59,646 nucleotides of DNA, from positions 1 to 59,646 of the forward strand of contig JAVHOW010000001.1 in assembly GCA_036170235.1 (NCBI GenBank), read 5' to 3'. The translations under genes and the position numbers were made by a program. Source of the DNA: Minisyncoccota bacterium. Lineage in GTDB: Bacteria > Patescibacteriota > Minisyncoccia > Phycocordibacterales > PALSA-1337. The notes under the pieces are model-generated. The model was not told where the DNA came from and made no database searches. It worked only from the letters and a program-made list of their open reading frames with translations. Shown here one piece after another: positions 1 through 59,646 of the stretch. Within the stretch, counting starts at the first letter, position 1; each line of letters begins with the position of its first letter.

Positions 1-2039
1 TTTTTCCATTGACGGTTGATTACGAGGAAAGATTTTACGCAACTGGAAAGATTTTGGGATCACGATTCGTGCGTCGAGAAGGGAGGCCTTCGACCGAAGC
101 GATTCTCTCTGGCCGCATCGTTGACCGAACTATTCGCCCACTATTCAACCAGAAAATCCGCAATGAAGTGCAGGTTATTTTAACCACACTTTCTATTGAC
201 CAAGATGATCCGGATGTAGTTTCAGTCATCGCCGCATCACTAGCTCTTGGCGTCTCCGATATTCCATGGAACGGACCAGCATCAGCAGTGCGCATCGGTA
301 AAGACGGTGCATGGTTAGTGAATCCTGACTTTGCGGCACGCGAAGAGGCTGGCATCGTGCTCGAAATGGTTGCTTGCGGCAAAGATGGGATGATCAACAT
401 GATCGAAGTCGGCAGTAAAGAAGTTGGTGAGGTTGTATTGAATGAAGCTTTAGCCAAAGCGTCAGAAGAAATCGAGAAAGTCCAAGCTTGGCAGAAGAAA
501 ATCATCACCGAAATTGGTAAAAAGAAAGCTGAAGTGGTATTACCTGAACCAACTCCAGGAACAAAAGAATTATTTGATAAAGAAATCGCTCCAAAGTTGA
601 AAAAATACGTGATGAGTAACAAGCCTGGACATGAAGGTATTAGTGAGATCAATACATTGTGGACAGAATTATTCACAGAGAAAATGGTGACTGGAAAAGT
701 TGGTACACCGGAAGAGGGTAACACCGCTATGGCGCAAGAAATATTCGAGGAAGCAGTCAATGATTTGCTTCATGACGAAGCTATCAAGAATGACAAGCGT
801 GCAGACGGTCGTGGCATGGATGAAATCCGTCCATTATTCGCACAGGCTGGTGGAGTTTCGCCAATTCTTCATGGAACTGGAATATTTTTCCGAGGTGGTA
901 CACATATTCTCTCGGCTCTGACACTCGGCAGTCCCGGTGATGCGCAAGTGATCGACGGTCTGATTGTTCAGGAAAAGAAACGCTTCATGCACCATTACAA
1001 TTTTCCACCATTTTCAACTGGCGAAACTGGTCGCGTTGGCAATACCAATCGCCGCATGATCGGTCACGGCGCTCTAGCAGAAAAAGCTTTGGTAGCTGTC
1101 ATTCCTGATAAAGATAAATTCCCATACACCATCCGTATCGTTTCAGAAGCTATGGCCTCAAATGGTTCCACATCTATGGGATCGGTTTGCGGATCGACAT
1201 TGGCTCTCATGGACGGCGGTGTTCCAATCAAAGCACCCGTCGCAGGTATTGCCAGTGGACTCATGATGAAATATGACATGCAAGGTAGACCTGCGGAATA
1301 TAAAGTCCTAACCGACATTCAAGGCCCAGAAGACCATCATGGTGATATGGACTTCAAGGTTGCTGGTACACGTGAAGGTATAACCGCAGTGCAAATGGAT
1401 GTTAAAGTTGGTGGAATTCCACTAAAAGTTTTGGCTGAAGCATTTGAAAAAGCCAAAGCCGCTCGTTTCAAGATTCTTGATGTTATAGAAAAAGAAATTC
1501 CTGCTCCACGTACCAAGATTTCACCGAATGCTCCAGAAATTCTGGTTATGAAAATCAAACCTGAACAGATCGGTCTAGTTATCGGCACTGGAGGTAAAAC
1601 AATCAACGAAATTCGTGACGTCACGCACGTTGATGACATAACTATCGAAGATGACGGTTCGATATTTATTACAGGGAAAAATGAAACCGCCACCAAAGCA
1701 AAAGAAATAATCTTCAACATGACTCGTGAATATATGCCAGGCGAGAAATATGATGGGGAAGTTGTGCGTATGATGGACTTCGGTGCTTTTGTGAAGATCG
1801 GACCGAATGCAGAAGGTTTGGTTCATGTATCTGAAATTGCCCCATTCCGTGTAGAGCGCGTCGAAACTTATCTCAAAGAAGGCGACAAGGTTCCAGTCAT
1901 AGTGAAAGAGGTTGACGATAAGGGCCGCCTCAATTTATCTATCAAGGGTGCAAATCCTGGCTTCTTCACAAAAAGGGAAGAAATACCAAAACCAATGGGA
2001 GATCGCGGACCAAGGAAGGATTTCAAGAAAAGGTACTAA
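1..2039 (+). CDS. pnp: Polynucleotide phosphorylase (PNPase); 5' end lies upstream of the window
   Basis: Frame open from nt 3 (FPL-TVDYEERFYATGKI.. matches the conserved first RNase PH core, about residue 60 of E. coli PNPase). Second RNase PH core (NFPPFSTGETG, GHGALAEKA), KH (GLVIGTGGKTINEI) and S1 (GEVVRMMDFGAFVKI) domains present. The TTG at 9 is only the first in-window start-like codon. Confidence 0.95.
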   Translation, partial: FPLTVDYEERFYATGKILGSRFVRREGRPSTEAILSGRIVDRTIRPLFNQKIRNEVQVILTTLSIDQDDPDVVSVIAASLALGVSDIPWNGPASAVRIGKDGAWLVNPDFAAREEAGIVLEMVACGKDGMINMIEVGSKEVGEVVLNEALAKASEEIEKVQAWQKKIITEIGKKKAEVVLPEPTPGTKELFDKEIAPKLKKYVMSNKPGHEGISEINTLWTELFTEKMVTGKVGTPEEGNTAMAQEIFEEAVNDLLHDEAIKNDKRADGRGMDEIRPLFAQAGGVSPILHGTGIFFRGGTHILSALTLGSPGDAQVIDGLIVQEKKRFMHHYNFPPFSTGETGRVGNTNRRMIGHGALAEKALVAVIPDKDKFPYTIRIVSEAMASNGSTSMGSVCGSTLALMDGGVPIKAPVAGIASGLMMKYDMQGRPAEYKVLTDIQGPEDHHGDMDFKVAGTREGITAVQMDVKVGGIPLKVLAEAFEKAKAARFKILDVIEKEIPAPRTKISPNAPEILVMKIKPEQIGLVIGTGGKTINEIRDVTHVDDITIEDDGSIFITGKNETATKAKEIIFNMTREYMPGEKYDGEVVRMMDFGAFVKIGPNAEGLVHVSEIAPFRVERVETYLKEGDKVPVIVKEVDDKGRLNLSIKGANPGFFTKREEIPKPMGDRGPRKDFKKRY

Positions 2040-2069
2040 TTAATCATATATATTGCATATTATTAGTCA

Positions 2070-2097
2070 AAATAAGCCATCCGTGGCTTATTTTGCT
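2070..2097 (+). terminator. Rho-independent terminator of pnp
   Basis: 10-bp stem AAATAAGCCA/TGGCTTATTT with TCCG loop, followed by a T-rich tract 30 nt after the pnp stop. Confidence 0.7.
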
Positions 2098-2150
2098 ATA
2101 CAAATACTTAACTTGATGGAGAACTTTTTAATTTACAGTTATAATAGGAG

Positions 2151-3770
2151 GTGATGAACGATGATGACATTATAATACAAAAAGTTCCTACTCAAGATAA
2201 CGTTGATGATATAAATGAAGATAATACAAACACAGAACGTGTATTTGATATTTCTGCTGACAATATTTCTCCTGTGACTGATGACTTACCTGTGTTCGAA
2301 CCGAAAAAACCAATACAAGTAGCAAAACAACCTGCACGCCCCTACATCCCTCCTGATACTGATTTATTAGACAAAAAGATCGGCACATTTGACATGACCC
2401 CTTTTGCTCCTGCAAAAAATGTGCCAAGCGGTTCATCTATACCGAAAACACCTATACCTCAACCATTTATACAAAGACCGCCAGTACAACCGCAACAACA
2501 ACCTATACAACCAACGCAACCGCGACAACCGACACCTCCTGCAAATCTTCCGATTGAACAGCCAACACTCCAGCAACCAGTAGTTCTTGTCCCAGCAAAA
2601 CCATCTTCAATACCTTTGCAAGATATACCAACCTCGTTCAATAAAATCCAAAAAATTCAAGGGAGGACATTGCAAGACGAAGTTATTTCAGCATTACCTC
2701 CAAACCTTCGCCCCAAAAAACCGGAATCACCACCTACGTCACAGCCAGACACGACACAACAAACAACGTTAAATCGACCGAATATTTCTAGTGTTCCTCA
2801 GAAGGTTCCACAAGCCCAACAAGACGGACATTTCATAACTGATACAGCAAAGCCGATCCGAACCTATGAAGGAGACGTGGCTGAAGTCATGTCACACAAA
2901 AGAACTTCTAGCGCCTCAATCGCTATTGCGGAAAGTAAAAAACAAGAAGGTGAAGAAAAATTGAGCAATGAGGAACCGAGTCATGCTGGTAGAAAAATGA
3001 CCATGGTCTTGATTAGCATCTTATTATTAGGAGGTGGAGCTATCGGAGCATATTACCTATACAGCATCAGTCCTCTGGCGCCAGTGACTCAAACTACACC
3101 GCAACAAAAATCTGCTCCGAGTATTATCCCTTCGGATACGCAAGCTGTCTTGGTTATTGATAGCCAAAACCCACTGGCCACAAAAGCACTTATCCAAAAT
3201 GAAATCCTCAAAACACAAGTACCAAATACTATAAAAGAAATCATTGCGACCACAAAAAACTCATCTGGCGCTCTTGTTCGAGTGTCTGGACCAGATATGA
3301 TAAATATTCTGGACATAAGCGCGCCAGATATTTTGGTTAGATCCATCAACTCAAATTGGATGCTTGGCGTATATGCTGATACTGAAAATAATAAGAATGT
3401 ATTCGTTGTTGTAACGAGCAATTTTTTCCAAAACACCTTCGCGGGTATGCTCCAGTGGGAAAATGTCATGGCTGACGACTTGAAACAATATTTGTATCCA
3501 GTTGAACCAGCGGGTATTTCCAATACATCAACACAAAAAGAAGAAGTCCCGTTACAAGTAACTCCGCCGCTTCGTCCTTATTTCACTTTACGAGGAAAAT
3601 TTGAAGACAAAATCGTAAAAAACAAAGATGTACGTGAATTTCGCACAGATACTGGCACAACATTATTCTTATACTCATTTATAGATAGCAATCATTTAGT
3701 CATTACGTCCAACGAGGCGACATTGACCGAAATACTTACCCGACTTGAAAAACAGTCTTTTATAAGATAA
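2151..3770 (+). CDS. Membrane-anchored Pro/Gln-rich protein, unknown function
   Basis: 539-codon ORF: acidic N-terminus, long P/Q low-complexity tract (PVQPQQQPIQPTQPRQPTPP), one TM helix (MTMVLISILLLGGGAIGAYYLY), about 230-aa C-terminal ectodomain. TATAAT at 2140-2145. True start probably ATG 2154. No family recognised. Confidence 0.7.
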   Translation: MMNDDDIIIQKVPTQDNVDDINEDNTNTERVFDISADNISPVTDDLPVFEPKKPIQVAKQPARPYIPPDTDLLDKKIGTFDMTPFAPAKNVPSGSSIPKTPIPQPFIQRPPVQPQQQPIQPTQPRQPTPPANLPIEQPTLQQPVVLVPAKPSSIPLQDIPTSFNKIQKIQGRTLQDEVISALPPNLRPKKPESPPTSQPDTTQQTTLNRPNISSVPQKVPQAQQDGHFITDTAKPIRTYEGDVAEVMSHKRTSSASIAIAESKKQEGEEKLSNEEPSHAGRKMTMVLISILLLGGGAIGAYYLYSISPLAPVTQTTPQQKSAPSIIPSDTQAVLVIDSQNPLATKALIQNEILKTQVPNTIKEIIATTKNSSGALVRVSGPDMINILDISAPDILVRSINSNWMLGVYADTENNKNVFVVVTSNFFQNTFAGMLQWENVMADDLKQYLYPVEPAGISNTSTQKEEVPLQVTPPLRPYFTLRGKFEDKIVKNKDVREFRTDTGTTLFLYSFIDSNHLVITSNEATLTEILTRLEKQSFIR

Positions 3771-3796
3771 AATGACGTTATTAGTAAATATACACT

Positions 3797-4159
3797 ATGA
3801 ATACAAAAAACCTCGAACAATTCAAAAAGAAATTGCTCGCCGAGAAGGTTGCGCTTGAAAGTGAACTTGGCGGTATTGGACAGCGCAATCCAGCGCATGT
3901 TGGTGGTTGGGAAGCGACATCTGGCGGTATTGAGGTAGATTCCGCTGATGAAAATGAAGTTGCCGACAAATTGGAGGAATTGGAGGAAAACACCGGTATT
4001 GTGAACCAACTAGACAAACAAATAAACGAAGTTACTGCCGCATTGGAACGCATCGAGAAAGGCACATACGGTATATGCGAAACATGTGGCAAAGAGATCG
4101 AAGAAGACCGCCTGTTAGCAAACCCATCTTCGCGTGTTTCAATCAAACATAGTCATTAA
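3797..4159 (+). CDS. DksA/TraR-family zinc-finger protein (single CxxC variant)
   Basis: Coiled-coil N-terminal part plus C-terminal GTYGICETCGKEIEEDRLLANP, typical of DksA/TraR C4 fingers. The second CxxC pair is absent (..SSRVSIKHSH-stop). Confidence 0.7.
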   Translation: MNTKNLEQFKKKLLAEKVALESELGGIGQRNPAHVGGWEATSGGIEVDSADENEVADKLEELEENTGIVNQLDKQINEVTAALERIEKGTYGICETCGKEIEEDRLLANPSSRVSIKHSH

Positions 4160-4168
4160 TAAGGAGGT

Positions 4169-4208
4169 AAGGAGGTGCAACCTACGTAGGTAGCACCTCC
4201 TTATTTTC
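4169..4208 (+). terminator. Rho-independent terminator
   Basis: Long hairpin AAGGAGGTGCAACCTAC/GTAGGTAGCACCTCCTT (one mismatch) followed by ATTTTC, 10 nt after the stop at 4159. Confidence 0.75.
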
Positions 4209-4258
4209 AAATCTTCATTACTTCTTTATCGTTTCTTCAGTGTTTCTTCATTCCGATT

Positions 4259-4267
4259 TGATACGAT
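4259..4267 (+). promoter_or_regulatory. Extended -10 element (TGATACGAT) 6 nt upstream of the ATG at 4274; leaderless-type promoter
   Basis: TGnTAnnnT match; -10 to ATG spacing equals the usual -10 to TSS distance. Confidence 0.5.
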
Positions 4268-4273
4268 ACTAGG

Positions 4274-5803
4274 ATGAGTATCGCAATATCATACGGCGCA
4301 CAACTGATTGGGCTAAAATCAGAAATAGTAACGATTGAGGTGGACATTTCCAACGGTCTGCACTCATTTTCTATAGTTGGTCTTGGTGATCGAGCAGTAG
4401 AAGAAGCTAGGGACCGCATATCTGCGGCCATAAAGAATAGTGGATATACCTCACCAAAGCAGAAAAATCAAAAAGTAATAATCTCATTGGCACCAGCGGA
4501 TGTGCGCAAAGAAGGACCGTCATTCGATCTTGCTATGGCACTTACGTATTTGGCGGCTGTTGGAGATATTGAGCTTGATCCAGACAGAAAGCTATTTCTT
4601 GGAGAATTGTCACTGGATGGAAGCCTCAGGAAAGTGAGCGGCCTTCTACCTATACTCTGTCAGGCTCCAAATCATGGTTTTACCTCGGCATTTATACCCA
4701 AAGAGAACGCACGTGAAGCGTCTTTGGCACAAAACATAACCATATACGCAGTTTCGTCACTCCGTGAAATTATTGGGCACCTTATGGGACGAGAACGACT
4801 CGCTCCGATATCTCCACGAGAAGTTCTGGCGGAAGCACTGGAAAAACAACGCCCCCAAATTCATGATATGAGTGTTGTACGCGGAAATGAAACAGCCAAA
4901 CGTGGGTTGGAAATTGCTGCCGCGGGTGCTCACAATCTCATTATGTGCGGACCTCCAGGTACTGGAAAGACCATGCTCGCTCATAGTTTTTCCTCAATAC
5001 TACCAGCACTTTCATATGAACATTCCGTTGAAGTTACAGGTATACATTCGGCGGCACGTACTTTGAAAGAGGACTTGCTTGTGTATCCGCCATTTCGTGC
5101 GCCACATCATACAGCTTCATATCCGGCAATCATTGGCGGAGGCAGTTTCCCCAAACCAGGAGAAGTCACCTTGGCGCACCGTGGCGTATTATTTCTAGAT
5201 GAATTTCCAGAATTCGACCACAGTGTCATCGAAGCTCTACGCCAACCACTCGAAGATCGGACTATTACTATTTCACGAGCTCGTGGAGTGGTTACATTTC
5301 CAGCGCAATGTATTTTAATAGCTTCGATGAACCCTTGCCCATGTGGACTTGGCAAAGACAAGGGATGCACGTGCCCTGAAAGAATTTTTAATGCCTATCG
5401 ACGACGTCTATCTGGACCAATCATTGATCGTATTGATGTGTGGGTGAATGTAACAAAGATTGATTATGAAAAACTTGCCACCCGAACTATTTCTTCTGAA
5501 AATTCCGAAACAATCCTAAAGCGCGTATCGGCGGCACGAAAAATACAACTGGAACGTTTCAAAGAAAAAGGCATCTCTATTTGTTATAACAGTGAAATGA
5601 GCGCGCAAGACATTGAAAAATGTATCGTGATGACCGAAGATGCTCGATTGATGTTGAAAATGTCAGCAGAAAAGCTCGAATTGTCTGGCAGGGCATTTCA
5701 TAGAATCATAAAAGTGGCGCAAACCATTGCCGATCTGGCTGGCCAGAACATTATAAAAAAAGAATTTATTTTAGAAGCTCTGCAATACCGTGAAAAAATA
5801 TAA
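4274..5803 (+). CDS. yifB: Mg-chelatase-like AAA+ ATPase, YifB/ComM family
   Basis: N-terminal Lon-protease-like domain (SIVGLGDRAVEEARDRI), Walker A GPPGTGKTM, Walker B VLFLDEFPEF, C-terminal ...GRAFHRIIKVAQTIADL characteristic of YifB/ComM. Confidence 0.9.
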   Translation: MSIAISYGAQLIGLKSEIVTIEVDISNGLHSFSIVGLGDRAVEEARDRISAAIKNSGYTSPKQKNQKVIISLAPADVRKEGPSFDLAMALTYLAAVGDIELDPDRKLFLGELSLDGSLRKVSGLLPILCQAPNHGFTSAFIPKENAREASLAQNITIYAVSSLREIIGHLMGRERLAPISPREVLAEALEKQRPQIHDMSVVRGNETAKRGLEIAAAGAHNLIMCGPPGTGKTMLAHSFSSILPALSYEHSVEVTGIHSAARTLKEDLLVYPPFRAPHHTASYPAIIGGGSFPKPGEVTLAHRGVLFLDEFPEFDHSVIEALRQPLEDRTITISRARGVVTFPAQCILIASMNPCPCGLGKDKGCTCPERIFNAYRRRLSGPIIDRIDVWVNVTKIDYEKLATRTISSENSETILKRVSAARKIQLERFKEKGISICYNSEMSAQDIEKCIVMTEDARLMLKMSAEKLELSGRAFHRIIKVAQTIADLAGQNIIKKEFILEALQYREKI

Positions 5804-5876
5804 AATCTCCTGACTTCTATCATTTAGTATGACACTCCCAAGCAATCCAACAGCAGTTTAACTTTTTAATTTGGTC

Positions 5877-6953
5877 CTAAAATGGGTTTTTTGCGCCACG
5901 AATCTCAAAATGTAAGTGGACTCCAGTCACGCCAGTTACTTTTCCAGAGTGACCCATAAGAGCAATATTTTGACCTTGATCTACATGTTGACCAACTGTT
6001 ACAAGATTTTTCGAGAGGTGACTATATACTGTTTGTGTACCATTATCATGAGAAATAATGATGAGATTTCCATACCCGCCATTCCAACCACCATTCGCAC
6101 TTGAAATAACAGTACCTGCGGCAGCGGCATAAATAGGTGCTCCGAGGTAGGATGCAAGATCGACACCGTTATAACCATGAAGACCTTGCGTCTTAATACC
6201 ACCGACAATAGGACGAATGTAATAGCCGGCGTAGCTAGGACCGTTAGTGTCGTGTGCGGGATTGGTGCTTTTTGCAACAGATTTGGTTTGTACTAGTGGC
6301 TGTTCTGCATCAGGAATAATAATCGGCTGACCAGCAACAAGAATAGAATCTAATGAAATATCATTGTACTGTAAGATTTCATCAACATCAGCCTTGTATT
6401 TGATGGCAATGCCTTTGATGGTGTCGCCTTTTTTAATCGTATAGTTGATACCGGTAATAGGAAGGATGATAAGAGTCTGTCCAGAGCGAAGCGCGGTAGT
6501 ACGACTAATATTATTTGCCCACATAACAGTATTAGTAGAAACGCCAAACATTTTAGCTATCCCAGAAATTGTATCACCGTCACGAACAATGTATGAACTA
6601 ATTTGCGTACTTGTGGTATCACTTGTAGCACCTTCCGAAAGAGTCGCATCGGCTACAAGAGCATTACCTACAATAGGAGACACTCCTGAAGCTTTTTCTG
6701 TACTGGGATCAAAACTAGCGGCGTACTGTAGTAATGCTAAGGTTTGTGAATTACCATGAGTCTGATTTTGAGTAACTTCTGCTGAAACCTGACTGCCACC
6801 AAAGATGGTATTTATGTATGAAACGAGACCGGCGTGGGCGGTCTCTGAAAATGTAAATATGACAGTTATGGATACGAAAAAAATGGTTGTCCATGTAACA
6901 ATACGTTTTGAAATAGAAGAATATTTTTTTGTGGGAGAGGTCGAAAATTGCAT
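5877..6953 (-). CDS. Secreted LysM-repeat / M23-family peptidoglycan metallopeptidase
   Basis: N-terminal TM/signal helix, two LysM repeats (YIVRDGDTISGIAKMFGVS.., YTIKKGDTIKGIAIKYKAD..) and M23 motifs (HGYNGVDL, GHSGKVTGVTGVHLHFEI). Confidence 0.9.
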   Translation of the reverse strand: MQFSTSPTKKYSSISKRIVTWTTIFFVSITVIFTFSETAHAGLVSYINTIFGGSQVSAEVTQNQTHGNSQTLALLQYAASFDPSTEKASGVSPIVGNALVADATLSEGATSDTTSTQISSYIVRDGDTISGIAKMFGVSTNTVMWANNISRTTALRSGQTLIILPITGINYTIKKGDTIKGIAIKYKADVDEILQYNDISLDSILVAGQPIIIPDAEQPLVQTKSVAKSTNPAHDTNGPSYAGYYIRPIVGGIKTQGLHGYNGVDLASYLGAPIYAAAAGTVISSANGGWNGGYGNLIIISHDNGTQTVYSHLSKNLVTVGQHVDQGQNIALMGHSGKVTGVTGVHLHFEIRGAKNPF

Positions 6954-7171
6954 AACGTATATCTCACTTCAGCAAGTCAATCGTGTGGGTATTTCTTCCG
7001 AACGGTGCCTTATATTTTAAAGCATAAATGGCTCTGTAAAGCCATATTAAGACACCTACCGATGAAGGTACTCATCCAGAGTAGCAGGTAAGAAAGTATT
7101 GTCAATGAAAGATATACACAGTCATAAAGATTGCTGTAATGTCAAGGAATGTTGGGTAATAATGAACTACA

Positions 7172-7340
7172 AGCCAAGCGCAGAGACACCTGTTTTGATG
7201 TGCCTGCGAAACTCACTTCGTGCATTTCAAATTCGATGCCTCGCAATTACAAGGGCTCGGCATCTCATAAGAAATGCTACTCGCTCAGACATTCTCGGCA
7301 ATCAAAACAGGTGTCTCTGCGCTTGGCTCCCAATTTTTTC
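7172..7340 (+). ncRNA. Candidate rod-shaped structured RNA (or MITE-like inverted-repeat element) closed by a perfect 28-bp helix
   Basis: 7172-7199 is the exact reverse complement of 7301-7328. The interior adds TGCC/GGCA (7201-7204/7297-7300), GCATTTC/GAAATGC (7222-7228/7271-7277) and GATGCC/GGCATC (7235-7240/7259-7264). -10-like TAATAAT at 7157-7163 sits 7-8 nt before the helix; T6 run at 7334-7339 follows it. No credible ORF. Confidence 0.35.
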
Positions 7341-7357
7341 TACATTTACCATTCTTC

Positions 7358-7366
7358 TGCTACACT
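7358..7366 (+). promoter_or_regulatory. Extended -10 (TGCTACACT) 6 nt upstream of the ATG at 7373
   Basis: TGnTAnnnT match. Supports the 7373 start of pcrA/uvrD rather than the ORF-track start at 7274. Confidence 0.5.
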
Positions 7367-7372
7367 AGCCAC

Positions 7373-9349
7373 ATGACAACCCTAAATGAAGCCCAACAGC
7401 GTGCGGTGAAGACTCTTGAGGGATCTGTTTTAATCATTGCTGGGGCTGGATCGGGAAAAACCAAGGTTATTGCACATCGGGTACTTAATCTCATAAAAAA
7501 TGGGGTAGCTCCATACAACATTTTGGCCATTACTTTCACAAACAAAGCGGCAAAAGAGATGCGTGAGCGAGTTGGGGCGCTAATCGCTGAAGATAAGAGT
7601 GTCAACTTACCTATTTCAATGCGGGAACGCCCTTTTGTTAGTACATTTCACGCACTTGGTGTGCATATCATTCGTGAGAATGCGGTTCTACTCGGATTAA
7701 CCAGACATTTCACAATTTTTGACCGATCTGATTCACGTCGAGCTGTTAAACAGGCGATGGGGGAATGCTCGGTTGACCCGAAACAATTTGATCCTGGTAC
7801 AGTTTTAAATATGATTTCGCGCGCAAAAGGGGATAATGTGAGCCGATTGGAATATTTCGATTCTGCAAAAGGTTATATGGAAGAAATAGTTGCTCAAGTT
7901 TGGGAAAAATACGAAACTATCATTGCAAAAGAAAAAGCTTTGGACTTTGATGATCTGCTTCAAAAGACGGCTCAACTACTGGCTAAAAATGAGCAGGTGC
8001 GAAAAAGATACCAGACTATTTGGAAGTATATTCACGTGGATGAATATCAGGACACCAATAAAGTTCAATACCACATCACGAAATTGTTGGCTGAATCGCA
8101 TAAAAATATCTGCGTGGTAGGTGATGCTGATCAAAATATTTATAGCTGGCGTGGAGCAACTATAGAAAATATCCTTAATTTTGAGAAAGATTACCCAGAC
8201 ACAACGGTGATTACTCTTGAAAAGAACTATCGCTCAACAAAAACTATTTTGGCGGCGGCAAATAGTGTTATTGAAAAAAATATAATGCGCAAAAAGAAAA
8301 CTCTGTATACTGACAATTCTGATGGAGAAAAAATTGGGCTGAATGCTTCATATACAGAACTTGATGAGGCACGAAATATTGCCGACACATCACGTGCTCT
8401 GATCGAAAAAGGGACGCCCGCGCGAAATATTGCAGTCTTATATCGAGCAAACTTTCAATCACGAGCTATCGAAGAAGCATTTATCAAGAAAAATATTCCG
8501 TATCAACTGGTTGGCGTGCGCTTTTTTGAAAGAAAAGAAGTGAAAGATGTGCTGTCATATATTCGCGCGGCACTGAATAGGGAATCGTGGGGGGATATTG
8601 GTCGTATTATTAACGTGCCGACACGCGGAATTGGTAAAGCAACGATTGCCAAAATAATGTCAGGCAAGCCGGAACTCCTGCCACCTGCTATGAAGGTAAA
8701 AATTAGTAGTTTTTGGAAATTACTTGATGATATCCGCGCGGAAATTCTAGAAAAGAAACCATCTGAAGCGGTAAAATTTGTAATTCAGGAAACTGGGATG
8801 GAGCGGGCACTCCGTGATGGTGATGCAGAAGATGAAGAGCGACTGCTTAACATCAGAGAATTGGTGACTGTGGCAGCGCAGTATGATGACCCATCAGAAC
8901 CTATCGTGGGTGAAGACCACATGTTTGCGGAGTCTGGAATTGCAATTGGCATCGAAAAGTTCCTAGAAAACGCCGCATTGGCAAGCGATCAAGATGATTT
9001 GGTCAAAGACCAAGATGCGGTGAAACTTATGACTGTTCATGCTTCAAAAGGCCTTGAGTTTGACCACGTTTTCATAACTGGCTTGGAACAAGACTTGTTC
9101 CCATTCAAACATATTGATGACGCTGGCATCAGTCCGGCGGAGCAAGAAGAGGAGCGCCGCCTGTTCTATGTGGCATTGACGCGCGCCCGAAACAAGGTAC
9201 ATTTGAGTCATACGATCATTCGCACGGTTTATGGAGCGCAGAGAGTGAATACGCCTTCGGAATTTATTGACGATATTGAGAAAGATTTGATTGAGGAACA
9301 GGTTCCGGAGAAACCGAGTGGTGTGAAAGCGTTGTTTATTGATTTCTGA
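7373..9349 (+). CDS. pcrA: ATP-dependent DNA helicase, UvrD/PcrA family
   Basis: LNEAQQRAV..AGAGSGKTKVI (motif I), FTNKAAKEM, HVDEYQDTN (motif II), VVGDADQNIYSWRGA, TVHASKGLEFDHVF, RLFYVALTRAR. Start moved to Met34 of the ORF-track product. Confidence 0.92.
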   Translation: MTTLNEAQQRAVKTLEGSVLIIAGAGSGKTKVIAHRVLNLIKNGVAPYNILAITFTNKAAKEMRERVGALIAEDKSVNLPISMRERPFVSTFHALGVHIIRENAVLLGLTRHFTIFDRSDSRRAVKQAMGECSVDPKQFDPGTVLNMISRAKGDNVSRLEYFDSAKGYMEEIVAQVWEKYETIIAKEKALDFDDLLQKTAQLLAKNEQVRKRYQTIWKYIHVDEYQDTNKVQYHITKLLAESHKNICVVGDADQNIYSWRGATIENILNFEKDYPDTTVITLEKNYRSTKTILAAANSVIEKNIMRKKKTLYTDNSDGEKIGLNASYTELDEARNIADTSRALIEKGTPARNIAVLYRANFQSRAIEEAFIKKNIPYQLVGVRFFERKEVKDVLSYIRAALNRESWGDIGRIINVPTRGIGKATIAKIMSGKPELLPPAMKVKISSFWKLLDDIRAEILEKKPSEAVKFVIQETGMERALRDGDAEDEERLLNIRELVTVAAQYDDPSEPIVGEDHMFAESGIAIGIEKFLENAALASDQDDLVKDQDAVKLMTVHASKGLEFDHVFITGLEQDLFPFKHIDDAGISPAEQEEERRLFYVALTRARNKVHLSHTIIRTVYGAQRVNTPSEFIDDIEKDLIEEQVPEKPSGVKALFIDF

Positions 9350-9362
9350 TAATTAAAGATGC

Positions 9363-10325
9363 ATGAAACTATTCGCAAAAAAATCATTGGGGCAACATTT
9401 TCTAAACTCCACACATGTGTTGGATCAGATTATTTCTGCCGCGCATATCCAAAAAGGGGAAAGGGTACTTGAAATAGGTCCTGGTACAGGAGTTTTGACT
9501 CGCGCATTACTGAATAGTGGCGCAAATGTGATCGCAATCGAAAAAGATCAGCGTGCGATTGGCATGCTGGAGCAAGATTTTTTTACTGAGATCAAAGAAA
9601 ATAAGTTGAAAATCATTTCTGGCGATGTTTTGGATCCTAATATTCTAAAGTTTAACAACCATTTAGATTTCAGACCTAACGTAAATAATAAAAGTGTTCA
9701 AAATTCTGAAACCTCAAATCTGAAATCTGAAATCTCTGATACTAACTATGCCCTTGTCGCTAACATCCCTTACTACATCACTGGAGCAATCTTAGAAAAA
9801 TTTCTTGAACATGAACCTAGACCTAACCGAATGGTTCTACTTGTTCAAAAAGAAGTAGCAGAGAGAATTGTCGCGCACGACAAAAAAGAAAGCATTTTAT
9901 CTATCTCTGTAAAAGCATTTGGTACACCGAAAATTATTGCGAGGGTTCCACCAGGAGCATTCACGCCACCACCAACAGTTGATTCCGCAATACTTACAAT
10001 TGAAAATATTTCTGATGCACTATTTCTTGAGAAACTTTTCCATAATAATACCTCCGCCATTTCTTCAGCCTTAGTCAATGCAAATTCCACCCCAGCAATC
10101 TCATCAAATTCCTCAAAAAGCATTGATATTCCAAGGGATATCGCGAGGTTTTTTAGCATTGTGAAAGCTGGATTTGCTCACAAAAGAAAATTTGTCACCC
10201 GAAACTTGGAGACTGTTTTGAGTAAAACAGAAATCGAAACTATTTGGAAAAAATTGGAGCTTGACCCAAAAATAAGGGCGGAAGATATGACAGTTGAACA
10301 GTGGGTGAGTGTTGCATCAATGTAA
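9363..10325 (+). CDS. rsmA: 16S rRNA (adenine1518/1519-N6)-dimethyltransferase RsmA/KsgA with low-complexity inserts
   Basis: KSLGQHFL, VLEIGPGTGVLT (SAM site), ANIPYYIT, FTPPPTVDS. Two Asn/Ser-rich insertions make it about 50 aa longer than typical. Confidence 0.9.
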   Translation: MKLFAKKSLGQHFLNSTHVLDQIISAAHIQKGERVLEIGPGTGVLTRALLNSGANVIAIEKDQRAIGMLEQDFFTEIKENKLKIISGDVLDPNILKFNNHLDFRPNVNNKSVQNSETSNLKSEISDTNYALVANIPYYITGAILEKFLEHEPRPNRMVLLVQKEVAERIVAHDKKESILSISVKAFGTPKIIARVPPGAFTPPPTVDSAILTIENISDALFLEKLFHNNTSAISSALVNANSTPAISSNSSKSIDIPRDIARFFSIVKAGFAHKRKFVTRNLETVLSKTEIETIWKKLELDPKIRAEDMTVEQWVSVASM

Positions 10326-10360
10326 GTTATTAACCTTGTATTTTTGCACTTATATAATTA

Positions 10361-11383
10361 CTAAAGCGATGATGAACCTGTCCCCGGAGAAATCATTCCT
10401 TCCGATGGCATAGTTTCACAATACGGACATTCTCCTTCAACGCACTCACCTCCTTGTTGATATTCACCAAGAAGCTCCGTAGTAAAAGGAATATTATATC
10501 CTAGATATATTTGAGACCCAGTCTGATATGTTAATAGACTGACATAAGTTGGTCCAAGTGGCTCAACCCCAATCCACCAATTTTCAGTTTGAGTGCAATA
10601 CATACTAAATAAAAGCGCTCCACCAAACGGAGTTCCCCCTATTGCCATAGCTTTTTTTGGAGAAAATACTTCCTTAAATGGTTTAATAAGATCTGCAAAA
10701 AAATTTTGCACTGGTTGAGGAGACTTTGAAATACTACTCCTAACAACTTCAATAAATTTTCCTTTGAGATCTGTTGTTGTTGCCGCCTGAGTAATAACTA
10801 TTTTTTTAACTGAAGCAATTTTTTCTTTTGATAGCCCCTGTTTTTTACCAACCCTATCTATTGCCGCAAATATAAGGTCTAGATTTTCTTGATTTGGATT
10901 TTTTGTAACTATGTTACCTTGATTCGAAAAACTTGTTTGAACAACTAAGTTTTGTATTTTACTTGCAGACATCAAAGTACTAGTCGAAATTAAGGAACTT
11001 GCCGTTAAATTCACCTCTTTAGCTAACTTATTTAACATTGTTATGGTTGATTGACCAACAAAACCAGTACCAGAAATTAAACTATTAGGCACAAGAATGT
11101 CATATTTATATTTTTCTTGAAAACGAATAACCGCATCACGAGTAAGAATACCAAAATACAAGGTTTCTTGACCAGATGATCCTGGACCACTTGACTGCAC
11201 TTGAGTGTTCGGATCCTTATTAAGGATTTTCTGCAATTCGCGAACATCTTCACCTAACAAACCAACCTTCAGTGTTCTAGTAAACAAAAAACTTGACGCA
11301 TGTGTGATTTGATGTAAAAAAACAATGTTTACAAGTACACAAAGTGCGAGACTTGTCAGTAATATACGAGATGTGGTATTCAC
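10361..11383 (-). CDS. Anchored/secreted protein with peptidoglycan-binding repeat and Cys-rich C-terminus
   Basis: N-terminal hydrophobic helix. LKVGLLGEDVRELQKILN...GILTRDAVIRFQEKY resembles PG_binding_1. C-terminal GGECVEGECPYCE. Divergent from the T4SS-like operon. Confidence 0.6.
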   Translation of the reverse strand: MNTTSRILLTSLALCVLVNIVFLHQITHASSFLFTRTLKVGLLGEDVRELQKILNKDPNTQVQSSGPGSSGQETLYFGILTRDAVIRFQEKYKYDILVPNSLISGTGFVGQSTITMLNKLAKEVNLTASSLISTSTLMSASKIQNLVVQTSFSNQGNIVTKNPNQENLDLIFAAIDRVGKKQGLSKEKIASVKKIVITQAATTTDLKGKFIEVVRSSISKSPQPVQNFFADLIKPFKEVFSPKKAMAIGGTPFGGALLFSMYCTQTENWWIGVEPLGPTYVSLLTYQTGSQIYLGYNIPFTTELLGEYQQGGECVEGECPYCETMPSEGMISPGTGSSSL

Positions 11384-11471
11384 ACAGTCAATTATAGCAC
11401 TATAGTGAGTATGCTGAAAAATACACTATCCCCAGAAACATAAGCAAACATATGCTTATTACTATATAATT

Positions 11472-12368
11472 GTGAACATGCCCTTGTTCTATCCGCACAA
11501 ACAGACCGCGATCATTTTCATAATATGTATCCTGGGTGTTTTGGGCACTATCTGGTATGTAGGAAGAGGAAATGCGCGTAGCCAACAAGCCTCAAATGTT
11601 ATGTCTGGCCAACAAAATACACAAGTAATACAAGTTGGAACTGCTATTGCCACCACAACCGACTGGCAAAAACAATTTTTTGCAAATTCGACCTCAACCA
11701 AACTAAAAAACAGTACGCTGACAACAAACGATCCGAGCACCAATGAACCAGAAACTGTCACGGGTCAATTTGGTAAAAAGTTTTTTGAGCAATACATGTT
11801 ACTCAAGCAAAACAATCTGACAGAAGACCCAACGGCAATAAAAGCTGTTGTTGATCAGAATATTGGTGATATCGTTTCTACTGCTCCACAAGCGCAGGTA
11901 TATGATATAAGAAATGTTTTAATTGCCACAACGGACAACCTTGCGGCTGAACGAACTTACGCAAATACCGTTGGAGAGATTCTTTCTTTATATGACCCAA
12001 AAGGGGACGCGGCAACTATTGCTACCGAGGCATTAGACAAAAATGACACCAGCAGAATCAAAGAAATTGAAGACATCGCCAATTTGTATTCTATAATGCT
12101 CAAAAAACTTTTGGCTGTGCCCGCACCAAAAACAATAAATCAAAATCATCTGGCACTTATCAATGCCGTAAGTTCGATGGTTTTTGTTTCGCAAGGCATG
12201 AGCAAGGTCTTCATAGATCCGTTACAAAGCATAGTTTCTTTGGCGGTATATGAAAAATCTTTAACCTCTCTACAAAATTCATTGCTCGATCTCAAATACA
12301 ATTTTTCACAAAAAGGTATCCAATTTTCAAGTAATGAACCGGGTATTATTTTCACTCTTATAAACTAA
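11472..12368 (+). CDS. Membrane-anchored protein, unknown function (first gene of T4SS-like block)
   Basis: 298-codon ORF, N-terminal TM (AIIFIICILGVLGTIWYV), 1-nt gap to the next ORF. No family recognised. Confidence 0.6.
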   Translation: MNMPLFYPHKQTAIIFIICILGVLGTIWYVGRGNARSQQASNVMSGQQNTQVIQVGTAIATTTDWQKQFFANSTSTKLKNSTLTTNDPSTNEPETVTGQFGKKFFEQYMLLKQNNLTEDPTAIKAVVDQNIGDIVSTAPQAQVYDIRNVLIATTDNLAAERTYANTVGEILSLYDPKGDAATIATEALDKNDTSRIKEIEDIANLYSIMLKKLLAVPAPKTINQNHLALINAVSSMVFVSQGMSKVFIDPLQSIVSLAVYEKSLTSLQNSLLDLKYNFSQKGIQFSSNEPGIIFTLIN

Positions 12369-12369
12369 T

Positions 12370-14061
12370 ATGAAGCAAAACAAAAAGACCATTGCAAAAA
12401 ATATTCTACTAACATTGCTCATAATAAGCATGTCACTATCGTCGATAATGCTGTATCGTCCACAAACTGTGCGAGCACAAGTAGGCACCGTACCGATTGG
12501 TACCATGCTCAACTTTCATACTATAATGAGCCATCTAAAAGACTTTGTTCTTGACAGACTCGCAGTCATGGTCGCCAATCAACTACTCCAAAGAATGACT
12601 GCTAGCATTATTACGTGGATCAATAGCGGTTTTCAGGGTAGCCCCGCGTTTATTACAAACCCGAAAGGCTTTTTTCTTGACGCGGCAGACCAAATCACTG
12701 GGGAGTTTTTAGACAAAGAAGGTGGACCTTTGTCACAATTGTGTACACCTTTTAGTTTTGACATACGATTAAATCTTGCCCTTAATCAGTCAACATACAC
12801 AACCACACGATATAGTTGTACGCTTGGTAGAATTGTCGCTAACAGTCGAAATGCTATAGCTACGGCTGGACAGAATAGTGGTGTAACAATTTCTGGTGAT
12901 CCAAATGGTGCGAATATAGGCAACTTCATAAACGGTGACTTTTCGCAAGGTGGTTGGGCGGGTTTTATTGCCTATTCGACTGAACCACAAAATAATCCAA
13001 TCGGAGCAACTCTTATGGCACAGAGTGATTTGCAAGGTAGGATTAGCCAAAAACACGCAGCTATAAACACCGACTTAAATCGTGGACAAGGATTCATGTC
13101 ATGGCAAAAATGTACCGATGTAACATCTGGTTACACAAGTGGTTTGTATAATGGGGGAGAACTTGGTTTGACGGTTGCACAGGAGCAACAATTGAGAAAA
13201 TTTGGCAATCAGACGGCCGTCACTGGACAAACTACAGATGGAACCCAAATGCCAACAAGCGTACAAAAGAAAGTTGATTCAAAAACTGGCATGGTGTCAT
13301 ACCAAGACTGCCAAACCCAGACGCCTGGTTCGTTGATAGGAGGATCGCTTCAGAGAACACTAAACATTCCGCAAGACAAACTCGTACTTGTTAAAACGAT
13401 TAGTGACAGCGTCGACGCCATATTGGGCGCATTGGTAAATCAAATGCTCGACAAAGGACTTGGTGCATTGAGTAACCGAGGTTCTAGTTCTAGTGGTGGA
13501 AACAAGTCGTACCTTGTACAACTTGTCGAAGAAGCAAGTAGTACGAACGCCGCCAATACGCAAAGTGGTAGAGCTTCAAGCTCAATGGGTGATACTGCAA
13601 AAGACACAGCTTTAATATATTCACAAACTGTTGACTTACTAACTATAAGTAAAAACAACTACTTAAATGCAAAAAATTGCTTCGCAGATAAACTGGCAAC
13701 TAGACCTCTCTTGGAAGCATACTTGAAAAAATACGCCCAGGACCAGATGAATGCGATTGACCTTATCGTCACAAGAGATATTGACCCATTGATTGCCACA
13801 ACTACAACTAAAGAACTAACAAGCCAAAGACAAGCGGCTAGTTTCGATGCTGCAACAGCGGGAGTGACGAGTTTCTCCATGCTTGATACAGCTGTAAATT
13901 CTATAGCAATAATAACTCAATCTGCCCTAAGTGATGCTGCTACATCCCGACAAGAATACAAAGACACCCAAACAAAAACGACCGCGTGGAACACTGACGC
14001 GCAAAGGTTCCAAGGTCTTTGTGATCAGTTTCCAGATTCAGTAAATATACCGAAAAAATAA
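12370..14061 (+). CDS. Secreted/anchored protein, unknown function (T4SS-like block)
   Basis: 563-codon ORF, N-terminal signal/anchor (ILLTLLIISMSLSSIML..VRAQ), tightly coupled to neighbours. No family recognised. Confidence 0.6.
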   Translation: MKQNKKTIAKNILLTLLIISMSLSSIMLYRPQTVRAQVGTVPIGTMLNFHTIMSHLKDFVLDRLAVMVANQLLQRMTASIITWINSGFQGSPAFITNPKGFFLDAADQITGEFLDKEGGPLSQLCTPFSFDIRLNLALNQSTYTTTRYSCTLGRIVANSRNAIATAGQNSGVTISGDPNGANIGNFINGDFSQGGWAGFIAYSTEPQNNPIGATLMAQSDLQGRISQKHAAINTDLNRGQGFMSWQKCTDVTSGYTSGLYNGGELGLTVAQEQQLRKFGNQTAVTGQTTDGTQMPTSVQKKVDSKTGMVSYQDCQTQTPGSLIGGSLQRTLNIPQDKLVLVKTISDSVDAILGALVNQMLDKGLGALSNRGSSSSGGNKSYLVQLVEEASSTNAANTQSGRASSSMGDTAKDTALIYSQTVDLLTISKNNYLNAKNCFADKLATRPLLEAYLKKYAQDQMNAIDLIVTRDIDPLIATTTTKELTSQRQAASFDAATAGVTSFSMLDTAVNSIAIITQSALSDAATSRQEYKDTQTKTTAWNTDAQRFQGLCDQFPDSVNIPKK

Positions 14062-14065
14062 TTAA

Positions 14066-16069
14066 ATGAAAGGTTTCATTAAAAAATACGCTGGAATTAT
14101 TAAGGAGCATGCTATTTTCAAAATAGTATGTTTGCTAGTACTCGTTATCACGTTAATAGGATTATCTGGGCACACAGCTCATGCTGAAATAATCGAAAAG
14201 TTCTTGGGGGTCAGTGGATTTTGGGACTTGGTGGCACAAGGAACTGCGTTTCTGGTCAACACCGCATTATCTGTGGCTTCATGGTTTGTTGCTCTGACTG
14301 GAATGTTGCTCAATGTGTCCATCAATATAACCATGCACATGAAGGATTTTGTGAACAGTACTCCTGCGATATATGATGTTTGGAAAACAATCCGTGATAT
14401 ATCTGGCATGTTCATCATCTTTATACTTCTCTACGCCGCAATACGGATGATTCTAGGGCAAGATGCCAAGTTGGGTAATACTATAAAAAATATAGTAATT
14501 GCTGGTGTTTTGATTAATTTTAGTTTCTTTGTCACTGCACTTCTCATAGATACATCCAATGTTGTATCTCTGCAACTCTACAGAGCAATTACTCCTGGAC
14601 AGCCAGATATTGGTCAACTAATAGCGGCCAATAATAGTACAGGGGCAATGAGTGCTATTGTAGGAAAATTGTTCGACGACGGCGGTTTGTCTGCCATATT
14701 CATGCAATCGCTCCAAATACAAAGTGTTTTTAATCCAAAAAATATCAACCTTGGAGCAAATTCCTCAAATTCAAACGGGGCTACTCCATTCAAAATTATC
14801 CTAATTGGTGTGACTGGTATTGTCATCATGCTAGTTGCTGGTTTGAGCTTCCTTTTCGCATCATTGGCGTTCATTGTGCGCCTAGTGCTCCTCTTGCTAC
14901 TACTTGCATTTTCACCAATCTGGTTTGTGGCTGGCATAATTCCACAACTCAAAGAATACGCGGATGAATGGAAAAAAATACTGATCGGACAGCTCACATT
15001 CATGCCTGCATATTTATTGATGATGTATGCGGCGCTTCTAATACTTACAAAAAGTAATATTTTTAAGAATGGTGCGTCTGGTGGACTATGGCAAGGAAAT
15101 TCAACGACTGGAGTGCCTACCGAATTCGTAACTTTTGCTATCAATGCTGTCTTTATTATAATTATGCTCAACGTTCCTTTGCTTGTTGCAATCAAGCTTG
15201 GTGGAAGTATGGGAGGATTGATGGATATGAAAAAACTAGGAGGAATGTTTGACGCTAAAAAGATTTGGGGGGGTGTAGGCGGATTTGCAGGTAGACACAC
15301 CGCTGGACGCTTTGCATCTGGTCTTGATAAACAACTTGCAAATACTCGCATCGGTAACATGTCACTTGTTCGAGATATAAGAGCTGGTACAACAGGTGCT
15401 CTCGCAAAATCAAAATTTGGCAGTAGTAGATCGTATGAAGATCAAGCAAAAATAAACGAAGATGTTGCTAAACAGAGAGAATTAATACGAACAGGAAATA
15501 CTGAGATGGATAAGAAACGAAAAGCTGGCGAAAGATCAAATGAGCTTAATGCTATTATTGCATCTGGAACTACTGCGCCTAATAAATACCAAGATATTAT
15601 TAAGAAAATGAATGAAAAAGAAAAATTAGCTCTTGGTGGTAAAAACTTGAAGAATATCGAGGTTCTAAAACATTTGAAAAAATCTGACTTTGAGGCTATC
15701 AAGAAATCAGATGATATTAGTGACGAAGACAAGGCTGAGATTGGTACATTGCGATTACAAGCTTTGCGACATACTATAGACCAAGGTCATTCCCAAGAAG
15801 ATTTTGCAGAGCATATGTTAAAAAATATGGAAACTGATGATATTATGAAGCTTGAGAGTTCTTATCTTGAAGATCCACATCTTATCAAACACCTAACAGC
15901 AGGACAACTAAAGAAAATGGCGGATGAAAAATTAAATCCTAATGTAAAAAAGGTAATAGGTGATACGATAACAGATTGGGCAACAAATCCACTTACTGTC
16001 CCAATAAGTGGCGGTGATTTCCATCATGCACTAGGTTTTATTACTAAAAATCGTGCTCAGTGGTCATAA
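14066..16069 (+). CDS. Polytopic inner-membrane protein, VirB6/TrbL-like candidate, with hydrophilic C-terminal domain
   Basis: At least 7 hydrophobic helices in the first about 400 aa, then a charged about 250-aa tail. Position in a cluster with PrgI-like and VirB4 genes. The functional call is by architecture only. Confidence 0.45.
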   Translation: MKGFIKKYAGIIKEHAIFKIVCLLVLVITLIGLSGHTAHAEIIEKFLGVSGFWDLVAQGTAFLVNTALSVASWFVALTGMLLNVSINITMHMKDFVNSTPAIYDVWKTIRDISGMFIIFILLYAAIRMILGQDAKLGNTIKNIVIAGVLINFSFFVTALLIDTSNVVSLQLYRAITPGQPDIGQLIAANNSTGAMSAIVGKLFDDGGLSAIFMQSLQIQSVFNPKNINLGANSSNSNGATPFKIILIGVTGIVIMLVAGLSFLFASLAFIVRLVLLLLLLAFSPIWFVAGIIPQLKEYADEWKKILIGQLTFMPAYLLMMYAALLILTKSNIFKNGASGGLWQGNSTTGVPTEFVTFAINAVFIIIMLNVPLLVAIKLGGSMGGLMDMKKLGGMFDAKKIWGGVGGFAGRHTAGRFASGLDKQLANTRIGNMSLVRDIRAGTTGALAKSKFGSSRSYEDQAKINEDVAKQRELIRTGNTEMDKKRKAGERSNELNAIIASGTTAPNKYQDIIKKMNEKEKLALGGKNLKNIEVLKHLKKSDFEAIKKSDDISDEDKAEIGTLRLQALRHTIDQGHSQEDFAEHMLKNMETDDIMKLESSYLEDPHLIKHLTAGQLKKMADEKLNPNVKKVIGDTITDWATNPLTVPISGGDFHHALGFITKNRAQWS

Positions 16070-16075
16070 ACTTAC

Positions 16076-16753
16076 ATGTCTCAACAACCAAACATATCTC
16101 CTGAAATAAAGAAAATAGCATTATCTGCGGAGCTTTATGATAAGTCTGAAAAAATTGGAAATATTTTTGGATTACATATTGATCAGATAGGCGAACTTGA
16201 TACTGAAATTCGTAGTATATTGATTGGTAAAAAAAACTCGGCTAATTTTATTGTGGATATAATAAAAAATCTTGAAATAAACCGGGAACTTGCTGATAAA
16301 ATCTTAATTGAAGTCAACAAAGAAATATTCTCCACAATCAAATTAAATTTCCAATCGCAAACCGAATCTGATGAATCTGTTGTATCATCAATCGAAAACG
16401 CTGGCAATTTCAGTATAGAAAAAGAGGAAGTTGGAAAAACCAACGGCAATGGAGTAACTTACGCGGACAGAGCCAAAATACTCAATGATCTGGAAAATCC
16501 ACCAGGTCGCAATGCTACAGCGTCAAATTTTTCAACGCCTATAGTTTCAGGGTCAAAAACTGGTTCTGGGACAGCGCCAGAAAACTACACTGAACCATTG
16601 GTTGACTACTTACTCGCAAATCCAATAGCGCAGAGTGAAAAGAAGATAGTTGTTGAAACAAAAGATACTGTGCCACAAGCGAAAATAGCGCCTACAACTC
16701 CTGTGGTGCCCAAAAAACAAGGACCAGATCCATACAGAGAGGCGGTGAAGTGA
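16076..16753 (+). CDS. Hypothetical soluble protein (T4SS-like block)
   Basis: 225-codon ORF 6 nt after the previous stop. No motif recognised. Confidence 0.5.
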   Translation: MSQQPNISPEIKKIALSAELYDKSEKIGNIFGLHIDQIGELDTEIRSILIGKKNSANFIVDIIKNLEINRELADKILIEVNKEIFSTIKLNFQSQTESDESVVSSIENAGNFSIEKEEVGKTNGNGVTYADRAKILNDLENPPGRNATASNFSTPIVSGSKTGSGTAPENYTEPLVDYLLANPIAQSEKKIVVETKDTVPQAKIAPTTPVVPKKQGPDPYREAVK

Positions 16754-16773
16754 ATTGTGGCAAAAACTTGTAC

Positions 16774-17898
16774 TCAAGAGACAAATGTAAAATACGTATC
16801 CTTGTTTATCACTTCAAAACTACTATTGGTGTATGTCTCGAGAAATTGCTTTGGTTTTTTTGTGCGTGCATCACCCCACTTGAATTCATAGGCACGCAGA
16901 CTTCCACCCTCTTCTTCTATATAGTCAATCTCTTTTTGCTCATAAGTTCTCCAGAAAAATATGTTCGGAAATGATCTAGAGTTGTGGTTCTTTTTCATCC
17001 GTTCCAGAATGCAGAAATTTTCCCACAACCCGCCGACATCCGTCCTTTTTGATAATTGGTTTGTGTTGTTGATAATATAATTACGTATCCCCAAATCATA
17101 GAAAAAAACCTTGAAGGTACTGTGCACTTCATTCCGCAGGTTTCTTGAAAGGGCTCTCAATCGGAATATGATAAATGTCTTTTCCAATAAATCAAGATAC
17201 CTTTCTATTGTTTTTGGTGTGGTCTTTAATGTGTTCGCTAGCTCTGTTACTGAAACCTCGTTCCCTAATTGCAGAGCGACAAGTTGCAGAATTTCACTTA
17301 AAATAGCCGGTTTTTTTATATTCTCAAAATCATATATATCTTTATAAAGATAGCTACTAGCAATTATACGTAATTTTTCCTCTGCCTCATCACGTGGTTT
17401 TTCAAAAACATCCGGATACAAACCATATATGAGAATCGACTCCAATTTTTCATATATAGCAATATTATCATTAGTTTGTTTTATCTCTTCAATGGAGAGT
17501 GGGTACAATGTAAATTGAATTGCCCTACCAGTAAGAGGTTCGTTAATTTTGTTTGCTAGTTCAAAACTTGAAGAACCAGTCGCGATAATTTGAATCTCGG
17601 GAAAATTATCAACAAGAATTTTGAGAGTGAGACCAATGTTTTCTATCCTTTGAGCTTCGTCAAGAACAACAACTTTAAAGTTTCCGATGAAGGTCTTTAG
17701 TTTCTCCGGACTAGGTATACTCAAAAACTCTCTGTTATCCAAAAACTCACAGTTTATATATCGCGCATCTTTCCCATATGATTTGATAATCTCTTGGACC
17801 AAGGTTGTTTTTCCAACCTGTCGAGCTCCATACACAACGATCAGTTTACTTTTGAAAAGCCACTTCTCTATTTCTTTTTGAATACTTCTTTTGTACAT
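16774..17898 (-). CDS. AAA+ ATPase with C-terminal DUF4143-type domain
   Basis: Walker A GARQVGKTT, Walker B VVVLDEAQ, length and C-terminal region typical of the widespread 'ATPase, AAA+ superfamily / DUF4143' family. The only opposite-strand gene inside the cluster. Confidence 0.75.
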   Translation of the reverse strand: MYKRSIQKEIEKWLFKSKLIVVYGARQVGKTTLVQEIIKSYGKDARYINCEFLDNREFLSIPSPEKLKTFIGNFKVVVLDEAQRIENIGLTLKILVDNFPEIQIIATGSSSFELANKINEPLTGRAIQFTLYPLSIEEIKQTNDNIAIYEKLESILIYGLYPDVFEKPRDEAEEKLRIIASSYLYKDIYDFENIKKPAILSEILQLVALQLGNEVSVTELANTLKTTPKTIERYLDLLEKTFIIFRLRALSRNLRNEVHSTFKVFFYDLGIRNYIINNTNQLSKRTDVGGLWENFCILERMKKNHNSRSFPNIFFWRTYEQKEIDYIEEEGGSLRAYEFKWGDARTKKPKQFLETYTNSSFEVINKDTYFTFVS

Positions 17899-18140
17899 AA
17901 ATTTGTAATTATACTATTGGGTATCGAGATTATAGCAAAGTCCATACCCAAAGGCAAGTAATTATGCCAAATCTACGTACCTTAGTATAGTATTTACAAA
18001 ATCGTTATTTTCCTATAAAATGGCTACGCTGAATAGTTTAAGAAAAGAATCTGGTTGCGCAAAACCTATAATACTAGGTGCCAGGGTGTCCTACTGAAAA
18101 CAAGACTCTAGCAACTTAATCCACTACGTATTTTATGTGG

Positions 18141-18169
18141 AAAATATCCCGAAAGGGATATTTTTGTTT
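18141..18169 (+). terminator. Strong hairpin terminator (AAAATATCCC-GAAA-GGGATATTTT) plus T-tract
   Basis: Perfect 10-bp stem with GAAA tetraloop followed by TGTTT. Lies in ORF-free DNA, 11 nt upstream of the TATAAT (18180-18185) of the PrgI-like gene. Confidence 0.65.
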
Positions 18170-18192
18170 AAAAGTACGCTATAATAACAAAG

Positions 18193-18627
18193 ATGCGATT
18201 CCAAGTTCCCCAATTCATCGAGGTAGAGGACAAAATATTCGGGCCACTTACCCTGAAGCAGTTCATTTATTTGGCTGGCGGAGGAGGTTTGTCATTCATT
18301 GTTTATGTATTTCTCAACAGCGTAGTGCTAGCTATTGTGCCTATTATCCTGATAATGGCAGTATCGTTCGCTTTTGCTTTCTATAAAATCAATGGTAAGT
18401 CATTTGTCAACATCGTCGAAGCCGCTTTCAAATATTATATTGGTGGAAAACTTTACGTCTGGAAAAAAGAGCAGAACATACGACCACAAAATACAGTAGA
18501 CGCGATGAAAGACGCCAAGAACTACGCTTCGATTATGGTTCCCAAAATATCCGACAGCAAACTGAAAGACTTGAGTTGGAGTTTGGATATCAAAGACAGC
18601 ATCTATTCAAATAAGAAACAAAGGTGA
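18193..18627 (+). CDS. PrgI-family (VirB3-like) small membrane protein
   Basis: MRFQVPQFIEVEDKIFGPLTLKQFIYL start and two adjacent TM helices are the hallmark of PrgI-family T4SS proteins. Immediately upstream of VirB4. Confidence 0.7.
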   Translation: MRFQVPQFIEVEDKIFGPLTLKQFIYLAGGGGLSFIVYVFLNSVVLAIVPIILIMAVSFAFAFYKINGKSFVNIVEAAFKYYIGGKLYVWKKEQNIRPQNTVDAMKDAKNYASIMVPKISDSKLKDLSWSLDIKDSIYSNKKQR

Positions 18628-18641
18628 TACACTATACCTAA

Positions 18642-19283
18642 ATGGCTTCTCCTTTAAAAACAACTCAAGATTTTATCCCTATCCAAGAGATACGTGATGG
18701 CGTCATCATTCTCAAAAATGGCGGCATGCGCGCGGTCATCCTCGCTTCATCTCTCAACTTTGCTCTCAAATCGCAAGACGAACAGAGTTCTATTTTGATG
18801 CAATTCCAAAACTTCGTAAACTCATTGGACTTTTCCATACAAATATTCGTCCAATCAAAAAAACTAGATATACGACCATACATAGCTCTTCTGGAAGATC
18901 GTTACAAAGAACAGACAACCGAACTGATGAAAATACAGGTACGAGAATACATAGAATTCATCAAAACATTCGTGGAGAGCACCAATATCATGTCAAAGAG
19001 CTTCTTCGTTGTCATACCTTATGATCCGCCGATCATTGGGGCTAGCAAAAATCCTCTTTCAAAAATATTTCCTGGAAAAAACGCTGGTCTAAGCGCAAAT
19101 GCGATCGCTGACGCTCAATTCCAAGAATATCGTAGTCAACTCGAACAACGTGTCGCGGTGGTAGAGCAGGGTTTGGTGCGTTGTGGTGTCCGTGCGGCAG
19201 AACTTGGGACCGAAGAAGTGGTAGAATTGTTCTACAAACTGTTCAACCCTGGCGAGACAGAGAAACCGATTCAGATCACCTAG
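18642..19283 (+). CDS. Hypothetical protein resembling the N-terminal domain of Gram-positive VirB4/TraE ATPases
   Basis: TQDFIPIQEIRDGVIILKNGGMRAVILASSLNFALKSQDEQ follows the same pattern as VirB4-class N-termini. No P-loop. Confidence 0.5.
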   Translation: MASPLKTTQDFIPIQEIRDGVIILKNGGMRAVILASSLNFALKSQDEQSSILMQFQNFVNSLDFSIQIFVQSKKLDIRPYIALLEDRYKEQTTELMKIQVREYIEFIKTFVESTNIMSKSFFVVIPYDPPIIGASKNPLSKIFPGKNAGLSANAIADAQFQEYRSQLEQRVAVVEQGLVRCGVRAAELGTEEVVELFYKLFNPGETEKPIQIT

Positions 19284-19304
19284 GCTTAAATTAAATACAA
19301 AATT

Positions 19305-21119
19305 ATGTCATTTATTGGTAAATTATTTGGAAAAAAGGACGAGCAATCACCGATTGTTTCTATTTTGCCTGAAGAAATATATCAGGCTGGTATTCTCGAA
19401 CTCAAAGATGTTATTTCACCATCCGCGCTCAAGATTAGTCCAAAGGATTTGAACTTGGGTGAAAAAGTCGGCAGAACACTATTCGTTATTTCATATCCGC
19501 GCTTTTTAGATGAAAGTTGGTTCGCTCCTATTATAAATTTGGATAAGATTTTCAATATTTCCATATTCATTCATCCTATTGATACTGCCAAGATTCTCCG
19601 CCATTTCCAAAAGAAAGTTGCTGAAGTCCAGAGTCAGATCTCGCGCAGGGAAGACAAAGGGTTGGTTCGTGACCCAGCACTAGATACTGCCTATCAAGAC
19701 CTTGAGCAACTCCGCGATCAGCTCATGCAGGCACAGGAACACTTGTTTGATGTTGGTGTATATATAACTCTCTTTGCTGATTCTGAAAATGAACTAGATA
19801 AACTAGAGTCTGAGATCAAATCCATCCTCGAGTCAAAGCTTATCTACGTAAAACCTGCTCTTTTCCAACAAGAACAAGGTTTCAAATCAGTCATTCCGAT
19901 TGCTGACGACCAGTTAGCTGTGCACTCCAAACTCAATTCTTCACCTCTGTCATCACTTTTTCCATTCGTGTCATTTGACCTAACTTCTGACAAAGGTATC
20001 TTGTATGGTATCAACCGTCACAATTCCTCACTCGTGCTTTTTGATAGATTCTCCTTGGAAAACTACAACTCCGTAACATTCGCCACCGCTGGTGCAGGAA
20101 AATCTTATAATACAAAGTTGGAAATCCTTCGTACTTTGATGTTTGATACGGATGTCATTGTTATTGACCCAGAAAAAGAATACGAATACATGGCCGAAGC
20201 CACTGGAGGGAAGTACTTCAACATCTCACTCAATTCCGAACACCATATCAATCCTTTTGATCTACCAATACCTCGTGAAGATGAGTCGGCGGCGGATGTT
20301 TTGCGATCAAATATCATCAACTTGGTGGGATTATTCCGCATCATGCTTGGAGGAATTACCCAAGAAGAAGACGCTATTATTGACCGAGCTATCAGCGAGA
20401 CTTATGCTTTGAAAGATATCACTCCTGAAGCGGATTTCCGTACTGTTGAACCACCACTTTTGTCCGATTTTGAACTAGTTTTGGCAGGAATGGAAGGTGG
20501 TGACTCACTCGTTCAGCGTCTTTCCAAATATACCAAAGGAACTTGGGCTGGATTCATCAACAGACCATCCAATGTGGATATCAACAAGAAATTCGTTGTG
20601 TTCTCACTGCGTGACATGGAAGATGAGTTGAAACCAGTCGCCATGTATATAGTCACGCACTATATCTGGAATGCTATCCGTAAAAATCTTAAGAAGCGTC
20701 TCCTGGTTATTGATGAGGCGTGGTGGATGATGAAATCAGAAGACACTGCTTCGTTCTTGTTCAGTTTGGCAAAACGTGGTCGTAAATATTTTCTTGGACT
20801 TTCAACGATCACCCAAGACGTGGATGATTTCTTGAATTCTCCTTATGGTCTGCCAATTGTGACAAACTCATCCATACAAATACTTTTGAAACAATCTCCA
20901 ACGGTTATTGACCATATTCAAAAAACATTCAATCTCACAGATGAAGAAAAGTATCTATTGCTCGAGTCAGACGTTGGTGAAGGTATATTCTTTGTTGGTT
21001 TGAAACATGTGGCTATAAAAGTGGTTGGATCATATACGGAAGACCAGATCATTACAACCAACCCTGCACAAGTTATGCAAATGCAACAAGCGAAAAAGGA
21101 GTTAGAGGCGGCGGGGTAG
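19305..21119 (+). CDS. virB4: VirB4/TraE-class type IV secretion ATPase
   Basis: Walker A FATAGAGKSY, Walker B RLLVIDEAWWMM, ..GLSTITQDVDDF.. and the N-terminal ..GRTLFVISYPRFLDESWF.. domain typical of VirB4. Confidence 0.85.
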   Translation: MSFIGKLFGKKDEQSPIVSILPEEIYQAGILELKDVISPSALKISPKDLNLGEKVGRTLFVISYPRFLDESWFAPIINLDKIFNISIFIHPIDTAKILRHFQKKVAEVQSQISRREDKGLVRDPALDTAYQDLEQLRDQLMQAQEHLFDVGVYITLFADSENELDKLESEIKSILESKLIYVKPALFQQEQGFKSVIPIADDQLAVHSKLNSSPLSSLFPFVSFDLTSDKGILYGINRHNSSLVLFDRFSLENYNSVTFATAGAGKSYNTKLEILRTLMFDTDVIVIDPEKEYEYMAEATGGKYFNISLNSEHHINPFDLPIPREDESAADVLRSNIINLVGLFRIMLGGITQEEDAIIDRAISETYALKDITPEADFRTVEPPLLSDFELVLAGMEGGDSLVQRLSKYTKGTWAGFINRPSNVDINKKFVVFSLRDMEDELKPVAMYIVTHYIWNAIRKNLKKRLLVIDEAWWMMKSEDTASFLFSLAKRGRKYFLGLSTITQDVDDFLNSPYGLPIVTNSSIQILLKQSPTVIDHIQKTFNLTDEEKYLLLESDVGEGIFFVGLKHVAIKVVGSYTEDQIITTNPAQVMQMQQAKKELEAAG

Positions 21120-21124
21120 TATTC

Positions 21125-21133
21125 TGTTATAAT
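21125..21133 (+). promoter_or_regulatory. Extended -10 (TGTTATAAT) 6 nt upstream of the ATG at 21140
   Basis: Perfect TGnTATAAT; leaderless-type spacing. Confidence 0.5.
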
Positions 21134-21139
21134 TAACTT

Positions 21140-21616
21140 ATGGCTAAAAAAAGTAATTTACGGTGGTTTGTTTTATATGGATTCGCTATTACTGTTGACG
21201 CTATTCAACTTATAATTACTTTCACTGGTATTGGCATCTTCGTAAGTGAAGTCATGGAAGTCATCACCGGACCTATTCTGATAGGACTTTTTACATTATT
21301 TAAAATCTCCATCATTACAAAACCAAAAAGAATCGCCTCTTTACTTGGTCTCGCTTTTGGTGATGCAATAACTGGTGGAATGGCTCCTTTCTGGGTTGTC
21401 GATGTATGGTACATTCAGCGTGACGTGAAAAAAGAAGAGGCTGCAGAACAAGCTCAACAGGAGCAAGAAATGATGCTGAATAATGCAGTTCGTCAGCCAT
21501 TGTATAAAGATGGTGCCCGACAACCAACAAAATCAGACCAAGGAAATACAGATGTTGGTGCTCGTAATAGAGGTGGCATACGCGCTCCAAACGGAGCAAT
21601 ACTTAAAAATAGTTAA
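21140..21616 (+). CDS. Small multi-pass membrane protein, unknown function (T4SS-like block)
   Basis: 158 codons, 3-4 hydrophobic helices then a charged tail. Confidence 0.55.
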   Translation: MAKKSNLRWFVLYGFAITVDAIQLIITFTGIGIFVSEVMEVITGPILIGLFTLFKISIITKPKRIASLLGLAFGDAITGGMAPFWVVDVWYIQRDVKKEEAAEQAQQEQEMMLNNAVRQPLYKDGARQPTKSDQGNTDVGARNRGGIRAPNGAILKNS

Positions 21617-21618
21617 TG

Positions 21619-21627
21619 TGGTAAAAT
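21619..21627 (+). promoter_or_regulatory. Extended -10 (TGGTAAAAT) 7 nt upstream of the ATG at 21635
   Basis: TGnTAnnnT match at leaderless-type spacing. Confidence 0.45.
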
Positions 21628-21634
21628 AATACCA

Positions 21635-22660
21635 ATGAAATATCGTTTTCTATTATCTTTTATAATCGCTTTCTGCTTCTTTGCTTCAAACGCCTCCGCG
21701 CAAATACCTAGTTCTGCTGGAGGACTTGACCTTTCCGCTTCAACTGACAATCCAGTCCCTGGTCAAACAGTTACTATTACCGCTAGAAGTTATAGTCTTG
21801 ATATAAATAGTGCCAAAGTTACTTGGGTAGTAAATGGTACTACAGCACAAAATGCCGTAGGCGCGACTGTTTTGGAAGTCAAAGCACCAGTTTTAGGTAA
21901 AACACTTTTGATAAAAGTTGTAGCCCTAACACCCGAAGGGAGGACTGATGTTGGGACTATAACGATCGGCTCCGGTTCAGTTGATTTGATTTTTGAAACA
22001 GATGGCTACACATCTCCTTTTTTCAAAGGTAAAATTTCTCCGGTGTATCAAAATGCAGTGAATATTATCGCGATACCACATCTAGCAAACGCAAATGGGT
22101 TGGAATACGACCCAAAAACACTCATTTATCAATGGAAAAAGAATAGTCGTGCAATTGAAGATCAATCTGGATATGGTAAGCAGTCGATCACGCTTGTTGG
22201 TGACATTGTGCCACGACCATACGAAATAAGTGTTGATGTTTGGCCACGCGATGACAGCACTCACGCCCAAGGTATGAGTGAAGTTGATGTGGCTGGACCT
22301 AGTATTAATTTTTATGTTGATGATCCGTTGTATGGACCTTTGTTCAATAGGGCAATAGATACTATAGTCCGCATTGGCTCACAAAAAGAAACGACTGTGC
22401 TCGCTGTTCCTTTTGGTTTCAACAAATCACCGAGCGGTACAGGAAACCTCTCATGGTCGTGGTCAATCAACGATTCCATACGCAGTGAACTTTCTTCAAA
22501 TGAGTCGGTAATTCTCCGTGCCCCGGACAATTCAGCTGGATCCTCAAATATACAGCTTAATATTATAAATACTGATAAAATACTACAGGGTGCGAGTACG
22601 GGATTCTCGGCGACATTCAGTGCGGAGAAATCAAGTACTGCTGATCAACTAACTTTTTAA
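21635..22660 (+). CDS. Secreted protein, unknown function (T4SS-like block)
   Basis: Cleavable-looking signal peptide (LLSFIIAFCFFASNASAQ). Beta-rich composition. Confidence 0.6.
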   Translation: MKYRFLLSFIIAFCFFASNASAQIPSSAGGLDLSASTDNPVPGQTVTITARSYSLDINSAKVTWVVNGTTAQNAVGATVLEVKAPVLGKTLLIKVVALTPEGRTDVGTITIGSGSVDLIFETDGYTSPFFKGKISPVYQNAVNIIAIPHLANANGLEYDPKTLIYQWKKNSRAIEDQSGYGKQSITLVGDIVPRPYEISVDVWPRDDSTHAQGMSEVDVAGPSINFYVDDPLYGPLFNRAIDTIVRIGSQKETTVLAVPFGFNKSPSGTGNLSWSWSINDSIRSELSSNESVILRAPDNSAGSSNIQLNIINTDKILQGASTGFSATFSAEKSSTADQLTF

Positions 22661-22666
22661 GTTTAT

Positions 22667-23941
22667 ATGAATAAAATTTTTAAAAAAATGTGGTTTAATA
22701 AAAAAATACGCCGAATAATGCAGGTCTTTATTGTTTGTGTTTTCGTAGTAACACTGTCACCGAAATTATATGCCCAAACCGCAACAACCACAGTATCTGC
22801 AGGAACCGTTAATTCAGTAGGTTATACATTGCTCGAGCCTTTACCTTGTATTCCGGGTGATACACCAAAAGGAGTTACTCCTTGTACAGCAGGTACTCCA
22901 ATAACATCGCCTGATTTCTCAACTTATGTTCAATACATGTTCAATCTTTTAATAGCACTAGCCGCTGTCTCTGCGGTTTTCATGATTGTTTGGGGTGGTT
23001 TTGAGTATATGACGTCCGAGGCACCAGGAGTGAAGTCGGATGGTTTAAAGAAGGTACAAAATGCCATTTCTGGTCTGCTATTAGTGTTGAGTTCATTTTT
23101 AATTTTAAGGACACTTGATCCACGGTTGGTAGATATACCGAGCACGTTGGTAGCGCCGTTGGAACTTAAATGTCCGACGAATCCAAGTATCCCCTTGTCT
23201 GATAAGAACTGTAAAAATTATGTGACAGATTTTTTTGGACAATTAGCAAGTGAGGCTGACAATTATAAAGTGAATAACCAACAAGCACTTGCAAATATAG
23301 CTGCCGCAAAGAAAATAGAAGATGGATTGCTATTGAAAAAATCCGATCTTGAAAAACAATTGCAAAATGCCATAAAAAATAATGACCAAAAACAGATTGA
23401 TAGTATAAACGTACAAATAGCAAATACAACAAGCAATCTGGGTGACAATCGAGCTAAAATACAAACTGAGGAAGCGATAAGTATATTTAATTATACATTA
23501 ACATCATTGGCGACAAATGCAGACCAAAATCTGTTAAGTGAAACAAATAAGTTGCTACTACCTGATGGTGGTGCCAACGTAAGAAAAAGTAGTCTGGATA
23601 CCATAAGCGGCGCTACTAAAACAATATATGACACATACAAGAGCACTTATACTAAAATAAATGATCCACAAAACCCACAAACACCGCAATATATTAGTAA
23701 TTTGATAGCAAGTGGAGACGACGCTCTTTTAAAAGCTGCACAAATATATGCTGAAACATATACAGCAAACAAACCAGCAAGTATACCAGACACACAAGAT
23801 GGTGTACTTAATATATTAAAATATAAAAATTCTTTTGCATTAACTGACCCCACAAAAAATGGACAGAAAAATGAACTTCTATTAAATTTATGCAAACAAG
23901 AAGTGAGCTCAATAAGTCAAGATCCAAACTTATGCAAATAA
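22667..23941 (+). CDS. T4SS-pilin-like protein (N-terminal pilin-type domain plus long coiled-coil extension)
   Basis: Signal/anchor, then ..LLEPLPCIPG..FSTYVQYMFNLLIALAAVSAVFMIVWGGFEYMTSEAPGVK..AISGLLLVLSSFLILRTL. This is the two-helix pattern of the VirB2/TrbC-like 'T4SS pilin' domain common in CPR and Gram-positive systems. Confidence 0.55.
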   Translation: MNKIFKKMWFNKKIRRIMQVFIVCVFVVTLSPKLYAQTATTTVSAGTVNSVGYTLLEPLPCIPGDTPKGVTPCTAGTPITSPDFSTYVQYMFNLLIALAAVSAVFMIVWGGFEYMTSEAPGVKSDGLKKVQNAISGLLLVLSSFLILRTLDPRLVDIPSTLVAPLELKCPTNPSIPLSDKNCKNYVTDFFGQLASEADNYKVNNQQALANIAAAKKIEDGLLLKKSDLEKQLQNAIKNNDQKQIDSINVQIANTTSNLGDNRAKIQTEEAISIFNYTLTSLATNADQNLLSETNKLLLPDGGANVRKSSLDTISGATKTIYDTYKSTYTKINDPQNPQTPQYISNLIASGDDALLKAAQIYAETYTANKPASIPDTQDGVLNILKYKNSFALTDPTKNGQKNELLLNLCKQEVSSISQDPNLCK

Positions 23942-23993
23942 AAACGTACTTGCAAGATTACAGAGGCACTTTTACTCTTAAACAAAATAACCT

Positions 23994-25397
23994 ATGAAAA
24001 AAGGATCTGTAATAATATACTCGATAATAATCCTCCTCATCCTCGCCGCCCTTGCGTACTGGCAATTTTTCTTGCGTAACAATTCAAACGCACCAGCAAC
24101 CCCTGACACCCCCCAAACCGGTTTCACCCCATTCGGTAGACCATCAACAGGTACAGTGGTGCCTAGCGGCAACGAAAATAATAACAATAACGGAGATGCG
24201 ACCTCGACGACAACAGGGGTAAAGATTAAGATTCCAACCCTTCGCCTTTTGAGCAACACACCAGTCGGGGGATATGGCGCTAGCACAACTGAAACAATCA
24301 CAATAAAGGCAACTAAACTGGCGAGTTCGACTCAAATATTAGGTACGACACATATTCGGTGGGTGGATCGGGGGAGGGGAAATATTTACGAGGCGCTAGG
24401 GAATACCTTGGACATAGTGACATTATCGAACACAGTTGTTCCAAAGATATACGAAAGTGTTTGGGATAAAAATTTGACTTCATTTGTAGCTTTGACGTTT
24501 TCAGACCAAGATAATACGATAAACGGGGTACTTGCGGAACTGAAAAGTCGTGTGATGCCTAAAATTGTAACTTCAAAAAATTCCACAAGTACCACACCAG
24601 CTTCACAAGCAAACCAGACGCAATCTCAATCACAAACTAATAGTACTGGTACTGGCTCACTCACACCTTACGAACTAAAAGGAAAGAGTTTGCCTGATAA
24701 TATTATTGGATATGCTGTTTCACCAAAGAAAGACCGTATTTTCATGATGATCAACAACAATGGCACTGGAGTAGGGTATACATCCAATTTTAACGGAACC
24801 TCTCCTGTCCAAATATTCACCACGCCGCTCACACAAGTAAATGTTGAATGGCCATCAGATAATGTGATTGCCATAACTACAAAAGGTGCGGCTGATCAGC
24901 GCGGTTTTCTCTATTTTGTTGATCCAAAAACAGGTGTTTGGAATAAAATTCTCGGTCCACTCCCTGGTTTGAGTACCAAAGTAAGTACAGATGCAAAATA
25001 CGTCTTTATTTCAGCCGCAGGTAATGCTGATAATATAGTCACGAGTATATACAATGTAGCTACTCGCAAAGGAACTGATGGAATCATTCGCACTCTGGCA
25101 GACAAATGTGTCTGGGGTAATTTTTATAAAGACATGGTGTACTGTGCCGTACCATCTCAACCAGTTAAAGCAGTATATCCTGATGATTGGTACAAAGGCA
25201 CGATTTCTCTTATAGATAAAATCTGGCAATCTAATGCCACAACAGGGGAGATCAAGCTCATTTCTTCAATCGTCGATACATCTGATCGTGTCATTGACGC
25301 TTTCAATTTGGGTCTAGATCCAAAAGATAACTTCCTTATCTTCATGAATAAAAATGATTTGTCACTATGGTCACTTGATTTAGTCTCTGGGAATTAA
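23994..25397 (+). CDS. Membrane-anchored protein with Asn/Thr-rich linker and beta-propeller-like ectodomain
   Basis: N-terminal TM (VIIYSIIILLILAALAYWQFF), low-complexity linker, repeated beta-strand-rich C-terminus. Last gene of the block. Confidence 0.55.
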   Translation: MKKGSVIIYSIIILLILAALAYWQFFLRNNSNAPATPDTPQTGFTPFGRPSTGTVVPSGNENNNNNGDATSTTTGVKIKIPTLRLLSNTPVGGYGASTTETITIKATKLASSTQILGTTHIRWVDRGRGNIYEALGNTLDIVTLSNTVVPKIYESVWDKNLTSFVALTFSDQDNTINGVLAELKSRVMPKIVTSKNSTSTTPASQANQTQSQSQTNSTGTGSLTPYELKGKSLPDNIIGYAVSPKKDRIFMMINNNGTGVGYTSNFNGTSPVQIFTTPLTQVNVEWPSDNVIAITTKGAADQRGFLYFVDPKTGVWNKILGPLPGLSTKVSTDAKYVFISAAGNADNIVTSIYNVATRKGTDGIIRTLADKCVWGNFYKDMVYCAVPSQPVKAVYPDDWYKGTISLIDKIWQSNATTGEIKLISSIVDTSDRVIDAFNLGLDPKDNFLIFMNKNDLSLWSLDLVSGN

Positions 25398-25439
25398 GAG
25401 GCGCCACCACATTAAAAACCACTGCGTGTGCGGTGTGTT

Positions 25440-26174
25440 TTACTTCAAATGCTTTTTCCTAATATAAAGTTCCTGCCCCAAAGTAAATAAAGTGCTCACT
25501 GTCCAATAAATAGCGATTATCGAAGCCGCTTGAGGAAATTGTGAAGGGATAATCCAGTACGTTGAAGCAAAAGCTAAAAGTGGTAGTAAAACTTTCATTT
25601 GTTTACCCATGGAACCAGATAATTGTGAGGCAAAATCACTACCAATTGGCGTATTGGTAGCTGGTTTTTGTGTAGCCAAAGAGTAGTGAAGTTGAAAATA
25701 CTGAGCAACCCCAGTAATGAGCGAAAGCACAAGACTTTTTTGTGTCAGGTCAATCAGGCCAAGGAAATGTGTTTTTACGATAGGAACTGAAATAAAACTA
25801 TATAGATATTCAGGATGTATGGTAGGTATAATCTTATAAAATACAGAAATCAAAGCAAGAAGAATAGGTAATTGAATAATGAGTAGTAAAACTCCAGAAA
25901 AAGGTTTTATGCCTTTCTCTTTATACAAAGCCATGATTTTTAGTGTTTGTGTTTGGCGATCTGTTGCATATTGAGCTTTTATCTTGTTCGCCTCTGGTTC
26001 GATAGCTTTCATGCGAACCTGGGTCAATAGGGAGGCTTTGGATAGTGGAAATAATATAAACTTAACAATAATAGTGAATATGATAACGGCAATACCAACG
26101 TCAATCCATGGAATGACGTCCATAATGCCAACAAGGCCGTTGTAGAGTGGGCGAAATATGATTTCGTTATACAT
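25440..26174 (-). CDS. yidC: Membrane protein insertase YidC (short Oxa1-like form)
   Basis: 5-TM architecture, ..FPLSKASL..MKAIEPE..IKAQY motif, conserved synteny downstream of rnpA. Confidence 0.88.
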   Translation of the reverse strand: MYNEIIFRPLYNGLVGIMDVIPWIDVGIAVIIFTIIVKFILFPLSKASLLTQVRMKAIEPEANKIKAQYATDRQTQTLKIMALYKEKGIKPFSGVLLLIIQLPILLALISVFYKIIPTIHPEYLYSFISVPIVKTHFLGLIDLTQKSLVLSLITGVAQYFQLHYSLATQKPATNTPIGSDFASQLSGSMGKQMKVLLPLLAFASTYWIIPSQFPQAASIIAIYWTVSTLFTLGQELYIRKKHLK

Positions 26175-26205
26175 AAATAATTGCTAGTTCAACAATTCAA
26201 TAATA

Positions 26206-26556
26206 CTAGCGCATAATCCCAGCTTTAACAAAGAGAGTTTTGAGGTCTGTTTCTGTTTCAGTTCTATCTGCTTTTAGTAAAGGCAGTTTTGCTAAAACTA
26301 ATACATGAACTCCTTTAATCATTGTTGAATTATTTGGTGCTTTTTGAATATTTCGCAACACCTCATATACACTCCTTCTAATTTTATTTCTAATAACAGC
26401 TTTTTTAAAAATCTTTTGTGGAGCCACTGCCGCAATCCTTGTATCGATTTGGCCACCAAGTATACGTGCAAGAAAAAGGGAAGAGTGGGCAATCTTCCCT
26501 TTTTCCATAACAGAGTTAAATTGTTCAACAGAAAGTCTCTGTGAACGAGAAAGCAT
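26206..26556 (-). CDS. rnpA: RNase P protein component
   Basis: AVIRNKIRRSVYE (RNR motif), size and synteny rpmH-rnpA-yidC. Start set to ATG 26556 (Met14 of the ORF-track product) so it no longer overlaps rpmH. Confidence 0.85.
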   Translation of the reverse strand: MLSRSQRLSVEQFNSVMEKGKIAHSSLFLARILGGQIDTRIAAVAPQKIFKKAVIRNKIRRSVYEVLRNIQKAPNNSTMIKGVHVLVLAKLPLLKADRTETETDLKTLFVKAGIMR

Positions 26557-26563
26557 ATATGTA

Positions 26564-26698
26564 TTATACAGCAACGCGCTTGCGACCTTTGGCACGACGA
26601 CGTGCTAGAACCTTGCGTCCCGATGTTGTCTTCATGCGTACACGAAATCCGTGGGACTTTGCGCGCTTACGTTTCTTTGGTTTGTATGTGAATGACAT
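26564..26698 (-). CDS. rpmH: 50S ribosomal protein L34
   Basis: Not in the ORF track (44 aa). Reverse-strand translation gives [44 protein letters not shown]-stop. Confidence 0.95.
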
Positions 26699-26736
26699 AG
26701 TTCACATACTATTACATATTTTAAGACGTACATCAA

Positions 26737-26775
26737 CTATCCACAACTTATCAACATAATTTTTCGTTCTCCACA
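26737..26775. promoter_or_regulatory. DnaA-box cluster upstream of dnaA
   Basis: CTATCCACA (26737-26745), TTATCAACA (26748-26756) and TTCTCCACA (26767-26775), each 1-2 mismatches from TTATCCACA. Confidence 0.6.
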
Positions 26776-26822
26776 AGTTTGCAAAATTATAAACAGGTAT
26801 ATACTTAGAGCTACCAAACCCT

Positions 26823-28169
26823 ATGAATGATCACCAGAAAATGTGGCAAACAGCTTTAGTAGAAATAGAAAGTGCTGTATCTCAAGCCAACTTTTCAACA
26901 TGGTTCAAAGATATCAAAATACTTCGAGAGGATAGTGGTGTGATATACCTAGGTGTTCCAAACTCATTTACCCATGAATGGCTCCAAAAGAAGTTCCATA
27001 ACTCAATTTTGCGCATTTTACGCCAAATGAGTGAGAATGTTCGTGCTTTGGAGTACGTTATTGTCAAGGAAGATGGTAAAAACACACCACACGTTCGTAA
27101 AGAACAAATTATGGCACCTACTATAGCTATGCCTTTGCAGGATTTTTACATAAATAAAGACGACAATCTAAATCCTCGTTATACTTTCGAAAATCTCGTT
27201 GTTGGTCCATTCAACGAACTAGCTAATGCCGCATCACAAATGGTAGTAAAAAATCCTGGTGGTGTATACAACCCACTCTTCATTTACGGACAGACTGGTC
27301 GTGGCAAAACACACATGATTCAGGCTGTAGGAAACCAAATAAAGAAGTTACACCCAAATAAAAAAGTATTTTATTTGACTTCAGAACGATTTGGTTCAGA
27401 ACTCTTTGCCGCTATACAAGAAGGAAGGGTTCAACTATTCAAAGATAAATATCGAAAATATGATGTGATTATTATGGATGATGTTCAATTTTTCGCTAGC
27501 AAAGAAAAATTCCAAGAGGAATTGTTCCATTTCTTCAACACTTTCCATGATACCGCTAGACAATTGGTATTCTCCGGCGACAAACACCCAAACGCTATAC
27601 CAGGACTTGAGGATCGTCTCAAAGGACGTTTTGGTATGGGTATGATTGTGGATATACCAGAACCTGATCAAGAATCACGCATAATGATTGTTAGAAGTAA
27701 ATGTGGTACACACAACATCACACTTTCGGATGATACTACCAACTACATAGCCTCATCAATAGAAGACAATATCCGTGAAATAGAGGGTATTATCAATGTG
27801 ATTGCTTGCCAGACACAACTCAAAAATCGTGAATTAAACCTCAATGAAATCCGTGGGATCCTTAAAAACAACGTAAAACCAAGAAAAATGATGTCTGTTG
27901 GTGATGTTGTTAAGATTGTTTCTGAATTTTATAACATAGAACAGGAGAGTATATACAACAAAACCAGAAGAAAGGAGGTGGTTAGACCTAGACAAGTGGT
28001 CATGTATATTTTACGTGAGGATTTTGGTATATCTTTTCCATCAATTGGAGAAAAACTTGGTGGGAGAGACCACACAACTGTTATTCACTCGTACGAAAAG
28101 ATGCGCGAAGAGATAAAAACAGATCAGTTGTTATTACAAGAGATAACCCAAGTACGAACTATGTTATAA
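26823..28169 (+). CDS. dnaA: Chromosomal replication initiator DnaA
   Basis: Walker A GQTGRGKTH, Walker B IIMDDVQF, domain IV ..RPRQVVMYILRE..SFPSIGEKLGGRDHTTVIHS. Confidence 0.97.
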   Translation: MNDHQKMWQTALVEIESAVSQANFSTWFKDIKILREDSGVIYLGVPNSFTHEWLQKKFHNSILRILRQMSENVRALEYVIVKEDGKNTPHVRKEQIMAPTIAMPLQDFYINKDDNLNPRYTFENLVVGPFNELANAASQMVVKNPGGVYNPLFIYGQTGRGKTHMIQAVGNQIKKLHPNKKVFYLTSERFGSELFAAIQEGRVQLFKDKYRKYDVIIMDDVQFFASKEKFQEELFHFFNTFHDTARQLVFSGDKHPNAIPGLEDRLKGRFGMGMIVDIPEPDQESRIMIVRSKCGTHNITLSDDTTNYIASSIEDNIREIEGIINVIACQTQLKNRELNLNEIRGILKNNVKPRKMMSVGDVVKIVSEFYNIEQESIYNKTRRKEVVRPRQVVMYILREDFGISFPSIGEKLGGRDHTTVIHSYEKMREEIKTDQLLLQEITQVRTML

Positions 28170-28412
28170 AAACTGTTTATAACACTGTGGAAAAGTTGTA
28201 GATATTAATTGGAGTAGTTGTTAATAAGTTGTTTTAGATAATCAAAAAATTATTAAGGTAATATTAAGAAAATTAGTTGTTAGAAAAAACCACAAGTTAT
28301 TAATTTATAAAGTAGTTAAAGTATCAAGTAAATAATGGTTATAAAAAAGATTTCAACATATCCACAGTTCTAATAATGACTAAGTAATTTATATAAAAAA
28401 TAAAAAACTATT
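28170..28412. other. Probable oriC (dnaA-dnaN intergenic, very AT-rich, DnaA boxes plus TAGTTGTTA repeats)
   Basis: 243 bp without ORF. TGTGGAAAA (28186-28194) and ATATCCACA (28358-28366) in opposite orientation. TAGTTGTTA exact at 28215-28223 and 28274-28282, with AAGTTGT(A/T) variants at 28193 and 28226. A/T tracts near dnaN. Confidence 0.65.
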
Positions 28413-29519
28413 ATGAAGCTAGAAATTAATTGTAAAAAACTAAAAGACGCGGTAGCTCTTATTGAAAGGGTTGCAGGTAAACATCAAACACTACCAGTAC
28501 TTTCTTGTATTCTGTTTGAGGTTACAAAAAACCACCTTTTACTTAAAGCTACAAATCTAGATGTTGGAGTTGAGGTTTCAATACCAATAAAATCAGATGG
28601 TGATAGGGTTATAGCCTTACCAGCACATACAATTTCTTCTTTTTTGTCACAAATAAACGATCAAAACCAAATTGTTACTATAGAGATTGTTTCTGGTAAC
28701 GCGAATATAAAAACAAGTAAATCAAAAGGTGTCATAAAAACCTTACCACCAGAGGATTTTCCAAGTATTCCTAAAATACAAGATGGTCAAGAATACCAAA
28801 TTTCTCCAGAAGATTTCATTAACGGCTTTAATTCAGTGTTTTATAGCGCGTCAATTTCAAGTGTAAAACCAGAACTTTCCAGTGTATATGTATATAAAGA
28901 TGGTGAATATATAACATTTACCGCTACAGACTCATTCCGTCTAGCTGAAAAGAAAATAAAAACACAACTAGCCACAAAAATAAACGATGTTCTTATTCCT
29001 TTTAAAAACATCCAAGACATAATTCGAGTTCTAAGTAGCTTCAATTCAACAACAACGGTTCGTTCCAACAAAAACCTCATTTCATTTGAAAATAATGGAA
29101 CATATATCGTGTCACGAGTTATAGATGGGGTATTTCCTGATTACCGCCAAATTATTCCAAAAACATTCACCACAGAGGTAGTCGCTCTCAAACAAGATAT
29201 TCTCAACGCACTAAAAATATCCAACATTTTCTCTGATAAGTTCAACCAAGTTCATATAACCATAGACCCAAAAGATAAACTATTTGAAATACAGACAAAA
29301 AATAGCGATGTTGGTGAGAATCAAACGATCATTGATGCGGCTTTAACAGGGGATCGTATGGAAATAAACTTTAACTACAAATATGTCACTGACGGTTTTC
29401 AATCAATCAACTCCGATAGTGTTTCTCTACAATTAAATGGACTAAATAAGCCAGTTGTTATACGACCAATATCTGGAGATCAAACATTTTTGTACTTGGT
29501 GATGCCGATGAATCGTTAG
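28413..29519 (+). CDS. dnaN: DNA polymerase III beta sliding clamp
   Basis: 368 aa, three-domain clamp pattern (..TATDSFRLAEK.., ..FPDYRQIIP.., ..LYLVMPM), synteny after dnaA. Confidence 0.93.
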   Translation: MKLEINCKKLKDAVALIERVAGKHQTLPVLSCILFEVTKNHLLLKATNLDVGVEVSIPIKSDGDRVIALPAHTISSFLSQINDQNQIVTIEIVSGNANIKTSKSKGVIKTLPPEDFPSIPKIQDGQEYQISPEDFINGFNSVFYSASISSVKPELSSVYVYKDGEYITFTATDSFRLAEKKIKTQLATKINDVLIPFKNIQDIIRVLSSFNSTTTVRSNKNLISFENNGTYIVSRVIDGVFPDYRQIIPKTFTTEVVALKQDILNALKISNIFSDKFNQVHITIDPKDKLFEIQTKNSDVGENQTIIDAALTGDRMEINFNYKYVTDGFQSINSDSVSLQLNGLNKPVVIRPISGDQTFLYLVMPMNR

Positions 29520-29543
29520 ATAAAATACTCAAAAAACCTAGTT

Positions 29544-29804
29544 ATGCTTAAAATAGCAGATTTTTTTAAGAGAATACAAAATAAACATTCACAGGAGTTG
29601 TTTATTAGGTCTACAATTCAAGCAAGTATTAAAAAATACACCAAAGTTGAATTACCAATTGAATCCATATCACTAAAATCAGGGATTGTTTCATTAAAAG
29701 GAATTTCTCAAACAGCGCGATCACAGGTATTTATAAAGAAGCAAGCGATAATTGAAGAATTAAACTCTACACAAACAATTCGGATTGTTACTGATATTAG
29801 GTGA
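29544..29804 (+). CDS. Small DUF721/DciA-like protein (tentative)
   Basis: 86 aa directly after dnaN. The C-terminal pattern ..GIVSLKGISQTARSQVFIKKQAIIEELN...IVTDIR resembles DUF721 (DciA) proteins that occupy this position in many bacteria. By-eye match only. Confidence 0.35.
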   Translation: MLKIADFFKRIQNKHSQELFIRSTIQASIKKYTKVELPIESISLKSGIVSLKGISQTARSQVFIKKQAIIEELNSTQTIRIVTDIR

Positions 29805-29830
29805 TGTGCGAGGTGCGCTATAATTAACCC

Positions 29831-30304
29831 ATGAAAATACTTGGCATCGATCCAGGCTATGATCGTCTTGGTATAGCTGTAATAGAAAAACCACTCAAAG
29901 GCAAGGAAATTTTGTTGTACTCTGCTTGTTTACAAACATCAACAAAAGACACTATTTACCAACGTTTTGGAAAGATTGGCGCGGAAGTTCATAATGTTAT
30001 TGAAACTTTCAAACCAGACGCGTTGGCGATTGAAACACTTTTCATAACAAAAAACCAAAAAACAGCAATGCGTGTCAGTGAAGCGCGCGGAATCATCTTA
30101 TATGAAGCCCTCAAGGCCAAAGTCCCGATTTATGAATACACACCAATGCAAATCAAGGTGGCTGTGACCAGTGATGGTAATAGCGATAAAGAACGAATTA
30201 TAAAAATGGTTCGCATCCTTATTGATATACCCAAAAAAGAAGCAAAAGATGATGAATATGACGCTGTTGCCGTGGCGCTAACCCACGCCGCGTGTGTAAG
30301 GTAG
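29831..30304 (+). CDS. ruvC: Crossover junction endodeoxyribonuclease RuvC
   Basis: ILGIDPG..LG, ..AIETLF.., ..DEYDAVAVALTHA catalytic acidic residues. TATAAT 29819-29824 lies 6 nt before the ATG. Confidence 0.92.
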   Translation: MKILGIDPGYDRLGIAVIEKPLKGKEILLYSACLQTSTKDTIYQRFGKIGAEVHNVIETFKPDALAIETLFITKNQKTAMRVSEARGIILYEALKAKVPIYEYTPMQIKVAVTSDGNSDKERIIKMVRILIDIPKKEAKDDEYDAVAVALTHAACVR

Positions 30305-30392
30305 ATGGTTGCAGGGTTGTCCACAGTTTTGTTGCAAAAATAAACTATATTTGTTACAACTGTTTGCATAGAAATTAAATACATACATTTCC

Positions 30393-30668
30393 ATGCCAAT
30401 CGCAACAAAAAATGCGCGCATAAAAGTAAAAAAGGCAACCCCCAAAACAGATACTACCCATGAAGAAATTGGGCCTGAGATAGATCCTATTCCCGCAAAA
30501 AATAAAAAACTTGTTGAAATATATGAACCAGAGCCTATCATTGCTGGTGTAGAAGAAAAAATTGAAGAAGACCCATTGATTCCAGCAACCGAGGAAGAAG
30601 ATAGTGAGGAAGCTGTCAGCCTTGATGGTGAGGAACTTAACCCTTTTGGTGACCGTTGGGAGGAGTAG
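30393..30668 (+). CDS. Small highly acidic hypothetical protein
   Basis: 91-codon ORF, basic N-terminus then a Glu/Pro-rich tail. No family. Coding status uncertain. Confidence 0.35.
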   Translation: MPIATKNARIKVKKATPKTDTTHEEIGPEIDPIPAKNKKLVEIYEPEPIIAGVEEKIEEDPLIPATEEEDSEEAVSLDGEELNPFGDRWEE

Positions 30669-30669
30669 G

Positions 30670-30678
30670 TGCTATAAT
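30670..30678 (+). promoter_or_regulatory. Extended -10 (TGCTATAAT) 7 nt upstream of the ATG at 30686
   Basis: Perfect TGnTATAAT. Argues for the ATG 30686 start of PBP1A rather than TTG 30656. Confidence 0.55.
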
Positions 30679-30685
30679 AGTACTC

Positions 30686-33220
30686 ATGTCACATCATAAA
30701 AAAAAAATCCGTAGGCACCTCGGAAGGTTAATTGTCTTAGCTCTTTCTGCTTTTCTTATCATAGTCGGACTAGGTACTTTGTGGGTTGCCACATTGAAAA
30801 TGCCAGACCTCAACTCATTCCAAAATAGAAAAATAGTCGAGTCAACGAAAATATATGATCGTACCGGAACAATCCTTTTATATGATACTGGTAAGGACGC
30901 AAAAAGAACCGCGGTGGCTTTGGTACAGATATCTCCTTTCATACAACAAGCCAGTATTGCTATAGAGGACTCCAATTTTTATAAAAATATCGGTATTGAG
31001 CCAACATCTATTATTCGAGCTGTTATCGCAAATATAACCACTGGTGGATACGGTCAAGGAGCATCGACTATAACTCAGCAGGTGGTAAAAAACTCGCTTC
31101 TTACCACAGATAAAACACTTACTCGTAAAATCAAGGAATGGGTTATTGCTGTCAAACTGACCAAAATAATGTCAAAAGACCAAATACTCGAGACATATCT
31201 AAACGATACTTCGTATGGCGGAACAATTTTTGGGGTAGAGGAAGCTAGTCGTATTTTCTTTGGTAGTCCCGCGAAAGATGTCAGTCTAGCACAAGCTGCG
31301 TATTTAGCGGCTATACCACAGGCACCAACTTACTATTCTCCATACGGTACACACAGAAACGCTTTAGATGCTCGACACAAACTTGTTTTGCAAAGAATGA
31401 AGCAGTTGGGCGTCATATCCCAACCTGATTACGACACTGCTATAGCTGAAAAAGTTCAGTTTTTATCAAAAAATGACGGAAATATTCGCGCGCCTCATTT
31501 TGTTATGTTTGTAAAAGATCTTGTTACACAAAAGTATGGTGAGGATATGATAGCAAACGGAGGTCTTCGAGTTATAACCACCCTTGATTACGATATGCAA
31601 CAAAAAGCCGAAGCGGTTGTCACCAAGTTCGCTCCATCTCTAGAATCAAATTTCAATGCCAGCAACACGGCTATGGTTGCTATAGATCCAAAAACTGGCG
31701 ACATTTTGACTATGGTTGGTTCTAGAGATTATTTTAGTACCAAAATAGAAGGTAATTTCAACATCACCCTAGCCAAGCGCCAACCAGGTTCAACATTTAA
31801 ACCATTTGTATACGCAACTGCTTTCAAAAAAGGCTACACACCTGAAACGGTCCTTTTTGATGCTGAAACTGAATTTTCAACAAATTGTACCGTAGAAGGA
31901 AAACCTAAAAATCCCGCTGATGACCCGGTAAAAGTATGTTATTCACCAGATGAATACGATCACCGTTTTGAAGGACCACTTACTATCCGCCAAGCATTGG
32001 CTCAATCTCGCAACATTCCCGCGGTTAAAGCCCTTTATTTAGCAGGGATTGTGGATTCTATACAAACTGCCGAAGATATGGGCATAACAGGACTTAATGA
32101 TCCAAATAGATATGGTCTTACGCTTGTTTTGGGTGGCGGAGAAGTATCATTGCTTGATTTAACGAGTGCATATGGAGTATTTGCAAATGACGGACTACGC
32201 AACTCTTATAGGTCAATTTTGAGGGTTGAGGATAGTAAAGGGGACATTATTGAGAGTGTTGCTTCAACAACAAATCCAACACAAGCACTGGCACCGGAAA
32301 TCGCACGACAAATCTCCAGCATTCTTTCCGATACAAATGTGCGAATGGATAGTTTGAAACCTGTTGGAGAGAGTGTTGGTAGGACAGTCACAATAAAAAC
32401 AGGAACAACGAATGATTATCGCGATGTGTGGGCAGTTGGATACACGCCAAGTCTTGTGGTTGGTGCTTGGGCTGGGAAAAATGACAATACACCAATGCAA
32501 CATAATGTTGCTGGACTAATTATTGCTCCAGTTTGGGGCGCGTTCATGTCCCAAGTCGCGAAGAATTTTCCACCAGAAGATTTCCAATCTCCACCACCTC
32601 CTTTGTCAGATAATAAACCTGTTTTGCGTGGAGTATGGCAAGGTGGAGTATCTTATTGGAAGGATTCAATATCTGGAAAAGTAGCAACTGATCAAACTCC
32701 AGCCGAAACAAAAAAGGAGGTCATATTCAACAGTGTTCATACTATTTTAAATTGGATCAACAAAGATGATCCGCGTGGTCCAGCACCAACAGATCCAAAA
32801 AAAGATTCACAATATGATTATTGGGAATATGGCGTGAGAAAATGGTTCGATGGATATCAAAAAACACATTCTGACTTTAAAGAAACATCAGTGACTTTAG
32901 TTCCAACACAAACCGATGATACCCATACAGCTGAAAAAGCACCACATGTTTTGTTTGTTTCCCCACAACCAAATTCTAGTATTGGTGAAAAAGATACCCT
33001 GACCATTCATTTGCAGGTGTCTGGTGCATATCCTGCAAAAAAAACGGAGGTATACCTAAATGGTAAATACGTTTTGACTGCAGAAACAGATCCTCTTAAC
33101 ATCTCATTCTTTCCCGCTGATGTTGGAAATTTGTCAGACACCAATACGCTGGCGGTTACCGTGTACGATAGTGTATTCAATAAAGGTTTAGCGACGACTA
33201 CGTTTTCTATAGTTAAATAA
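30686..33220 (+). CDS. Bifunctional class A penicillin-binding protein (glycosyltransferase/transpeptidase)
   Basis: N-terminal TM. GT51 motifs (AIEDSNFYKN, GASTITQQVVKN, RKIKEW). Transpeptidase SxxK (PGSTFKP) and KTG (KTGTTND). Extra C-terminal about 200 aa. Confidence 0.92.
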   Translation: MSHHKKKIRRHLGRLIVLALSAFLIIVGLGTLWVATLKMPDLNSFQNRKIVESTKIYDRTGTILLYDTGKDAKRTAVALVQISPFIQQASIAIEDSNFYKNIGIEPTSIIRAVIANITTGGYGQGASTITQQVVKNSLLTTDKTLTRKIKEWVIAVKLTKIMSKDQILETYLNDTSYGGTIFGVEEASRIFFGSPAKDVSLAQAAYLAAIPQAPTYYSPYGTHRNALDARHKLVLQRMKQLGVISQPDYDTAIAEKVQFLSKNDGNIRAPHFVMFVKDLVTQKYGEDMIANGGLRVITTLDYDMQQKAEAVVTKFAPSLESNFNASNTAMVAIDPKTGDILTMVGSRDYFSTKIEGNFNITLAKRQPGSTFKPFVYATAFKKGYTPETVLFDAETEFSTNCTVEGKPKNPADDPVKVCYSPDEYDHRFEGPLTIRQALAQSRNIPAVKALYLAGIVDSIQTAEDMGITGLNDPNRYGLTLVLGGGEVSLLDLTSAYGVFANDGLRNSYRSILRVEDSKGDIIESVASTTNPTQALAPEIARQISSILSDTNVRMDSLKPVGESVGRTVTIKTGTTNDYRDVWAVGYTPSLVVGAWAGKNDNTPMQHNVAGLIIAPVWGAFMSQVAKNFPPEDFQSPPPPLSDNKPVLRGVWQGGVSYWKDSISGKVATDQTPAETKKEVIFNSVHTILNWINKDDPRGPAPTDPKKDSQYDYWEYGVRKWFDGYQKTHSDFKETSVTLVPTQTDDTHTAEKAPHVLFVSPQPNSSIGEKDTLTIHLQVSGAYPAKKTEVYLNGKYVLTAETDPLNISFFPADVGNLSDTNTLAVTVYDSVFNKGLATTTFSIVK

Positions 33221-33248
33221 AATCACGCGCCACATACTTAAAACAAAA

Positions 33249-33779
33249 TTACTCTGCATTCGTAAAAACAGATTGAACCTCATCATTTTCTTCTAATTCT
33301 TCTACAAGTTTGGTAAGAATTTCAATGTCGGCATCCTCAAGTGGCATAGTTGTGGTTGCTGTCCACGTAGCGTGATCTTTTTTGAATGCCCACGAGGCAC
33401 TACCAGGGGAGGCGAGTTCAAAACTGTGAAGCGAAAGGATGTGTTTGATTTCTTGCGCGGCCTTGTTTCTATTATCAGTTAAAGCTTCTATGAGAATAGC
33501 GACACCACCAGGACCATAAGTTTCGTAGACAATTGATTCCATCTCAGCAGAATTGTCGGTAGTTGCTTTTTTGATAGCACGGTCAATAGTGTCGTTTGGC
33601 ATGTTCTCACCACGAGCCTTTTCGATAGCGGCTACTAGGCTTGGTGACGACAAATTACCACCAGCTTTCTTGGCTTCAACAGTGATGAGGCGGACTAGTT
33701 TGCCAAAGTTCTTGCTCTTTTGAGCGTCGTTCTTGGCTTTGATATGTTTAATTTTTGAGTATTTGTTGTGGCCGGACAT
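33249..33779 (-). CDS. yebC: YebC/PmpR-family protein, compact form
   Basis: MSGHNKYSKIKHIKAKNDAQKSK.., ..YETYGPGGVAILIEALTDNRN.. match YebC. Only 176 aa versus about 240-250 aa: the segment corresponding to about residues 135-200 of E. coli YebC is missing. Confidence 0.8.
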   Translation of the reverse strand: MSGHNKYSKIKHIKAKNDAQKSKNFGKLVRLITVEAKKAGGNLSSPSLVAAIEKARGENMPNDTIDRAIKKATTDNSAEMESIVYETYGPGGVAILIEALTDNRNKAAQEIKHILSLHSFELASPGSASWAFKKDHATWTATTTMPLEDADIEILTKLVEELEENDEVQSVFTNAE

Positions 33780-33830
33780 AAGGGCAGTTTACAATGAAAA
33801 GTGTGTCCCTGCAAAGGCGGGGACGGGAAG

Positions 33831-34751
33831 CTACTTGTTTAGTTTTTTTGTGGCCTCCACCAACTCCTCACGATGCCTCTTTTGAAGTTGCTTTAATTCT
33901 TTTTTATGCCTTGATTGTATTTTCTTGATATCTTCAGCTCGTGGTAGAGACTCCGGGTATATGCCGCTTTTAACTAGTACCCCACGAACATTGGTGTTAT
34001 TGGTTACATGTTCTTGTAGAATACTACCTTTGCCCTGAAGATTTTTTCGACGCGTATTCTCTGAGGTTATAGAGGTTGCGAATTCTTTCGCAGAAATTGT
34101 TACTTCAGGAAGAACATCGGCCAAAGGTTTTATTTTTTCAATTCCAAGTTTCTTTTTCATATCATCAGTAGTTTTTCCACCAAACAAGGCTTTGTCGCCA
34201 AAGCTCCTGATTTCAGATATCCCCTGACCATCCACACCCCGATTGAATGCCAGGGCTGCAAAAGCCTTTTCGGTCAACGTCAGCTTTTCTCGAGAACCAA
34301 TTCTTTCAAACTCGGTCATTCTCTGCTAAATTACTTCCATTTTTCTGGTTTGGGTGACGAAATAGGCTTGGGCGAAGGCGACTTCTTGTTTTCTGGGGTC
34401 ACTATTTAAGGTGACTAGGTAACACGCGTATCTCGTTAATTTAACATCCTCGACCTCTTTTTCGGCTCCGCTACCTATCTTGACCATCTTCCTGACGCCA
34501 GGAAAATGGTTAGTAATAGAACCACCAGCATTTTCACAGGCTTCTTTAGCCCGTTGTATAGCTGTTAGGAAGTTTTCCCATTTGGTATAACCAAGTAAAG
34601 GATACAAATCTCGCGCATACCAATACTCTACGCCATTTTCGCGGCGCACATTATCAAAAGTTTGGTACAAAGATTGAAGTTGCGTGTTTTCCATATCATA
34701 AGTGTACACCTTCAAATAATTTTGGGAACTTCCGCGACCAATTTTTTTCAT
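33831..34751 (-). pseudogene. dinD: DNA-damage-inducible protein D (DinD) homolog interrupted by one in-frame TAG (34326-34328)
   Basis: ORFs 34326-34751 and 33831-34319 are in the same frame: ..RKMEVI-TAG-QR-MTEFER... The upstream part matches E. coli DinD (..RAKEACEN.G..I..HF...MVKIGS.A......L.RYACYLV....DP......AQ.YF..QTR). The downstream part continues the DinD C-terminal region. Confidence 0.7.
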
Positions 34752-34772
34752 ATAACTATAATATTAACACTG

Positions 34773-35783
34773 TTACAACAACTTCGCGGCACCCTTCTCA
34801 CCCATATGAGCATACGCCTTGTCAGTCGCAATTCTTCCTCTTGGAGTACGCTCAAGTAACCCCAACTGAATCAAGTATGGCTCATACACTTCTTCAATAG
34901 TTGCTTGTTCTTCAGAGAGAGCAGCCGCTATCGTATTTAATCCAACAGGACCACCTCCGAATTTATTTATTATGACTTTGAGTATCTCGCGATCGGCTCC
35001 AGTGAGACCAATAATATCCACACCAAGCATCGTCAAAGCTTTTTCAACAACTTCTTTGGTTAAAGTAGTTTTGTTTATTTGGGCATAGTCGCGACATCGT
35101 TTCAAATGGTAATTGGCTGTACGAGGTGTGAATCGTGAACGAACGGCTATTTCTTTGACAGCATCAGGGTGAATTTCTATATCTAAAATCTTTGCTGAAC
35201 GCTTAATAATTTCAGCTATCTCATTATCAGAATAAAATTCGAGCTTAAATACACCTCCAGAGAAGCGAGATCGTAGTGGCGAAGAAATCATGGCTATCCT
35301 GGTAGTCGCGGCAATTAAAGTAAACGGGGGTAGGTCGAGTTGAATCGTTCTTGCAGAAGGACCTTTGCCTATGATAATATCGAGCACTCCTGACTCCATT
35401 GCAGGATAAAGTACTTCTTCTATAGCTTTGTTGAGACGATGTATCTCATCTATAAAAAGAATGTCTCCAGCTGATAAGTTGGTGACGATTGAAGCGAGGT
35501 CGCCCACTTTGAGAATAGCTGGACCGGAAGTAACTTTCATTTGAGCGCCAGTTTCTTTTGCAATCAAATGAGCCAGAGTAGTCTTGCCGAGTCCAGGTGG
35601 ACCATAGAAAAGAATGTGTTCGGGGGGATGTTTTCGTTCTTGGGCGGCCGTAAGTAGGATGTGGAGGTTATCTTTGATGTTTTTCTGACCAATATATTCA
35701 TCCCAGCGTGCAGGTCGAAGAGTTTGGTCAAGAAAACCAACATCTTTATCGTCAGTAGGGGATTGTTGAATGGGTATTGACAT
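34773..35783 (-). CDS. ruvB: Holliday junction branch migration ATPase RuvB
   Basis: LRPARWDEYIGQ, Walker A GPPGLGKTT, Walker B ILFIDEIHRL, sensor ..TTR..., C-terminal winged helix. Confidence 0.96.
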   Translation of the reverse strand: MSIPIQQSPTDDKDVGFLDQTLRPARWDEYIGQKNIKDNLHILLTAAQERKHPPEHILFYGPPGLGKTTLAHLIAKETGAQMKVTSGPAILKVGDLASIVTNLSAGDILFIDEIHRLNKAIEEVLYPAMESGVLDIIIGKGPSARTIQLDLPPFTLIAATTRIAMISSPLRSRFSGGVFKLEFYSDNEIAEIIKRSAKILDIEIHPDAVKEIAVRSRFTPRTANYHLKRCRDYAQINKTTLTKEVVEKALTMLGVDIIGLTGADREILKVIINKFGGGPVGLNTIAAALSEEQATIEEVYEPYLIQLGLLERTPRGRIATDKAYAHMGEKGAAKLL

Positions 35784-35805
35784 TTTAATATGGTTATGCT
35801 AGTGT
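35777..35805 (+). promoter_or_regulatory. Sigma70-type promoter: TTGACA -17 nt- (TGc)TAGTGT driving the structured RNA locus
   Basis: Perfect -35 hexamer at 35777-35782, 17-nt spacer containing TG at 35797-35798, -10 TAGTGT at 35800-35805. Predicted TSS about 35812. Confidence 0.5.
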
Positions 35806-35811
35806 ACTAGT

Positions 35812-36100
35812 GAAGAAGCAGGATTTTGGATTCATGATTCAGGAATAGTCACAAGGCGCGCTTTGTGTTTATTCTTGAATCTTGAATCCTGCATCTTGTT
35901 TCAATGTGCTCAAATCGAGCTCGTGAACCTCTAAGCAATGGCCTTCCCAGGTTTGGGTATAGTGCTAAGGACATTATGGTTGTAACGCTTCGGTGTTACG
36001 TACTGGAATTATCCTCGGGACTCTACCTCGCTTGATGCATCACGCATCGAGATATTGCTTAGAGATTCTCGCGTTTGAACCTCTTGATTCAAACTTCTTC
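35812..36100 (+). ncRNA. Candidate about 290-nt structured non-coding RNA of unrecognised class
   Basis: 380-bp ORF-free gap. About 75-nt hairpin at 35818-35892 (5 bp + 18 bp + CACAA/TTGTG cap). 12-bp long-range helix 35929-35940/36053-36064, extended by 35920-35927/36066-36073. C(UUCG)G-capped hairpin 35982-35999. GATGC/GCATC hairpin 36034-36048. 3' hairpin 36073-36094 followed by TTCTTCT. G-U pairs (35842-35875, 35987-35994) would be C-A on the other strand, which favours + orientation. Confidence 0.5.
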
Positions 36101-36163
36101 TAATAAATAGCCTAGCGCTATCCACAGCTAAAAAGCAATTGACTATGGTGCTTTTTGTCTGGT

Positions 36164-36484
36164 TTAATATGTTAATTTGCCGTGCTCCTTGGCATCATTT
36201 TGAAAAGCTTTTTGTACCTGATTCAACGCATTTTGATGTACGAGTTTTTCCCGTTGAATACGGGCGATTTCTTGTTTTATTTTGTCGGCATCTGTTTTGT
36301 CTACATACATTGCATGCTGGTCATCTTCAATTTGTCTTCGCAATCTCGGCACCTCCTGTCCTTTTTTAAGAAGATCTTCTTGGGCTACACGAAACTTTTC
36401 TTGTAAGTCACGCAACTCCTGAGTCTCTTTTTGCATTTCGTCATGAAGATGTTTTATTGTTTCAGGAATATTCGTTTTTTGCAT
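36164..36484 (-). CDS. Small coiled-coil protein, unknown function
   Basis: 106 codons, heptad-rich charged sequence, 50 nt downstream of pilB on the same strand. Confidence 0.5.
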   Translation of the reverse strand: MQKTNIPETIKHLHDEMQKETQELRDLQEKFRVAQEDLLKKGQEVPRLRRQIEDDQHAMYVDKTDADKIKQEIARIQREKLVHQNALNQVQKAFQNDAKEHGKLTY

Positions 36485-36533
36485 GTTATTTTTTATTACT
36501 AAATTTTTAATTAAAAACAGATCACTTTAATAA

Positions 36534-38207
36534 TTAATCTGTAAGCGAAATCACACGCTCCAATTCCTCTATAGACGTCATACCACTCAACACTTTTAAA
36601 ATACCATCTTGTTTCATGGTCAGAATTCCTTGACCTTGTGCGGCTATCCAGATCTCACGTTCACTTGGGTTCATCTCTACAGCGTCCTCGATTTTCTTAT
36701 CAGTAATGATCGCCTCATAAATACCAACACGACCTTTGTAGCCGGTGCCGTTGCATTTTTCACAACCAACTGCAGACCACATTTTCGTACGATCTGATGG
36801 TATAACAGATTTATCCTCGATTCCAGTGATTGTTGTTTCTATTTCTTTTTGATTTTCTCCTTCAACGACAATTTCTTTTTTACAAAATGTACATAGCACG
36901 CGCACCAGACGTTGAGCCATAGCAACTCGAATGGCAGAGGTTAAAACTTTTGAGTTCACACCTAGATCAATCAAGCGGGGGAATGTTCCTGCGGCGTCAT
37001 TGGTATGCAAAGTTGAAAAAACCAAGTGTCCAGTCAGAGCAGAATTGACTGCAATATCAGCAGTCTCATTGTCTCGGATTTCACCGATCATAATAATGTC
37101 CGGATCTTGTCTCACAGTTGCTCGCAAACCTTCGGCGAAAGTGTAGCCTTTCTCATTCACTTGGGTTTGTACGATACCTGGCAAATGATATTCGATTGGG
37201 TCTTCGATGGTAACTATTTTAACTTTTGGATTATGGATTTTTTTAAGAAATGAGTAAAGAGTAGTAGTTTTTCCAGAACCTGTCGGACCAGTAGTCAAGA
37301 TCATGCCATCGGGGCGGTCTATTTCTTTTAGTAGAATGCCGAGCAGTTTTTCATTGATACCAAGTTTTTCAAGAGGCACGTCGATAGATTTTGGATTTAA
37401 TAAACGCATCACAACTGATTCATTATAAGCACCAGGAAGTATAGAAACACGGACTTCGATGTCGCCAATAGGGAGGCGGATACTGAAACGTCCATCCTGT
37501 GAGTCTTTTTTAACATTGAGCTTCATTCCAGAAATGAGTTTGATGCGCGAAAGAATGAGCCCGTATGTTTCAAGGTCGAAACGGATAAGTTCTTGGAGCA
37601 CTCCATCTAGACGGTATCTGATCTGAACATATAATTCTTCAGGTTCAAAGTGTATATCAGACGCGTCGATTGCCAATGCCCCAGCGACAACGATTTCCAA
37701 GATACGTGAAATACGATAACTCTTTTTTGCCGCCACGGTATTTTCTAAAATAGAAATAATCGTCGGAAGACTTTTAGCTTTGTCGATAATGGCTGTAATT
37801 TCTTCGGTTGATATTTCCAATGATCCAGCTTTGCTCTCATAGGCAAAAGAAAGATCTTTGTACATTTTCCATGCCTTTTCTAGGCTTTGAGTGGAGGTGA
37901 TATACAGTTCAGGTTGATAACCTTTGGTGACAAGGTCCACCAATACAGTTTTAGTTTTTTCGTCTTGAGGATTGCGCGCGGCTACTTTTACTTTTTTATT
38001 GATAAGAGCGTATGCGACTATTTGACCAACTCGCGCGGACTCTTCTGGAATGAGTCGAAGAGCATCAGTGTTGATTGGCGTTCCCAAAAGATTGATATAT
38101 TCCAGTCCATATTTTCCTGAAAGGATTTGCACAAGCTCCTCCTCCTCTTTGTGGAGAAGTTCGTTGAGTTTGCGGTTTTGCTTGTCTTCGTCGAATTGGA
38201 TAGTCAT
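36534..38207 (-). CDS. pilB: GspE/PilB-family type IV pilus (type II secretion) assembly ATPase
   Basis: Walker A GPTGSGKTT, Asp box, Walker B IIMIGEIRD, His box LVFSTLHTN, tetracysteine CTFCKK..CEKCNGTGYKGR. Start set to ATG 38207, because the TTG at 38216 overlaps a TATAAT (38216-38221, minus strand). Confidence 0.9.
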   Translation of the reverse strand: MTIQFDEDKQNRKLNELLHKEEEELVQILSGKYGLEYINLLGTPINTDALRLIPEESARVGQIVAYALINKKVKVAARNPQDEKTKTVLVDLVTKGYQPELYITSTQSLEKAWKMYKDLSFAYESKAGSLEISTEEITAIIDKAKSLPTIISILENTVAAKKSYRISRILEIVVAGALAIDASDIHFEPEELYVQIRYRLDGVLQELIRFDLETYGLILSRIKLISGMKLNVKKDSQDGRFSIRLPIGDIEVRVSILPGAYNESVVMRLLNPKSIDVPLEKLGINEKLLGILLKEIDRPDGMILTTGPTGSGKTTTLYSFLKKIHNPKVKIVTIEDPIEYHLPGIVQTQVNEKGYTFAEGLRATVRQDPDIIMIGEIRDNETADIAVNSALTGHLVFSTLHTNDAAGTFPRLIDLGVNSKVLTSAIRVAMAQRLVRVLCTFCKKEIVVEGENQKEIETTITGIEDKSVIPSDRTKMWSAVGCEKCNGTGYKGRVGIYEAIITDKKIEDAVEMNPSEREIWIAAQGQGILTMKQDGILKVLSGMTSIEELERVISLTD

Positions 38208-38319
38208 TGAAGACAATTATAACGTACTGGGCGATTATTGGCACCATAGGCATTCACATAGGCATTCGAGCTTGCGAGGAGGTGAAAGGACATTATTCAT
38301 CAAATTCAATTTCGTTTTG

Positions 38320-38349
38320 TTGACTTTTTCATAATATGTGTGGTATAAT
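38320..38349 (+). promoter_or_regulatory. Canonical sigma70 promoter TTGACT -18 nt- (TGg)TATAAT, followed by a 5' UTR with AAGGAG Shine-Dalgarno (38389-38394)
   Basis: -35 at 38320-38325, extended -10 at 38341-38349, about 45-nt leader with small hairpin TAGGA/TCCTA, SD 4 nt before the ATG at 38399. Confidence 0.6.
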
Positions 38350-38398
38350 GGTTTCAGAAGTTTAGGAATGAATCCTAGACTAAAACGTAAGGAGAAAT

Positions 38399-39163
38399 AT
38401 GAACTTGAACTTTGTAAAGAAGATGACGTGTGTGCCGATTTGCTTAATTTGCACGGTTATCACATACGTTTTGGTAAACTTGGCGTCGCAATGCCAAGGG
38501 CAAACGGTGACGGTTACGATAGTGAATCCCAGAACTCGGTGCCAACCCGCACCAGTTTGTGAGCAACGATCAGCAAAGGTCGTCACCGTTGTGACGCCGA
38601 GTATTACGTGGTACCAATCGGCAACTGTGGTCGAGCATCAATGCCAGCCATCAAGGCCGGTGGTAGTTGTTCAAGAACCTGTTTACATCAATGAACCAGT
38701 GGTGGTCGTTGAACAACCGGTGCCGATGCCGGTGCCGACCCAATACTTCGAGCCGATAACAGTTCCTGTATTATTGGAACAGGGTCCGTATTACTACGGT
38801 GGTTCGTACGGATACTATCAATCGTATCCGTCGTATTGGGGATATCCAAACGTGTACAGTGAGCGTTCCAATATCAGGGAAACGTGGCGGAATTATGGCT
38901 TTGGACATAATCGTTCTTCGTGTGCCCCACAAGCGCCACGGTATTTTCCCCAAGTTCGTCAATTACCACAACCGGTGGCGGGAGTACCATTTCCTCGGTA
39001 CAACTACAATCCAAACCCGATGCGTGGACAATCGAGCGTGCAGGTGTTTCGGCAGCCACAACAATCACAACAGTTTCAGCCGCAACAACGATCGTATTCA
39101 CCGCAACAGCCACAACAATCGAGACATTCCAATGGTGGAGGTTCTCGTGGAGGTCGTCGTTAA
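38399..39163 (+). CDS. Secreted low-complexity Val/Pro/Gln/Tyr-rich protein, unknown function
   Basis: N-terminal Cys-containing signal/anchor (CVPICLICTVITYVLVNLASQCQG), V/P-rich middle, Y/G/S-rich (GPYYYGGSYGYYQSYPSYWGYP) and Q/P-rich C-terminus ending GGGSRGGRR. Visibly higher G+C than the flanks; alternative frames stay open as a consequence. Confidence 0.6.
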   Translation: MNLNFVKKMTCVPICLICTVITYVLVNLASQCQGQTVTVTIVNPRTRCQPAPVCEQRSAKVVTVVTPSITWYQSATVVEHQCQPSRPVVVVQEPVYINEPVVVVEQPVPMPVPTQYFEPITVPVLLEQGPYYYGGSYGYYQSYPSYWGYPNVYSERSNIRETWRNYGFGHNRSSCAPQAPRYFPQVRQLPQPVAGVPFPRYNYNPNPMRGQSSVQVFRQPQQSQQFQPQQRSYSPQQPQQSRHSNGGGSRGGRR

Positions 39164-39204
39164 TTGGGTATTATGCATCGTTGATGTGTCACAAAACTTC
39201 GCAA

Positions 39205-39240
39205 GCCGCGTTCCTCAAGTTGAGGGCGCGGCACTTTTTT
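39205..39240 (+). terminator. Rho-independent terminator
   Basis: GCCGCG..CCTCAA-GT-TGAGG..CGCGGC hairpin followed by a T6 run (39235-39240). Confidence 0.8.
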
Positions 39241-39265
39241 AACCAAATTCATGTACAATAGATAC

Positions 39266-41848
39266 ATGAAACAGCGACTCATTCTACTGGATGCCCATGC
39301 CATACTCCATCGTGCCTATCATGCTCTGCCTGACTTTATGACGGCAAAAGGCGAGCCAACTGGCGCTTTGTATGGACTTTCCGCCATGCTTATTGGAATT
39401 ATCGAAAATTTCAAACCTGACTATATCGTTGCATGTTATGACGTCAAAGGTCCTACATATCGCCACGAAGCATACAAAGAATACAAAGCACAGCGCAAGG
39501 TTGCGGATGATGAATTAATTACCCAAATGAAACGTTCCAGAGATATTTTCACCGCTCTTAATATTCCAATATACGACAAACAGGGATTTGAGGCTGATGA
39601 CATGTTGGGGACGATTGTGGAGCAGTTGAAAGGGGAGAGTAAGGCTGAAGAAAAAAATGAAAATAAGGAAGAAATAAGAAATAAGCAAAAATCGAAAAAT
39701 GGCAAAGAAAAAAATTCAGATTCAGATCTTGAAATCATCATCGCCTCTGGTGACATGGATACTTTGCAGTTGGTCAAAGGCGAAGAAGTAAAAGTGTATA
39801 CCTTCAAAAAAGGGATTAAGGATACGATTATGTATGACGAGAAAGCAGTCAATGATCGTTTTGGTTTCGGACCGAAACTAGTTGCTGATTACAAAGGTCT
39901 TCGAGGGGATCCATCTGACAACATTATTGGAGTCAAGGGTATTGGTGAAAAAACTGCCACGATACTAATTACAACTTTTGGAACAATCGAAGATATATAC
40001 AAAGAACTAGAAGCTGGTCATGAAGATGCATTCAAAAAAGTTGGGATAACGCCGCGCATCATTCAATTACTAAAAGACAATAAAGAGGAAGCGGAATTCA
40101 GCAAAATGCTCGCTACTATTCGTCGTGACGCGCCGATTACCTTCATTATGCCGGAGAAGACATTCAAAGATAATTTGGATGTTAAAAAAGTTACGGCATT
40201 GTGGACTGAATTGGAATTTCGGACGCTTACACAAAGGTTGATTAAGGTTGTTGAGGGTAAACTAAAGAATGAAAGTATGCGACCCCCTTCTTCAGCTTCA
40301 GAAACGAAAGATTCCTCACCCACGATCGGCTTTGCTCGCACAACGGAATTGCTCGCAAAGCCGTCTTTTCTCGCGTCGGCGAACGTGGTAAAAGAAAGCA
40401 ATCTACAGCGACGCTCCGAAGAGGGTTCGGCATCTTTGTTTCCTTCGCTTGAAGAAGGGGAACTCAAAAAAACTCTACTCGCTCTCTGGCTCGTCAATTC
40501 AAATCTCACCAACCCAACTCTTGACGACATTCTAAATTTTGCAAATACTGAATCATTCAGCGAAGCCCAAAAAGTTATTTTTACTGAACTTGATAAAAGG
40601 GGACTTCGAAAAGTTTATGAAGACATTGAATTACCACTTATTCCAATTGTGGAAAAAATGGAAACACGTGGCATCAAAATTGACAAAGCCCTTCTTGTTC
40701 AATTATCAAAAACATATCACATCAAATTAGCTAGTTTGGAAAAAGAAATCTGGAAACATGCCGGCATCGAGTTTAATATTAATTCTCCAAAACAACTCGG
40801 TGAAATACTTTTTGATAAAATGGGTTTGACTGCCAAAAATATGAAGAAAACCGCTGGTGGCGCGCGATCAACTCGTGAATCCGAATTGGAAAAATTGCGT
40901 GATTTGCACCCGATCGTGCCAATGATATTCGAATATCGCGAACTGGCAAAATTACTTTCAACATATATTGACGCTATCCCGCCGCTTCTCGATAATGATG
41001 ATCGTCTGCACTCACACCTAGTTTCCGCTGGTACAACAACTGGTCGTATGGCTTCGATAAATCCAAATCTTCAGAATATTCCTATAAAATCTGAACTTGG
41101 CAAAGCGATTCGCCACGCGTTCATTACCGACGCGGATTTTAGTTTGTGCGCGTTTGATTATTCTCAAATTGAACTTCGGATTGCCGCATTCTTGTCAGGC
41201 GATGAAAAAATGATCGAGATATTCAAAAAAGGGGAAGATGTCCACACATCCGTGGCGTCATTTGTTTTCAAAGTTCCTCTTGATCAAGTAACTCCAAATA
41301 TGCGCCGCAATGCCAAAGCAATAAATTTCGGAATTATTTATGGCATGGGCGTGACGTCATTACAAAAAAATATTGGTACTAGTCGCGCTGAAGCGCAACA
41401 ATTTTATAATGAATATTTTCAAACATTTTCCAAACTGGCACAGTACTTGAATGAGGTGAAAGCCGAAACAGCACGCCGTGGCTACACGGAAACGTTCTAT
41501 GGTCGCCGAAGATATTTCGAAGGGATAAATTCAAAAATACCCTTTATTAAAGCCGCGGCAGAACGTATGGCAGTGAATGCTCCAATTCAAGGAACCGAAG
41601 CTGATGTTATCAAATTGGCCATGATTCGGATTGATGAATATATTAAAAAAGAAAAATTAGAAAATGAGGTTTTTCCATTACTTCAAGTGCATGACGAATT
41701 GGTTTATGAGATCAAAAAAGAAATAGCGAAAAAAGTGGCTGGTGATATTGAAAAAATAATGGAGTCGGTTATGGATCCGAAAGACACCAAAGGAGTCATT
41801 CTGAAAGCCTCAGGATCAACTGGAAATAATTGGGGAGAGTTAAAGTAG
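39266..41848 (+). CDS. polA: DNA polymerase I (5'-3' exonuclease plus family A polymerase; degenerate central exo region)
   Basis: LLLDAHAILHRAYHA, ..GDMDTLQL.., H3TH GIGEKTA, pol motifs A (DYSQIELRI), B (RRNAKAINFGIIYG) and C (QVHDELV). Lys/Glu/Asn-rich insert at about residues 125-160. Start set to ATG 39266 (TACAAT 39254-39259 lies 6 nt upstream). Confidence 0.93.
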   Translation: MKQRLILLDAHAILHRAYHALPDFMTAKGEPTGALYGLSAMLIGIIENFKPDYIVACYDVKGPTYRHEAYKEYKAQRKVADDELITQMKRSRDIFTALNIPIYDKQGFEADDMLGTIVEQLKGESKAEEKNENKEEIRNKQKSKNGKEKNSDSDLEIIIASGDMDTLQLVKGEEVKVYTFKKGIKDTIMYDEKAVNDRFGFGPKLVADYKGLRGDPSDNIIGVKGIGEKTATILITTFGTIEDIYKELEAGHEDAFKKVGITPRIIQLLKDNKEEAEFSKMLATIRRDAPITFIMPEKTFKDNLDVKKVTALWTELEFRTLTQRLIKVVEGKLKNESMRPPSSASETKDSSPTIGFARTTELLAKPSFLASANVVKESNLQRRSEEGSASLFPSLEEGELKKTLLALWLVNSNLTNPTLDDILNFANTESFSEAQKVIFTELDKRGLRKVYEDIELPLIPIVEKMETRGIKIDKALLVQLSKTYHIKLASLEKEIWKHAGIEFNINSPKQLGEILFDKMGLTAKNMKKTAGGARSTRESELEKLRDLHPIVPMIFEYRELAKLLSTYIDAIPPLLDNDDRLHSHLVSAGTTTGRMASINPNLQNIPIKSELGKAIRHAFITDADFSLCAFDYSQIELRIAAFLSGDEKMIEIFKKGEDVHTSVASFVFKVPLDQVTPNMRRNAKAINFGIIYGMGVTSLQKNIGTSRAEAQQFYNEYFQTFSKLAQYLNEVKAETARRGYTETFYGRRRYFEGINSKIPFIKAAAERMAVNAPIQGTEADVIKLAMIRIDEYIKKEKLENEVFPLLQVHDELVYEIKKEIAKKVAGDIEKIMESVMDPKDTKGVILKASGSTGNNWGELK

Positions 41849-41896
41849 TAATTACAGCATGTAGTCTATATTCCATTTAATAAACACTGAAATAAA

Positions 41897-42415
41897 ATGA
41901 TTTCAAAAATCTCTCATTCACTTGAAGAAACAAAAAAGATCGCGGCGGATTGGGTCGCATTAGTTTCGTCAACAAGTTTAGATTCGAATAACAGGACAGA
42001 TTTAAATATAGATTCAAGTTTGGTTTCAAAAGTCACACCCAATTTTGTCGGAATCAATAAAAGTGCAACCATTATCGGTTTATCGGGAAATCTCGGTTCA
42101 GGTAAAACCACATTTACTCAATGTGTGGCTCAAGAATTGGGAATTACGGAATTTGTGACAAGTCCAACTTTTGTGATTATGAAGATCTATCCGACTCAGC
42201 ACGCTATTTTCAAAAAATTAATTCATATAGATGCGTATCGATTTGAAAAGTCTGAAGAATTAGAAGTTCTTGAACTCGACAAACTTGCTACCGATCCGCA
42301 AAACTTAATTATTATTGAATGGCCTGAAAAAGTCGCGCATGCATTACCTGTTGGCGCAAAAACTATTACATTTGAGGTGGTTGGAGAAAGTGAGCGCAGA
42401 ATTGATTTTATTTGA
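41897..42415 (+). CDS. tsaE: tRNA t6A37 biosynthesis ATPase TsaE
   Basis: P-loop GLSGNLGSGKTTFTQ, ..SPTFVIM..Y....HIDAYR.., with an about 30-aa insert near the N-terminus. Confidence 0.85.
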   Translation: MISKISHSLEETKKIAADWVALVSSTSLDSNNRTDLNIDSSLVSKVTPNFVGINKSATIIGLSGNLGSGKTTFTQCVAQELGITEFVTSPTFVIMKIYPTQHAIFKKLIHIDAYRFEKSEELEVLELDKLATDPQNLIIIEWPEKVAHALPVGAKTITFEVVGESERRIDFI

Positions 42416-42421
42416 TATACT
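42413..42421 (+). promoter_or_regulatory. Extended -10 (TGATATACT) 6 nt upstream of the ATG at 42428
   Basis: TGnTAnnnT match overlapping the tsaE stop codon. Confidence 0.45.
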
Positions 42422-42427
42422 TTCACT

Positions 42428-43177
42428 ATGCTATACGTTTTTCATGGATCAGATACTCATTCCGCGATTACCAAATCTTCTGCTCTGGTAAATTCATTGC
42501 GCGCAAAAAAACCTGACGCGTCGTATGTACGTGTGGAAGCGGGGACATGGACGTCGTCTATCATTGAAGAGCATCTTGGTGGACAAGGTTTATTTTCAAA
42601 TAAATACATTATTCTTTTGGATCGAATCATGGAAAATTTAGAGGCAAAAGAAAAGTTACCAGAATTTGCTTCTGCCATGAATGAATCAGCGAACATATTT
42701 GTCGTGGTAGAGGGTAAACTCAACGCAGAACTAAAAAAAGCATTTGAGAAGAGCGCTGAAAAGATGGTGGAATGCGAGGAAATTCAAAAACAAGAACGCG
42801 ATTTATCAAAATCACTGTCTGGCAGAAACAGAAAGGAAGAATTTAACATTTTTGCATTGGCGGACGCGGTAGGACAGAAAGATTCATTCAAGGCGTGGTC
42901 TGTATATCGCCAAGCTATTGATAATGGTGTTGAAGCGGAAAGCATCGCGGGTACGCTTTTTTGGCAAATAAAATCAATGATACTTGCTAAAATGACATCG
43001 ACGGCGACCGAGGCGGGACTTAACCCGTTTGTGTTTGGAAAAGCAAAGCGGTATTCAAATAATTATTCCCCAGATGAATTGGGGCAGTGGGCGAAAAACA
43101 TAATTGGGCTATATCACGATGGGCATCGAGGAAAGGTTGATTTGGAGCTAAGTTTAGAAAAGTTCCTGCTATTTTAG
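42428..43177 (+). CDS. holA: DNA polymerase III delta subunit-like protein (short; tentative)
   Basis: MLYVFHGSD....I.......L and ..GLFSNKYIILLD.. follow the HolA N-terminal domain pattern. 249 aa is short for HolA. By-eye assignment. Confidence 0.4.
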   Translation: MLYVFHGSDTHSAITKSSALVNSLRAKKPDASYVRVEAGTWTSSIIEEHLGGQGLFSNKYIILLDRIMENLEAKEKLPEFASAMNESANIFVVVEGKLNAELKKAFEKSAEKMVECEEIQKQERDLSKSLSGRNRKEEFNIFALADAVGQKDSFKAWSVYRQAIDNGVEAESIAGTLFWQIKSMILAKMTSTATEAGLNPFVFGKAKRYSNNYSPDELGQWAKNIIGLYHDGHRGKVDLELSLEKFLLF

Positions 43178-43186
43178 ATTAATTAA

Positions 43187-43195
43187 TGGTATTAT
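43187..43195 (+). promoter_or_regulatory. Extended -10 (TGGTATTAT) 6 nt upstream of the ATG at 43202
   Basis: TGnTAnnnT match at leaderless-type spacing. Confidence 0.45.
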
Positions 43196-43201
43196 TTACT
43201 T

Positions 43202-44767
43202 ATGGACGCGCATCTGCTAATTCATAATATAGGGTATGGAGCTTCTACTATCGCGACTCTTATTGGGTTTCTATTTCTAATATTAAACAATCCTCGAGCC
43301 AAAGGTCATATTCCACTCGCTTTAACTTTCTTGGCGGTTACAGTTTTTATCTCGTCTCATATTCTTGGCGCAAACGCCGTCAATCCGGAAACCTCGCGGA
43401 TGTTTTTCATGTTTAATCTAAGTATCTTTTTTATAGGAGCATTCAATGTGCATGCTGTTTTTTCTACTCTGGGTAAAAGCAAAGATAAGTGGTACATTAT
43501 TATTTTTATATACGCACTTGCGATTATTTTCTCAATTTTTTTCATAATTTATCCAGATTTTTTCTTGCACGCTTCTGTTCCAAAAATGTATTTTCCAAAT
43601 TATTATGTTCCAGGGGCACTCAATTGGATACGAATGGTGTTTTTATATGGCTCCTGCACTTTTTTTATTTTTGAACTGTTTAAGTCTTATAAAAAAGATG
43701 CGAATTTTGACAGAAAAAGACAGTTGAAATATCTGATAATTTCGTACACTTTTGCTTATGCACTTGGTTTTATTCCAAATTTTCTCGTCTATGATATACC
43801 AGTAGACCCTTTGTGGGGAATGATGTTCATGGTTACATTTACAGTCATATTTCTGTATGCCGCCATCAAATATGAATTGATGAATATCAAAATAATAGCA
43901 AAGCAAGCTTTAGTATATGGGATTGTAGTCGCAAGTGTTGGAAGTGTAATTGTTTTGTTTGAGTTCCTCAGTCGTACTATAGGTGTTGAATACCCAAGCT
44001 TTCCAGCGTGGATTATTCCAACTTCTTCAGTAGTCCTTGTTGCATTAATTACATCATTAGTTTGGAAGAAAATTCGCGAAGTAGATTTACTTAAATATGA
44101 ATTTATCACAACGGTTACTCACAAATTCCGTACACCATTGACCCAGATCAGGTGGGCAAGTGACAATCTTGTGAATAGTGTCAATCTTTCTAAAGATGAT
44201 AAAGATCAAATCAGGTATATAAAATCCGCGAACAGTAATCTTGTAGACCTGACTAGTTTATTGGTAACAGTTTCTGGAGATGAAAGTTCTACATACGAAT
44301 ATCGCATGGAAAAAATTAATTTAAAGACTACTATTGAAGAGATTATTGTTTCTATTGAAACATCAATTGCAAATAAAAAAATAACCATAAAAAATAATTT
44401 TGCCACAGATGTGTATGCTCAATGTGATTCATCAAGAATAAAATTTGTAATCCAAACGTTTATTGAAAATGCCATAAGTTATACGCCAGAAGGAGGTATA
44501 GTTGATATTTTCTTATGCAAAAAAGACGCAAAAGTTATCGTGTCAGTGAAAGATTCTGGCATTGGTATCTTGAAAAATGAATTCCCGCTGATTTTCTCGA
44601 AATTTTATAGAAGTAGTAGCGCTAGGATAAACGATACAGAAGGACTTGGAATCGGACTTTTTATTTCGAAACAGATTATTACACGCCACGAAGGAAAAAT
44701 ATGGGTAGAATCTGAAGGTGTTAATCGTGGTAGTACATTCTCATTCTCCATACCAGCTTTGAATTAA
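43202..44767 (+). CDS. Sensor histidine kinase with N-terminal 7TM domain
   Basis: About 7 hydrophobic helices, H-box FITTVTHKFRTPLTQI, N-box ..FIENAISYTPEGG, G1 DSGIGI, G2 GLGIGLFISKQI. Confidence 0.88.
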   Translation: MDAHLLIHNIGYGASTIATLIGFLFLILNNPRAKGHIPLALTFLAVTVFISSHILGANAVNPETSRMFFMFNLSIFFIGAFNVHAVFSTLGKSKDKWYIIIFIYALAIIFSIFFIIYPDFFLHASVPKMYFPNYYVPGALNWIRMVFLYGSCTFFIFELFKSYKKDANFDRKRQLKYLIISYTFAYALGFIPNFLVYDIPVDPLWGMMFMVTFTVIFLYAAIKYELMNIKIIAKQALVYGIVVASVGSVIVLFEFLSRTIGVEYPSFPAWIIPTSSVVLVALITSLVWKKIREVDLLKYEFITTVTHKFRTPLTQIRWASDNLVNSVNLSKDDKDQIRYIKSANSNLVDLTSLLVTVSGDESSTYEYRMEKINLKTTIEEIIVSIETSIANKKITIKNNFATDVYAQCDSSRIKFVIQTFIENAISYTPEGGIVDIFLCKKDAKVIVSVKDSGIGILKNEFPLIFSKFYRSSSARINDTEGLGIGLFISKQIITRHEGKIWVESEGVNRGSTFSFSIPALN

Positions 44768-44799
44768 ACAGACGTTACATGTATATTTCTGAGCACATA

Positions 44800-46365
44800 T
44801 TACTTCTTGTAAGGAAAGACAATGGTAAATGTCATTCCTTTATTTTCTCCTTCTGAATAAATATTAATTTTACCCTTATCTTTTTCTATGATTTGTCGTA
44901 CCATAAAAAGACCAACACCAACTCCTTCAGTATCTACCATTTGTGCTCGCGAACTCCTGTAGAATTTTGTAAATAGGTGTTCCTTTTCTTCTTTATTCAA
45001 ACCCATACCATTATCTATTATCTGAACAGTAACTATATATTTATCATTATTTACTTTTATTGTAATTTTTCCACCTTCTGGTGTGTAATTTATGGAATTG
45101 TCTATAATAATTTCGATAGCGGAATTTATTCTCGTTTCATCCCCGAATATAAATGATCCAAGGTCACCAGTGAATTCAATTTTAATTTTTTTATAATCGG
45201 CTGAATGTTGATGTTCTGCTAAATGTTTTGAAACCAGATCATAAATGTCAAATGATTTTGCTTTGTAATTGAAACTGCTGGATTCTGTGTCTGAAAGATT
45301 CGCAAGAATATCAATAAGTTCTATTAGTTTGTGATTTGACTCTTTAATTCTTTTAATATCTTCTTTATTGGCTTCAGGTACTTCCGTGAGCAAACTGTCA
45401 GAAGCCCATTTTATATAAGTAAGTGGAGTTCGGAATTTGTGAGTAATGATACTTATAAAGTTGTATTTGAGTTGATCAGTTTCTCGTAATTTATTCCAAA
45501 TATATATTCCAATAGTTACGATAATTATCGACCATATCATAGGGAAGAGCCATAAAGGAAAATTCTGTATATTTTTTTCCGCTAAATTGTTTAGGAAAAA
45601 TAATACCTCAATTGATATGCCACCAATTACTACATAAAAAGCATAATATATAGCTTTTTTTGCTATAACTATAATATCTAGTAGTTCGTATTGTATAATT
45701 GCATATGTAAATGGTATAAAAAAGGCTGTTACAAAGAATATTGACCAGATTGGATCTATAAAGGTTATATTATATATAAGTGGTTCTGCTGTAGTTCCAA
45801 GTAATACTCCCAAAAATGAGGCGACAAAAAAATATCTCAGTCTGTTTTTTGTTGATGGATCAGATTTTCTATAAACAAGTATTGTTTGGTATAAGAAATA
45901 CGCCGGTATAATGTTGCCAGAGAATAAGCGCATTATCCAATGAAGCGATCCTGCGACATAATAATTTGTAAAATATAACTTCGGGACTGATGGCAACAGG
46001 AAAGTATCGGGAAAGATAATGTATATAAATAACAATATGAAAGAAAGCACGTAAGTTATATTTAGTATTTTTCTTTGTTTTTCAAGAATCCCTATGAGTG
46101 ATAGCGTGGTATGGAAGAAAAATAGAAAAATAAAAATGTTACTTAAATTGAACATCAAAACCAATCTTGATATTTCTGGGTCATGTACATTTACTCCGAT
46201 TAGGTGAGAAATTAAAAATACCAAAACAGTAAACATCATGTACACCAGCATCTTGATCGTAGTTTGCGATCGATCTTTGCTGTAAAGGAAAATAATAAAA
46301 ACGACAACCTCTATGATTGAAATGATATAACCAACGTTGTGTATAATCAGTCGCGTTGAATCCAT
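44800..46365 (-). CDS. Sensor histidine kinase with N-terminal 7TM domain (paralog of 43202-44767)
   Basis: Same 521-aa length and architecture: H-box FISIITHKFRTPLTYI, N-box IIDNSINYTPEGG, DNGMGL, GVGVGLFMVRQI. N-terminus alignable with the neighbour (MD...LI.HN.GY....). Confidence 0.88.
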   Translation of the reverse strand: MDSTRLIIHNVGYIISIIEVVVFIIFLYSKDRSQTTIKMLVYMMFTVLVFLISHLIGVNVHDPEISRLVLMFNLSNIFIFLFFFHTTLSLIGILEKQRKILNITYVLSFILLFIYIIFPDTFLLPSVPKLYFTNYYVAGSLHWIMRLFSGNIIPAYFLYQTILVYRKSDPSTKNRLRYFFVASFLGVLLGTTAEPLIYNITFIDPIWSIFFVTAFFIPFTYAIIQYELLDIIVIAKKAIYYAFYVVIGGISIEVLFFLNNLAEKNIQNFPLWLFPMIWSIIIVTIGIYIWNKLRETDQLKYNFISIITHKFRTPLTYIKWASDSLLTEVPEANKEDIKRIKESNHKLIELIDILANLSDTESSSFNYKAKSFDIYDLVSKHLAEHQHSADYKKIKIEFTGDLGSFIFGDETRINSAIEIIIDNSINYTPEGGKITIKVNNDKYIVTVQIIDNGMGLNKEEKEHLFTKFYRSSRAQMVDTEGVGVGLFMVRQIIEKDKGKINIYSEGENKGMTFTIVFPYKK

Positions 46366-46521
46366 GCTGTATAGTATAGCCTGAAGATGGTTATTGAAAA
46401 AGTGTACCGCAAAATATTAGTATGTCCTTGTTTCTGAATTCGGGCAGTAAGTGCTGAATTCAATAAATAATTGCACAACTTGTAAATTGTGTTAATCTGT
46501 CAAGTGTCGTAAAGATAACAT

Positions 46522-46594
46522 GCGCCCATAGCTCAGGTGGTAGAGCAACTCCCTTTTAAGGAGTGGGTCGTTGGTTCGAATCCAACTGGGCGCA
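46522..46594 (+). tRNA. tRNA-Lys (anticodon UUU)
   Basis: Cloverleaf: acceptor GCGCCCA/TGGGCGC, D stem GCTC/GAGC, anticodon stem ACTCC/GGAGT with loop CTTTTAA, T stem GTTGG/CCAAC with TTCGAAT loop. No encoded CCA. Confidence 0.95.
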
Positions 46595-46603
46595 CAAACC
46601 AAT

Positions 46604-46972
46604 TTACAACGGCAAATCAAAAGCCAAGAATCCGGCACCGCTGAATGCTAGTGCGATCGCCATGGCAAGTAAGAGAACGTAGTAGTTGATGCCGTCAGTG
46701 AGGAATGCTTTATCGCGGATTTTGTATCCGATTTTTATAACGAGAATGACAGCATTCAAGAGCGCGGCGAGTTGGGTGAAGAGTCCGATGACGAGAAAGG
46801 CGGCGATGATTATTTCAACGGCACCATACATAACACTGTTGCTTCCAGAACTTTTTCCACGACCTTTTATTTTCTGATATCCGAAATAGGCGAGCGTGAT
46901 ACCTAGAACGACACGAATGATTAGTGGCGCTAGCTGTTCATAGGTTAAAAGGTAGGGGAATAATGAGGGCAT
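46604..46972 (-). CDS. DoxX-family membrane protein
   Basis: 122 aa, 4 TM helices, ..RVVLGITLAYFGYQK.. pattern typical of DoxX. Confidence 0.7.
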   Translation of the reverse strand: MPSLFPYLLTYEQLAPLIIRVVLGITLAYFGYQKIKGRGKSSGSNSVMYGAVEIIIAAFLVIGLFTQLAALLNAVILVIKIGYKIRDKAFLTDGINYYVLLLAMAIALAFSGAGFLAFDLPL

Positions 46973-47049
46973 ATATTTTTGATTATGTGATAATGTGGGT
47001 ATTATAGTCCAAATAATTTTTAATTACTAATCGACATAATTATCGAGAA

Positions 47050-47556
47050 ATGGCCAAAAGAATCAAATTAAAAGTGACAAATAACACGACAAACAACACA
47101 CAGCTGTTTTTGGACAATATTCGTAGTACCCACAATGTAGGCTCTATTTTCCGCACAGCCGAAACCTTGGGTATTTCGAGGATATATTGTAGTGAGACTA
47201 CACCAGCGCCAATTGATCGTTTTGGTCGCAAAAGAAAAGATATAGCAAAAGTATCTTTAGGCGCCGAGGATTTGGTTGCATGGGAACATGTTGATGATGG
47301 TACTGTTTTGGTCAAGAAACTCAAAAAAGAAGGATTTGAAATTATCGCTATTGAACAGGATTCAAAAGCAGTCGATTATAAGAAAATTCGCGCCAAAGGA
47401 AAAACTTTAATTATTCTAGGTAATGAGGTTGAGGGTGTTTCAAAAAAACTTTTGAAGCTAGTAGATTTGATTGTGGAAATTCCATTAAAAGGTAAGAAAG
47501 AGTCTTTGAATGTTTCTGTGGCTGCAGGGGTAGCACTATTTCGACTACTTGATTAA
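47050..47556 (+). CDS. SpoU/TrmH-family RNA 2'-O-methyltransferase
   Basis: ..NIRSTHNVGSIFRTAETLG.., ..LILGNEVEGVS.., ..IPLKGKKESLNVSVAAGVALF (SPOUT knot motifs). Confidence 0.85.
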   Translation: MAKRIKLKVTNNTTNNTQLFLDNIRSTHNVGSIFRTAETLGISRIYCSETTPAPIDRFGRKRKDIAKVSLGAEDLVAWEHVDDGTVLVKKLKKEGFEIIAIEQDSKAVDYKKIRAKGKTLIILGNEVEGVSKKLLKLVDLIVEIPLKGKKESLNVSVAAGVALFRLLD

Positions 47557-47644
47557 ATATAAGCTTTTCGTACTCATACTATTTAATTTCTAGCATGCCT
47601 CTACTATAGTGGCAGGGATATTTTTTGCAAGCTATACTATCATC

Positions 47645-48898
47645 ATGCGTCATTACATCGCTCTAACTATTGCAGTTACTCTTTTCACAGTTCCGTGGCT
47701 GGCTGTTAATTTTCCTGATCAGGCAGACTACATTCTTGCTGGAATGAAAAATGTTGGAAGCCAACTTGCCGCTGTAATCACGCACAATCCTAGAACGATT
47801 GCCCAACTGCAGGAAAAATACAATAACGAGAGTCCGACATCTAATAGTAAAGTACGGATAGTGATTGTTCCTGGTCATGAACCGAATTATGGTGGCGCGG
47901 AATTTGGCGATCTTAAAGAACGAGATTTGACCGTTAGTCTTGCTGATGACTTGGCTCGATTCCTTCGAGAGAATGGTAAATATGATGTTATCGTGGCGCG
48001 TACCGCGGATGCTTGGAATCCGACATTTGCGGATTATTTTAAAAATTCATGGAACAGTATTATTGATTGGCAAAAGGCGCATAAAGATGAATCATTGAGG
48101 ATACTTTCTTCTGGTCCACCACAAGCCCCACCAAAGGTTTACCACAATTCAGCGCCAAATGATGTGGCATATCGTCTTTACGGGATTACCAAATGGTCAA
48201 ATGAAAATAATGTCGATATCATCATTCACATTCATCTAAATGATTATCCCGGACATGCGTGGAAAGTTCCAGGTAAATATTCTGGATTTTCCATATATAC
48301 ACCCGAGACGCAATATGCCAATGGAACTACAACTTACGCGATATCGGAAGCGGTTTTCAAGCGTTTAAAGAAATACAATCCTGTCAGTGATTTTCCGGGC
48401 GAGTCTGATGGTATTGTTGAAGAAAGAGAGTTGATAGCAGTTGGTGCCAGTAATACAGCTGATGCCGCAAGCATGTTGCTCGAGTACGGATATTTGTATG
48501 AACCACAATTTACCAACCCAGACACACGGAAGCTTGCCCTTGAAGACCTAGCATTCCAAACATATATTGGCTTGGAAGATTTCTTCAATCCGAATGGTTC
48601 CAAATCATTAGCGGCATTATATGACACACTTGTACTACCTCACAATTGGAAGTGGGTACTCTCCGAAAATTCAAAAGCAAATGAAGATATTTATGCTTTG
48701 CAGACGGCTTTGCTTGTAGATGGTGTGTATCCGCCAACAGACAAAAGTAAAAATGATTGTCCACGTACAGGTAAAATCGGTCCGTGTACTATCAGTGCCG
48801 TCAAAGCATTTCAGAAAAAATATAACATCAATGAAAATGGAATTGGGGAGAAGACTGTCAGAAAATTAAATAATCTATACTCGATTCAGCCTATGTAG
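47645..48898 (+). CDS. N-acetylmuramoyl-L-alanine amidase (Amidase_3) with C-terminal peptidoglycan-binding domain
   Basis: N-terminal TM. IVIVPGHEPNYGGAEF..ERDLT, IIIHIHLND, ..ASMLLEYGY.. C-terminal ..LQTALLVDGVYP...GPCTISAVKAFQKKYNI (PG_binding_1-like). Start set to ATG 47645 (TATACT 47633-47638 lies 6 nt upstream). Confidence 0.85.
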   Translation: MRHYIALTIAVTLFTVPWLAVNFPDQADYILAGMKNVGSQLAAVITHNPRTIAQLQEKYNNESPTSNSKVRIVIVPGHEPNYGGAEFGDLKERDLTVSLADDLARFLRENGKYDVIVARTADAWNPTFADYFKNSWNSIIDWQKAHKDESLRILSSGPPQAPPKVYHNSAPNDVAYRLYGITKWSNENNVDIIIHIHLNDYPGHAWKVPGKYSGFSIYTPETQYANGTTTYAISEAVFKRLKKYNPVSDFPGESDGIVEERELIAVGASNTADAASMLLEYGYLYEPQFTNPDTRKLALEDLAFQTYIGLEDFFNPNGSKSLAALYDTLVLPHNWKWVLSENSKANEDIYALQTALLVDGVYPPTDKSKNDCPRTGKIGPCTISAVKAFQKKYNINENGIGEKTVRKLNNLYSIQPM

Positions 48899-48936
48899 TA
48901 AAAACATAGCAATATGTATGTTTGTCGCGAGTTTTT

Positions 48937-50229
48937 TTATTGATTTATTTTCTTTTCCAACTCTTCTCGCGCGATTCGCGCATCACTCCATGGAGTCTTG
49001 GTACCTTTTGCGCCCATGATATAAGGATCAGTTCCTTTGCCAGTAATAAGTATGGAGTCACCAGTTTTGGCCCGTTTTATCGCTTCAGCAATAGCTGCGC
49101 GACGGTCCATAATTATAGTCGGAATCTGGGATGTAATTCCTTTTGCGACATCGTCAACGATTTTCTTCGGATCTTCATCGTAAGGATCTTCATCGGTCAG
49201 AATAATCTCGTCACAATAGGTGTCGGCAATCCGTCCCATCACGGCGCGCTTGCTGGTATCACGTCCACCGCCTGTGCCACCAAGCACACAAATATTTCTT
49301 GAAGACTGGAATACTTGATACAATTTTTCTAATGAATCGGCAGTGTGAGCATAATCAACTATTACGGTAAAATCTTGGCCAGCGTCTATTTTCTGGACTC
49401 GTCCTGGTATGCCATCAAACTTTTCTATGGCGCGAATGATTTCATCTGTGGATATATTTTGACTGCGTGCCGTGGTTGCCGCGGCTAGAATATTGTAGAG
49501 GTTGAAAAGTCCAGATAAATGAGAAATAACTTTTTTTCCTTCATAAGTAAATTCCAAACCTTCTTTTTTAACGGTATATGGTTCAGCATCATGAATGCCA
49601 AAGCTCAATTTGCGGTCGGCTGTGCATTCAATAAAACGATAACTTTCTTTATCATCAGCATTGGTAATAATAGCACGGTCTTTTTTGCCGGATATCTTTA
49701 TGTTACGGCAAATGGAAAGTTTTGAATCAACATAATTTTCATATGAGCCATGTGCTTCAATGTGTTCAGGTGATAAGTTTGTGAACACGAACGCGTCAAG
49801 TTCAATGAATCGATGTCGATATAGTAGCGCGCCTTGGGAAGTCATTTCAATGATTATATACGCGCAACCATTATTCACGGCCTTACGAATAAGTTTCTGC
49901 ATAGCGAATCGTCCAGGCATGCTCATTTTGAATAAGTTTTCCGAAGAAATATCTCCAACCTTGAAACGGATCGTATTTGATAAAGCTGTTTTGTAACCAG
50001 CTTCTTCGAGAATTGCGTTCAAGATTTCAACAGTAGAACTCTTGCCTTTGGTGCCAGTAACTCCAATTACTTTGATCTTGCGAGAAGGGAAGCGATACCA
50101 GACTGCGGCCATTAACGAAATCACCCAGTGATATGCTGGCTGGTATATCCTGAATATTTTCGCAGGAATATGATCGCGGATTTTTGAGAGGATAGTTTCG
50201 AGCATGTATGGTATATGGTGTGGCGACAT
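48937..50229 (-). CDS. murE: Mur ligase family, MurE-like UDP-MurNAc-tripeptide synthetase
   Basis: P-loop VIGVTGTKGKSST, ..DYAHTADSLEKL.., C-terminal ..ILTDEDPYDEDP.. at the position of the MurE DNPR motif. Confidence 0.7.
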   Translation of the reverse strand: MSPHHIPYMLETILSKIRDHIPAKIFRIYQPAYHWVISLMAAVWYRFPSRKIKVIGVTGTKGKSSTVEILNAILEEAGYKTALSNTIRFKVGDISSENLFKMSMPGRFAMQKLIRKAVNNGCAYIIIEMTSQGALLYRHRFIELDAFVFTNLSPEHIEAHGSYENYVDSKLSICRNIKISGKKDRAIITNADDKESYRFIECTADRKLSFGIHDAEPYTVKKEGLEFTYEGKKVISHLSGLFNLYNILAAATTARSQNISTDEIIRAIEKFDGIPGRVQKIDAGQDFTVIVDYAHTADSLEKLYQVFQSSRNICVLGGTGGGRDTSKRAVMGRIADTYCDEIILTDEDPYDEDPKKIVDDVAKGITSQIPTIIMDRRAAIAEAIKRAKTGDSILITGKGTDPYIMGAKGTKTPWSDARIAREELEKKINQ

Positions 50230-50274
50230 TTTAGCGAGGTGATACTTCGCTACTTTAAAAATAACATAAATATT

Positions 50275-50850
50275 CTATCTCCCCAACCCCTTCAATGCGG
50301 CCTTAACTTTTTTGCCAGTATCTGAAATTTCTGGGTCGATTTTCTTGAGCGCCTCACGAGCTTCATCGGCATCATAGCCAAGAGCACGCAAAGCTGAGAT
50401 AGCGTCCATATCACTGGACATGTCAGCGGACATTTCGCCGCCACTTTCTATTCCACCTAATTTGTCTTTCAACTCAAGCAGAATTTTTTCCGCGGTCTTC
50501 TTGCCAATTCCTGAAACTTTCACCAAGTGCGCGGCAGAACCACTTTTGATCGAGCTAGTTAATGTATCTACAGAAACCAACGAAAGAATATTCAGAGCAC
50601 CTTTCGGACCAATACCAGAAATACTTATAAGCAGTTCAAAGAAACTTTTTTCTTTTGGTGAAGTAAAGCCGTAGAGATCAAGAGCATCTTCACGAACAGC
50701 TAGGTATGTCCATAGGGTAGTTTCGGCGCCAATCTTCATTGAATGCAAAGTGTCATCGGTGACATATACCTTATAACCTACACCATGAATATCCAGAACG
50801 ACATGTCGGTTGCCTGTTTCGATGATTGGGCCACGAAGTAGGGAGATCAT
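50275..50850 (-). CDS. ruvA: Holliday junction DNA helicase subunit RuvA
   Basis: MISLLRG.I......V.LD..GVGY.V, two HhH motifs (ISGIGPKGAL, VSGIGKKTAEKI), C-terminal domain III. Confidence 0.93.
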   Translation of the reverse strand: MISLLRGPIIETGNRHVVLDIHGVGYKVYVTDDTLHSMKIGAETTLWTYLAVREDALDLYGFTSPKEKSFFELLISISGIGPKGALNILSLVSVDTLTSSIKSGSAAHLVKVSGIGKKTAEKILLELKDKLGGIESGGEMSADMSSDMDAISALRALGYDADEAREALKKIDPEISDTGKKVKAALKGLGR

Positions 50851-50958
50851 GAATACATAATACAGTAGAATTGACCTAATTTCTAATTAACTTAATTTAT
50901 AAGAAATGACCAAATTTCTTTACTTTTTCGCCACACCATGTTAAGGTGTCTCCTACAT

Positions 50959-51222
50959 ATGCCTATTACCTCATCAGCCCACAAAGCTCTCCGCGCTTCC
51001 AACAAGAAGCGTGTATTCAATCTCCGCCGCAAATCTACTATCGAAAAGCAACTCAAAGAGTTCCGTAAACTCGTAGTTGCAAAAAACAAGGTCGCGGCTC
51101 AAAAGCTTGTCCCTACTATTTATCAGGCACTTGATAAGGCCGCAAAGACGCACTTTATCAAAGCCAATACCGCTTCACGCACCAAGTCTCGCGTGATGGC
51201 GGCTCTCAAGAAATTAGCGTAA
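50959..51222 (+). CDS. rpsT: 30S ribosomal protein S20
   Basis: MPITSSAHKALRASNKKRVFN.. typical S20. Start at Met8 of the ORF-track product. Confidence 0.9.
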   Translation: MPITSSAHKALRASNKKRVFNLRRKSTIEKQLKEFRKLVVAKNKVAAQKLVPTIYQALDKAAKTHFIKANTASRTKSRVMAALKKLA

Positions 51223-51256
51223 AATTAGACGGCAACAATCGTTGTTGCGCGTTCAA

Positions 51257-51328
51257 GCCCTCTTCGTTCAATGGATAGGACGCAAGATTGCGGATCTTGC
51301 AATGTAGGTTCGATTCCTACAGGGGGCA
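51257..51328 (+). tRNA. tRNA-Arg (anticodon GCG)
   Basis: Acceptor GCCCTCT/AGGGGGC (one G-U), D stem GTTC/GGAC, anticodon stem CAAGA/TCTTG with loop TTGCGGA, 4-nt variable loop, T stem GTAGG/CCTAC with TTCGATT loop. Confidence 0.9.
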
Positions 51329-51372
51329 CAATGAGTCATTCTCATAGTCAAGTTGAATAAAACGTCAAAGAA

Positions 51373-51381
51373 TGATATATT
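51373..51381 (+). promoter_or_regulatory. Extended -10 (TGATATATT) 6 nt upstream of the ATG at 51388
   Basis: TGnTAnnnT match at leaderless-type spacing. Confidence 0.45.
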
Positions 51382-51387
51382 TAAAAC

Positions 51388-51624
51388 ATGAAAAACATCA
51401 TTCAATTTCTTGTTTCAAATGAAGATAATACCTATACAGCCGAGGGTGTTAATATTCCTATTGTTACAGAAGGAAAGACTTTTGAAGAACTAATGACGAA
51501 TATTCTTGACGCTGTAAAACTTTTTTTCAAGGGGGAAGATTCCACATTGCTGGGTTTTGGTCCGATGCCGTCGATTCTTACAAGTTTTGAACTCCCCACA
51601 AATTTTCATGGGAGTAATGCTTAA
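51388..51624 (+). CDS. hicB: HicB-family antitoxin (N-terminal UPF0150-type domain only)
   Basis: 78 aa. ..YTAEGVNIPIVTEGKTFEELMTNILDAVKLFF.. matches the HicB partial RNase H-like fold. Overlaps hicA by 8 nt (ATGCTTAA). Confidence 0.7.
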   Translation: MKNIIQFLVSNEDNTYTAEGVNIPIVTEGKTFEELMTNILDAVKLFFKGEDSTLLGFGPMPSILTSFELPTNFHGSNA

Positions 51625-51853
51625 AACTCTATCAGGAAAAGATGTTATTAAAATCCTAAAAGGATTTGGTTTTGTAGTTCATGACCAAACAGGAAGCCAC
51701 ATCAAATTACGCCGAGTAATGTTCAATATGAATCAGACGTTAATTATTCCCAATCACAATCCCATCGCAAAGGGCACTCTCAAAGGAATACTAAATCAGG
51801 CGTCAAAATACATCACGCAATCGGATTTATTGCCACATTTTTATAGTAAATAA
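51617..51853 (+). CDS. hicA: HicA-family mRNA interferase toxin
   Basis: MLKTLSGKDVIKILKGFGFVVHDQTGSHIKLRR....TLIIPNHNPIAKGTLKGIL is the YcfA/HicA pattern. Start at Met21 of the ORF-track product. Confidence 0.8.
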   Translation: MLKTLSGKDVIKILKGFGFVVHDQTGSHIKLRRVMFNMNQTLIIPNHNPIAKGTLKGILNQASKYITQSDLLPHFYSK

Positions 51854-51936
51854 ATTTTCCGCTTCTAGTGCCCGCGACCATGAATCACCTAACCTCCAAA
51901 GATGGGCGAGCGTGGGCGAATAACGACCGTGGTTAG

Positions 51937-52206
51937 CATGACGATTTAGCGATTTCTCGTGTAAGACATTGTTTACGGATTCTTGGGGAACATGGTCACT
52001 TGTTAGATATGCCAGATTCTAAAAGCTTAGGTAAGGGTCTGTTCGAACTAAGAACTCAAGGCAAGATAAGAGTCAGAATTCTATATATATTTCATAAAAA
52101 TAGAGCATATGTGATCCATGGTTTTGTAAAAAAGGCTTGGAAGATAAGCTTAAAAGACATCAATTACGCTCGTCGAATGCAGAAAGAGATTATAGAGCTT
52201 GCATAA
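51937..52206 (+). pseudogene. RelE/ParE-superfamily toxin (HigB / phage Gp49-like), N-terminally truncated
   Basis: ..LGEHGHLLDMPDSKSLGKGLFELRTQGKIRVRILYIFHKNRAYVIHGFVKK matches Gp49/HigB-type toxins. The homologous frame is closed by a TAG at 51934 with no ATG/GTG before the TTG at 52000, so about 25-30 N-terminal residues are missing. Confidence 0.55.
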
Positions 52207-52235
52207 TATATCATATATGATATATTACTGATAAT

Positions 52236-52502
52236 ATGAAAACATTTAAACAATTTGAAGAAGAATTTTTGAAAGATCCAGCCAAAAAGAAGGCTTATGA
52301 TAGTCTTGAGGTTGAATTCAAGATCCATAGCGCGCTCGTTAGGGCTCGTATTGAAAAGAAACTTACACAAAAAGAGCTGGCAAAGAAATTAGGCATTACC
52401 CAATCAAACCTAGCACGCTTTGAATCAGGTAGAACAAATCCAACCCTTTCTTTTCTCCAGAAGATTACTTCTGGATTGGGTTTGAGAATTACAATTGTTT
52501 GA
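52236..52502 (+). CDS. XRE-family helix-turn-helix antitoxin (HigA-like)
   Basis: ..LTQKELAKKLGITQSNLARFESGRTNPTLSFLQKI.. HTH_3 motif. Follows the toxin gene by 29 nt. Confidence 0.8.
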   Translation: MKTFKQFEEEFLKDPAKKKAYDSLEVEFKIHSALVRARIEKKLTQKELAKKLGITQSNLARFESGRTNPTLSFLQKITSGLGLRITIV

Positions 52503-52515
52503 TATATAAAAAATA

Positions 52516-53820
<1,305 letters not shown>

Positions 53821-53891
53821 TTAAAATAATAATGATGCATTATATATGCCAGTTGGTATTGCACGCAATAGGGGATTTCGGAAGTGACATA

Positions 53892-54356
53892 TCAAAAACC
53901 CAAGCGCTCCAGAACGTGCTTGAGAAATGGTTCATGATGTTCGGTTTCGGCAATATAATTGAGCATAACTTCACGGACTTTTTCAGGATCTACTTCGTCA
54001 ATATATATGACGATGAATGGCATGAAGAGTTTTCTGGATTTGATGATGATCTTTGGAGGGAACTCATCATGCGGAACCCAGAATGAATCAAGCGTGAGAA
54101 AAGGGTAGAGAACATCATTTGCCAAAATCCCACGATCATTGATCTCGTAAGATACTATTTGTGGAGGATGTGACGCGTGTAACACAAGCGCAACCGCCGC
54201 GACTATTACGAATATGCCGGTAATAACATTTCCAAAAATAAAGGCGACCGCGGCTATAGCAAGCGTAATTATGCCAACAGCCCAATACCAGTCGGATTTT
54301 TTTTCGACATGGAGATGTTCTGGAGCACTCCAATAAATAAGAGCTTCTGTTGCCAT
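53892..54356 (-). CDS. Small 2-TM membrane protein, unknown function
   Basis: 154 codons. Two adjacent TM helices (WYWAVGIITLAIAAVAFIF, GIFVIVAAVALVL) plus a soluble C-terminal domain. Confidence 0.6.
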   Translation of the reverse strand: MATEALIYWSAPEHLHVEKKSDWYWAVGIITLAIAAVAFIFGNVITGIFVIVAAVALVLHASHPPQIVSYEINDRGILANDVLYPFLTLDSFWVPHDEFPPKIIIKSRKLFMPFIVIYIDEVDPEKVREVMLNYIAETEHHEPFLKHVLERLGF

Positions 54357-54461
54357 GCGTGAATTATAGCATGAGTGTTAATATACGCTTACAAATATGT
54401 GCATAATAATTTTGGCGGGGAGTGTGGGACGATGTCCGAATAGCGTTAAGTCTAGCATATA

Positions 54462-54492
54462 TACAATAAACCCCAGACCGAATTGTCTGGGG
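54462..54492 (-). terminator. Rho-independent terminator of 54527-55207
   Basis: 8-bp stem CCCCAGAC/GTCTGGGG. On the minus strand it is followed by TTTATTGT. Confidence 0.65.
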
Positions 54493-54526
54493 TGAAGTTA
54501 TACGCATATCTTCAAAGCGTTTCAAA

Positions 54527-55207
54527 CTACGACGACCGTCTTGCCGCGATCAACTGGTCCATCTGCTCAATGTGTTTTCGGGCTTCAGCAAACAACTCTG
54601 CTCGCTTGGCCTCAATCCCGAATTTGCGGTTATGCCGCATCGTTTCATCGAGCTTTCCACTCCATTTTTCAATGAAGTTACCGAGGTGGATGATGTCGTG
54701 AAGCATACGTTCCGTCTTGACACGAACGGCATCGAATTTAATTTCTGCATCGAGTATCTGCACGGCGCAGAAGACCAATTCATCGTGCGTATCCTCCTCG
54801 TTGTATTCATGGCTTCTACCACTCGGATACAACCCTTCGACGGCATCTCTGAAGCCCTCAAGTATCGGAGTACACCTTTCGGTGACCTCTTTAATCTTGA
54901 GGACATTCTTACCAACTACGAACTTGAAGTAGGCGAGGAACGGAACCATGATTGCCGCCATCACGACCAGCGAAAGATATGGACGATTGTAGTGGATGTT
55001 GATTATCAGTGAAATGATAAGAGCAACTATCCCCGCAACCAACATAACTTTCATGCAAGTCATAATGAGACCGTAGGGGTCCTTGTCGCTGACCTTCTTA
55101 TATTCCTCGTTCGTGTCGGCCAATTTCACGTTGTTCTGTTTCTCGTATCCAGTGATGAGGCTGGGGCTAACGGTCTTCAACAGGTCATCAATGTTATGAT
55201 TTTTCAT
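54527..55207 (-). CDS. 2-TM membrane protein with helical cytoplasmic domain, unknown function (G+C-rich gene)
   Basis: Longest of four overlapping ORFs. It has its own promoter (TTGACA-17-CATACT, minus strand, about 55338-55366) and terminator. Two TM helices (VMLVAGIVALIISLIINI, LSLVVMAAIMVPFLAYF). Confidence 0.6.
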   Translation of the reverse strand: MKNHNIDDLLKTVSPSLITGYEKQNNVKLADTNEEYKKVSDKDPYGLIMTCMKVMLVAGIVALIISLIINIHYNRPYLSLVVMAAIMVPFLAYFKFVVGKNVLKIKEVTERCTPILEGFRDAVEGLYPSGRSHEYNEEDTHDELVFCAVQILDAEIKFDAVRVKTERMLHDIIHLGNFIEKWSGKLDETMRHNRKFGIEAKRAELFAEARKHIEQMDQLIAARRSS

Positions 55208-55389
55208 GTCAACATCTTTCTATTTTTTGTCTTTTAGGATCATAGTCTTGCGGACATCACTGTTGGCTTGCGACCACCAGTAACACGATTTCTCGTTATG
55301 TAATCCAAAATAGTCAGACAGCTATTCTGTCATAAGTATGGCATTTTCAACACTATTTGTCAATACTTTGACGATTTCGTCAAATATGT

Positions 55390-55790
55390 GCTGTAGTATG
55401 GCTCTGTTAAGCCACCCTGTAAACCATGGTCGTTATTCGCCATCCGTGCCTACAGCACTTTCGGAAAGTGATGCGCAGGACGCTTGTAGATTAGGGCATG
55501 TCACCTCAGCCCATAACCACGGATATCATTCGCGACTAGCACGCATCGGTACTGCGTAGTGTCCCACTGTCTGTGTGTTTACAGACTGTGGGAAAACACG
55601 AGGCAGTACGGATGTGTGCGTTAAAGTCGCGTCACATACGCTATCAGGGCTGAGGTGGGCATGCCCGTCTCTCTCATACCATGCGCCCTATCAAGCGGCC
55701 GCGCATGACTTTCCTGCGATTGAAAGTGCTGTTGGGGCGGGTGGCGCCACTATCCACCATTTTGCCTTGCATTGTAATCTGGCAGGTATA
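55390..55790 (-). ncRNA. rnpB: RNase P RNA (bacterial ribozyme); ends approximate
   Basis: Minus-strand reading contains CAGGAAAGUC (55715-55706; CR-I/P4 5' strand), GAUAGGGCGCAUGG (like E. coli CAUAGGGCAGG) and ACAGGGUGGCUUA (55419-55407; CR-V/P4 3' strand), with AAGUCAU pairing to GUGGCUU. Long covarying helices: GGGCAUG-CC-CACCUCAGCCC with GGGCUGAGGUG-A-CAUGCCC; CAUGCGC/GCGCAUG; 12-bp hairpin 55562-55591. G+C-rich, no credible ORF. Confidence 0.75.
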
Positions 55791-56062
55791 AAATACAGGT
55801 TAGGTACAGTAACGATCTTTGATTTGAACTCTGCACGCTAAATCAATCAAAATTCCTCAACAAATAAATTACTAAATCCCTTTATGGGCTAGCACCATTC
55901 ATTTTCGATACTGTGGTCGGTATCAATTATTTCATTACCAGCTAGAAATTTCAAATACAAAAACTTAGAGGTCCAAAATAATATAAGTGCTCACATAGAA
56001 ACCTAGTCACCAGGTCTCTTTTTCGTTTATCTCAAAGTCTTTTTCTGTACCTATGAAAATAG

Positions 56063-56215
56063 GTGCCTTTCTCATACCCACAAAACTTAATCGACAGGAT
56101 CACTGCTTACTACAAAAGTAAGGGTGTAACTTTGACACCTGAACAAGCCGAGGAGTATCTAAACTCCCTGGCTGATCTATACGAGTCGTTCATTGAGTTT
56201 GCCAAAATTCCATGA
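56063..56215 (+). CDS. Possible 50-codon ORF translationally coupled to Rep (GTG start, ATGA overlap)
   Basis: Not in the ORF track. (M)PFSYPQNLIDRITAYYKSKGVTLTPEQAEEYLNSLADLYESFIEFAKIP-stop. The TGA overlaps the Rep ATG. Confidence 0.3.
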   Translation: MPFSYPQNLIDRITAYYKSKGVTLTPEQAEEYLNSLADLYESFIEFAKIP

Positions 56216-57270
56216 ATACTCCAGAAAACACAACTCATTTTCTGGTGCACAAAAGCGGTGAGATGGAGCCGGTGGCTCCTACTGACATCCGTATCAGTCG
56301 CTGGGACTGGGAGAAGCAGGAGTATAACTATCTGTCCGCATTGTCGGTAAAGGTCTATGACAAGGATTTGAAAATCTCCGATTCATATCAAGTACCACGG
56401 CATATTGAAAAGAAAAGTGGCAAGCGCGGCGTCATCAAAAAGTATTCATTCGGAGCCAGTCGCCGCTGTAAATTCTTCATGCGTAATACCGGACACTTGA
56501 TGAAGGTGATGGTCACGCTCACGTATCCGAATGACTATCCCATGGACGGCACAACCGTCAAAGCTCATCTCCACAAATTCCTGCTCTGGCTCACGTATCA
56601 CGGTTACAAATACATCTGGGTACTGGAATTTCAAGAAAGGGGCGCTCCGCACTTTCACATTCTCGTAGACAAGGAAATTCCTCATCAGGATGTAGCAAAA
56701 TCTTGGTATCGAATTGTCGGCTCCAATGATGAGAAGCATTTGAAAGCCGGCACTGAAGTTCGAGCTGTCAGAGCCAAAGATTCAATCGGATATTACCTCA
56801 CTACCTACATGGAAAAAGCTAGACAAAAATCAGTGCCTCCGGAATATGAAAAGGTCGGTCGATTCTGGGGATCATCAAAAGGATTACTGGCTGAAAAGAA
56901 GATGAGGATATATGGCAAGCGCGAGGATATTTACAGATTGAAAAAGTCACTAAGAATAACCCGCCGATACGATCAATCGCAAAAGAAGCAGTGGGAGAAG
57001 CGATCTAGAGCTAAGGGAAAGAAGAGAAACAAATTTAAGAAATATTACAGTAGAGCATATTCATTACACATCATTAACAGCGACAAAATGAAAGACGAAT
57101 TATCAAAACACAACATCGAGCTATTTCCTTACAGGTTAGCGGACATTGCGCCCGTCCCCGATTCGCGCGAGCGGCGGGGCGGGCGCATGACGCCTGTGAT
57201 TGCAAAGACACAGGAAATACAATTCCCAGAAACCTACGAGGAATGGTTGGATCGAAAAGGTCTATATTGA
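56212..57270 (+). CDS. Rolling-circle replication initiator, HUH superfamily (two-tyrosine type)
   Basis: Motif 1 VTLTYP, motif 2 APHFHILV (HUH), motif 3 IGYYLTTYMEK (Y-x3-Y), basic C-terminal tail. Confidence 0.75.
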   Translation: MNTPENTTHFLVHKSGEMEPVAPTDIRISRWDWEKQEYNYLSALSVKVYDKDLKISDSYQVPRHIEKKSGKRGVIKKYSFGASRRCKFFMRNTGHLMKVMVTLTYPNDYPMDGTTVKAHLHKFLLWLTYHGYKYIWVLEFQERGAPHFHILVDKEIPHQDVAKSWYRIVGSNDEKHLKAGTEVRAVRAKDSIGYYLTTYMEKARQKSVPPEYEKVGRFWGSSKGLLAEKKMRIYGKREDIYRLKKSLRITRRYDQSQKKQWEKRSRAKGKKRNKFKKYYSRAYSLHIINSDKMKDELSKHNIELFPYRLADIAPVPDSRERRGGRMTPVIAKTQEIQFPETYEEWLDRKGLY

Positions 57271-57400
57271 TGCCCCTTGGTTTATCTATACAGTCATATC
57301 AGAAGAAAGTAACAACCAGAAAATCATCAAAATCACCCAAAAGTTATCCTCAATTTATCAACTATTTGCCTAATCTAAAACAAAGCGTAAAATTATCACC

Positions 57401-58867
57401 ATGAAATATATTCTCTACTGTCGAAAATCCACTGAATCCGAAGACCGCCAAGTCCTCTCACTTGAATCACAAGAAAAGGAGCTTATGGCTATTGCCAAGA
57501 ATAACAACCTCGATGTTATTAGCGTATTCAAAGAAAGCAAATCTGCCAAAGCTGAAGGCCGTCCAGTATTCAACCAAGTGCTTAAAATGATCACCTCCGG
57601 CAAAGCTGATGCCATTATCTGCTGGAAGCTAGACAGGCTAGCTCGCAACTTCATTGATGGCGGCAAGGTCATTGACCTGCTTCAAAAGGGAGTAATCAAA
57701 GAAATTAGAACGTACGAAACTACACATTTACCAACTGACAACGTGCTTCTTCTTGCTGTTAACTTCGGTATGGCCAATCAATACATTCGTGATTTGAGTA
57801 CCAATGTTAAAAGAGGTATTCGTACCAAACTAGAAAACGGCCAGTGGCCAAATTACGCTCCATTCGGTTACAAAAACGACAAAGCCGACAAGACGATCAA
57901 GATCGACACAAAAAGATCGCCGTATGTTAAGCGCATCTTTGAATTGTATTCAACTGGAGCCTACACCTTGAAACAGGTTGAAGATATCCTCTACTATGAA
58001 GGATTGAGAACTAAGGGCGGATTCAGATTGAAAAAGTGCCAGATTCATCGTTTCCTACAAAACAAATTCTATGTCGGTCTCATGGAAAAAGATGGCAAGC
58101 TGTATCCCGGAAAACACAAGCCAATCATCTCTCAAGCCCTATTCGATCAAGTGCAGGAAATTCTCAATCATAAAAGCAGTCCCAAGCCTCAAAAGCATTT
58201 CTATTCTGCTCGAGGATTCTTAACCTGCGCATCTTGCGGTTGCATGCTTACTGCTGAAACTCAAAAAGGATTTATTTACTACCACTGCACGAATGGAAAA
58301 GGCAATTGCGATGAGCACAAAACCTATCTGAAAAATACTGATGTCGATCAATTTCTTTCAAAGATGTTTCTTAACCTGAAATTTGACGAGGAATTCATTG
58401 AAATTAGCTACGAAGCTTACAAGGCTATAAACGATGACAAGAATAACTACGCCAAGTCTTCATTAGAAAGCCTCTCAAACGAATTAAACGCCCTTACAGA
58501 GAAAGAATCACGTCTCGTTGATGGATATGTATCTCAACTCATTTCAGAGCAGATTTACAAGCAGAAAAAGTTAGAGATTGAAAACCAGCGAGCCACCCTC
58601 AACAACCAGATTACAGAAATCGAGGCAAAAGGCGGTGTCTCCGAAGTTACTCTCGAACAGATCAAGAATGTATTTCTGGAAGGCAGTAGAGCCGCGGAAA
58701 AATATTTGCTCGTTGACGAACAAGAAAAACGAAATATGCTGAAAAAGTTACTTTCGAACACTTACATCCAAAACCAAACTGTGGCTCAGTACCAATTCAA
58801 AAGTCCATATCAGGTGCTTGCTTTGGCACCTAAAAATGGTGATTTAACACAGATGCGGATGGGGTGA
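57401..58867 (+). CDS. Large serine recombinase (integrase)
   Basis: N-terminal resolvase catalytic domain (ILYCRKSTESEDRQ, SLESQ, ..WKLDRLARN), recombinase domain, Cys-rich zinc ribbon (CASCGC..YYHCTNGKGNCDEH), C-terminal coiled coil. Confidence 0.88.
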   Translation: MKYILYCRKSTESEDRQVLSLESQEKELMAIAKNNNLDVISVFKESKSAKAEGRPVFNQVLKMITSGKADAIICWKLDRLARNFIDGGKVIDLLQKGVIKEIRTYETTHLPTDNVLLLAVNFGMANQYIRDLSTNVKRGIRTKLENGQWPNYAPFGYKNDKADKTIKIDTKRSPYVKRIFELYSTGAYTLKQVEDILYYEGLRTKGGFRLKKCQIHRFLQNKFYVGLMEKDGKLYPGKHKPIISQALFDQVQEILNHKSSPKPQKHFYSARGFLTCASCGCMLTAETQKGFIYYHCTNGKGNCDEHKTYLKNTDVDQFLSKMFLNLKFDEEFIEISYEAYKAINDDKNNYAKSSLESLSNELNALTEKESRLVDGYVSQLISEQIYKQKKLEIENQRATLNNQITEIEAKGGVSEVTLEQIKNVFLEGSRAAEKYLLVDEQEKRNMLKKLLSNTYIQNQTVAQYQFKSPYQVLALAPKNGDLTQMRMG

Positions 58868-58940
58868 GATTCGAACTCACGGTCCCGTGAAGGACGACGG
58901 TTTTCAAGACCGTTGCTTTAGACCACTCAGCCACCCATCC
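58856..58940 (-). tRNA. tRNA-Ser (anticodon UGA), class II with long variable arm
   Basis: Minus strand: acceptor GGATGGG/CCCATCC, anticodon stem ACGGT/ACCGT with loop CTTGAAA, 16-nt variable arm, T stem GTGAG/CTCAC with TTCGAAT, discriminator G. Confidence 0.93.
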
Positions 58941-59017
58941 AAGGTGATTTGCTCATCATAAAGGAAAAATCATTGTTTCGCAACGCATTTACGATGATTT
59001 TGTGATATTGTTAGATT

Positions 59018-59401
59018 ATGCGAATCCTCGGTATAGACTACGGCACAAAGCGCATCGGTATAGCGGTTTCTGACGAATCGCGGAAATTTGCTTTGCCTGT
59101 AGTTGTGGTGAAAAATAGTGACGTGGCTTTAAAAGAAATTATTGAGATTGCACGTCAACACGAAACAACAGAAATTGTGATAGGGGAATCGCGAAATTAT
59201 AAACAACAGCCAAATGCGATTTTTGAAGAAGCGGACGCGTTCAAAAAAGAATTGGAGAAAGCGGGTTTCAAGGTTTATTTGGAGCTTGAGTTCATGACTA
59301 GTGTAAATGCCGAAAGATTACAAGGAAAGAATGAAATGAGTGATGCGAGCGCGGCGGCGTTGATACTGCAAAGTTATTTGGATCGCACGGCTTCTTTTTA
59401 A
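59018..59401 (+). CDS. ruvX: Putative pre-16S rRNA nuclease / Holliday junction resolvase-like YqgF (RuvX)
   Basis: ILGIDYGTKRIGIAVSD, ..IVIGES.., ..DASAAALILQSYLD. Confidence 0.88.
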   Translation: MRILGIDYGTKRIGIAVSDESRKFALPVVVVKNSDVALKEIIEIARQHETTEIVIGESRNYKQQPNAIFEEADAFKKELEKAGFKVYLELEFMTSVNAERLQGKNEMSDASAAALILQSYLDRTASF

Positions 59402-59414
59402 TTTTCCTACTCTC

Positions 59415-59423
59415 TGCTAACAT
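59415..59423 (+). promoter_or_regulatory. Extended -10 (TGCTAACAT) 6 nt upstream of the ATG at 59430
   Basis: TGnTAnnnT match at leaderless-type spacing. Confidence 0.45.
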
Positions 59424-59429
59424 ACCCCT

Positions 59430-59646
59430 ATGATAAATTATGATGACTTCAAAAAAGTAGAAATCCGTGCTGGTAAAATTATCTCTGCGGAGAAAATTCC
59501 TGACACAGACAAATTACTTAAATTGTCGGTTGATTTTGCTGAAACCGTTGAAGCAGTGCTAGAAGATGGTGCGAAAATAACCAAACCACTGCCGCCACGC
59601 CAAATTGTTTCTGGAATTTCGCTATATTTTCCTGATCCTACTGTTC
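59430..59646 (+). CDS. tRNA-binding domain protein (CsaA / MetG C-terminal-like), 3' end beyond the window
   Basis: Open to the window edge, so absent from the ORF track. MINYDDFKKVEIRAGKIISAEKIPDTDKLLKLSVDF...RQIVSGI is the OB-fold tRNA-binding domain pattern. Confidence 0.65.
   Translation, partial: MINYDDFKKVEIRAGKIISAEKIPDTDKLLKLSVDFAETVEAVLEDGAKITKPLPPRQIVSGISLYFPDPTV

Follow-up and report, generated by a model that had tools for sequence, protein, structure and literature searches.

A candidate Paceibacteria family of structured small RNAs transcribed divergently from ruvB

Upstream of ruvB in the genome of a Minisyncoccota bacterium, we propose a separate gene whose product is a stable small RNA with extensive structure, one that belongs to a new Paceibacteria family and would bind protein and act in trans; for this reading taken as a whole we put the chances at about even. 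The analysis covered a stretch of 59,646 nucleotides (the window) and its relatives. Sequence comparison establishes the gene itself, its strand, structure, conservation and synteny, and from these we infer the trans action, the binding of protein and the identity of a partner. A preliminary description, made from the letters of this DNA, had called the locus a stand-alone structured ncRNA of no recognised class. This is supported by the promoter, by covariation, by an excess of G.U pairs, by the lack of a following same-strand gene, and by the lack of an Rfam, tRNA or tmRNA match to the RNA. The features of the locus are as follows.

34773-35783, minus strand: ruvB open reading frame, with RuvB_N, AAA_lid_4 and RuvB_C domains
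35781-35783, minus strand: ruvB start codon, read as CAT on the + strand and lying within the RNA promoter's -35 hexamer
35777-35805, + strand: promoter, with -35 TTGACA (35777-35782), a 17-nt spacer and extended -10 TGc-TAGTGT (35797-35805; TGCTAGTGT)
35815-35902, + strand: leader hairpin of 88 nt with heptad repeats, genome-specific and outside the conserved RNA
35915-35940, + strand: 5' strand of P1, its inner block CCTCTAAGCAATG conserved in sequence
35941-35952, + strand: P2, a small, variable and dispensable hairpin (GCCU-UCCC-AGGU)
35955-36028, + strand: P3, a long irregular hairpin whose outer and inner helices covary
36031-36051, + strand: P4, the hairpin CUUGAUGC-AUCAC-GCAUCGAG, abutting the 3' strand of P1
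36053-36078, + strand: 3' strand of P1, TATTGCTTAGAGATTCTCGCGTTTGA
36073-36101, + strand: 3' hairpin GTTTGAA..TTCAAAC with TTCTTCT, window-specific, overlapping outer P1
36118-36126: single DnaA-box-like CTATCCACA, just upstream of the next hairpin
36125-36161, no strand assigned: A-tract/stem/T-tract hairpin, AAAAAGCA..TGCTTTTT

The + strand between 35806 and 36105 folds with -121 kcal/mol (z = -9.9), a value equalled by 0 of 200 shuffled sequences, and every motif listed in the preliminary description was located where it had been placed. Its folded RNA locus of about 290 nt is real, but comparison with relatives confines the conserved unit to a core of ~165 nt (35914-36079). This core consists of a closing helix, P1, of 25-30 bp, the optional P2, the long irregular P3 and the hairpin P4. 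The 12-bp long-range helix described earlier, in which CTCTAAGCAATG (35929-35940) pairs with TATTGCTTAGAG (36053-36064), is present but continues to a true length of ~26 bp (35915-35940 / 36053-36078). P1 is 93-94.5% paired, with compensatory changes in 23-25 of its 27 pairs. P2 is missing in 7 of 95 family members; since MAFFT failed to align it, P2 was judged by folding each sequence separately rather than by covariation. The spacing between P1 and P3 ranges from 3 nt (7 of 95 members) to 34 nt, and in some members it holds a stable hairpin of UNCG type.

The geometry of P3 is fixed across the family from the junction to an invariant AGGA(C) (35968-35972), which lies opposite UAUCCU (36010-36015); as AGGA/UCCU never varies, its pairing is not proven by covariation. 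The hairpin also carries a U.G / G.U / G-C motif and ends in a UUCG-capped tip (35988-35993, the CTTCGG of the earlier capped hairpin). The tip loops of P2 and P3 are UUCG, CUCG, CUUG or variable. P4, where the GATGC..GCATC hairpin (36034-36048) had been noted, shows both-sided changes at all 8 pairs. The central junction is nearly fully paired, with few conserved unpaired nucleotides, and the conserved positions are located in helices, internal loops and junction. In the metagenome set, the search pattern itself accounts in part for the constancy of AGGAC and of the inner P1 block; the set anchored on RuvB displays the same trend, with exceptions in L003, L008, L014 and L018. A small ORF following the Shine-Dalgarno-like AAGGAC was rejected because its start codon is not conserved, the position reading ATG, CTG, TTG, CCG or TCG among relatives.

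The covariation analysis called for in the preliminary description gave strong signals in P1, P3 and P4. In the unbiased MAFFT alignment of 19 sequences, 82.5% of the cells were paired, versus 66.6% in shuffled and 39-51% in slid alignments, and compensatory both-sided changes occurred at 52 of 61 base pairs. The corresponding figures for 95 sequences were 86.4% paired versus 71.2% when shuffled, with P1 at 94.5%. RNAalifold recovered P1, P3 and P4 independently.

Relatives were likewise found by the suggested homology search in CPR genomes: the genomes of 22 species and 113 contigs from metagenomes, all of them Paceibacteria, contain the core. The species set comprises 19 + 3 GTDB genomes in which the locus was reached through RuvB alone and the core then sought upstream of ruvB, and the metagenome set 120 contigs collected with a sequence pattern, 113 of which hold the core. 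The core was absent from the ruvB loci of Chloroflexota and Bacillota, and within our sampling the family is confined to Paceibacteria (Patescibacteria/CPR). Exact look-up of the RuvB protein returned one 8.6-kb contig, which ends inside the leader. The RNA occurs as a single copy in the window, and searches of phage, plasmid and viral-contig sequences gave no match. An RNA of a mobile element (MITE, omega/bridge RNA, retron msr-msd) was rejected on the single copy in the window and on the neighbours, ruvB and pilB.

The -35 TTGACA, 17-nt spacer and extended -10 previously assigned were all confirmed, and transcription would start at about 35811-35813 on the + strand. The pattern TTGACA-N12-16-TGnTAnnnT has 2 sites in the 59.6-kb window, against 0.35 expected, and the RNA promoter is the best promoter match within it. 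Of the 116 relatives whose sequence reaches far enough upstream, 103 have a near-consensus TTGACA-N13/14-T(G/A)nTAnnnT on the same strand, and the leaders of some relatives contain another + strand -10. Between promoter and core, the source genome has the heptad-repeat hairpin, which on its own folds with -47.4 kcal/mol (z = -7.0). First described as ~75 nt, it is present but lineage-specific, without homologues among 200 related loci. As it also occurs just once in the window, we rejected an origin from a repeat or mobile element.

At the other end, the 3' hairpin and TTCTTCT described before do exist (36073-36094), but they are lineage-specific, absent from the closest relative (L001), and compete with outer P1. 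The terminator scan did not call this hairpin, and we regard 36073-36101 as a weak candidate terminator. In the relatives, the role of terminator falls to P1 together with a U-run, which comes directly after P1 in 66 of 120. P1 bears an A-tract and a U-tract, in the manner of a bidirectional terminator. The hairpin at 36125-36161 may function as a bidirectional terminator shared with a converging 106-aa ORF.

The genes flanking the RNA locus are both on the minus strand. No same-strand gene lies downstream on the + strand of the window; the 106-aa ORF and pilB are convergent with the RNA gene. Among related loci, pilB and the RNA gene are convergent in 85, and 8 that still have the RNA lack pilB downstream. 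ruvB is divergent upstream in all 105 members with enough flank, including these 8. The core is invariably found upstream of ruvB and oriented away from it. Beyond ruvB, the gene context yielded no functional hints. The RNA gene is co-directional with the rightward fork and ~8 kb from dnaA / oriC, a DnaA-box cluster and dnaA-dnaN being located at 26.7-29.5 kb of the window. An oriC at the RNA locus itself was rejected for the window, since the cluster lies elsewhere and the GC skew has no switch at 36 kb.

This tight linkage to ruvB could reflect a role in cis, and the strongest competing explanation is that the locus is mainly a cis regulator of ruvB: a strong antisense promoter placed on the ruvB start codon and facing the ruvB promoter, which would repress ruvB by promoter occlusion, polymerase collision or pairing of the leader with the ruvB 5' UTR, the folded core merely stabilising and terminating the antisense transcript and shielding pilB from read-through. 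In 75 of 104 related loci the ATG at the head of the long ruvB ORF overlaps the -35; ATTATAGCA, present in 47 of 104 leaders, reads on the ruvB strand as the extended -10 TGCTATAAT, a putative ruvB -10; one subgroup of relatives has three extra DnaA-box-like repeats in the promoter overlap; and the constant divergence of ruvB, even where pilB is gone, and the bidirectional look of P1 point the same way. However, a terminator or stabiliser has no need of a 110-nt insert in which the geometry is fixed, internal motifs are invariant and P3 and P4 covary, the transcribed RNA and the ruvB coding sequence do not overlap, and the leader in the window has no recognisable minus-strand promoter. Overlapping promoters could by themselves explain the constant linkage of ruvB and RNA. 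We therefore consider the cis explanation possible but unlikely; the head-to-head promoters probably couple transcription of the RNA negatively to that of ruvB as a side effect.

Could the RNA instead be a very divergent universal housekeeping RNA that Rfam misses, with 6S as the realistic candidate and SRP, RNase P and tmRNA as the others? At the gathering threshold the whole window returned only tRNAs and noise, as did searches at an E-value threshold of the locus, of the relative L011, of the whole window and of 51.3-56.3 kb; the Rfam scan proposed earlier thus matched no known family to the RNA. RNase P RNA of type A/B is ~300-400 nt long and has the P4 pseudoknot with CR-I (GGAAAGUCC) and CR-V (ACAGAA..GGCUUA). 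A pattern search for CR-I/CR-V at 35.8-36.1 kb found none, and motifs resembling them occur on the minus strand at ~55.72 and 55.41 kb. This region (~55.40-55.77 kb) probably encodes the RNase P RNA of this genome, so that the preliminary placement of RNase P RNA elsewhere in the window is probably right, although Rfam has no RNase P RNA match anywhere in the window. In 10 of 35 complete CPR genomes, RNase P RNA likewise needed sub-threshold searches (PMC8172020). Rfam is probably insensitive in the Paceibacteria lineage, and a missing match is weak evidence there.

The size, strong promoter, variable leader and two long stems of the new RNA are also 6S-like. The preliminary description had set 6S aside for length, an argument that fails with a conserved RNA of ~165 nt. 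Membership was rejected on other grounds. RF00013 had no match at E <= 10 in window 35600-36300 or in L011 880-1180, the same tool giving 139.8 bits for E. coli ssrS as a positive control, and the family model built here scored <=5 bits against E. coli 6S (ssrS). The three-/four-way junction is almost fully paired instead of forming an open bubble, and the 3-nt spacing between P1 and P3 in 7 of 95 members means that no open 5' bubble is obligatory. The other candidates fared no better. As RNase P RNA, the locus was rejected for lack of CR-I/CR-V and of an Rfam match, for the similar motifs elsewhere in the window, and for a 165-nt core that is too small. For tmRNA, which combines a tRNA-like domain with a tag reading frame, ARAGORN found three tRNAs and no tmRNA over the window, and Rfam no tmRNA, in accordance with the earlier opinion. 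SRP RNA, marked by a helix 8 with a GNRA tetraloop and by conserved loops both symmetric and asymmetric, gave no Rfam match, the domain IV sequence was not seen in the family consensus, as it had not been in the single locus, and the tips of P3 lack a conserved GNRA loop (UUCG, UUUA, CUUG or variable). Descent from one of these housekeeping RNAs thus seems improbable to us, more so than a cis role. Searches of the literature on 6S and structured ncRNAs in CPR/Patescibacteria found no description of this RNA and no report of lineage-specific RNAs of the group.

A ligand-sensing riboswitch controlling antisense read-through into pilB would account for the aptamer-like junction fold, closed by a P1 that is also a terminator stem, and for the convergence of pilB; a P1 of 25-30 bp cannot switch, however, conserved unpaired nucleotides are few, and 8 loci keep the RNA with no pilB downstream. 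We consider it very improbable, in line with the earlier argument that a riboswitch or T-box leader was unlikely for want of a + strand gene, the next genes being convergent.

The type of variation fixes the strand. G.U/U.G pairs outnumber A.C/C.A pairs 723 to 202 (3.6 to 1), which identifies the + strand as the RNA strand; several positions are mostly G.U and would read as C.A on the minus strand. With the promoter conserved on the + strand, the earlier assignment, antisense to both neighbours, holds. In the P1 column pair 24/206, 51 sequences have G.U, 41 G-C and 1 A.C. Such asymmetry, tolerating G.U and not A.C, speaks against an element acting as DNA, either through the arms AATCTCTAAGCAAT and ATTGCTTAGAGATT as inverted protein-binding sites or with the whole as a bidirectional terminator only; in the inner P1 block not only the pairing but the sequence is kept, and promoters adjoin it, in some relatives DnaA boxes too, but the arms are ~110 bp apart and the interior P3 and P4 covary, which leaves this reading scarcely credible. 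Equally remote is a functional minus strand, as a structured ruvB 5' UTR or pilB-ruvB intercistronic element: that strand also folds well (-97 kcal/mol, z = -7.4) and carries both neighbouring genes, but the + strand fold is better by 24 kcal/mol and has the conserved promoter and U-run besides the G.U excess.

We return to the small RNA acting in trans. Since the loops of P2 and P3 are variable or of UNCG type while helices, internal loops and junction are conserved, we infer a protein scaffold or decoy rather than base-pairing or ligand sensing. Transcription would start at the near-consensus promoter of sigma-70 type, in which the -35 and the opposite-strand start codon of ruvB overlap, and pass through a variable leader, with the extra 88-nt hairpin in the source genome. 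The ~165-nt core would be made next, comprising P1, the junction with optional P2, the fixed-geometry P3 and P4, and P1 plus the U-run would double as terminator in about half of the lineages. The core RNA would then bind protein and work in trans, as scaffold or decoy. Its most likely specific partner, by analogy with 6S only, would be the RNA polymerase holoenzyme; a 6S-like decoy of this enzyme is our leading guess for a specific role, doubtful as it is. Perhaps, and with a probability somewhat short of even, the RNA is not an analogue of 6S, nor just an antisense device, but the RNA subunit or decoy of an undescribed Paceibacteria-specific RNP, with its synthesis wired to chromosome biology. 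The link to chromosome biology takes up the fusion of the promoter to the ruvB start, the ~8 kb to oriC and the DnaA boxes in the leaders of a large subgroup.

A large part of bacterial diversity belongs to the CPR/Patescibacteria, whose genomes are tiny and have little non-coding DNA. Class-wide retention, the best promoter in the window and extensive covariation make it very likely that the ~165-nt RNA is functionally important. If it is a 6S analogue, regulation of polymerase by an RNA decoy would extend to the CPR, with a junction-type route to promoter mimicry; if it is not, it would be a new RNP RNA in bacteria that are not yet genetically tractable, and, should the RNP reading be true, a CPR-specific class of housekeeping RNA linking the state of replication and repair to a cellular target. 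The model and alignment built here allow annotation in thousands of MAGs and searches of groundwater metatranscriptomes. The fusion of the RNA promoter with the ruvB start codon is a compact, conserved case of overlapping genetic signals.

Among known systems, 6S RNA (SsrS, RF00013) associates with the sigma-70 holoenzyme and serves as a template for pRNA through the single-stranded 5' strand of its large central bubble; ssrS of E. coli has tandem promoters and a processed leader. Like 6S, the new RNA is stand-alone and non-coding, within ~150-200 nt, and has a strong promoter of sigma-70 type; transcription can start well upstream, as the second + strand -10 of some relatives suggests; its two ends pair into a long closing stem; another long stem, irregular and spanning about two helical turns, is present; and a small hairpin is found 3' of the centre. 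Unlike 6S, whose centre is an open bubble of 13-16 nt, it has a tight three-/four-way junction with a 5' side as short as 3 nt, its stems hold sequence-invariant blocks, and the covariance models match in neither direction. SRP RNA (4.5S) and RNase P RNA are housekeeping RNAs that resemble it in their paired ends and in the conservation of internal loops, and their CPR versions are divergent (PMC8172020); it differs from them in having no domain IV, conserved GNRA loop or P4 CR-I/CR-V. Overlapping divergent or face-to-face promoters and cis-antisense RNAs of the excludon type resemble the locus in that the RNA promoter overlaps the neighbour's start codon and a putative ruvB -10 lies within the RNA leader. 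The conserved part of the new RNA, however, is outside the overlap, and typical antisense RNAs have no conserved, covarying 165-nt domain of several helices. The orphan structured ncRNA classes that comparative genomics has uncovered in bacteria (raiA motif, OLE, ROOL, HEARO and others) are a further comparison. What the new RNA shares with them is a definition through covariation and conserved synteny, a promoter and terminator of its own, a function unknown at discovery and a lineage-restricted distribution. It has no match to any of these classes in Rfam 15; OLE and ROOL are far larger, and the marker genes of these classes do not accompany it.

In the gap beside ruvB the window carries an independent, conserved and structured RNA gene on the + strand that lies outside every family testable here. 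The preliminary description had proposed a stand-alone structured noncoding RNA at this place, and a conserved core, a + strand promoter of its own, covariation and the lack of any family match now support that proposal. The sequence motifs on which it relied were all found where it had put them.

Features of the RNA locus
34773-35783, minus strand: ruvB, with RuvB_N, AAA_lid_4 and RuvB_C domains
35784-36163: intergenic gap of 380 bp, from the ruvB start to the 3' end of a 106-aa ORF
Other side of the gap from ruvB, minus strand: the 106-aa ORF, without a Pfam match, followed by a T2SSE/PilB-type ATPase
35815-35902: leader hairpin of 88 nt, near-perfect, with heptad repeats (-47 kcal/mol), an insertion in the RNA leader specific to this genome
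35914-36079, + strand: core, the conserved unit in the window
35915-35940 and 36053-36078, + strand: P1, 25-30 bp, pairing the two ends of the core
35941-35952, + strand: P2, a small hairpin directly 3' of the 5' strand of P1
35955-36028, + strand: P3, a long irregular hairpin
36031-36051, + strand: P4, an 8-9 bp hairpin adjoining the 3' strand of P1

ruvB and a short (176-aa) YebC/TACO1 homologue enclose an apparent split DinD/Bro-type gene (33831-34751, minus strand), made up of a 141-aa gene with a Bro-N domain (34326-34751, minus strand) and, 7 nt on, a 162-aa ORF without a Pfam hit. On the other flank, a single DnaA-box-like CTATCCACA occurs at 36118-36126, just 3' of the RNA. The motif (G/T)CAATTGAC(A) at 36131-36146 is kept in the four closest relatives (L001-L004), some 50-90 nt past the RNA; in the window an A-tract/T-tract hairpin carries it in its loop, and it may serve as a -35 element or an operator.

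The homology search advised in the preliminary description located relatives of the core in Patescibacteria. Using RuvB as an anchor in GTDB contigs, with one genome per species, the best loci were of the Paceibacteria type (Zambryski-, Kaiser-, Nomura- and Ryanbacteria and 'Minisyncoccia'). Searches with nhmmer and blastn detected, in the closest loci, the gap's central 170 nt on the upstream side of ruvB, and reading of the upstream regions revealed the core in L001-L018. A covariance model trained on 19 cores detected further, weaker copies in L022 (Sungiibacteriota), L066 and L071, likewise upstream of ruvB, and did not find the core in Chloroflexota, Bacillota or other ruvB loci. Metagenome contigs scanned by sequence pattern yielded at least 120 loci; among the matches listed, 113 of 120 were strong model hits (65-130 bits) and seven were chance matches. 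Of the unit of about 290 nt originally delimited, the central core is thus common to relatives, while the leader hairpin and the 3' hairpin (36073-36094) have no counterpart in any relative examined. The leader hairpin also lacks a second copy in the window and a homologue in 200 loci.

Promoters of the form TTGACA-N12-16-TGnTAnnnT occur at two sites in the window, against 0.35 expected, and among the matches listed 103 of 116 loci have TTGACA-N13/14-T(G/A)nTAnnnT at a distance of 21-300 nt ahead of P1. The -35 element (TTGACAT, 35777-35783) overlaps CAT, which read on the other strand is the start codon of ruvB and opens a long ruvB ORF in the window and in 75 of 104 loci among the matches listed. 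The same overlap sets the first RuvB codons as Met-Ser. Since the RNA promoter lies on the ruvB start codon, interference with ruvB transcription is a likely secondary effect; as the primary function it is improbable, and it leaves the conserved core unexplained. A T-run immediately follows P1 in 66 of 120 loci among the matches listed and often has an A-rich counterpart in the 5' flank.

Among the matches listed, ruvB is divergent upstream in all 105 members with sufficient flank; pilB converges downstream in 85 of these, and eight retain ruvB without pilB. The absence of a + strand gene downstream, remarked upon earlier for the window, therefore extends to the relatives. This makes a leader or riboswitch role very unlikely, and a P1 of 25-30 bp cannot switch.

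The leader between promoter and P1 varies in both length and sequence. ATTATAGCA, found in 47 of 104 leaders among the matches listed, reads on the ruvB strand as TGCTATAAT, an extended -10. In a large subgroup (L093, L098, L101, L102, L107, L116, L119, L124, L132 and others) the leader contains TTATCAACA-N3-TATCAACA-N4-TATCAACA, three direct DnaA-box-like 9-mers, after which come ATTATAGCA and, on the + strand, a second -10, TAGTATAAT. This arrangement suggests that DnaA controls the RNA, ruvB or both.

Features of the likely oriC region
26737-26775: three DnaA-box-like 9-mers, just upstream of dnaA
26823-28169: dnaA
28413-29519: dnaN, after dnaA

With dnaA, dnaN and the DnaA-box cluster at 26.7-29.5 kb, a likely oriC region, the RNA gene lies about 8-9 kb from that region and is co-directional with the fork.

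The same architecture was recovered in the MFE folds of all 19 anchor sequences. P2, frequently UNCG-capped, is missing from 7 of 95 members among the matches listed, and the largest subgroup has only a weak form of it. In P3 some 11 bp of outer helix precede the invariant AGGA, which faces UCCU; beyond these come an internal loop of 1x2 type (C / UA), a short helix that covaries, a motif made of U.G / G.U / G-C, and a tip that is variable. Covariation, the analysis of which had been recommended at the outset, proved extensive in P1, P3 and P4. In the RuvB-anchored MAFFT alignment, which was built without fitting to structure, 82.5% of cells are paired, as against 66.6% after column shuffling and 39-51% in slid controls; two-sided changes affect 52 of 61 pairs, and in P1 pairing reaches 93% and 25 of the 27 pairs covary. 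For 95 model-aligned sequences among the matches listed the values are 86.4% paired versus 71.2% shuffled, with 94.5% in P1 and two-sided changes in all eight P4 pairs. RNAalifold independently yields P1, segments of P3, and P4. One helix is swapped whole in L014 (UUAUCCGAGCGAU / AUCGCUCGGAUAA), and in L022 AA becomes GG jointly with UU becoming CC. Being invariant, the AGGA/UCCU pairing is not proven by covariation. In the metagenome set the search pattern itself forced ATCTCTAAG, AGGAC and TTAGAGAT to be invariant; these blocks also occur in most, not all, RuvB-anchored members.

Judging from its base pairs, the transcribed strand is the + strand, as G-U pairs had led the preliminary description to favor. 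Among the matches listed, G.U/U.G pairs number 723 versus 202 A.C/C.A, and several positions are mostly G.U (P1 column pair 24/206, 51 G.U and 41 G-C; 86/131, 82 U.G; 88/130, 80 G.U), which would be mismatches if the minus strand were read. A minus-strand element is accordingly unlikely; that strand folds at -97 kcal/mol (z = -7.4), versus -121 kcal/mol (z = -9.9) for the + strand of 35806-36105. An element acting as DNA and a mobile element are likewise each unlikely.

The Rfam covariance scan matched no known family at the locus: Rfam 15 at the gathering threshold returned three tRNAs and nothing else in the whole window, and at E <= 10 gave no meaningful match at the RNA locus. L011, a relative without the window-specific leader hairpin, was likewise negative in Rfam, and ARAGORN found no tmRNA. 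As a positive control, the same Rfam tool gave 139.8 bits for 6S on E. coli ssrS. The silence of Rfam at the locus counts only weakly against distant homology in the CPR lineage, because the probable RNase P RNA of the window also gets no Rfam match.

Feature elsewhere in the window
55395-55770, minus strand: probable divergent RNase P RNA, CR-I-like GCAGGAAAGUCAUGCGC and CR-V-like UUUACAGGGUGGCUUAACAGAGCC with about 300 nt between, within a 1004-nt gap (55208-56211)

RNase P-like motifs, CR-I (GCAGGAAAGUCAUGCGC) and CR-V-like (ACAGGGUGGCUUAAC), on the minus strand at ~55.40-55.77 kb agree with the earlier placing of RNase P RNA elsewhere in the window, and Rfam, even at E <= 10, gave no RNase P match to this stretch. 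RNase P RNAs of CPR bacteria frequently score below model thresholds (PMC8172020), with which this case agrees. A further 662-nt stretch (51854-52515) has no ORF of at least 90 aa and no Rfam hit. In the literature searched, no description of the core RNA appeared, nor of any 6S-type RNA in CPR bacteria. The core RNA is a new RNA family, belonging to none of those testable here.

The loops of P2 and P3 either vary or are plain UNCG caps, the conserved positions lie in helices, internal loops and the junction, and the junction-to-AGGA distance is constant across the family. From this we infer that a protein would recognize the core RNA along its helices, as opposed to target base-pairing or ligand binding. 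It is a stand-alone structured sRNA that probably binds a protein. A generic trans-acting RNP role, the 6S-like case included, has an even chance of being correct; a genuinely new RNP class is a somewhat weaker prospect, and a 6S-like mechanism, argued by analogy, would be unlikely. Membership in the 6S family itself was rejected, since the covariance-model tests fail (the family model scores <=5 bits at the E. coli ssrS locus) and the 6S central bubble is missing or dispensable in the core RNA. Still, 6S RNA is the nearest functional analogue: the two are alike in size, in having a strong promoter and a variable leader, and in their two arms, each a helix of about 25 bp, and the second + strand -10 carried by some relatives is a further likeness.

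Follow-up and report, generated by a model that had tools for sequence, protein, structure and literature searches.

The serine-integrase prophages and islands, such as phiC31, Bxb1, Listeria A118/LI, SPbeta (SprA/YokA) and SCCmec (CcrAB), share a large serine recombinase (LSR) in which resolvase and recombinase domains are joined to a zinc ribbon and coiled coil. Most characterised LSRs have their insertion sites inside protein-coding genes or, as with rlmH, at the end of a gene. The zinc-ribbon (ZD) motif of an LSR attB lies 5 bp nearer the centre than that of attP (Rutherford et al., 2013, PMC3783163). Among integrative mobilizable elements (IMEs), those with serine recombinases are reported to disrupt dispensable genes, whereas those with tyrosine integrases use tRNA 3′ ends (PMC5704250). 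The actinomycete element pSAM2 (RepSA, Int, tRNA-Pro; ~11 kb) likewise pairs a tyrosine integrase with a tRNA gene, the end of which is duplicated by a long identity segment, and adds a HUH rolling-circle initiator, Xis and an FtsK-like transfer protein. Firmicute serine-recombinase IMEs (the Tn4451 family and streptococcal elements) combine one recombinase with one HUH-type protein, either Rep_trans/MobT or a canonical relaxase, and with variable cargo. Two-tyrosine or HUH initiators in compact genomes are also the hallmark of pC194/pMV158 plasmids and Ff/plectrovirus modules; to our knowledge, classical rolling-circle (RCR) plasmids have neither an integrase nor a chromosomal attachment site. 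Lastly, in SSV1-type integrase partition and in the immunity systems of mycobacteriophages BPs/Brujita, attP lies in a reading frame and C-termini are state-dependent; in both, the integrase is of the tyrosine type, and either the entire gene is split or a repressor loses its degradation tag.

The element described here, 4,440 bp long, was found in the genome of a tiny "CPR" bacterium, within a 59,646-nt stretch of DNA analysed as a whole (the window). It occupies 54419–58858, at the 3′ tip of the host tRNA-Ser(UGA) gene, with orf154 as its left and RuvX as its right neighbour. It is a site-specific integrative element, very probably one that is excised as a circle by its LSR, copied by its Rep in rolling-circle fashion, and re-integrated at the tRNA. 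It resembles pSAM2 in its small size, its HUH initiator and its integration at a tRNA-gene 3′ end, and replication of the circle after excision would be expected in both, but the host phylum differs, the element is far shorter at 4.4 kb, and a search of 54419–58858 against Pfam, PHROGs and NCBIfam yielded no tyrosine integrase, transfer, coupling or canonical relaxase gene. Xis, the FtsK-like protein and the long identity segment of pSAM2 are likewise absent. With the Firmicute IMEs it shares the single recombinase, the single HUH protein and the variable cargo, as well as tandem accretion and decayed copies at the target; unlike them, its HUH protein is of the REP_ORF2-G2P class and no mobilisation genes are identifiable. 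Compared with phiC31/Bxb1-type systems, the passenger is a 4–6 kb Rep element and not a phage.

Limits and gene content of the element

The edges follow from comparison of attachment sites and from alignment to the locus L053, with which the window is homologous over 52526–54458 and 58829–58940, the interior being unrelated. An earlier note on this DNA had proposed a ~3 kb replicon at 55842–58940, devoid of cargo and wedged between rnpB and tRNA-Ser. Its core idea of an integrated HUH-Rep replicon using a large serine recombinase beside tRNA-Ser holds up, and the two-tyrosine Rep, the LSR, orf50 and the tRNA are all present where it had placed them. Its outline had to be redrawn: the left edge lies at 54419 and not 55842, a cargo gene (orf226) sits inside, and the left neighbour is orf154, the supposed rnpB being a structure borne by the element itself. 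From left to right, the element comprises the P′ arm, orf226 on the minus strand, a rod-like domain of ~310 nt, an invariant 18-mer, a promoter-like element, orf50, Rep and LSR as one operon, and the P arm within the last LSR codons:

54415–54418, no strand: attL common core GCGG, left crossover region (common to attB, attL, attR and attP-like junctions)
54419–54470, plus: P′ arm, starting GGAGTGTGGGACGATGTCCGAATAGCGTTAAGTCTAGCATA..., a motif at the left end of ~36 copies
54470–54493, minus: terminator-like hairpin downstream of orf226 (consensus scan)
54527–55207, minus: orf226, variable cargo gene, 226 aa (ORF call)
55335–55363, minus: promoter-like site TTGACA-17-CATACT with TG, directed at the cargo gene (consensus scan)
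55438–55746, plus: rod-like structured domain, formerly "rnpB" (fold and covariation)
55740–55757, plus: invariant block GGTGGCGCCACTATCCAC, the 18-mer at the 3′ foot of the rod (alignment A6)
55767–55809, plus: promoter-like element TTGCAT-N16-TAAAAT, then AGGTACAG, toward orf50–Rep–LSR (conserved columns, alignments A3/A6)
55810–56062, plus: AT-rich leader, containing a 7-bp hairpin (55907–55924)
56063–56215, plus: orf50, small helical protein, partner of the LSR family (dN/dS; homology)
56212–57270, plus: Rep, HUH rolling-circle initiator with two-tyrosine motif Y195-x3-Y199-x2-K (profiles, alignment)
57401–58867, plus: LSR (integrase), 488 aa (Pfam, PHROG, NCBIfam, structure comparison)
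58829–58854, plus: P arm, inside the LSR 3′ end (L053 homology begins at 58829)
58855–58858, no strand: attR common core GCGG (att comparison)
58856–58940, minus: host tRNA-Ser(UGA), integration target (ARAGORN; Rfam, 62.8 bits)

To the left of the attL core lies host flank, on the promoter side of orf154.

Rep matches PF23343 (REP_ORF2-G2P) at 55.3 bits, well above the curated cut-off of 27.8 (E 8.7e-15), so that the HUH assignment made earlier reaches profile significance; it also matches phrog_3419 at 1e-11, while its match to the RepSA family PF20199 is weak and sub-threshold. Across an alignment of 21 sequences, down to 41% identity, the LTYP motif (LTLTYP) is conserved and H147/H149, Y195, Y199 and K202 are invariant. 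The recombinase ORF is likewise confirmed, with all three Pfam domains above their cut-offs (Resolvase 2.7e-22, Recombinase 3.3e-13, Zn_ribbon_recom 6.6e-6), a match to the integrase family phrog_95 at 3.8e-83 and partial NCBIfam matches to XisF/Ccr. Its nearest solved structure is that of SPbeta YokA (9dxh), and its N-terminal Y-x-R-x-S-T motif (YCRKST) is kept in 115 of 120 relatives. The 50-codon orf50 is coupled to Rep by an ATGA overlap, as described before, and is 42–56% identical to the small ORF immediately upstream of the LSR in the Rep-less cassettes L077 and L079; by this homology it evidently accompanies the LSR and not Rep. No match to known recombination directionality factor (RDF) families emerged from Pfam, PHROGs or NCBIfam. 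We regard orf50 as a candidate directionality factor or regulator, and a small accessory gene in the former role would be a further likeness to phiC31/Bxb1-type systems. Computed at dS 0.75–1.4, dN/dS is 0.055–0.095 for Rep, 0.045–0.065 for the LSR and 0.07–0.10 for orf50 (0.045–0.10 overall). These ratios indicate strong purifying selection on all three genes and, for Rep, show only that the protein is functional; nicking–joining is a predicted activity. The cargo gene orf226 encodes two predicted hydrophobic helices, gives nothing above threshold in Pfam, PHROGs, PADLOC or NCBIfam, and has no homologue in any related locus; its slot holds a different gene in each relative. The promoter-like block facing it is conserved in the window, L005, L007 and L012.

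This gene content bears on a different reading, that of an integrative mobilizable element in which Rep is mainly a relaxase nicking an origin of transfer made up of the invariant block and the rod. Single-stranded DNA would then be piloted through the type IV secretion/pilus machinery of Patescibacteria, and replication would occur only during transfer, with no plasmid maintenance. There is precedent in Firmicute ICEs and IMEs, where RCR-type initiators act as relaxases (MobT) and where the IMEs can have serine recombinases (PMC5704250); moreover, the Rep-less L077, with the same LSR and an orf50 homologue, has a faint match to a TrwB/coupling-protein-like gene, and copies with 87–92% Rep identity occur in MAGs labelled Paceibacterota, Saccharibacteria and Taylorbacteria. 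However, the taxonomy of small-contig MAGs is an unreliable guide to host range, coupling-protein and T4SS genes were found neither in the element nor in any other Rep-bearing copy that was examined, and the Rep class is the phiX174/G2P two-tyrosine replicative one, not Rep_trans/MobT. On balance, we consider a primarily conjugative role rather unlikely.

Attachment sites and the exchanged recombinase tail

The tRNA-Ser(UGA) gene, found on the minus strand by both ARAGORN and Rfam, overlaps the end of the LSR gene by 12 nt, stop codon included, in agreement with the earlier note. The same abutment of LSR and minus-strand tRNA recurs at all related loci with both ends present, and the LSR family encodes it in its C-termini as well; it goes far beyond chance. 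All four att states were found: attB in L068, attL and attR in the window, and attP-type junctions in L007, L042 and L075/L076. Nothing is common to all of them but GCGG, four nucleotides where the tRNA has its discriminator; so short a core is characteristic of serine recombinases. Exchange at a very short core, with no long direct repeats, is shared with phiC31/Bxb1-type systems. The att quartet also places the recombinase in the same element as Rep and not in an adjacent one. Read on the tRNA strand, the attR core is CCGC, made up of the final two bases of the acceptor, the discriminator and C74. The sequence is ...CCGCCA at the empty site and ...CCGCAT at the occupied one; crossover at the discriminator end leaves the tRNA intact, and the encoded CCA and trailer alone are replaced. 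If the crossover dinucleotide were the central CG of GCGG, it would be a palindrome, and palindromes are unusual in this position among LSRs. In departing from characterised LSRs, this family targets the extreme 3′ end of tRNAs, draws on several isoacceptors as well as different amino acids within the clade, and keeps the tRNA whole.

The empty site on which the earlier reading hinged does exist. In L068, L069 and L070, orf154 lies ~50 nt from an intact tRNA-Ser(UGA), followed by RuvX. The converse state is represented by junctions in which the P arm is joined to P′. Those of L007 and L042 are found within chromosomal contigs and are thus attP-like junctions of tandem or remnant copies, not circles, while L075 and L076, from two samples, hold an attP-state copy with 90% LSR identity and without a tRNA. 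Together these two cover 4,326 nt without closing into a circle. The search for circular contigs that had been suggested thus returned attP-state contigs only, none of them closed, and the attP pattern was not found in the viral collection IMG/VR.

The arms suggest how the target may be recognised. In 15 tRNA arms the T-loop motif T(T/C)CGAA occupies position 16, against position 21 in 36 P′ arms, a 5-bp shift that recurs in the Val-type L013 and that was assessed on the tRNA/P′ half only, the B arm not being conserved. The P′ arm imitates the tRNA T-loop motif, set 5 bp farther from the core, in keeping with the known attP/attB signature of LSRs. The zinc-ribbon motif of attB lies 5 bp nearer the centre than that of attP in phiC31/Bxb1-type systems as well; unlike in those systems, one attB half-site, the tRNA, is alone conserved here.

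A second departure from phiC31/Bxb1-type systems is that the integrase ORF crosses attP. The final LSR codons (MG and stop) come from antisense tRNA sequence, and, since the reading frame spans attP, integration exchanges the C-terminal tail; in the reconstructed excised form, the P′ arm would instead encode the tail GVWDDVRIALSLAYIQ followed by a stop. The C-termini of the 120 closest LSR clusters reflect these alternatives: in 52 the tail is of the antisense-T-loop "DSN" kind, 38 terminate at the tRNA, and a further 15 have attP-type tails. The arrangement recalls SSV1 and BPs/Brujita, except that only the last 4–20 residues, and those of a serine integrase, are exchanged.

The structured region upstream of Rep

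The rod lies in the GC-rich stretch (55380–55800) that the earlier note had taken for the host RNase P RNA gene, with the element beginning to its right. That stretch is strongly structured, and its minus strand bears short by-eye resemblances to P4 motifs (GGAAAGTC..., ACAGGGTGGCTTA). Yet neither strand matches any Rfam family, RNase P models included, at gathering threshold or at E ≤ 10, and the GGAAAGTC stretch is not kept in L001, L003 or L007. As DNA, the rod folds at −102.6 kcal/mol on the plus strand (z −12.5) versus −87.9 on the minus strand. Its consensus has 86 pairs, 34 of which show compensatory changes, and wobble counts on the plus strand (G:U 70 vs. A:C 16) identify this Rep-sense strand as the one that folds. 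The rod surpassed 500 of 500 shuffles and every slid control. Furthermore, the domain lies upstream of Rep in 15 of 15 close relatives, whatever the host flank, and inside the att-bounded element. An rnpB gene at this position is therefore scarcely conceivable; the negative Rfam search, the plus-strand fold and the element-borne location refute it for practical purposes.

From its position, strand and structure, we propose the rod as a candidate single-strand (lagging-strand) origin, although it may instead act as an RNA or mark a transfer origin. At its 3′ foot, GCGCCACTATCCAC is identical in eight loci, and this invariant block is a candidate Rep recognition or nick region. A strongly structured, strand-specific element placed directly before the presumed leading-strand origin and the rep promoter recalls the sso/dso layout of small RCR plasmids; the rod itself seems to correspond to no described sso type. 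The downstream element at 55767–55809 falls short of the sigma-70 criteria of the scan and is read as a promoter by inference. The AT-rich leader beyond it exists in two unrelated versions among elements with Reps ~90% identical. The 7-bp hairpin that the earlier note had singled out within the leader is real and scores as a terminator-like site in the consensus scan, but the leader is not conserved across the family and the proposed role of the hairpin as a nick site is not supported; the only invariant candidate is the block at 55740–55757.

In Ff phages, a structured minus-strand origin adjoins the plus-strand origin on the viral strand. Rod and invariant block are laid out in the same way, which raises the question of whether the element derives, as a remnant or satellite, from a filamentous (inovirus/plectrovirus-like) ssDNA phage that had integrated, with Rep as a gene-II-type initiator, the rod as a minus-strand origin and/or packaging signal, and a helper phage providing virion proteins. 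Rep's sole Pfam family, REP_ORF2-G2P, is that of Spiroplasma plectrovirus ORF2 and inovirus G2P, in PHROGs it matches an RCR initiator of phages, and some cargo is phage-like, for example a Tad4-like anti-Thoeris protein in L044. Nonetheless, Pfam and PHROGs revealed no morphogenesis ATPase (pI/Zot), coat or adsorption protein in ~15 full copies (4.07–6.52 kb), cargo is unrelated between copies, and the Rep alignment, run against IMG/VR, gave just two distant relatives, alongside the negative attP search. A phage origin of this kind is improbable.

Copies across Patescibacteria and a proposed cycle

The ~20 related copies are spread over seven different tRNAs (Ser-UGA, ACU, CGA, GGA, GCU, Arg-CCG and Val-GAC) with unrelated flanks, and gene order varies accordingly among relatives, as expected of a mobile element. 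The family is large and resides at many tRNAs in Patescibacteria. Rep-less mini-cassettes fill the same site in other genomes; two of them, L053 and L040, keep both arms and are probably moved in trans. The closest host relative is L053, and since it has a different cassette at the same site between homologous flanks, occupancy may be old and mobility infrequent.

Such persistence would also suit a fixed, domesticated feature, immobile and with Rep and recombinase kept for a host function such as tRNA-locus rearrangement. The site is indeed occupied in most relatives of the lineage (window, L006/L052, L008, L012, L040, L053, L057, L064), and several copies are decayed or rearranged, for example L008 with a frameshift and a 186-nt repeat, L012 with remnants in tandem, and L040, where no more than 26 codons of the LSR are left. 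Against this stand the clean empty site, near-identical modules at five tRNA-Ser isoacceptors in unrelated flanks, the attP-state copies, purifying selection on all three genes across copies, and the interior swapped between conserved arms. Domestication is thus very improbable, being largely refuted by the empty site and the multiple targets.

The mobile replicon that we favour would cycle as follows. Excision of a ~4.4 kb circle would be the work of the LSR, perhaps aided by orf50 as a directionality factor; in this circle, the LSR gene would read through attP and acquire the conserved WDDVRIAL tail. Rep would then nick near the invariant block and drive rolling-circle replication, and the rod on the displaced Rep-sense strand would serve as single-strand origin for lagging-strand priming. 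Finally, the LSR would re-integrate the circle by recognising the T-loop motif universal to tRNA genes.

A HUH replication gene combined with a serine recombinase that inserts at the tip of a serine tRNA has rarely been described. The element belongs to a large, undescribed family in CPR bacteria (Patescibacteria), and this family could aid the building of genetic tools for these hard-to-study organisms.

Limits of the element and its core genes

The element occupies 54419-58858 of the window (4,440 bp), limits that follow from homology to its closest host relative, the mini-cassette locus L053, together with the GCGG cores at either end. The earlier note had described a replicon of roughly 3 kb devoid of cargo and abutting rnpB; the true element extends beyond those limits, and a cargo gene, orf226, falls inside it. 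The window and L053, whose amino-acid identities are 84% for enolase, 82% for orf154 and 91% for RuvX (the latter two flank the site), are homologous over 52526-54458 and 58829-58940, and the interior of L053 is an unrelated 1.05 kb with neither Rep nor large serine recombinase (LSR).

Features of the element and its target
54415-54418, GCGG att core beside the P′ arm
54419-54458, P′ attachment arm, 40 nt, limit from L053 homology
54527-55207, minus strand, orf226, no family match, homologues absent from all relatives
55740-55757, invariant block GGTGGCGCCACTATCCAC at the 3′ foot of the rod, from locus comparison and alignment
56063-56215, plus strand, orf50, GTG start (ORF list)
56212-57270, plus strand, Rep, ATGA overlap with orf50
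57401-58867, plus strand, LSR, 488 aa
58829-58854, P attachment arm, ~27 nt, limit from L053 homology
58855-58858, GCGG att core beside the P arm
58856-58940, minus strand, tRNA-Ser(UGA), 12-nt overlap with the recombinase stop (ARAGORN, Rfam)

The left end recurs widely. A 33-nt stretch, 54415-54447, is 97% identical to the related locus L005 and is found again 1.4-3.9 kb upstream of Rep in eight loci, and a scan of metagenomes with the P′ motif yielded 28 additional loci. All left junctions consist of a variable flank followed by GCGG-GGAG(Y)(K)TGGGACGATGTCCGAATAGC, and all right junctions of the LSR 3′ end (...GAT), GCGG and the tRNA 3′ end. Direct repeats of the tRNA end bordering the element were not found within the window; GATTTGAACTC at 55820-55830, a 10/11 match to the T-arm, was dropped as chance because it sits in the non-conserved leader. 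An element-borne tRNA was considered because homology to L005 extends through the tRNA, and was rejected since isoacceptors differ with compensatory stem changes and the empty site retains the tRNA.

The orf50, Rep, recombinase and tRNA-Ser described in the earlier note were all borne out by the ORF list, ARAGORN and Rfam. Rep matches the REP_ORF2-G2P profile at 55.3 bits (cut-off 27.8) as well as a phage rolling-circle initiator PHROG, and an alignment of 21 homologues, with identities down to 41%, shows no variation in its LTYP motif, H147/H149, Y195, Y199 or K202, so that its designation as a two-tyrosine HUH Rep stands. A sequence comparison of Rep with solved structures gave only a marginal match (7vg8, E 0.07), which was not used. 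The recombinase carries Resolvase, Recombinase and Zn_ribbon_recom domains, matches the phrog_95 "integrase" at 3.8e-83, and has the SPbeta integrase YokA as its nearest solved relative. At dS of 0.75-1.4, dN/dS is 0.055-0.095 for Rep and 0.045-0.065 for the LSR (window versus seven or eight other copies) and 0.07-0.10 for orf50 (two comparisons); as judged from these ratios, all three core genes are under functional constraint.

Site-specific insertion at the tRNA tip and the integrase frame

The element is inserted site-specifically at the tip of the tRNA, with a serine-recombinase-type junction, and occupancy of the site varies among relatives. The search for an empty site proposed in the earlier note succeeded: orf154 homologues led to an unoccupied target in L068/L069/L070, whose 247-nt RuvX-orf154 gap holds only an intact tRNA-Ser(UGA). 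In window orientation, this attB reads ...GATCAATG-GCGG-ATGGGGTGAGATTCGAAC... Junctions resembling attP, in which the LSR 3′ end, GCGG and the P′ motif follow one another, occur in L007 and L042/L063, where they belong to tandem or remnant copies within chromosomal contigs. GCGG is the only sequence common to attB, attL, attR and these junctions; on the tRNA strand it is CCGC, which covers the final two bases of the acceptor, the discriminator and C74. The tRNA ends ...CCGCCA at the empty site (L068 7947-7953) and ...CCGCAT at the occupied one (window 58855-58858). Integration thus removes only the encoded CA of CCA plus the trailer, and the occupied tRNA-Ser must depend on CCA addition.

The contig with the closest orf154 (92%; L067 1-267) stops 267 nt upstream of that gene, and after ...TTTTGCGG it has TGTCTATTGTACAAAATTCGAAC... 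in place of the P′ motif, which may represent a further type of cassette at this core. In L068 (11757-13159) and also L069, an RVT_1 reverse transcriptase adjoins a bAvd-like gene about 3 kb away from the unoccupied tRNA-Ser site, a combination that looks like a diversity-generating retroelement pair. RuvX(-) lies left of the P′ motif in L007 (2644-13449), L046, L049 and L056, and orf154(+) lies right of tRNA-Ser(-) in L007; compared with the window and L068, the block of element and tRNA thus has the opposite orientation with respect to these two flanking genes, an inversion that could be recombinase-mediated or reflect a different ancestral tRNA orientation.

The recombinase clade is not confined to one tRNA. 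Full modules sit at tRNA-Ser UGA, ACU, CGA, GGA and GCU, and more distant ones (LSR identity 55-57%) at Arg-CCG and Val-GAC, the Val-type L013 having GTGC as its core at both junctions. An LSR search returned 941 proteins at E<=1e-100. Among the 120 closest LSR clusters, 52 end in ...RD(L)DSN(Q/P)..., which is what the T-loop GATTCGAAC encodes when read antisense; in 38 more the protein ends at the tRNA or shortly within it, and an attP-type tail is present in 15. Counted from the core, T(T/C)CGAA starts at position 16 in 15 tRNA arms versus position 21 in 36 P′ arms, a placement repeated in L013. Zinc-ribbon motifs of LSRs lie 5 bp nearer the center in attB than in attP (Rutherford et al., 2013, PMC3783163). 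From this rule and the 16-versus-21 placement, we infer that in this clade the T-loop sequence serves as the attB zinc-ribbon (ZD) motif, which would account for the variety of tRNAs targeted; the second half of attB, contributed by the host flank, is not conserved. A separate observation concerns annotation: an intact 505-aa LSR ORF at L005 11187-12704 is uncalled in the public annotation of its contig, probably because of its 64-nt tRNA overlap. LSR genes overlapping tRNAs can thus escape gene callers, and may be under-annotated.

The integrase gene itself runs across attP. When P is joined to P′, the window LSR changes from 488 aa (...TQMRMG*) to 502 aa (...TQMRGVWDDVRIALSLAYIQ*). This behavior recurs in seven other elements, with variable tRNA-antisense tails in the integrated state and a conserved (G/R)(A/V)WDDVR(I/M)AL tail in the reconstructed circular form. 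The attP-type tail is carried by the LSR of cluster P0241 (90% identical, 33 member sequences), located on L075/L076, contigs from two samples, 3300045356 and 3300045347, that share 3,172 nt at 100% identity and jointly cover 4,326 nt. They carry, in this order, orf52, Rep, LSR, GCGG, a diverged P′ and cargo, with no tRNA; read from sequence, this is a copy in the attP state, on contigs that do not close into a circle. Exact terminal repeats marking circular contigs were absent from L001-L005, L039-L066 and L075-L079, and the attP pattern was absent from IMG/VR.

The rod upstream of Rep and a proposed replication cycle

The GC-rich block upstream of Rep, called rnpB in the earlier note, is not RNase P RNA. 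No RNase P model matched either strand, and Rfam scans at the gathering threshold, at E<=1 (4.6 kb) and at E<=10 (a 651-nt slice) returned chance miRNA-like matches only, on which grounds the rnpB identity was rejected; for annotation, this means that GC-rich structured sequence preceding such Reps should not be called rnpB. The block lies in the same orientation 370-690 nt upstream of Rep in 15/15 related loci with sufficient upstream sequence, regardless of what stands further left. It folds as one long imperfect hairpin, hereafter the rod, with DNA fold energies of -102.6 kcal/mol on the + strand (z = -12.5) and -87.9 on the - strand. In a 13-sequence alignment its 86 consensus pairs are 95% paired, 34 of them with compensatory double changes; every measure of pairing was higher than in any of 500 column shuffles and collapsed on sliding the partners by 1-3 columns. 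Non-Watson-Crick cells on the + strand comprise 70 G:U versus 16 A:C, an excess that identifies the Rep-sense strand as the functional one. Downstream of the invariant block are a conserved TTGCnn-N16/17-TAnAAT element and AGGTACAG. A resemblance between the complement of the invariant block (ATAGTGG) and the f1 nick region was put down to chance, because it covers just 7 nt and its strand is the wrong one with respect to Rep.

In the cycle proposed here, the element would excise to a ~4.4-kb circle, Rep would drive rolling-circle replication starting near the invariant block, and the LSR would re-integrate the element. The + strand rod would be the single-strand origin: it immediately precedes the presumed leading-strand origin, which is the classical sso-dso order, and the strand on which it folds is the one that should be displaced. 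The main rival casts Rep as a transfer relaxase: relaxases of RCR type are known, as are IMEs with serine recombinases (PMC5704250), and a preprint on CPR type IV secretion systems notes a near-total absence of known relaxases, yet the element contains no coupling or transfer gene. That the element is instead a filamentous-phage remnant is unlikely, because virion genes occur in no copy.

Cargo, derivative cassettes and significance

Copies of the element range from 4.07 to 6.52 kb, and the minus-strand genes lying between P′ and the rod differ from copy to copy: DUF7736, a DKNYY protein, ParB_N with a sigma-54-type AAA+ protein, a Tad4-like anti-Thoeris protein, and unknowns. The Tad4-like protein (L044 3772-4404) matches a type I Thoeris inhibitor family (E 5.7e-33), and the ParB_N and sigma-54-interaction AAA+ proteins lie at L041 2350-4758. 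For orf226 and orf50, PADLOC, NCBIfam, PHROGs and Pfam gave nothing above threshold, in defense or otherwise. In two Rep-less cassettes of the same LSR family (L077, L079), a 54-aa ORF with 42-56% identity to orf50 and its relatives immediately precedes the LSR; orf50 thus goes with the recombinase and is a candidate directionality factor or regulator. L077 (1028-4607) also has a TrwB/coupling-protein-like gene (a faint match) and a PemK toxin; another Rep-less cassette, on the contig of LSR cluster P0343, carries BubE and ThiF/DUF6791 genes.

Smaller derivatives occur at the same tRNA-Ser site. The mini-cassettes L053 4419-5467 and L040 8607-10031 (1.0-1.4 kb) keep both arms, L053 encoding only small membrane-protein-like ORFs and L040 retaining only the last 26 LSR codons; both are candidate non-autonomous elements moved in trans. 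Tandem remnants exist in L012 and L064. Within L012 2676-6358, decayed P′ motifs (3855, about 5080, 6316) and rod fragments (2676, 4789) form a tandem series that runs from orf154 towards an intact copy of Rep, a pattern that indicates repeated insertion at one tRNA site. In L008 a 186-nt direct repeat (5941-6126 and 12634-12819, 98% identical) flanks the element; the repeat combines 19 nt from the 3′ end of tRNA-Ser with a GC-rich insert, part of a different tRNA and a terminator hairpin. The LSR of this copy is frameshifted around 12296-12302.

Conceivably, though improbably when all parts must hold together, these observations describe a phylum-wide Patescibacteria cassette system, the MAG taxonomy of small contigs being a weak guide to host range. 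A serine integrase clade would read the universal tRNA T-loop motif as its attB zinc-ribbon site, and interchangeable 1-6 kb cassettes (Rep-bearing autonomous ones, Rep-less minis, and carriers of anti-defense or partition cargo) would dock at the 3′ tips of many tRNAs. Because the integrase gene spans attP, its C-terminal tail would signal the free versus integrated state and, with orf50, decide which way recombination runs; the two-tyrosine Rep would have a second role as the "missing" relaxase of relaxase-poor CPR type IV secretion systems.

Serine-integrase integrative elements, integrative RCR elements such as pSAM2, and IMEs are all known kinds. According to an IME review, tRNA 3′ ends are targets of tyrosine integrases, and serine-recombinase IMEs disrupt dispensable genes (PMC5704250); the present LSR clade, in contrast, uses tRNA tips non-disruptively. 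Unlike known integrative elements, this one has an LSR gene that spans attP, couples it to a G2P-class Rep and an unclassified rod, and resides in a phylum whose plasmids and integrative elements are barely described, a "significant gap" in the characterization of CPR/Patescibacteria mobile elements (PMC12023590). A literature search found no description of this element family.

To our knowledge, CPR/Patescibacteria have no replicating or integrating vectors. The element offers a sequence-defined set of parts for one: attP (~70 bp), attB (the tRNA-Ser 3′ end), integrase, candidate directionality factor, Rep and candidate origin, accompanied by dozens of natural variants. For recombinase biology, it presents a serine integrase clade that targets the tips of tRNA genes non-disruptively, with T-loop sequence as the likely half-site, and an example of an integrase whose C-terminal sequence changes upon integration.
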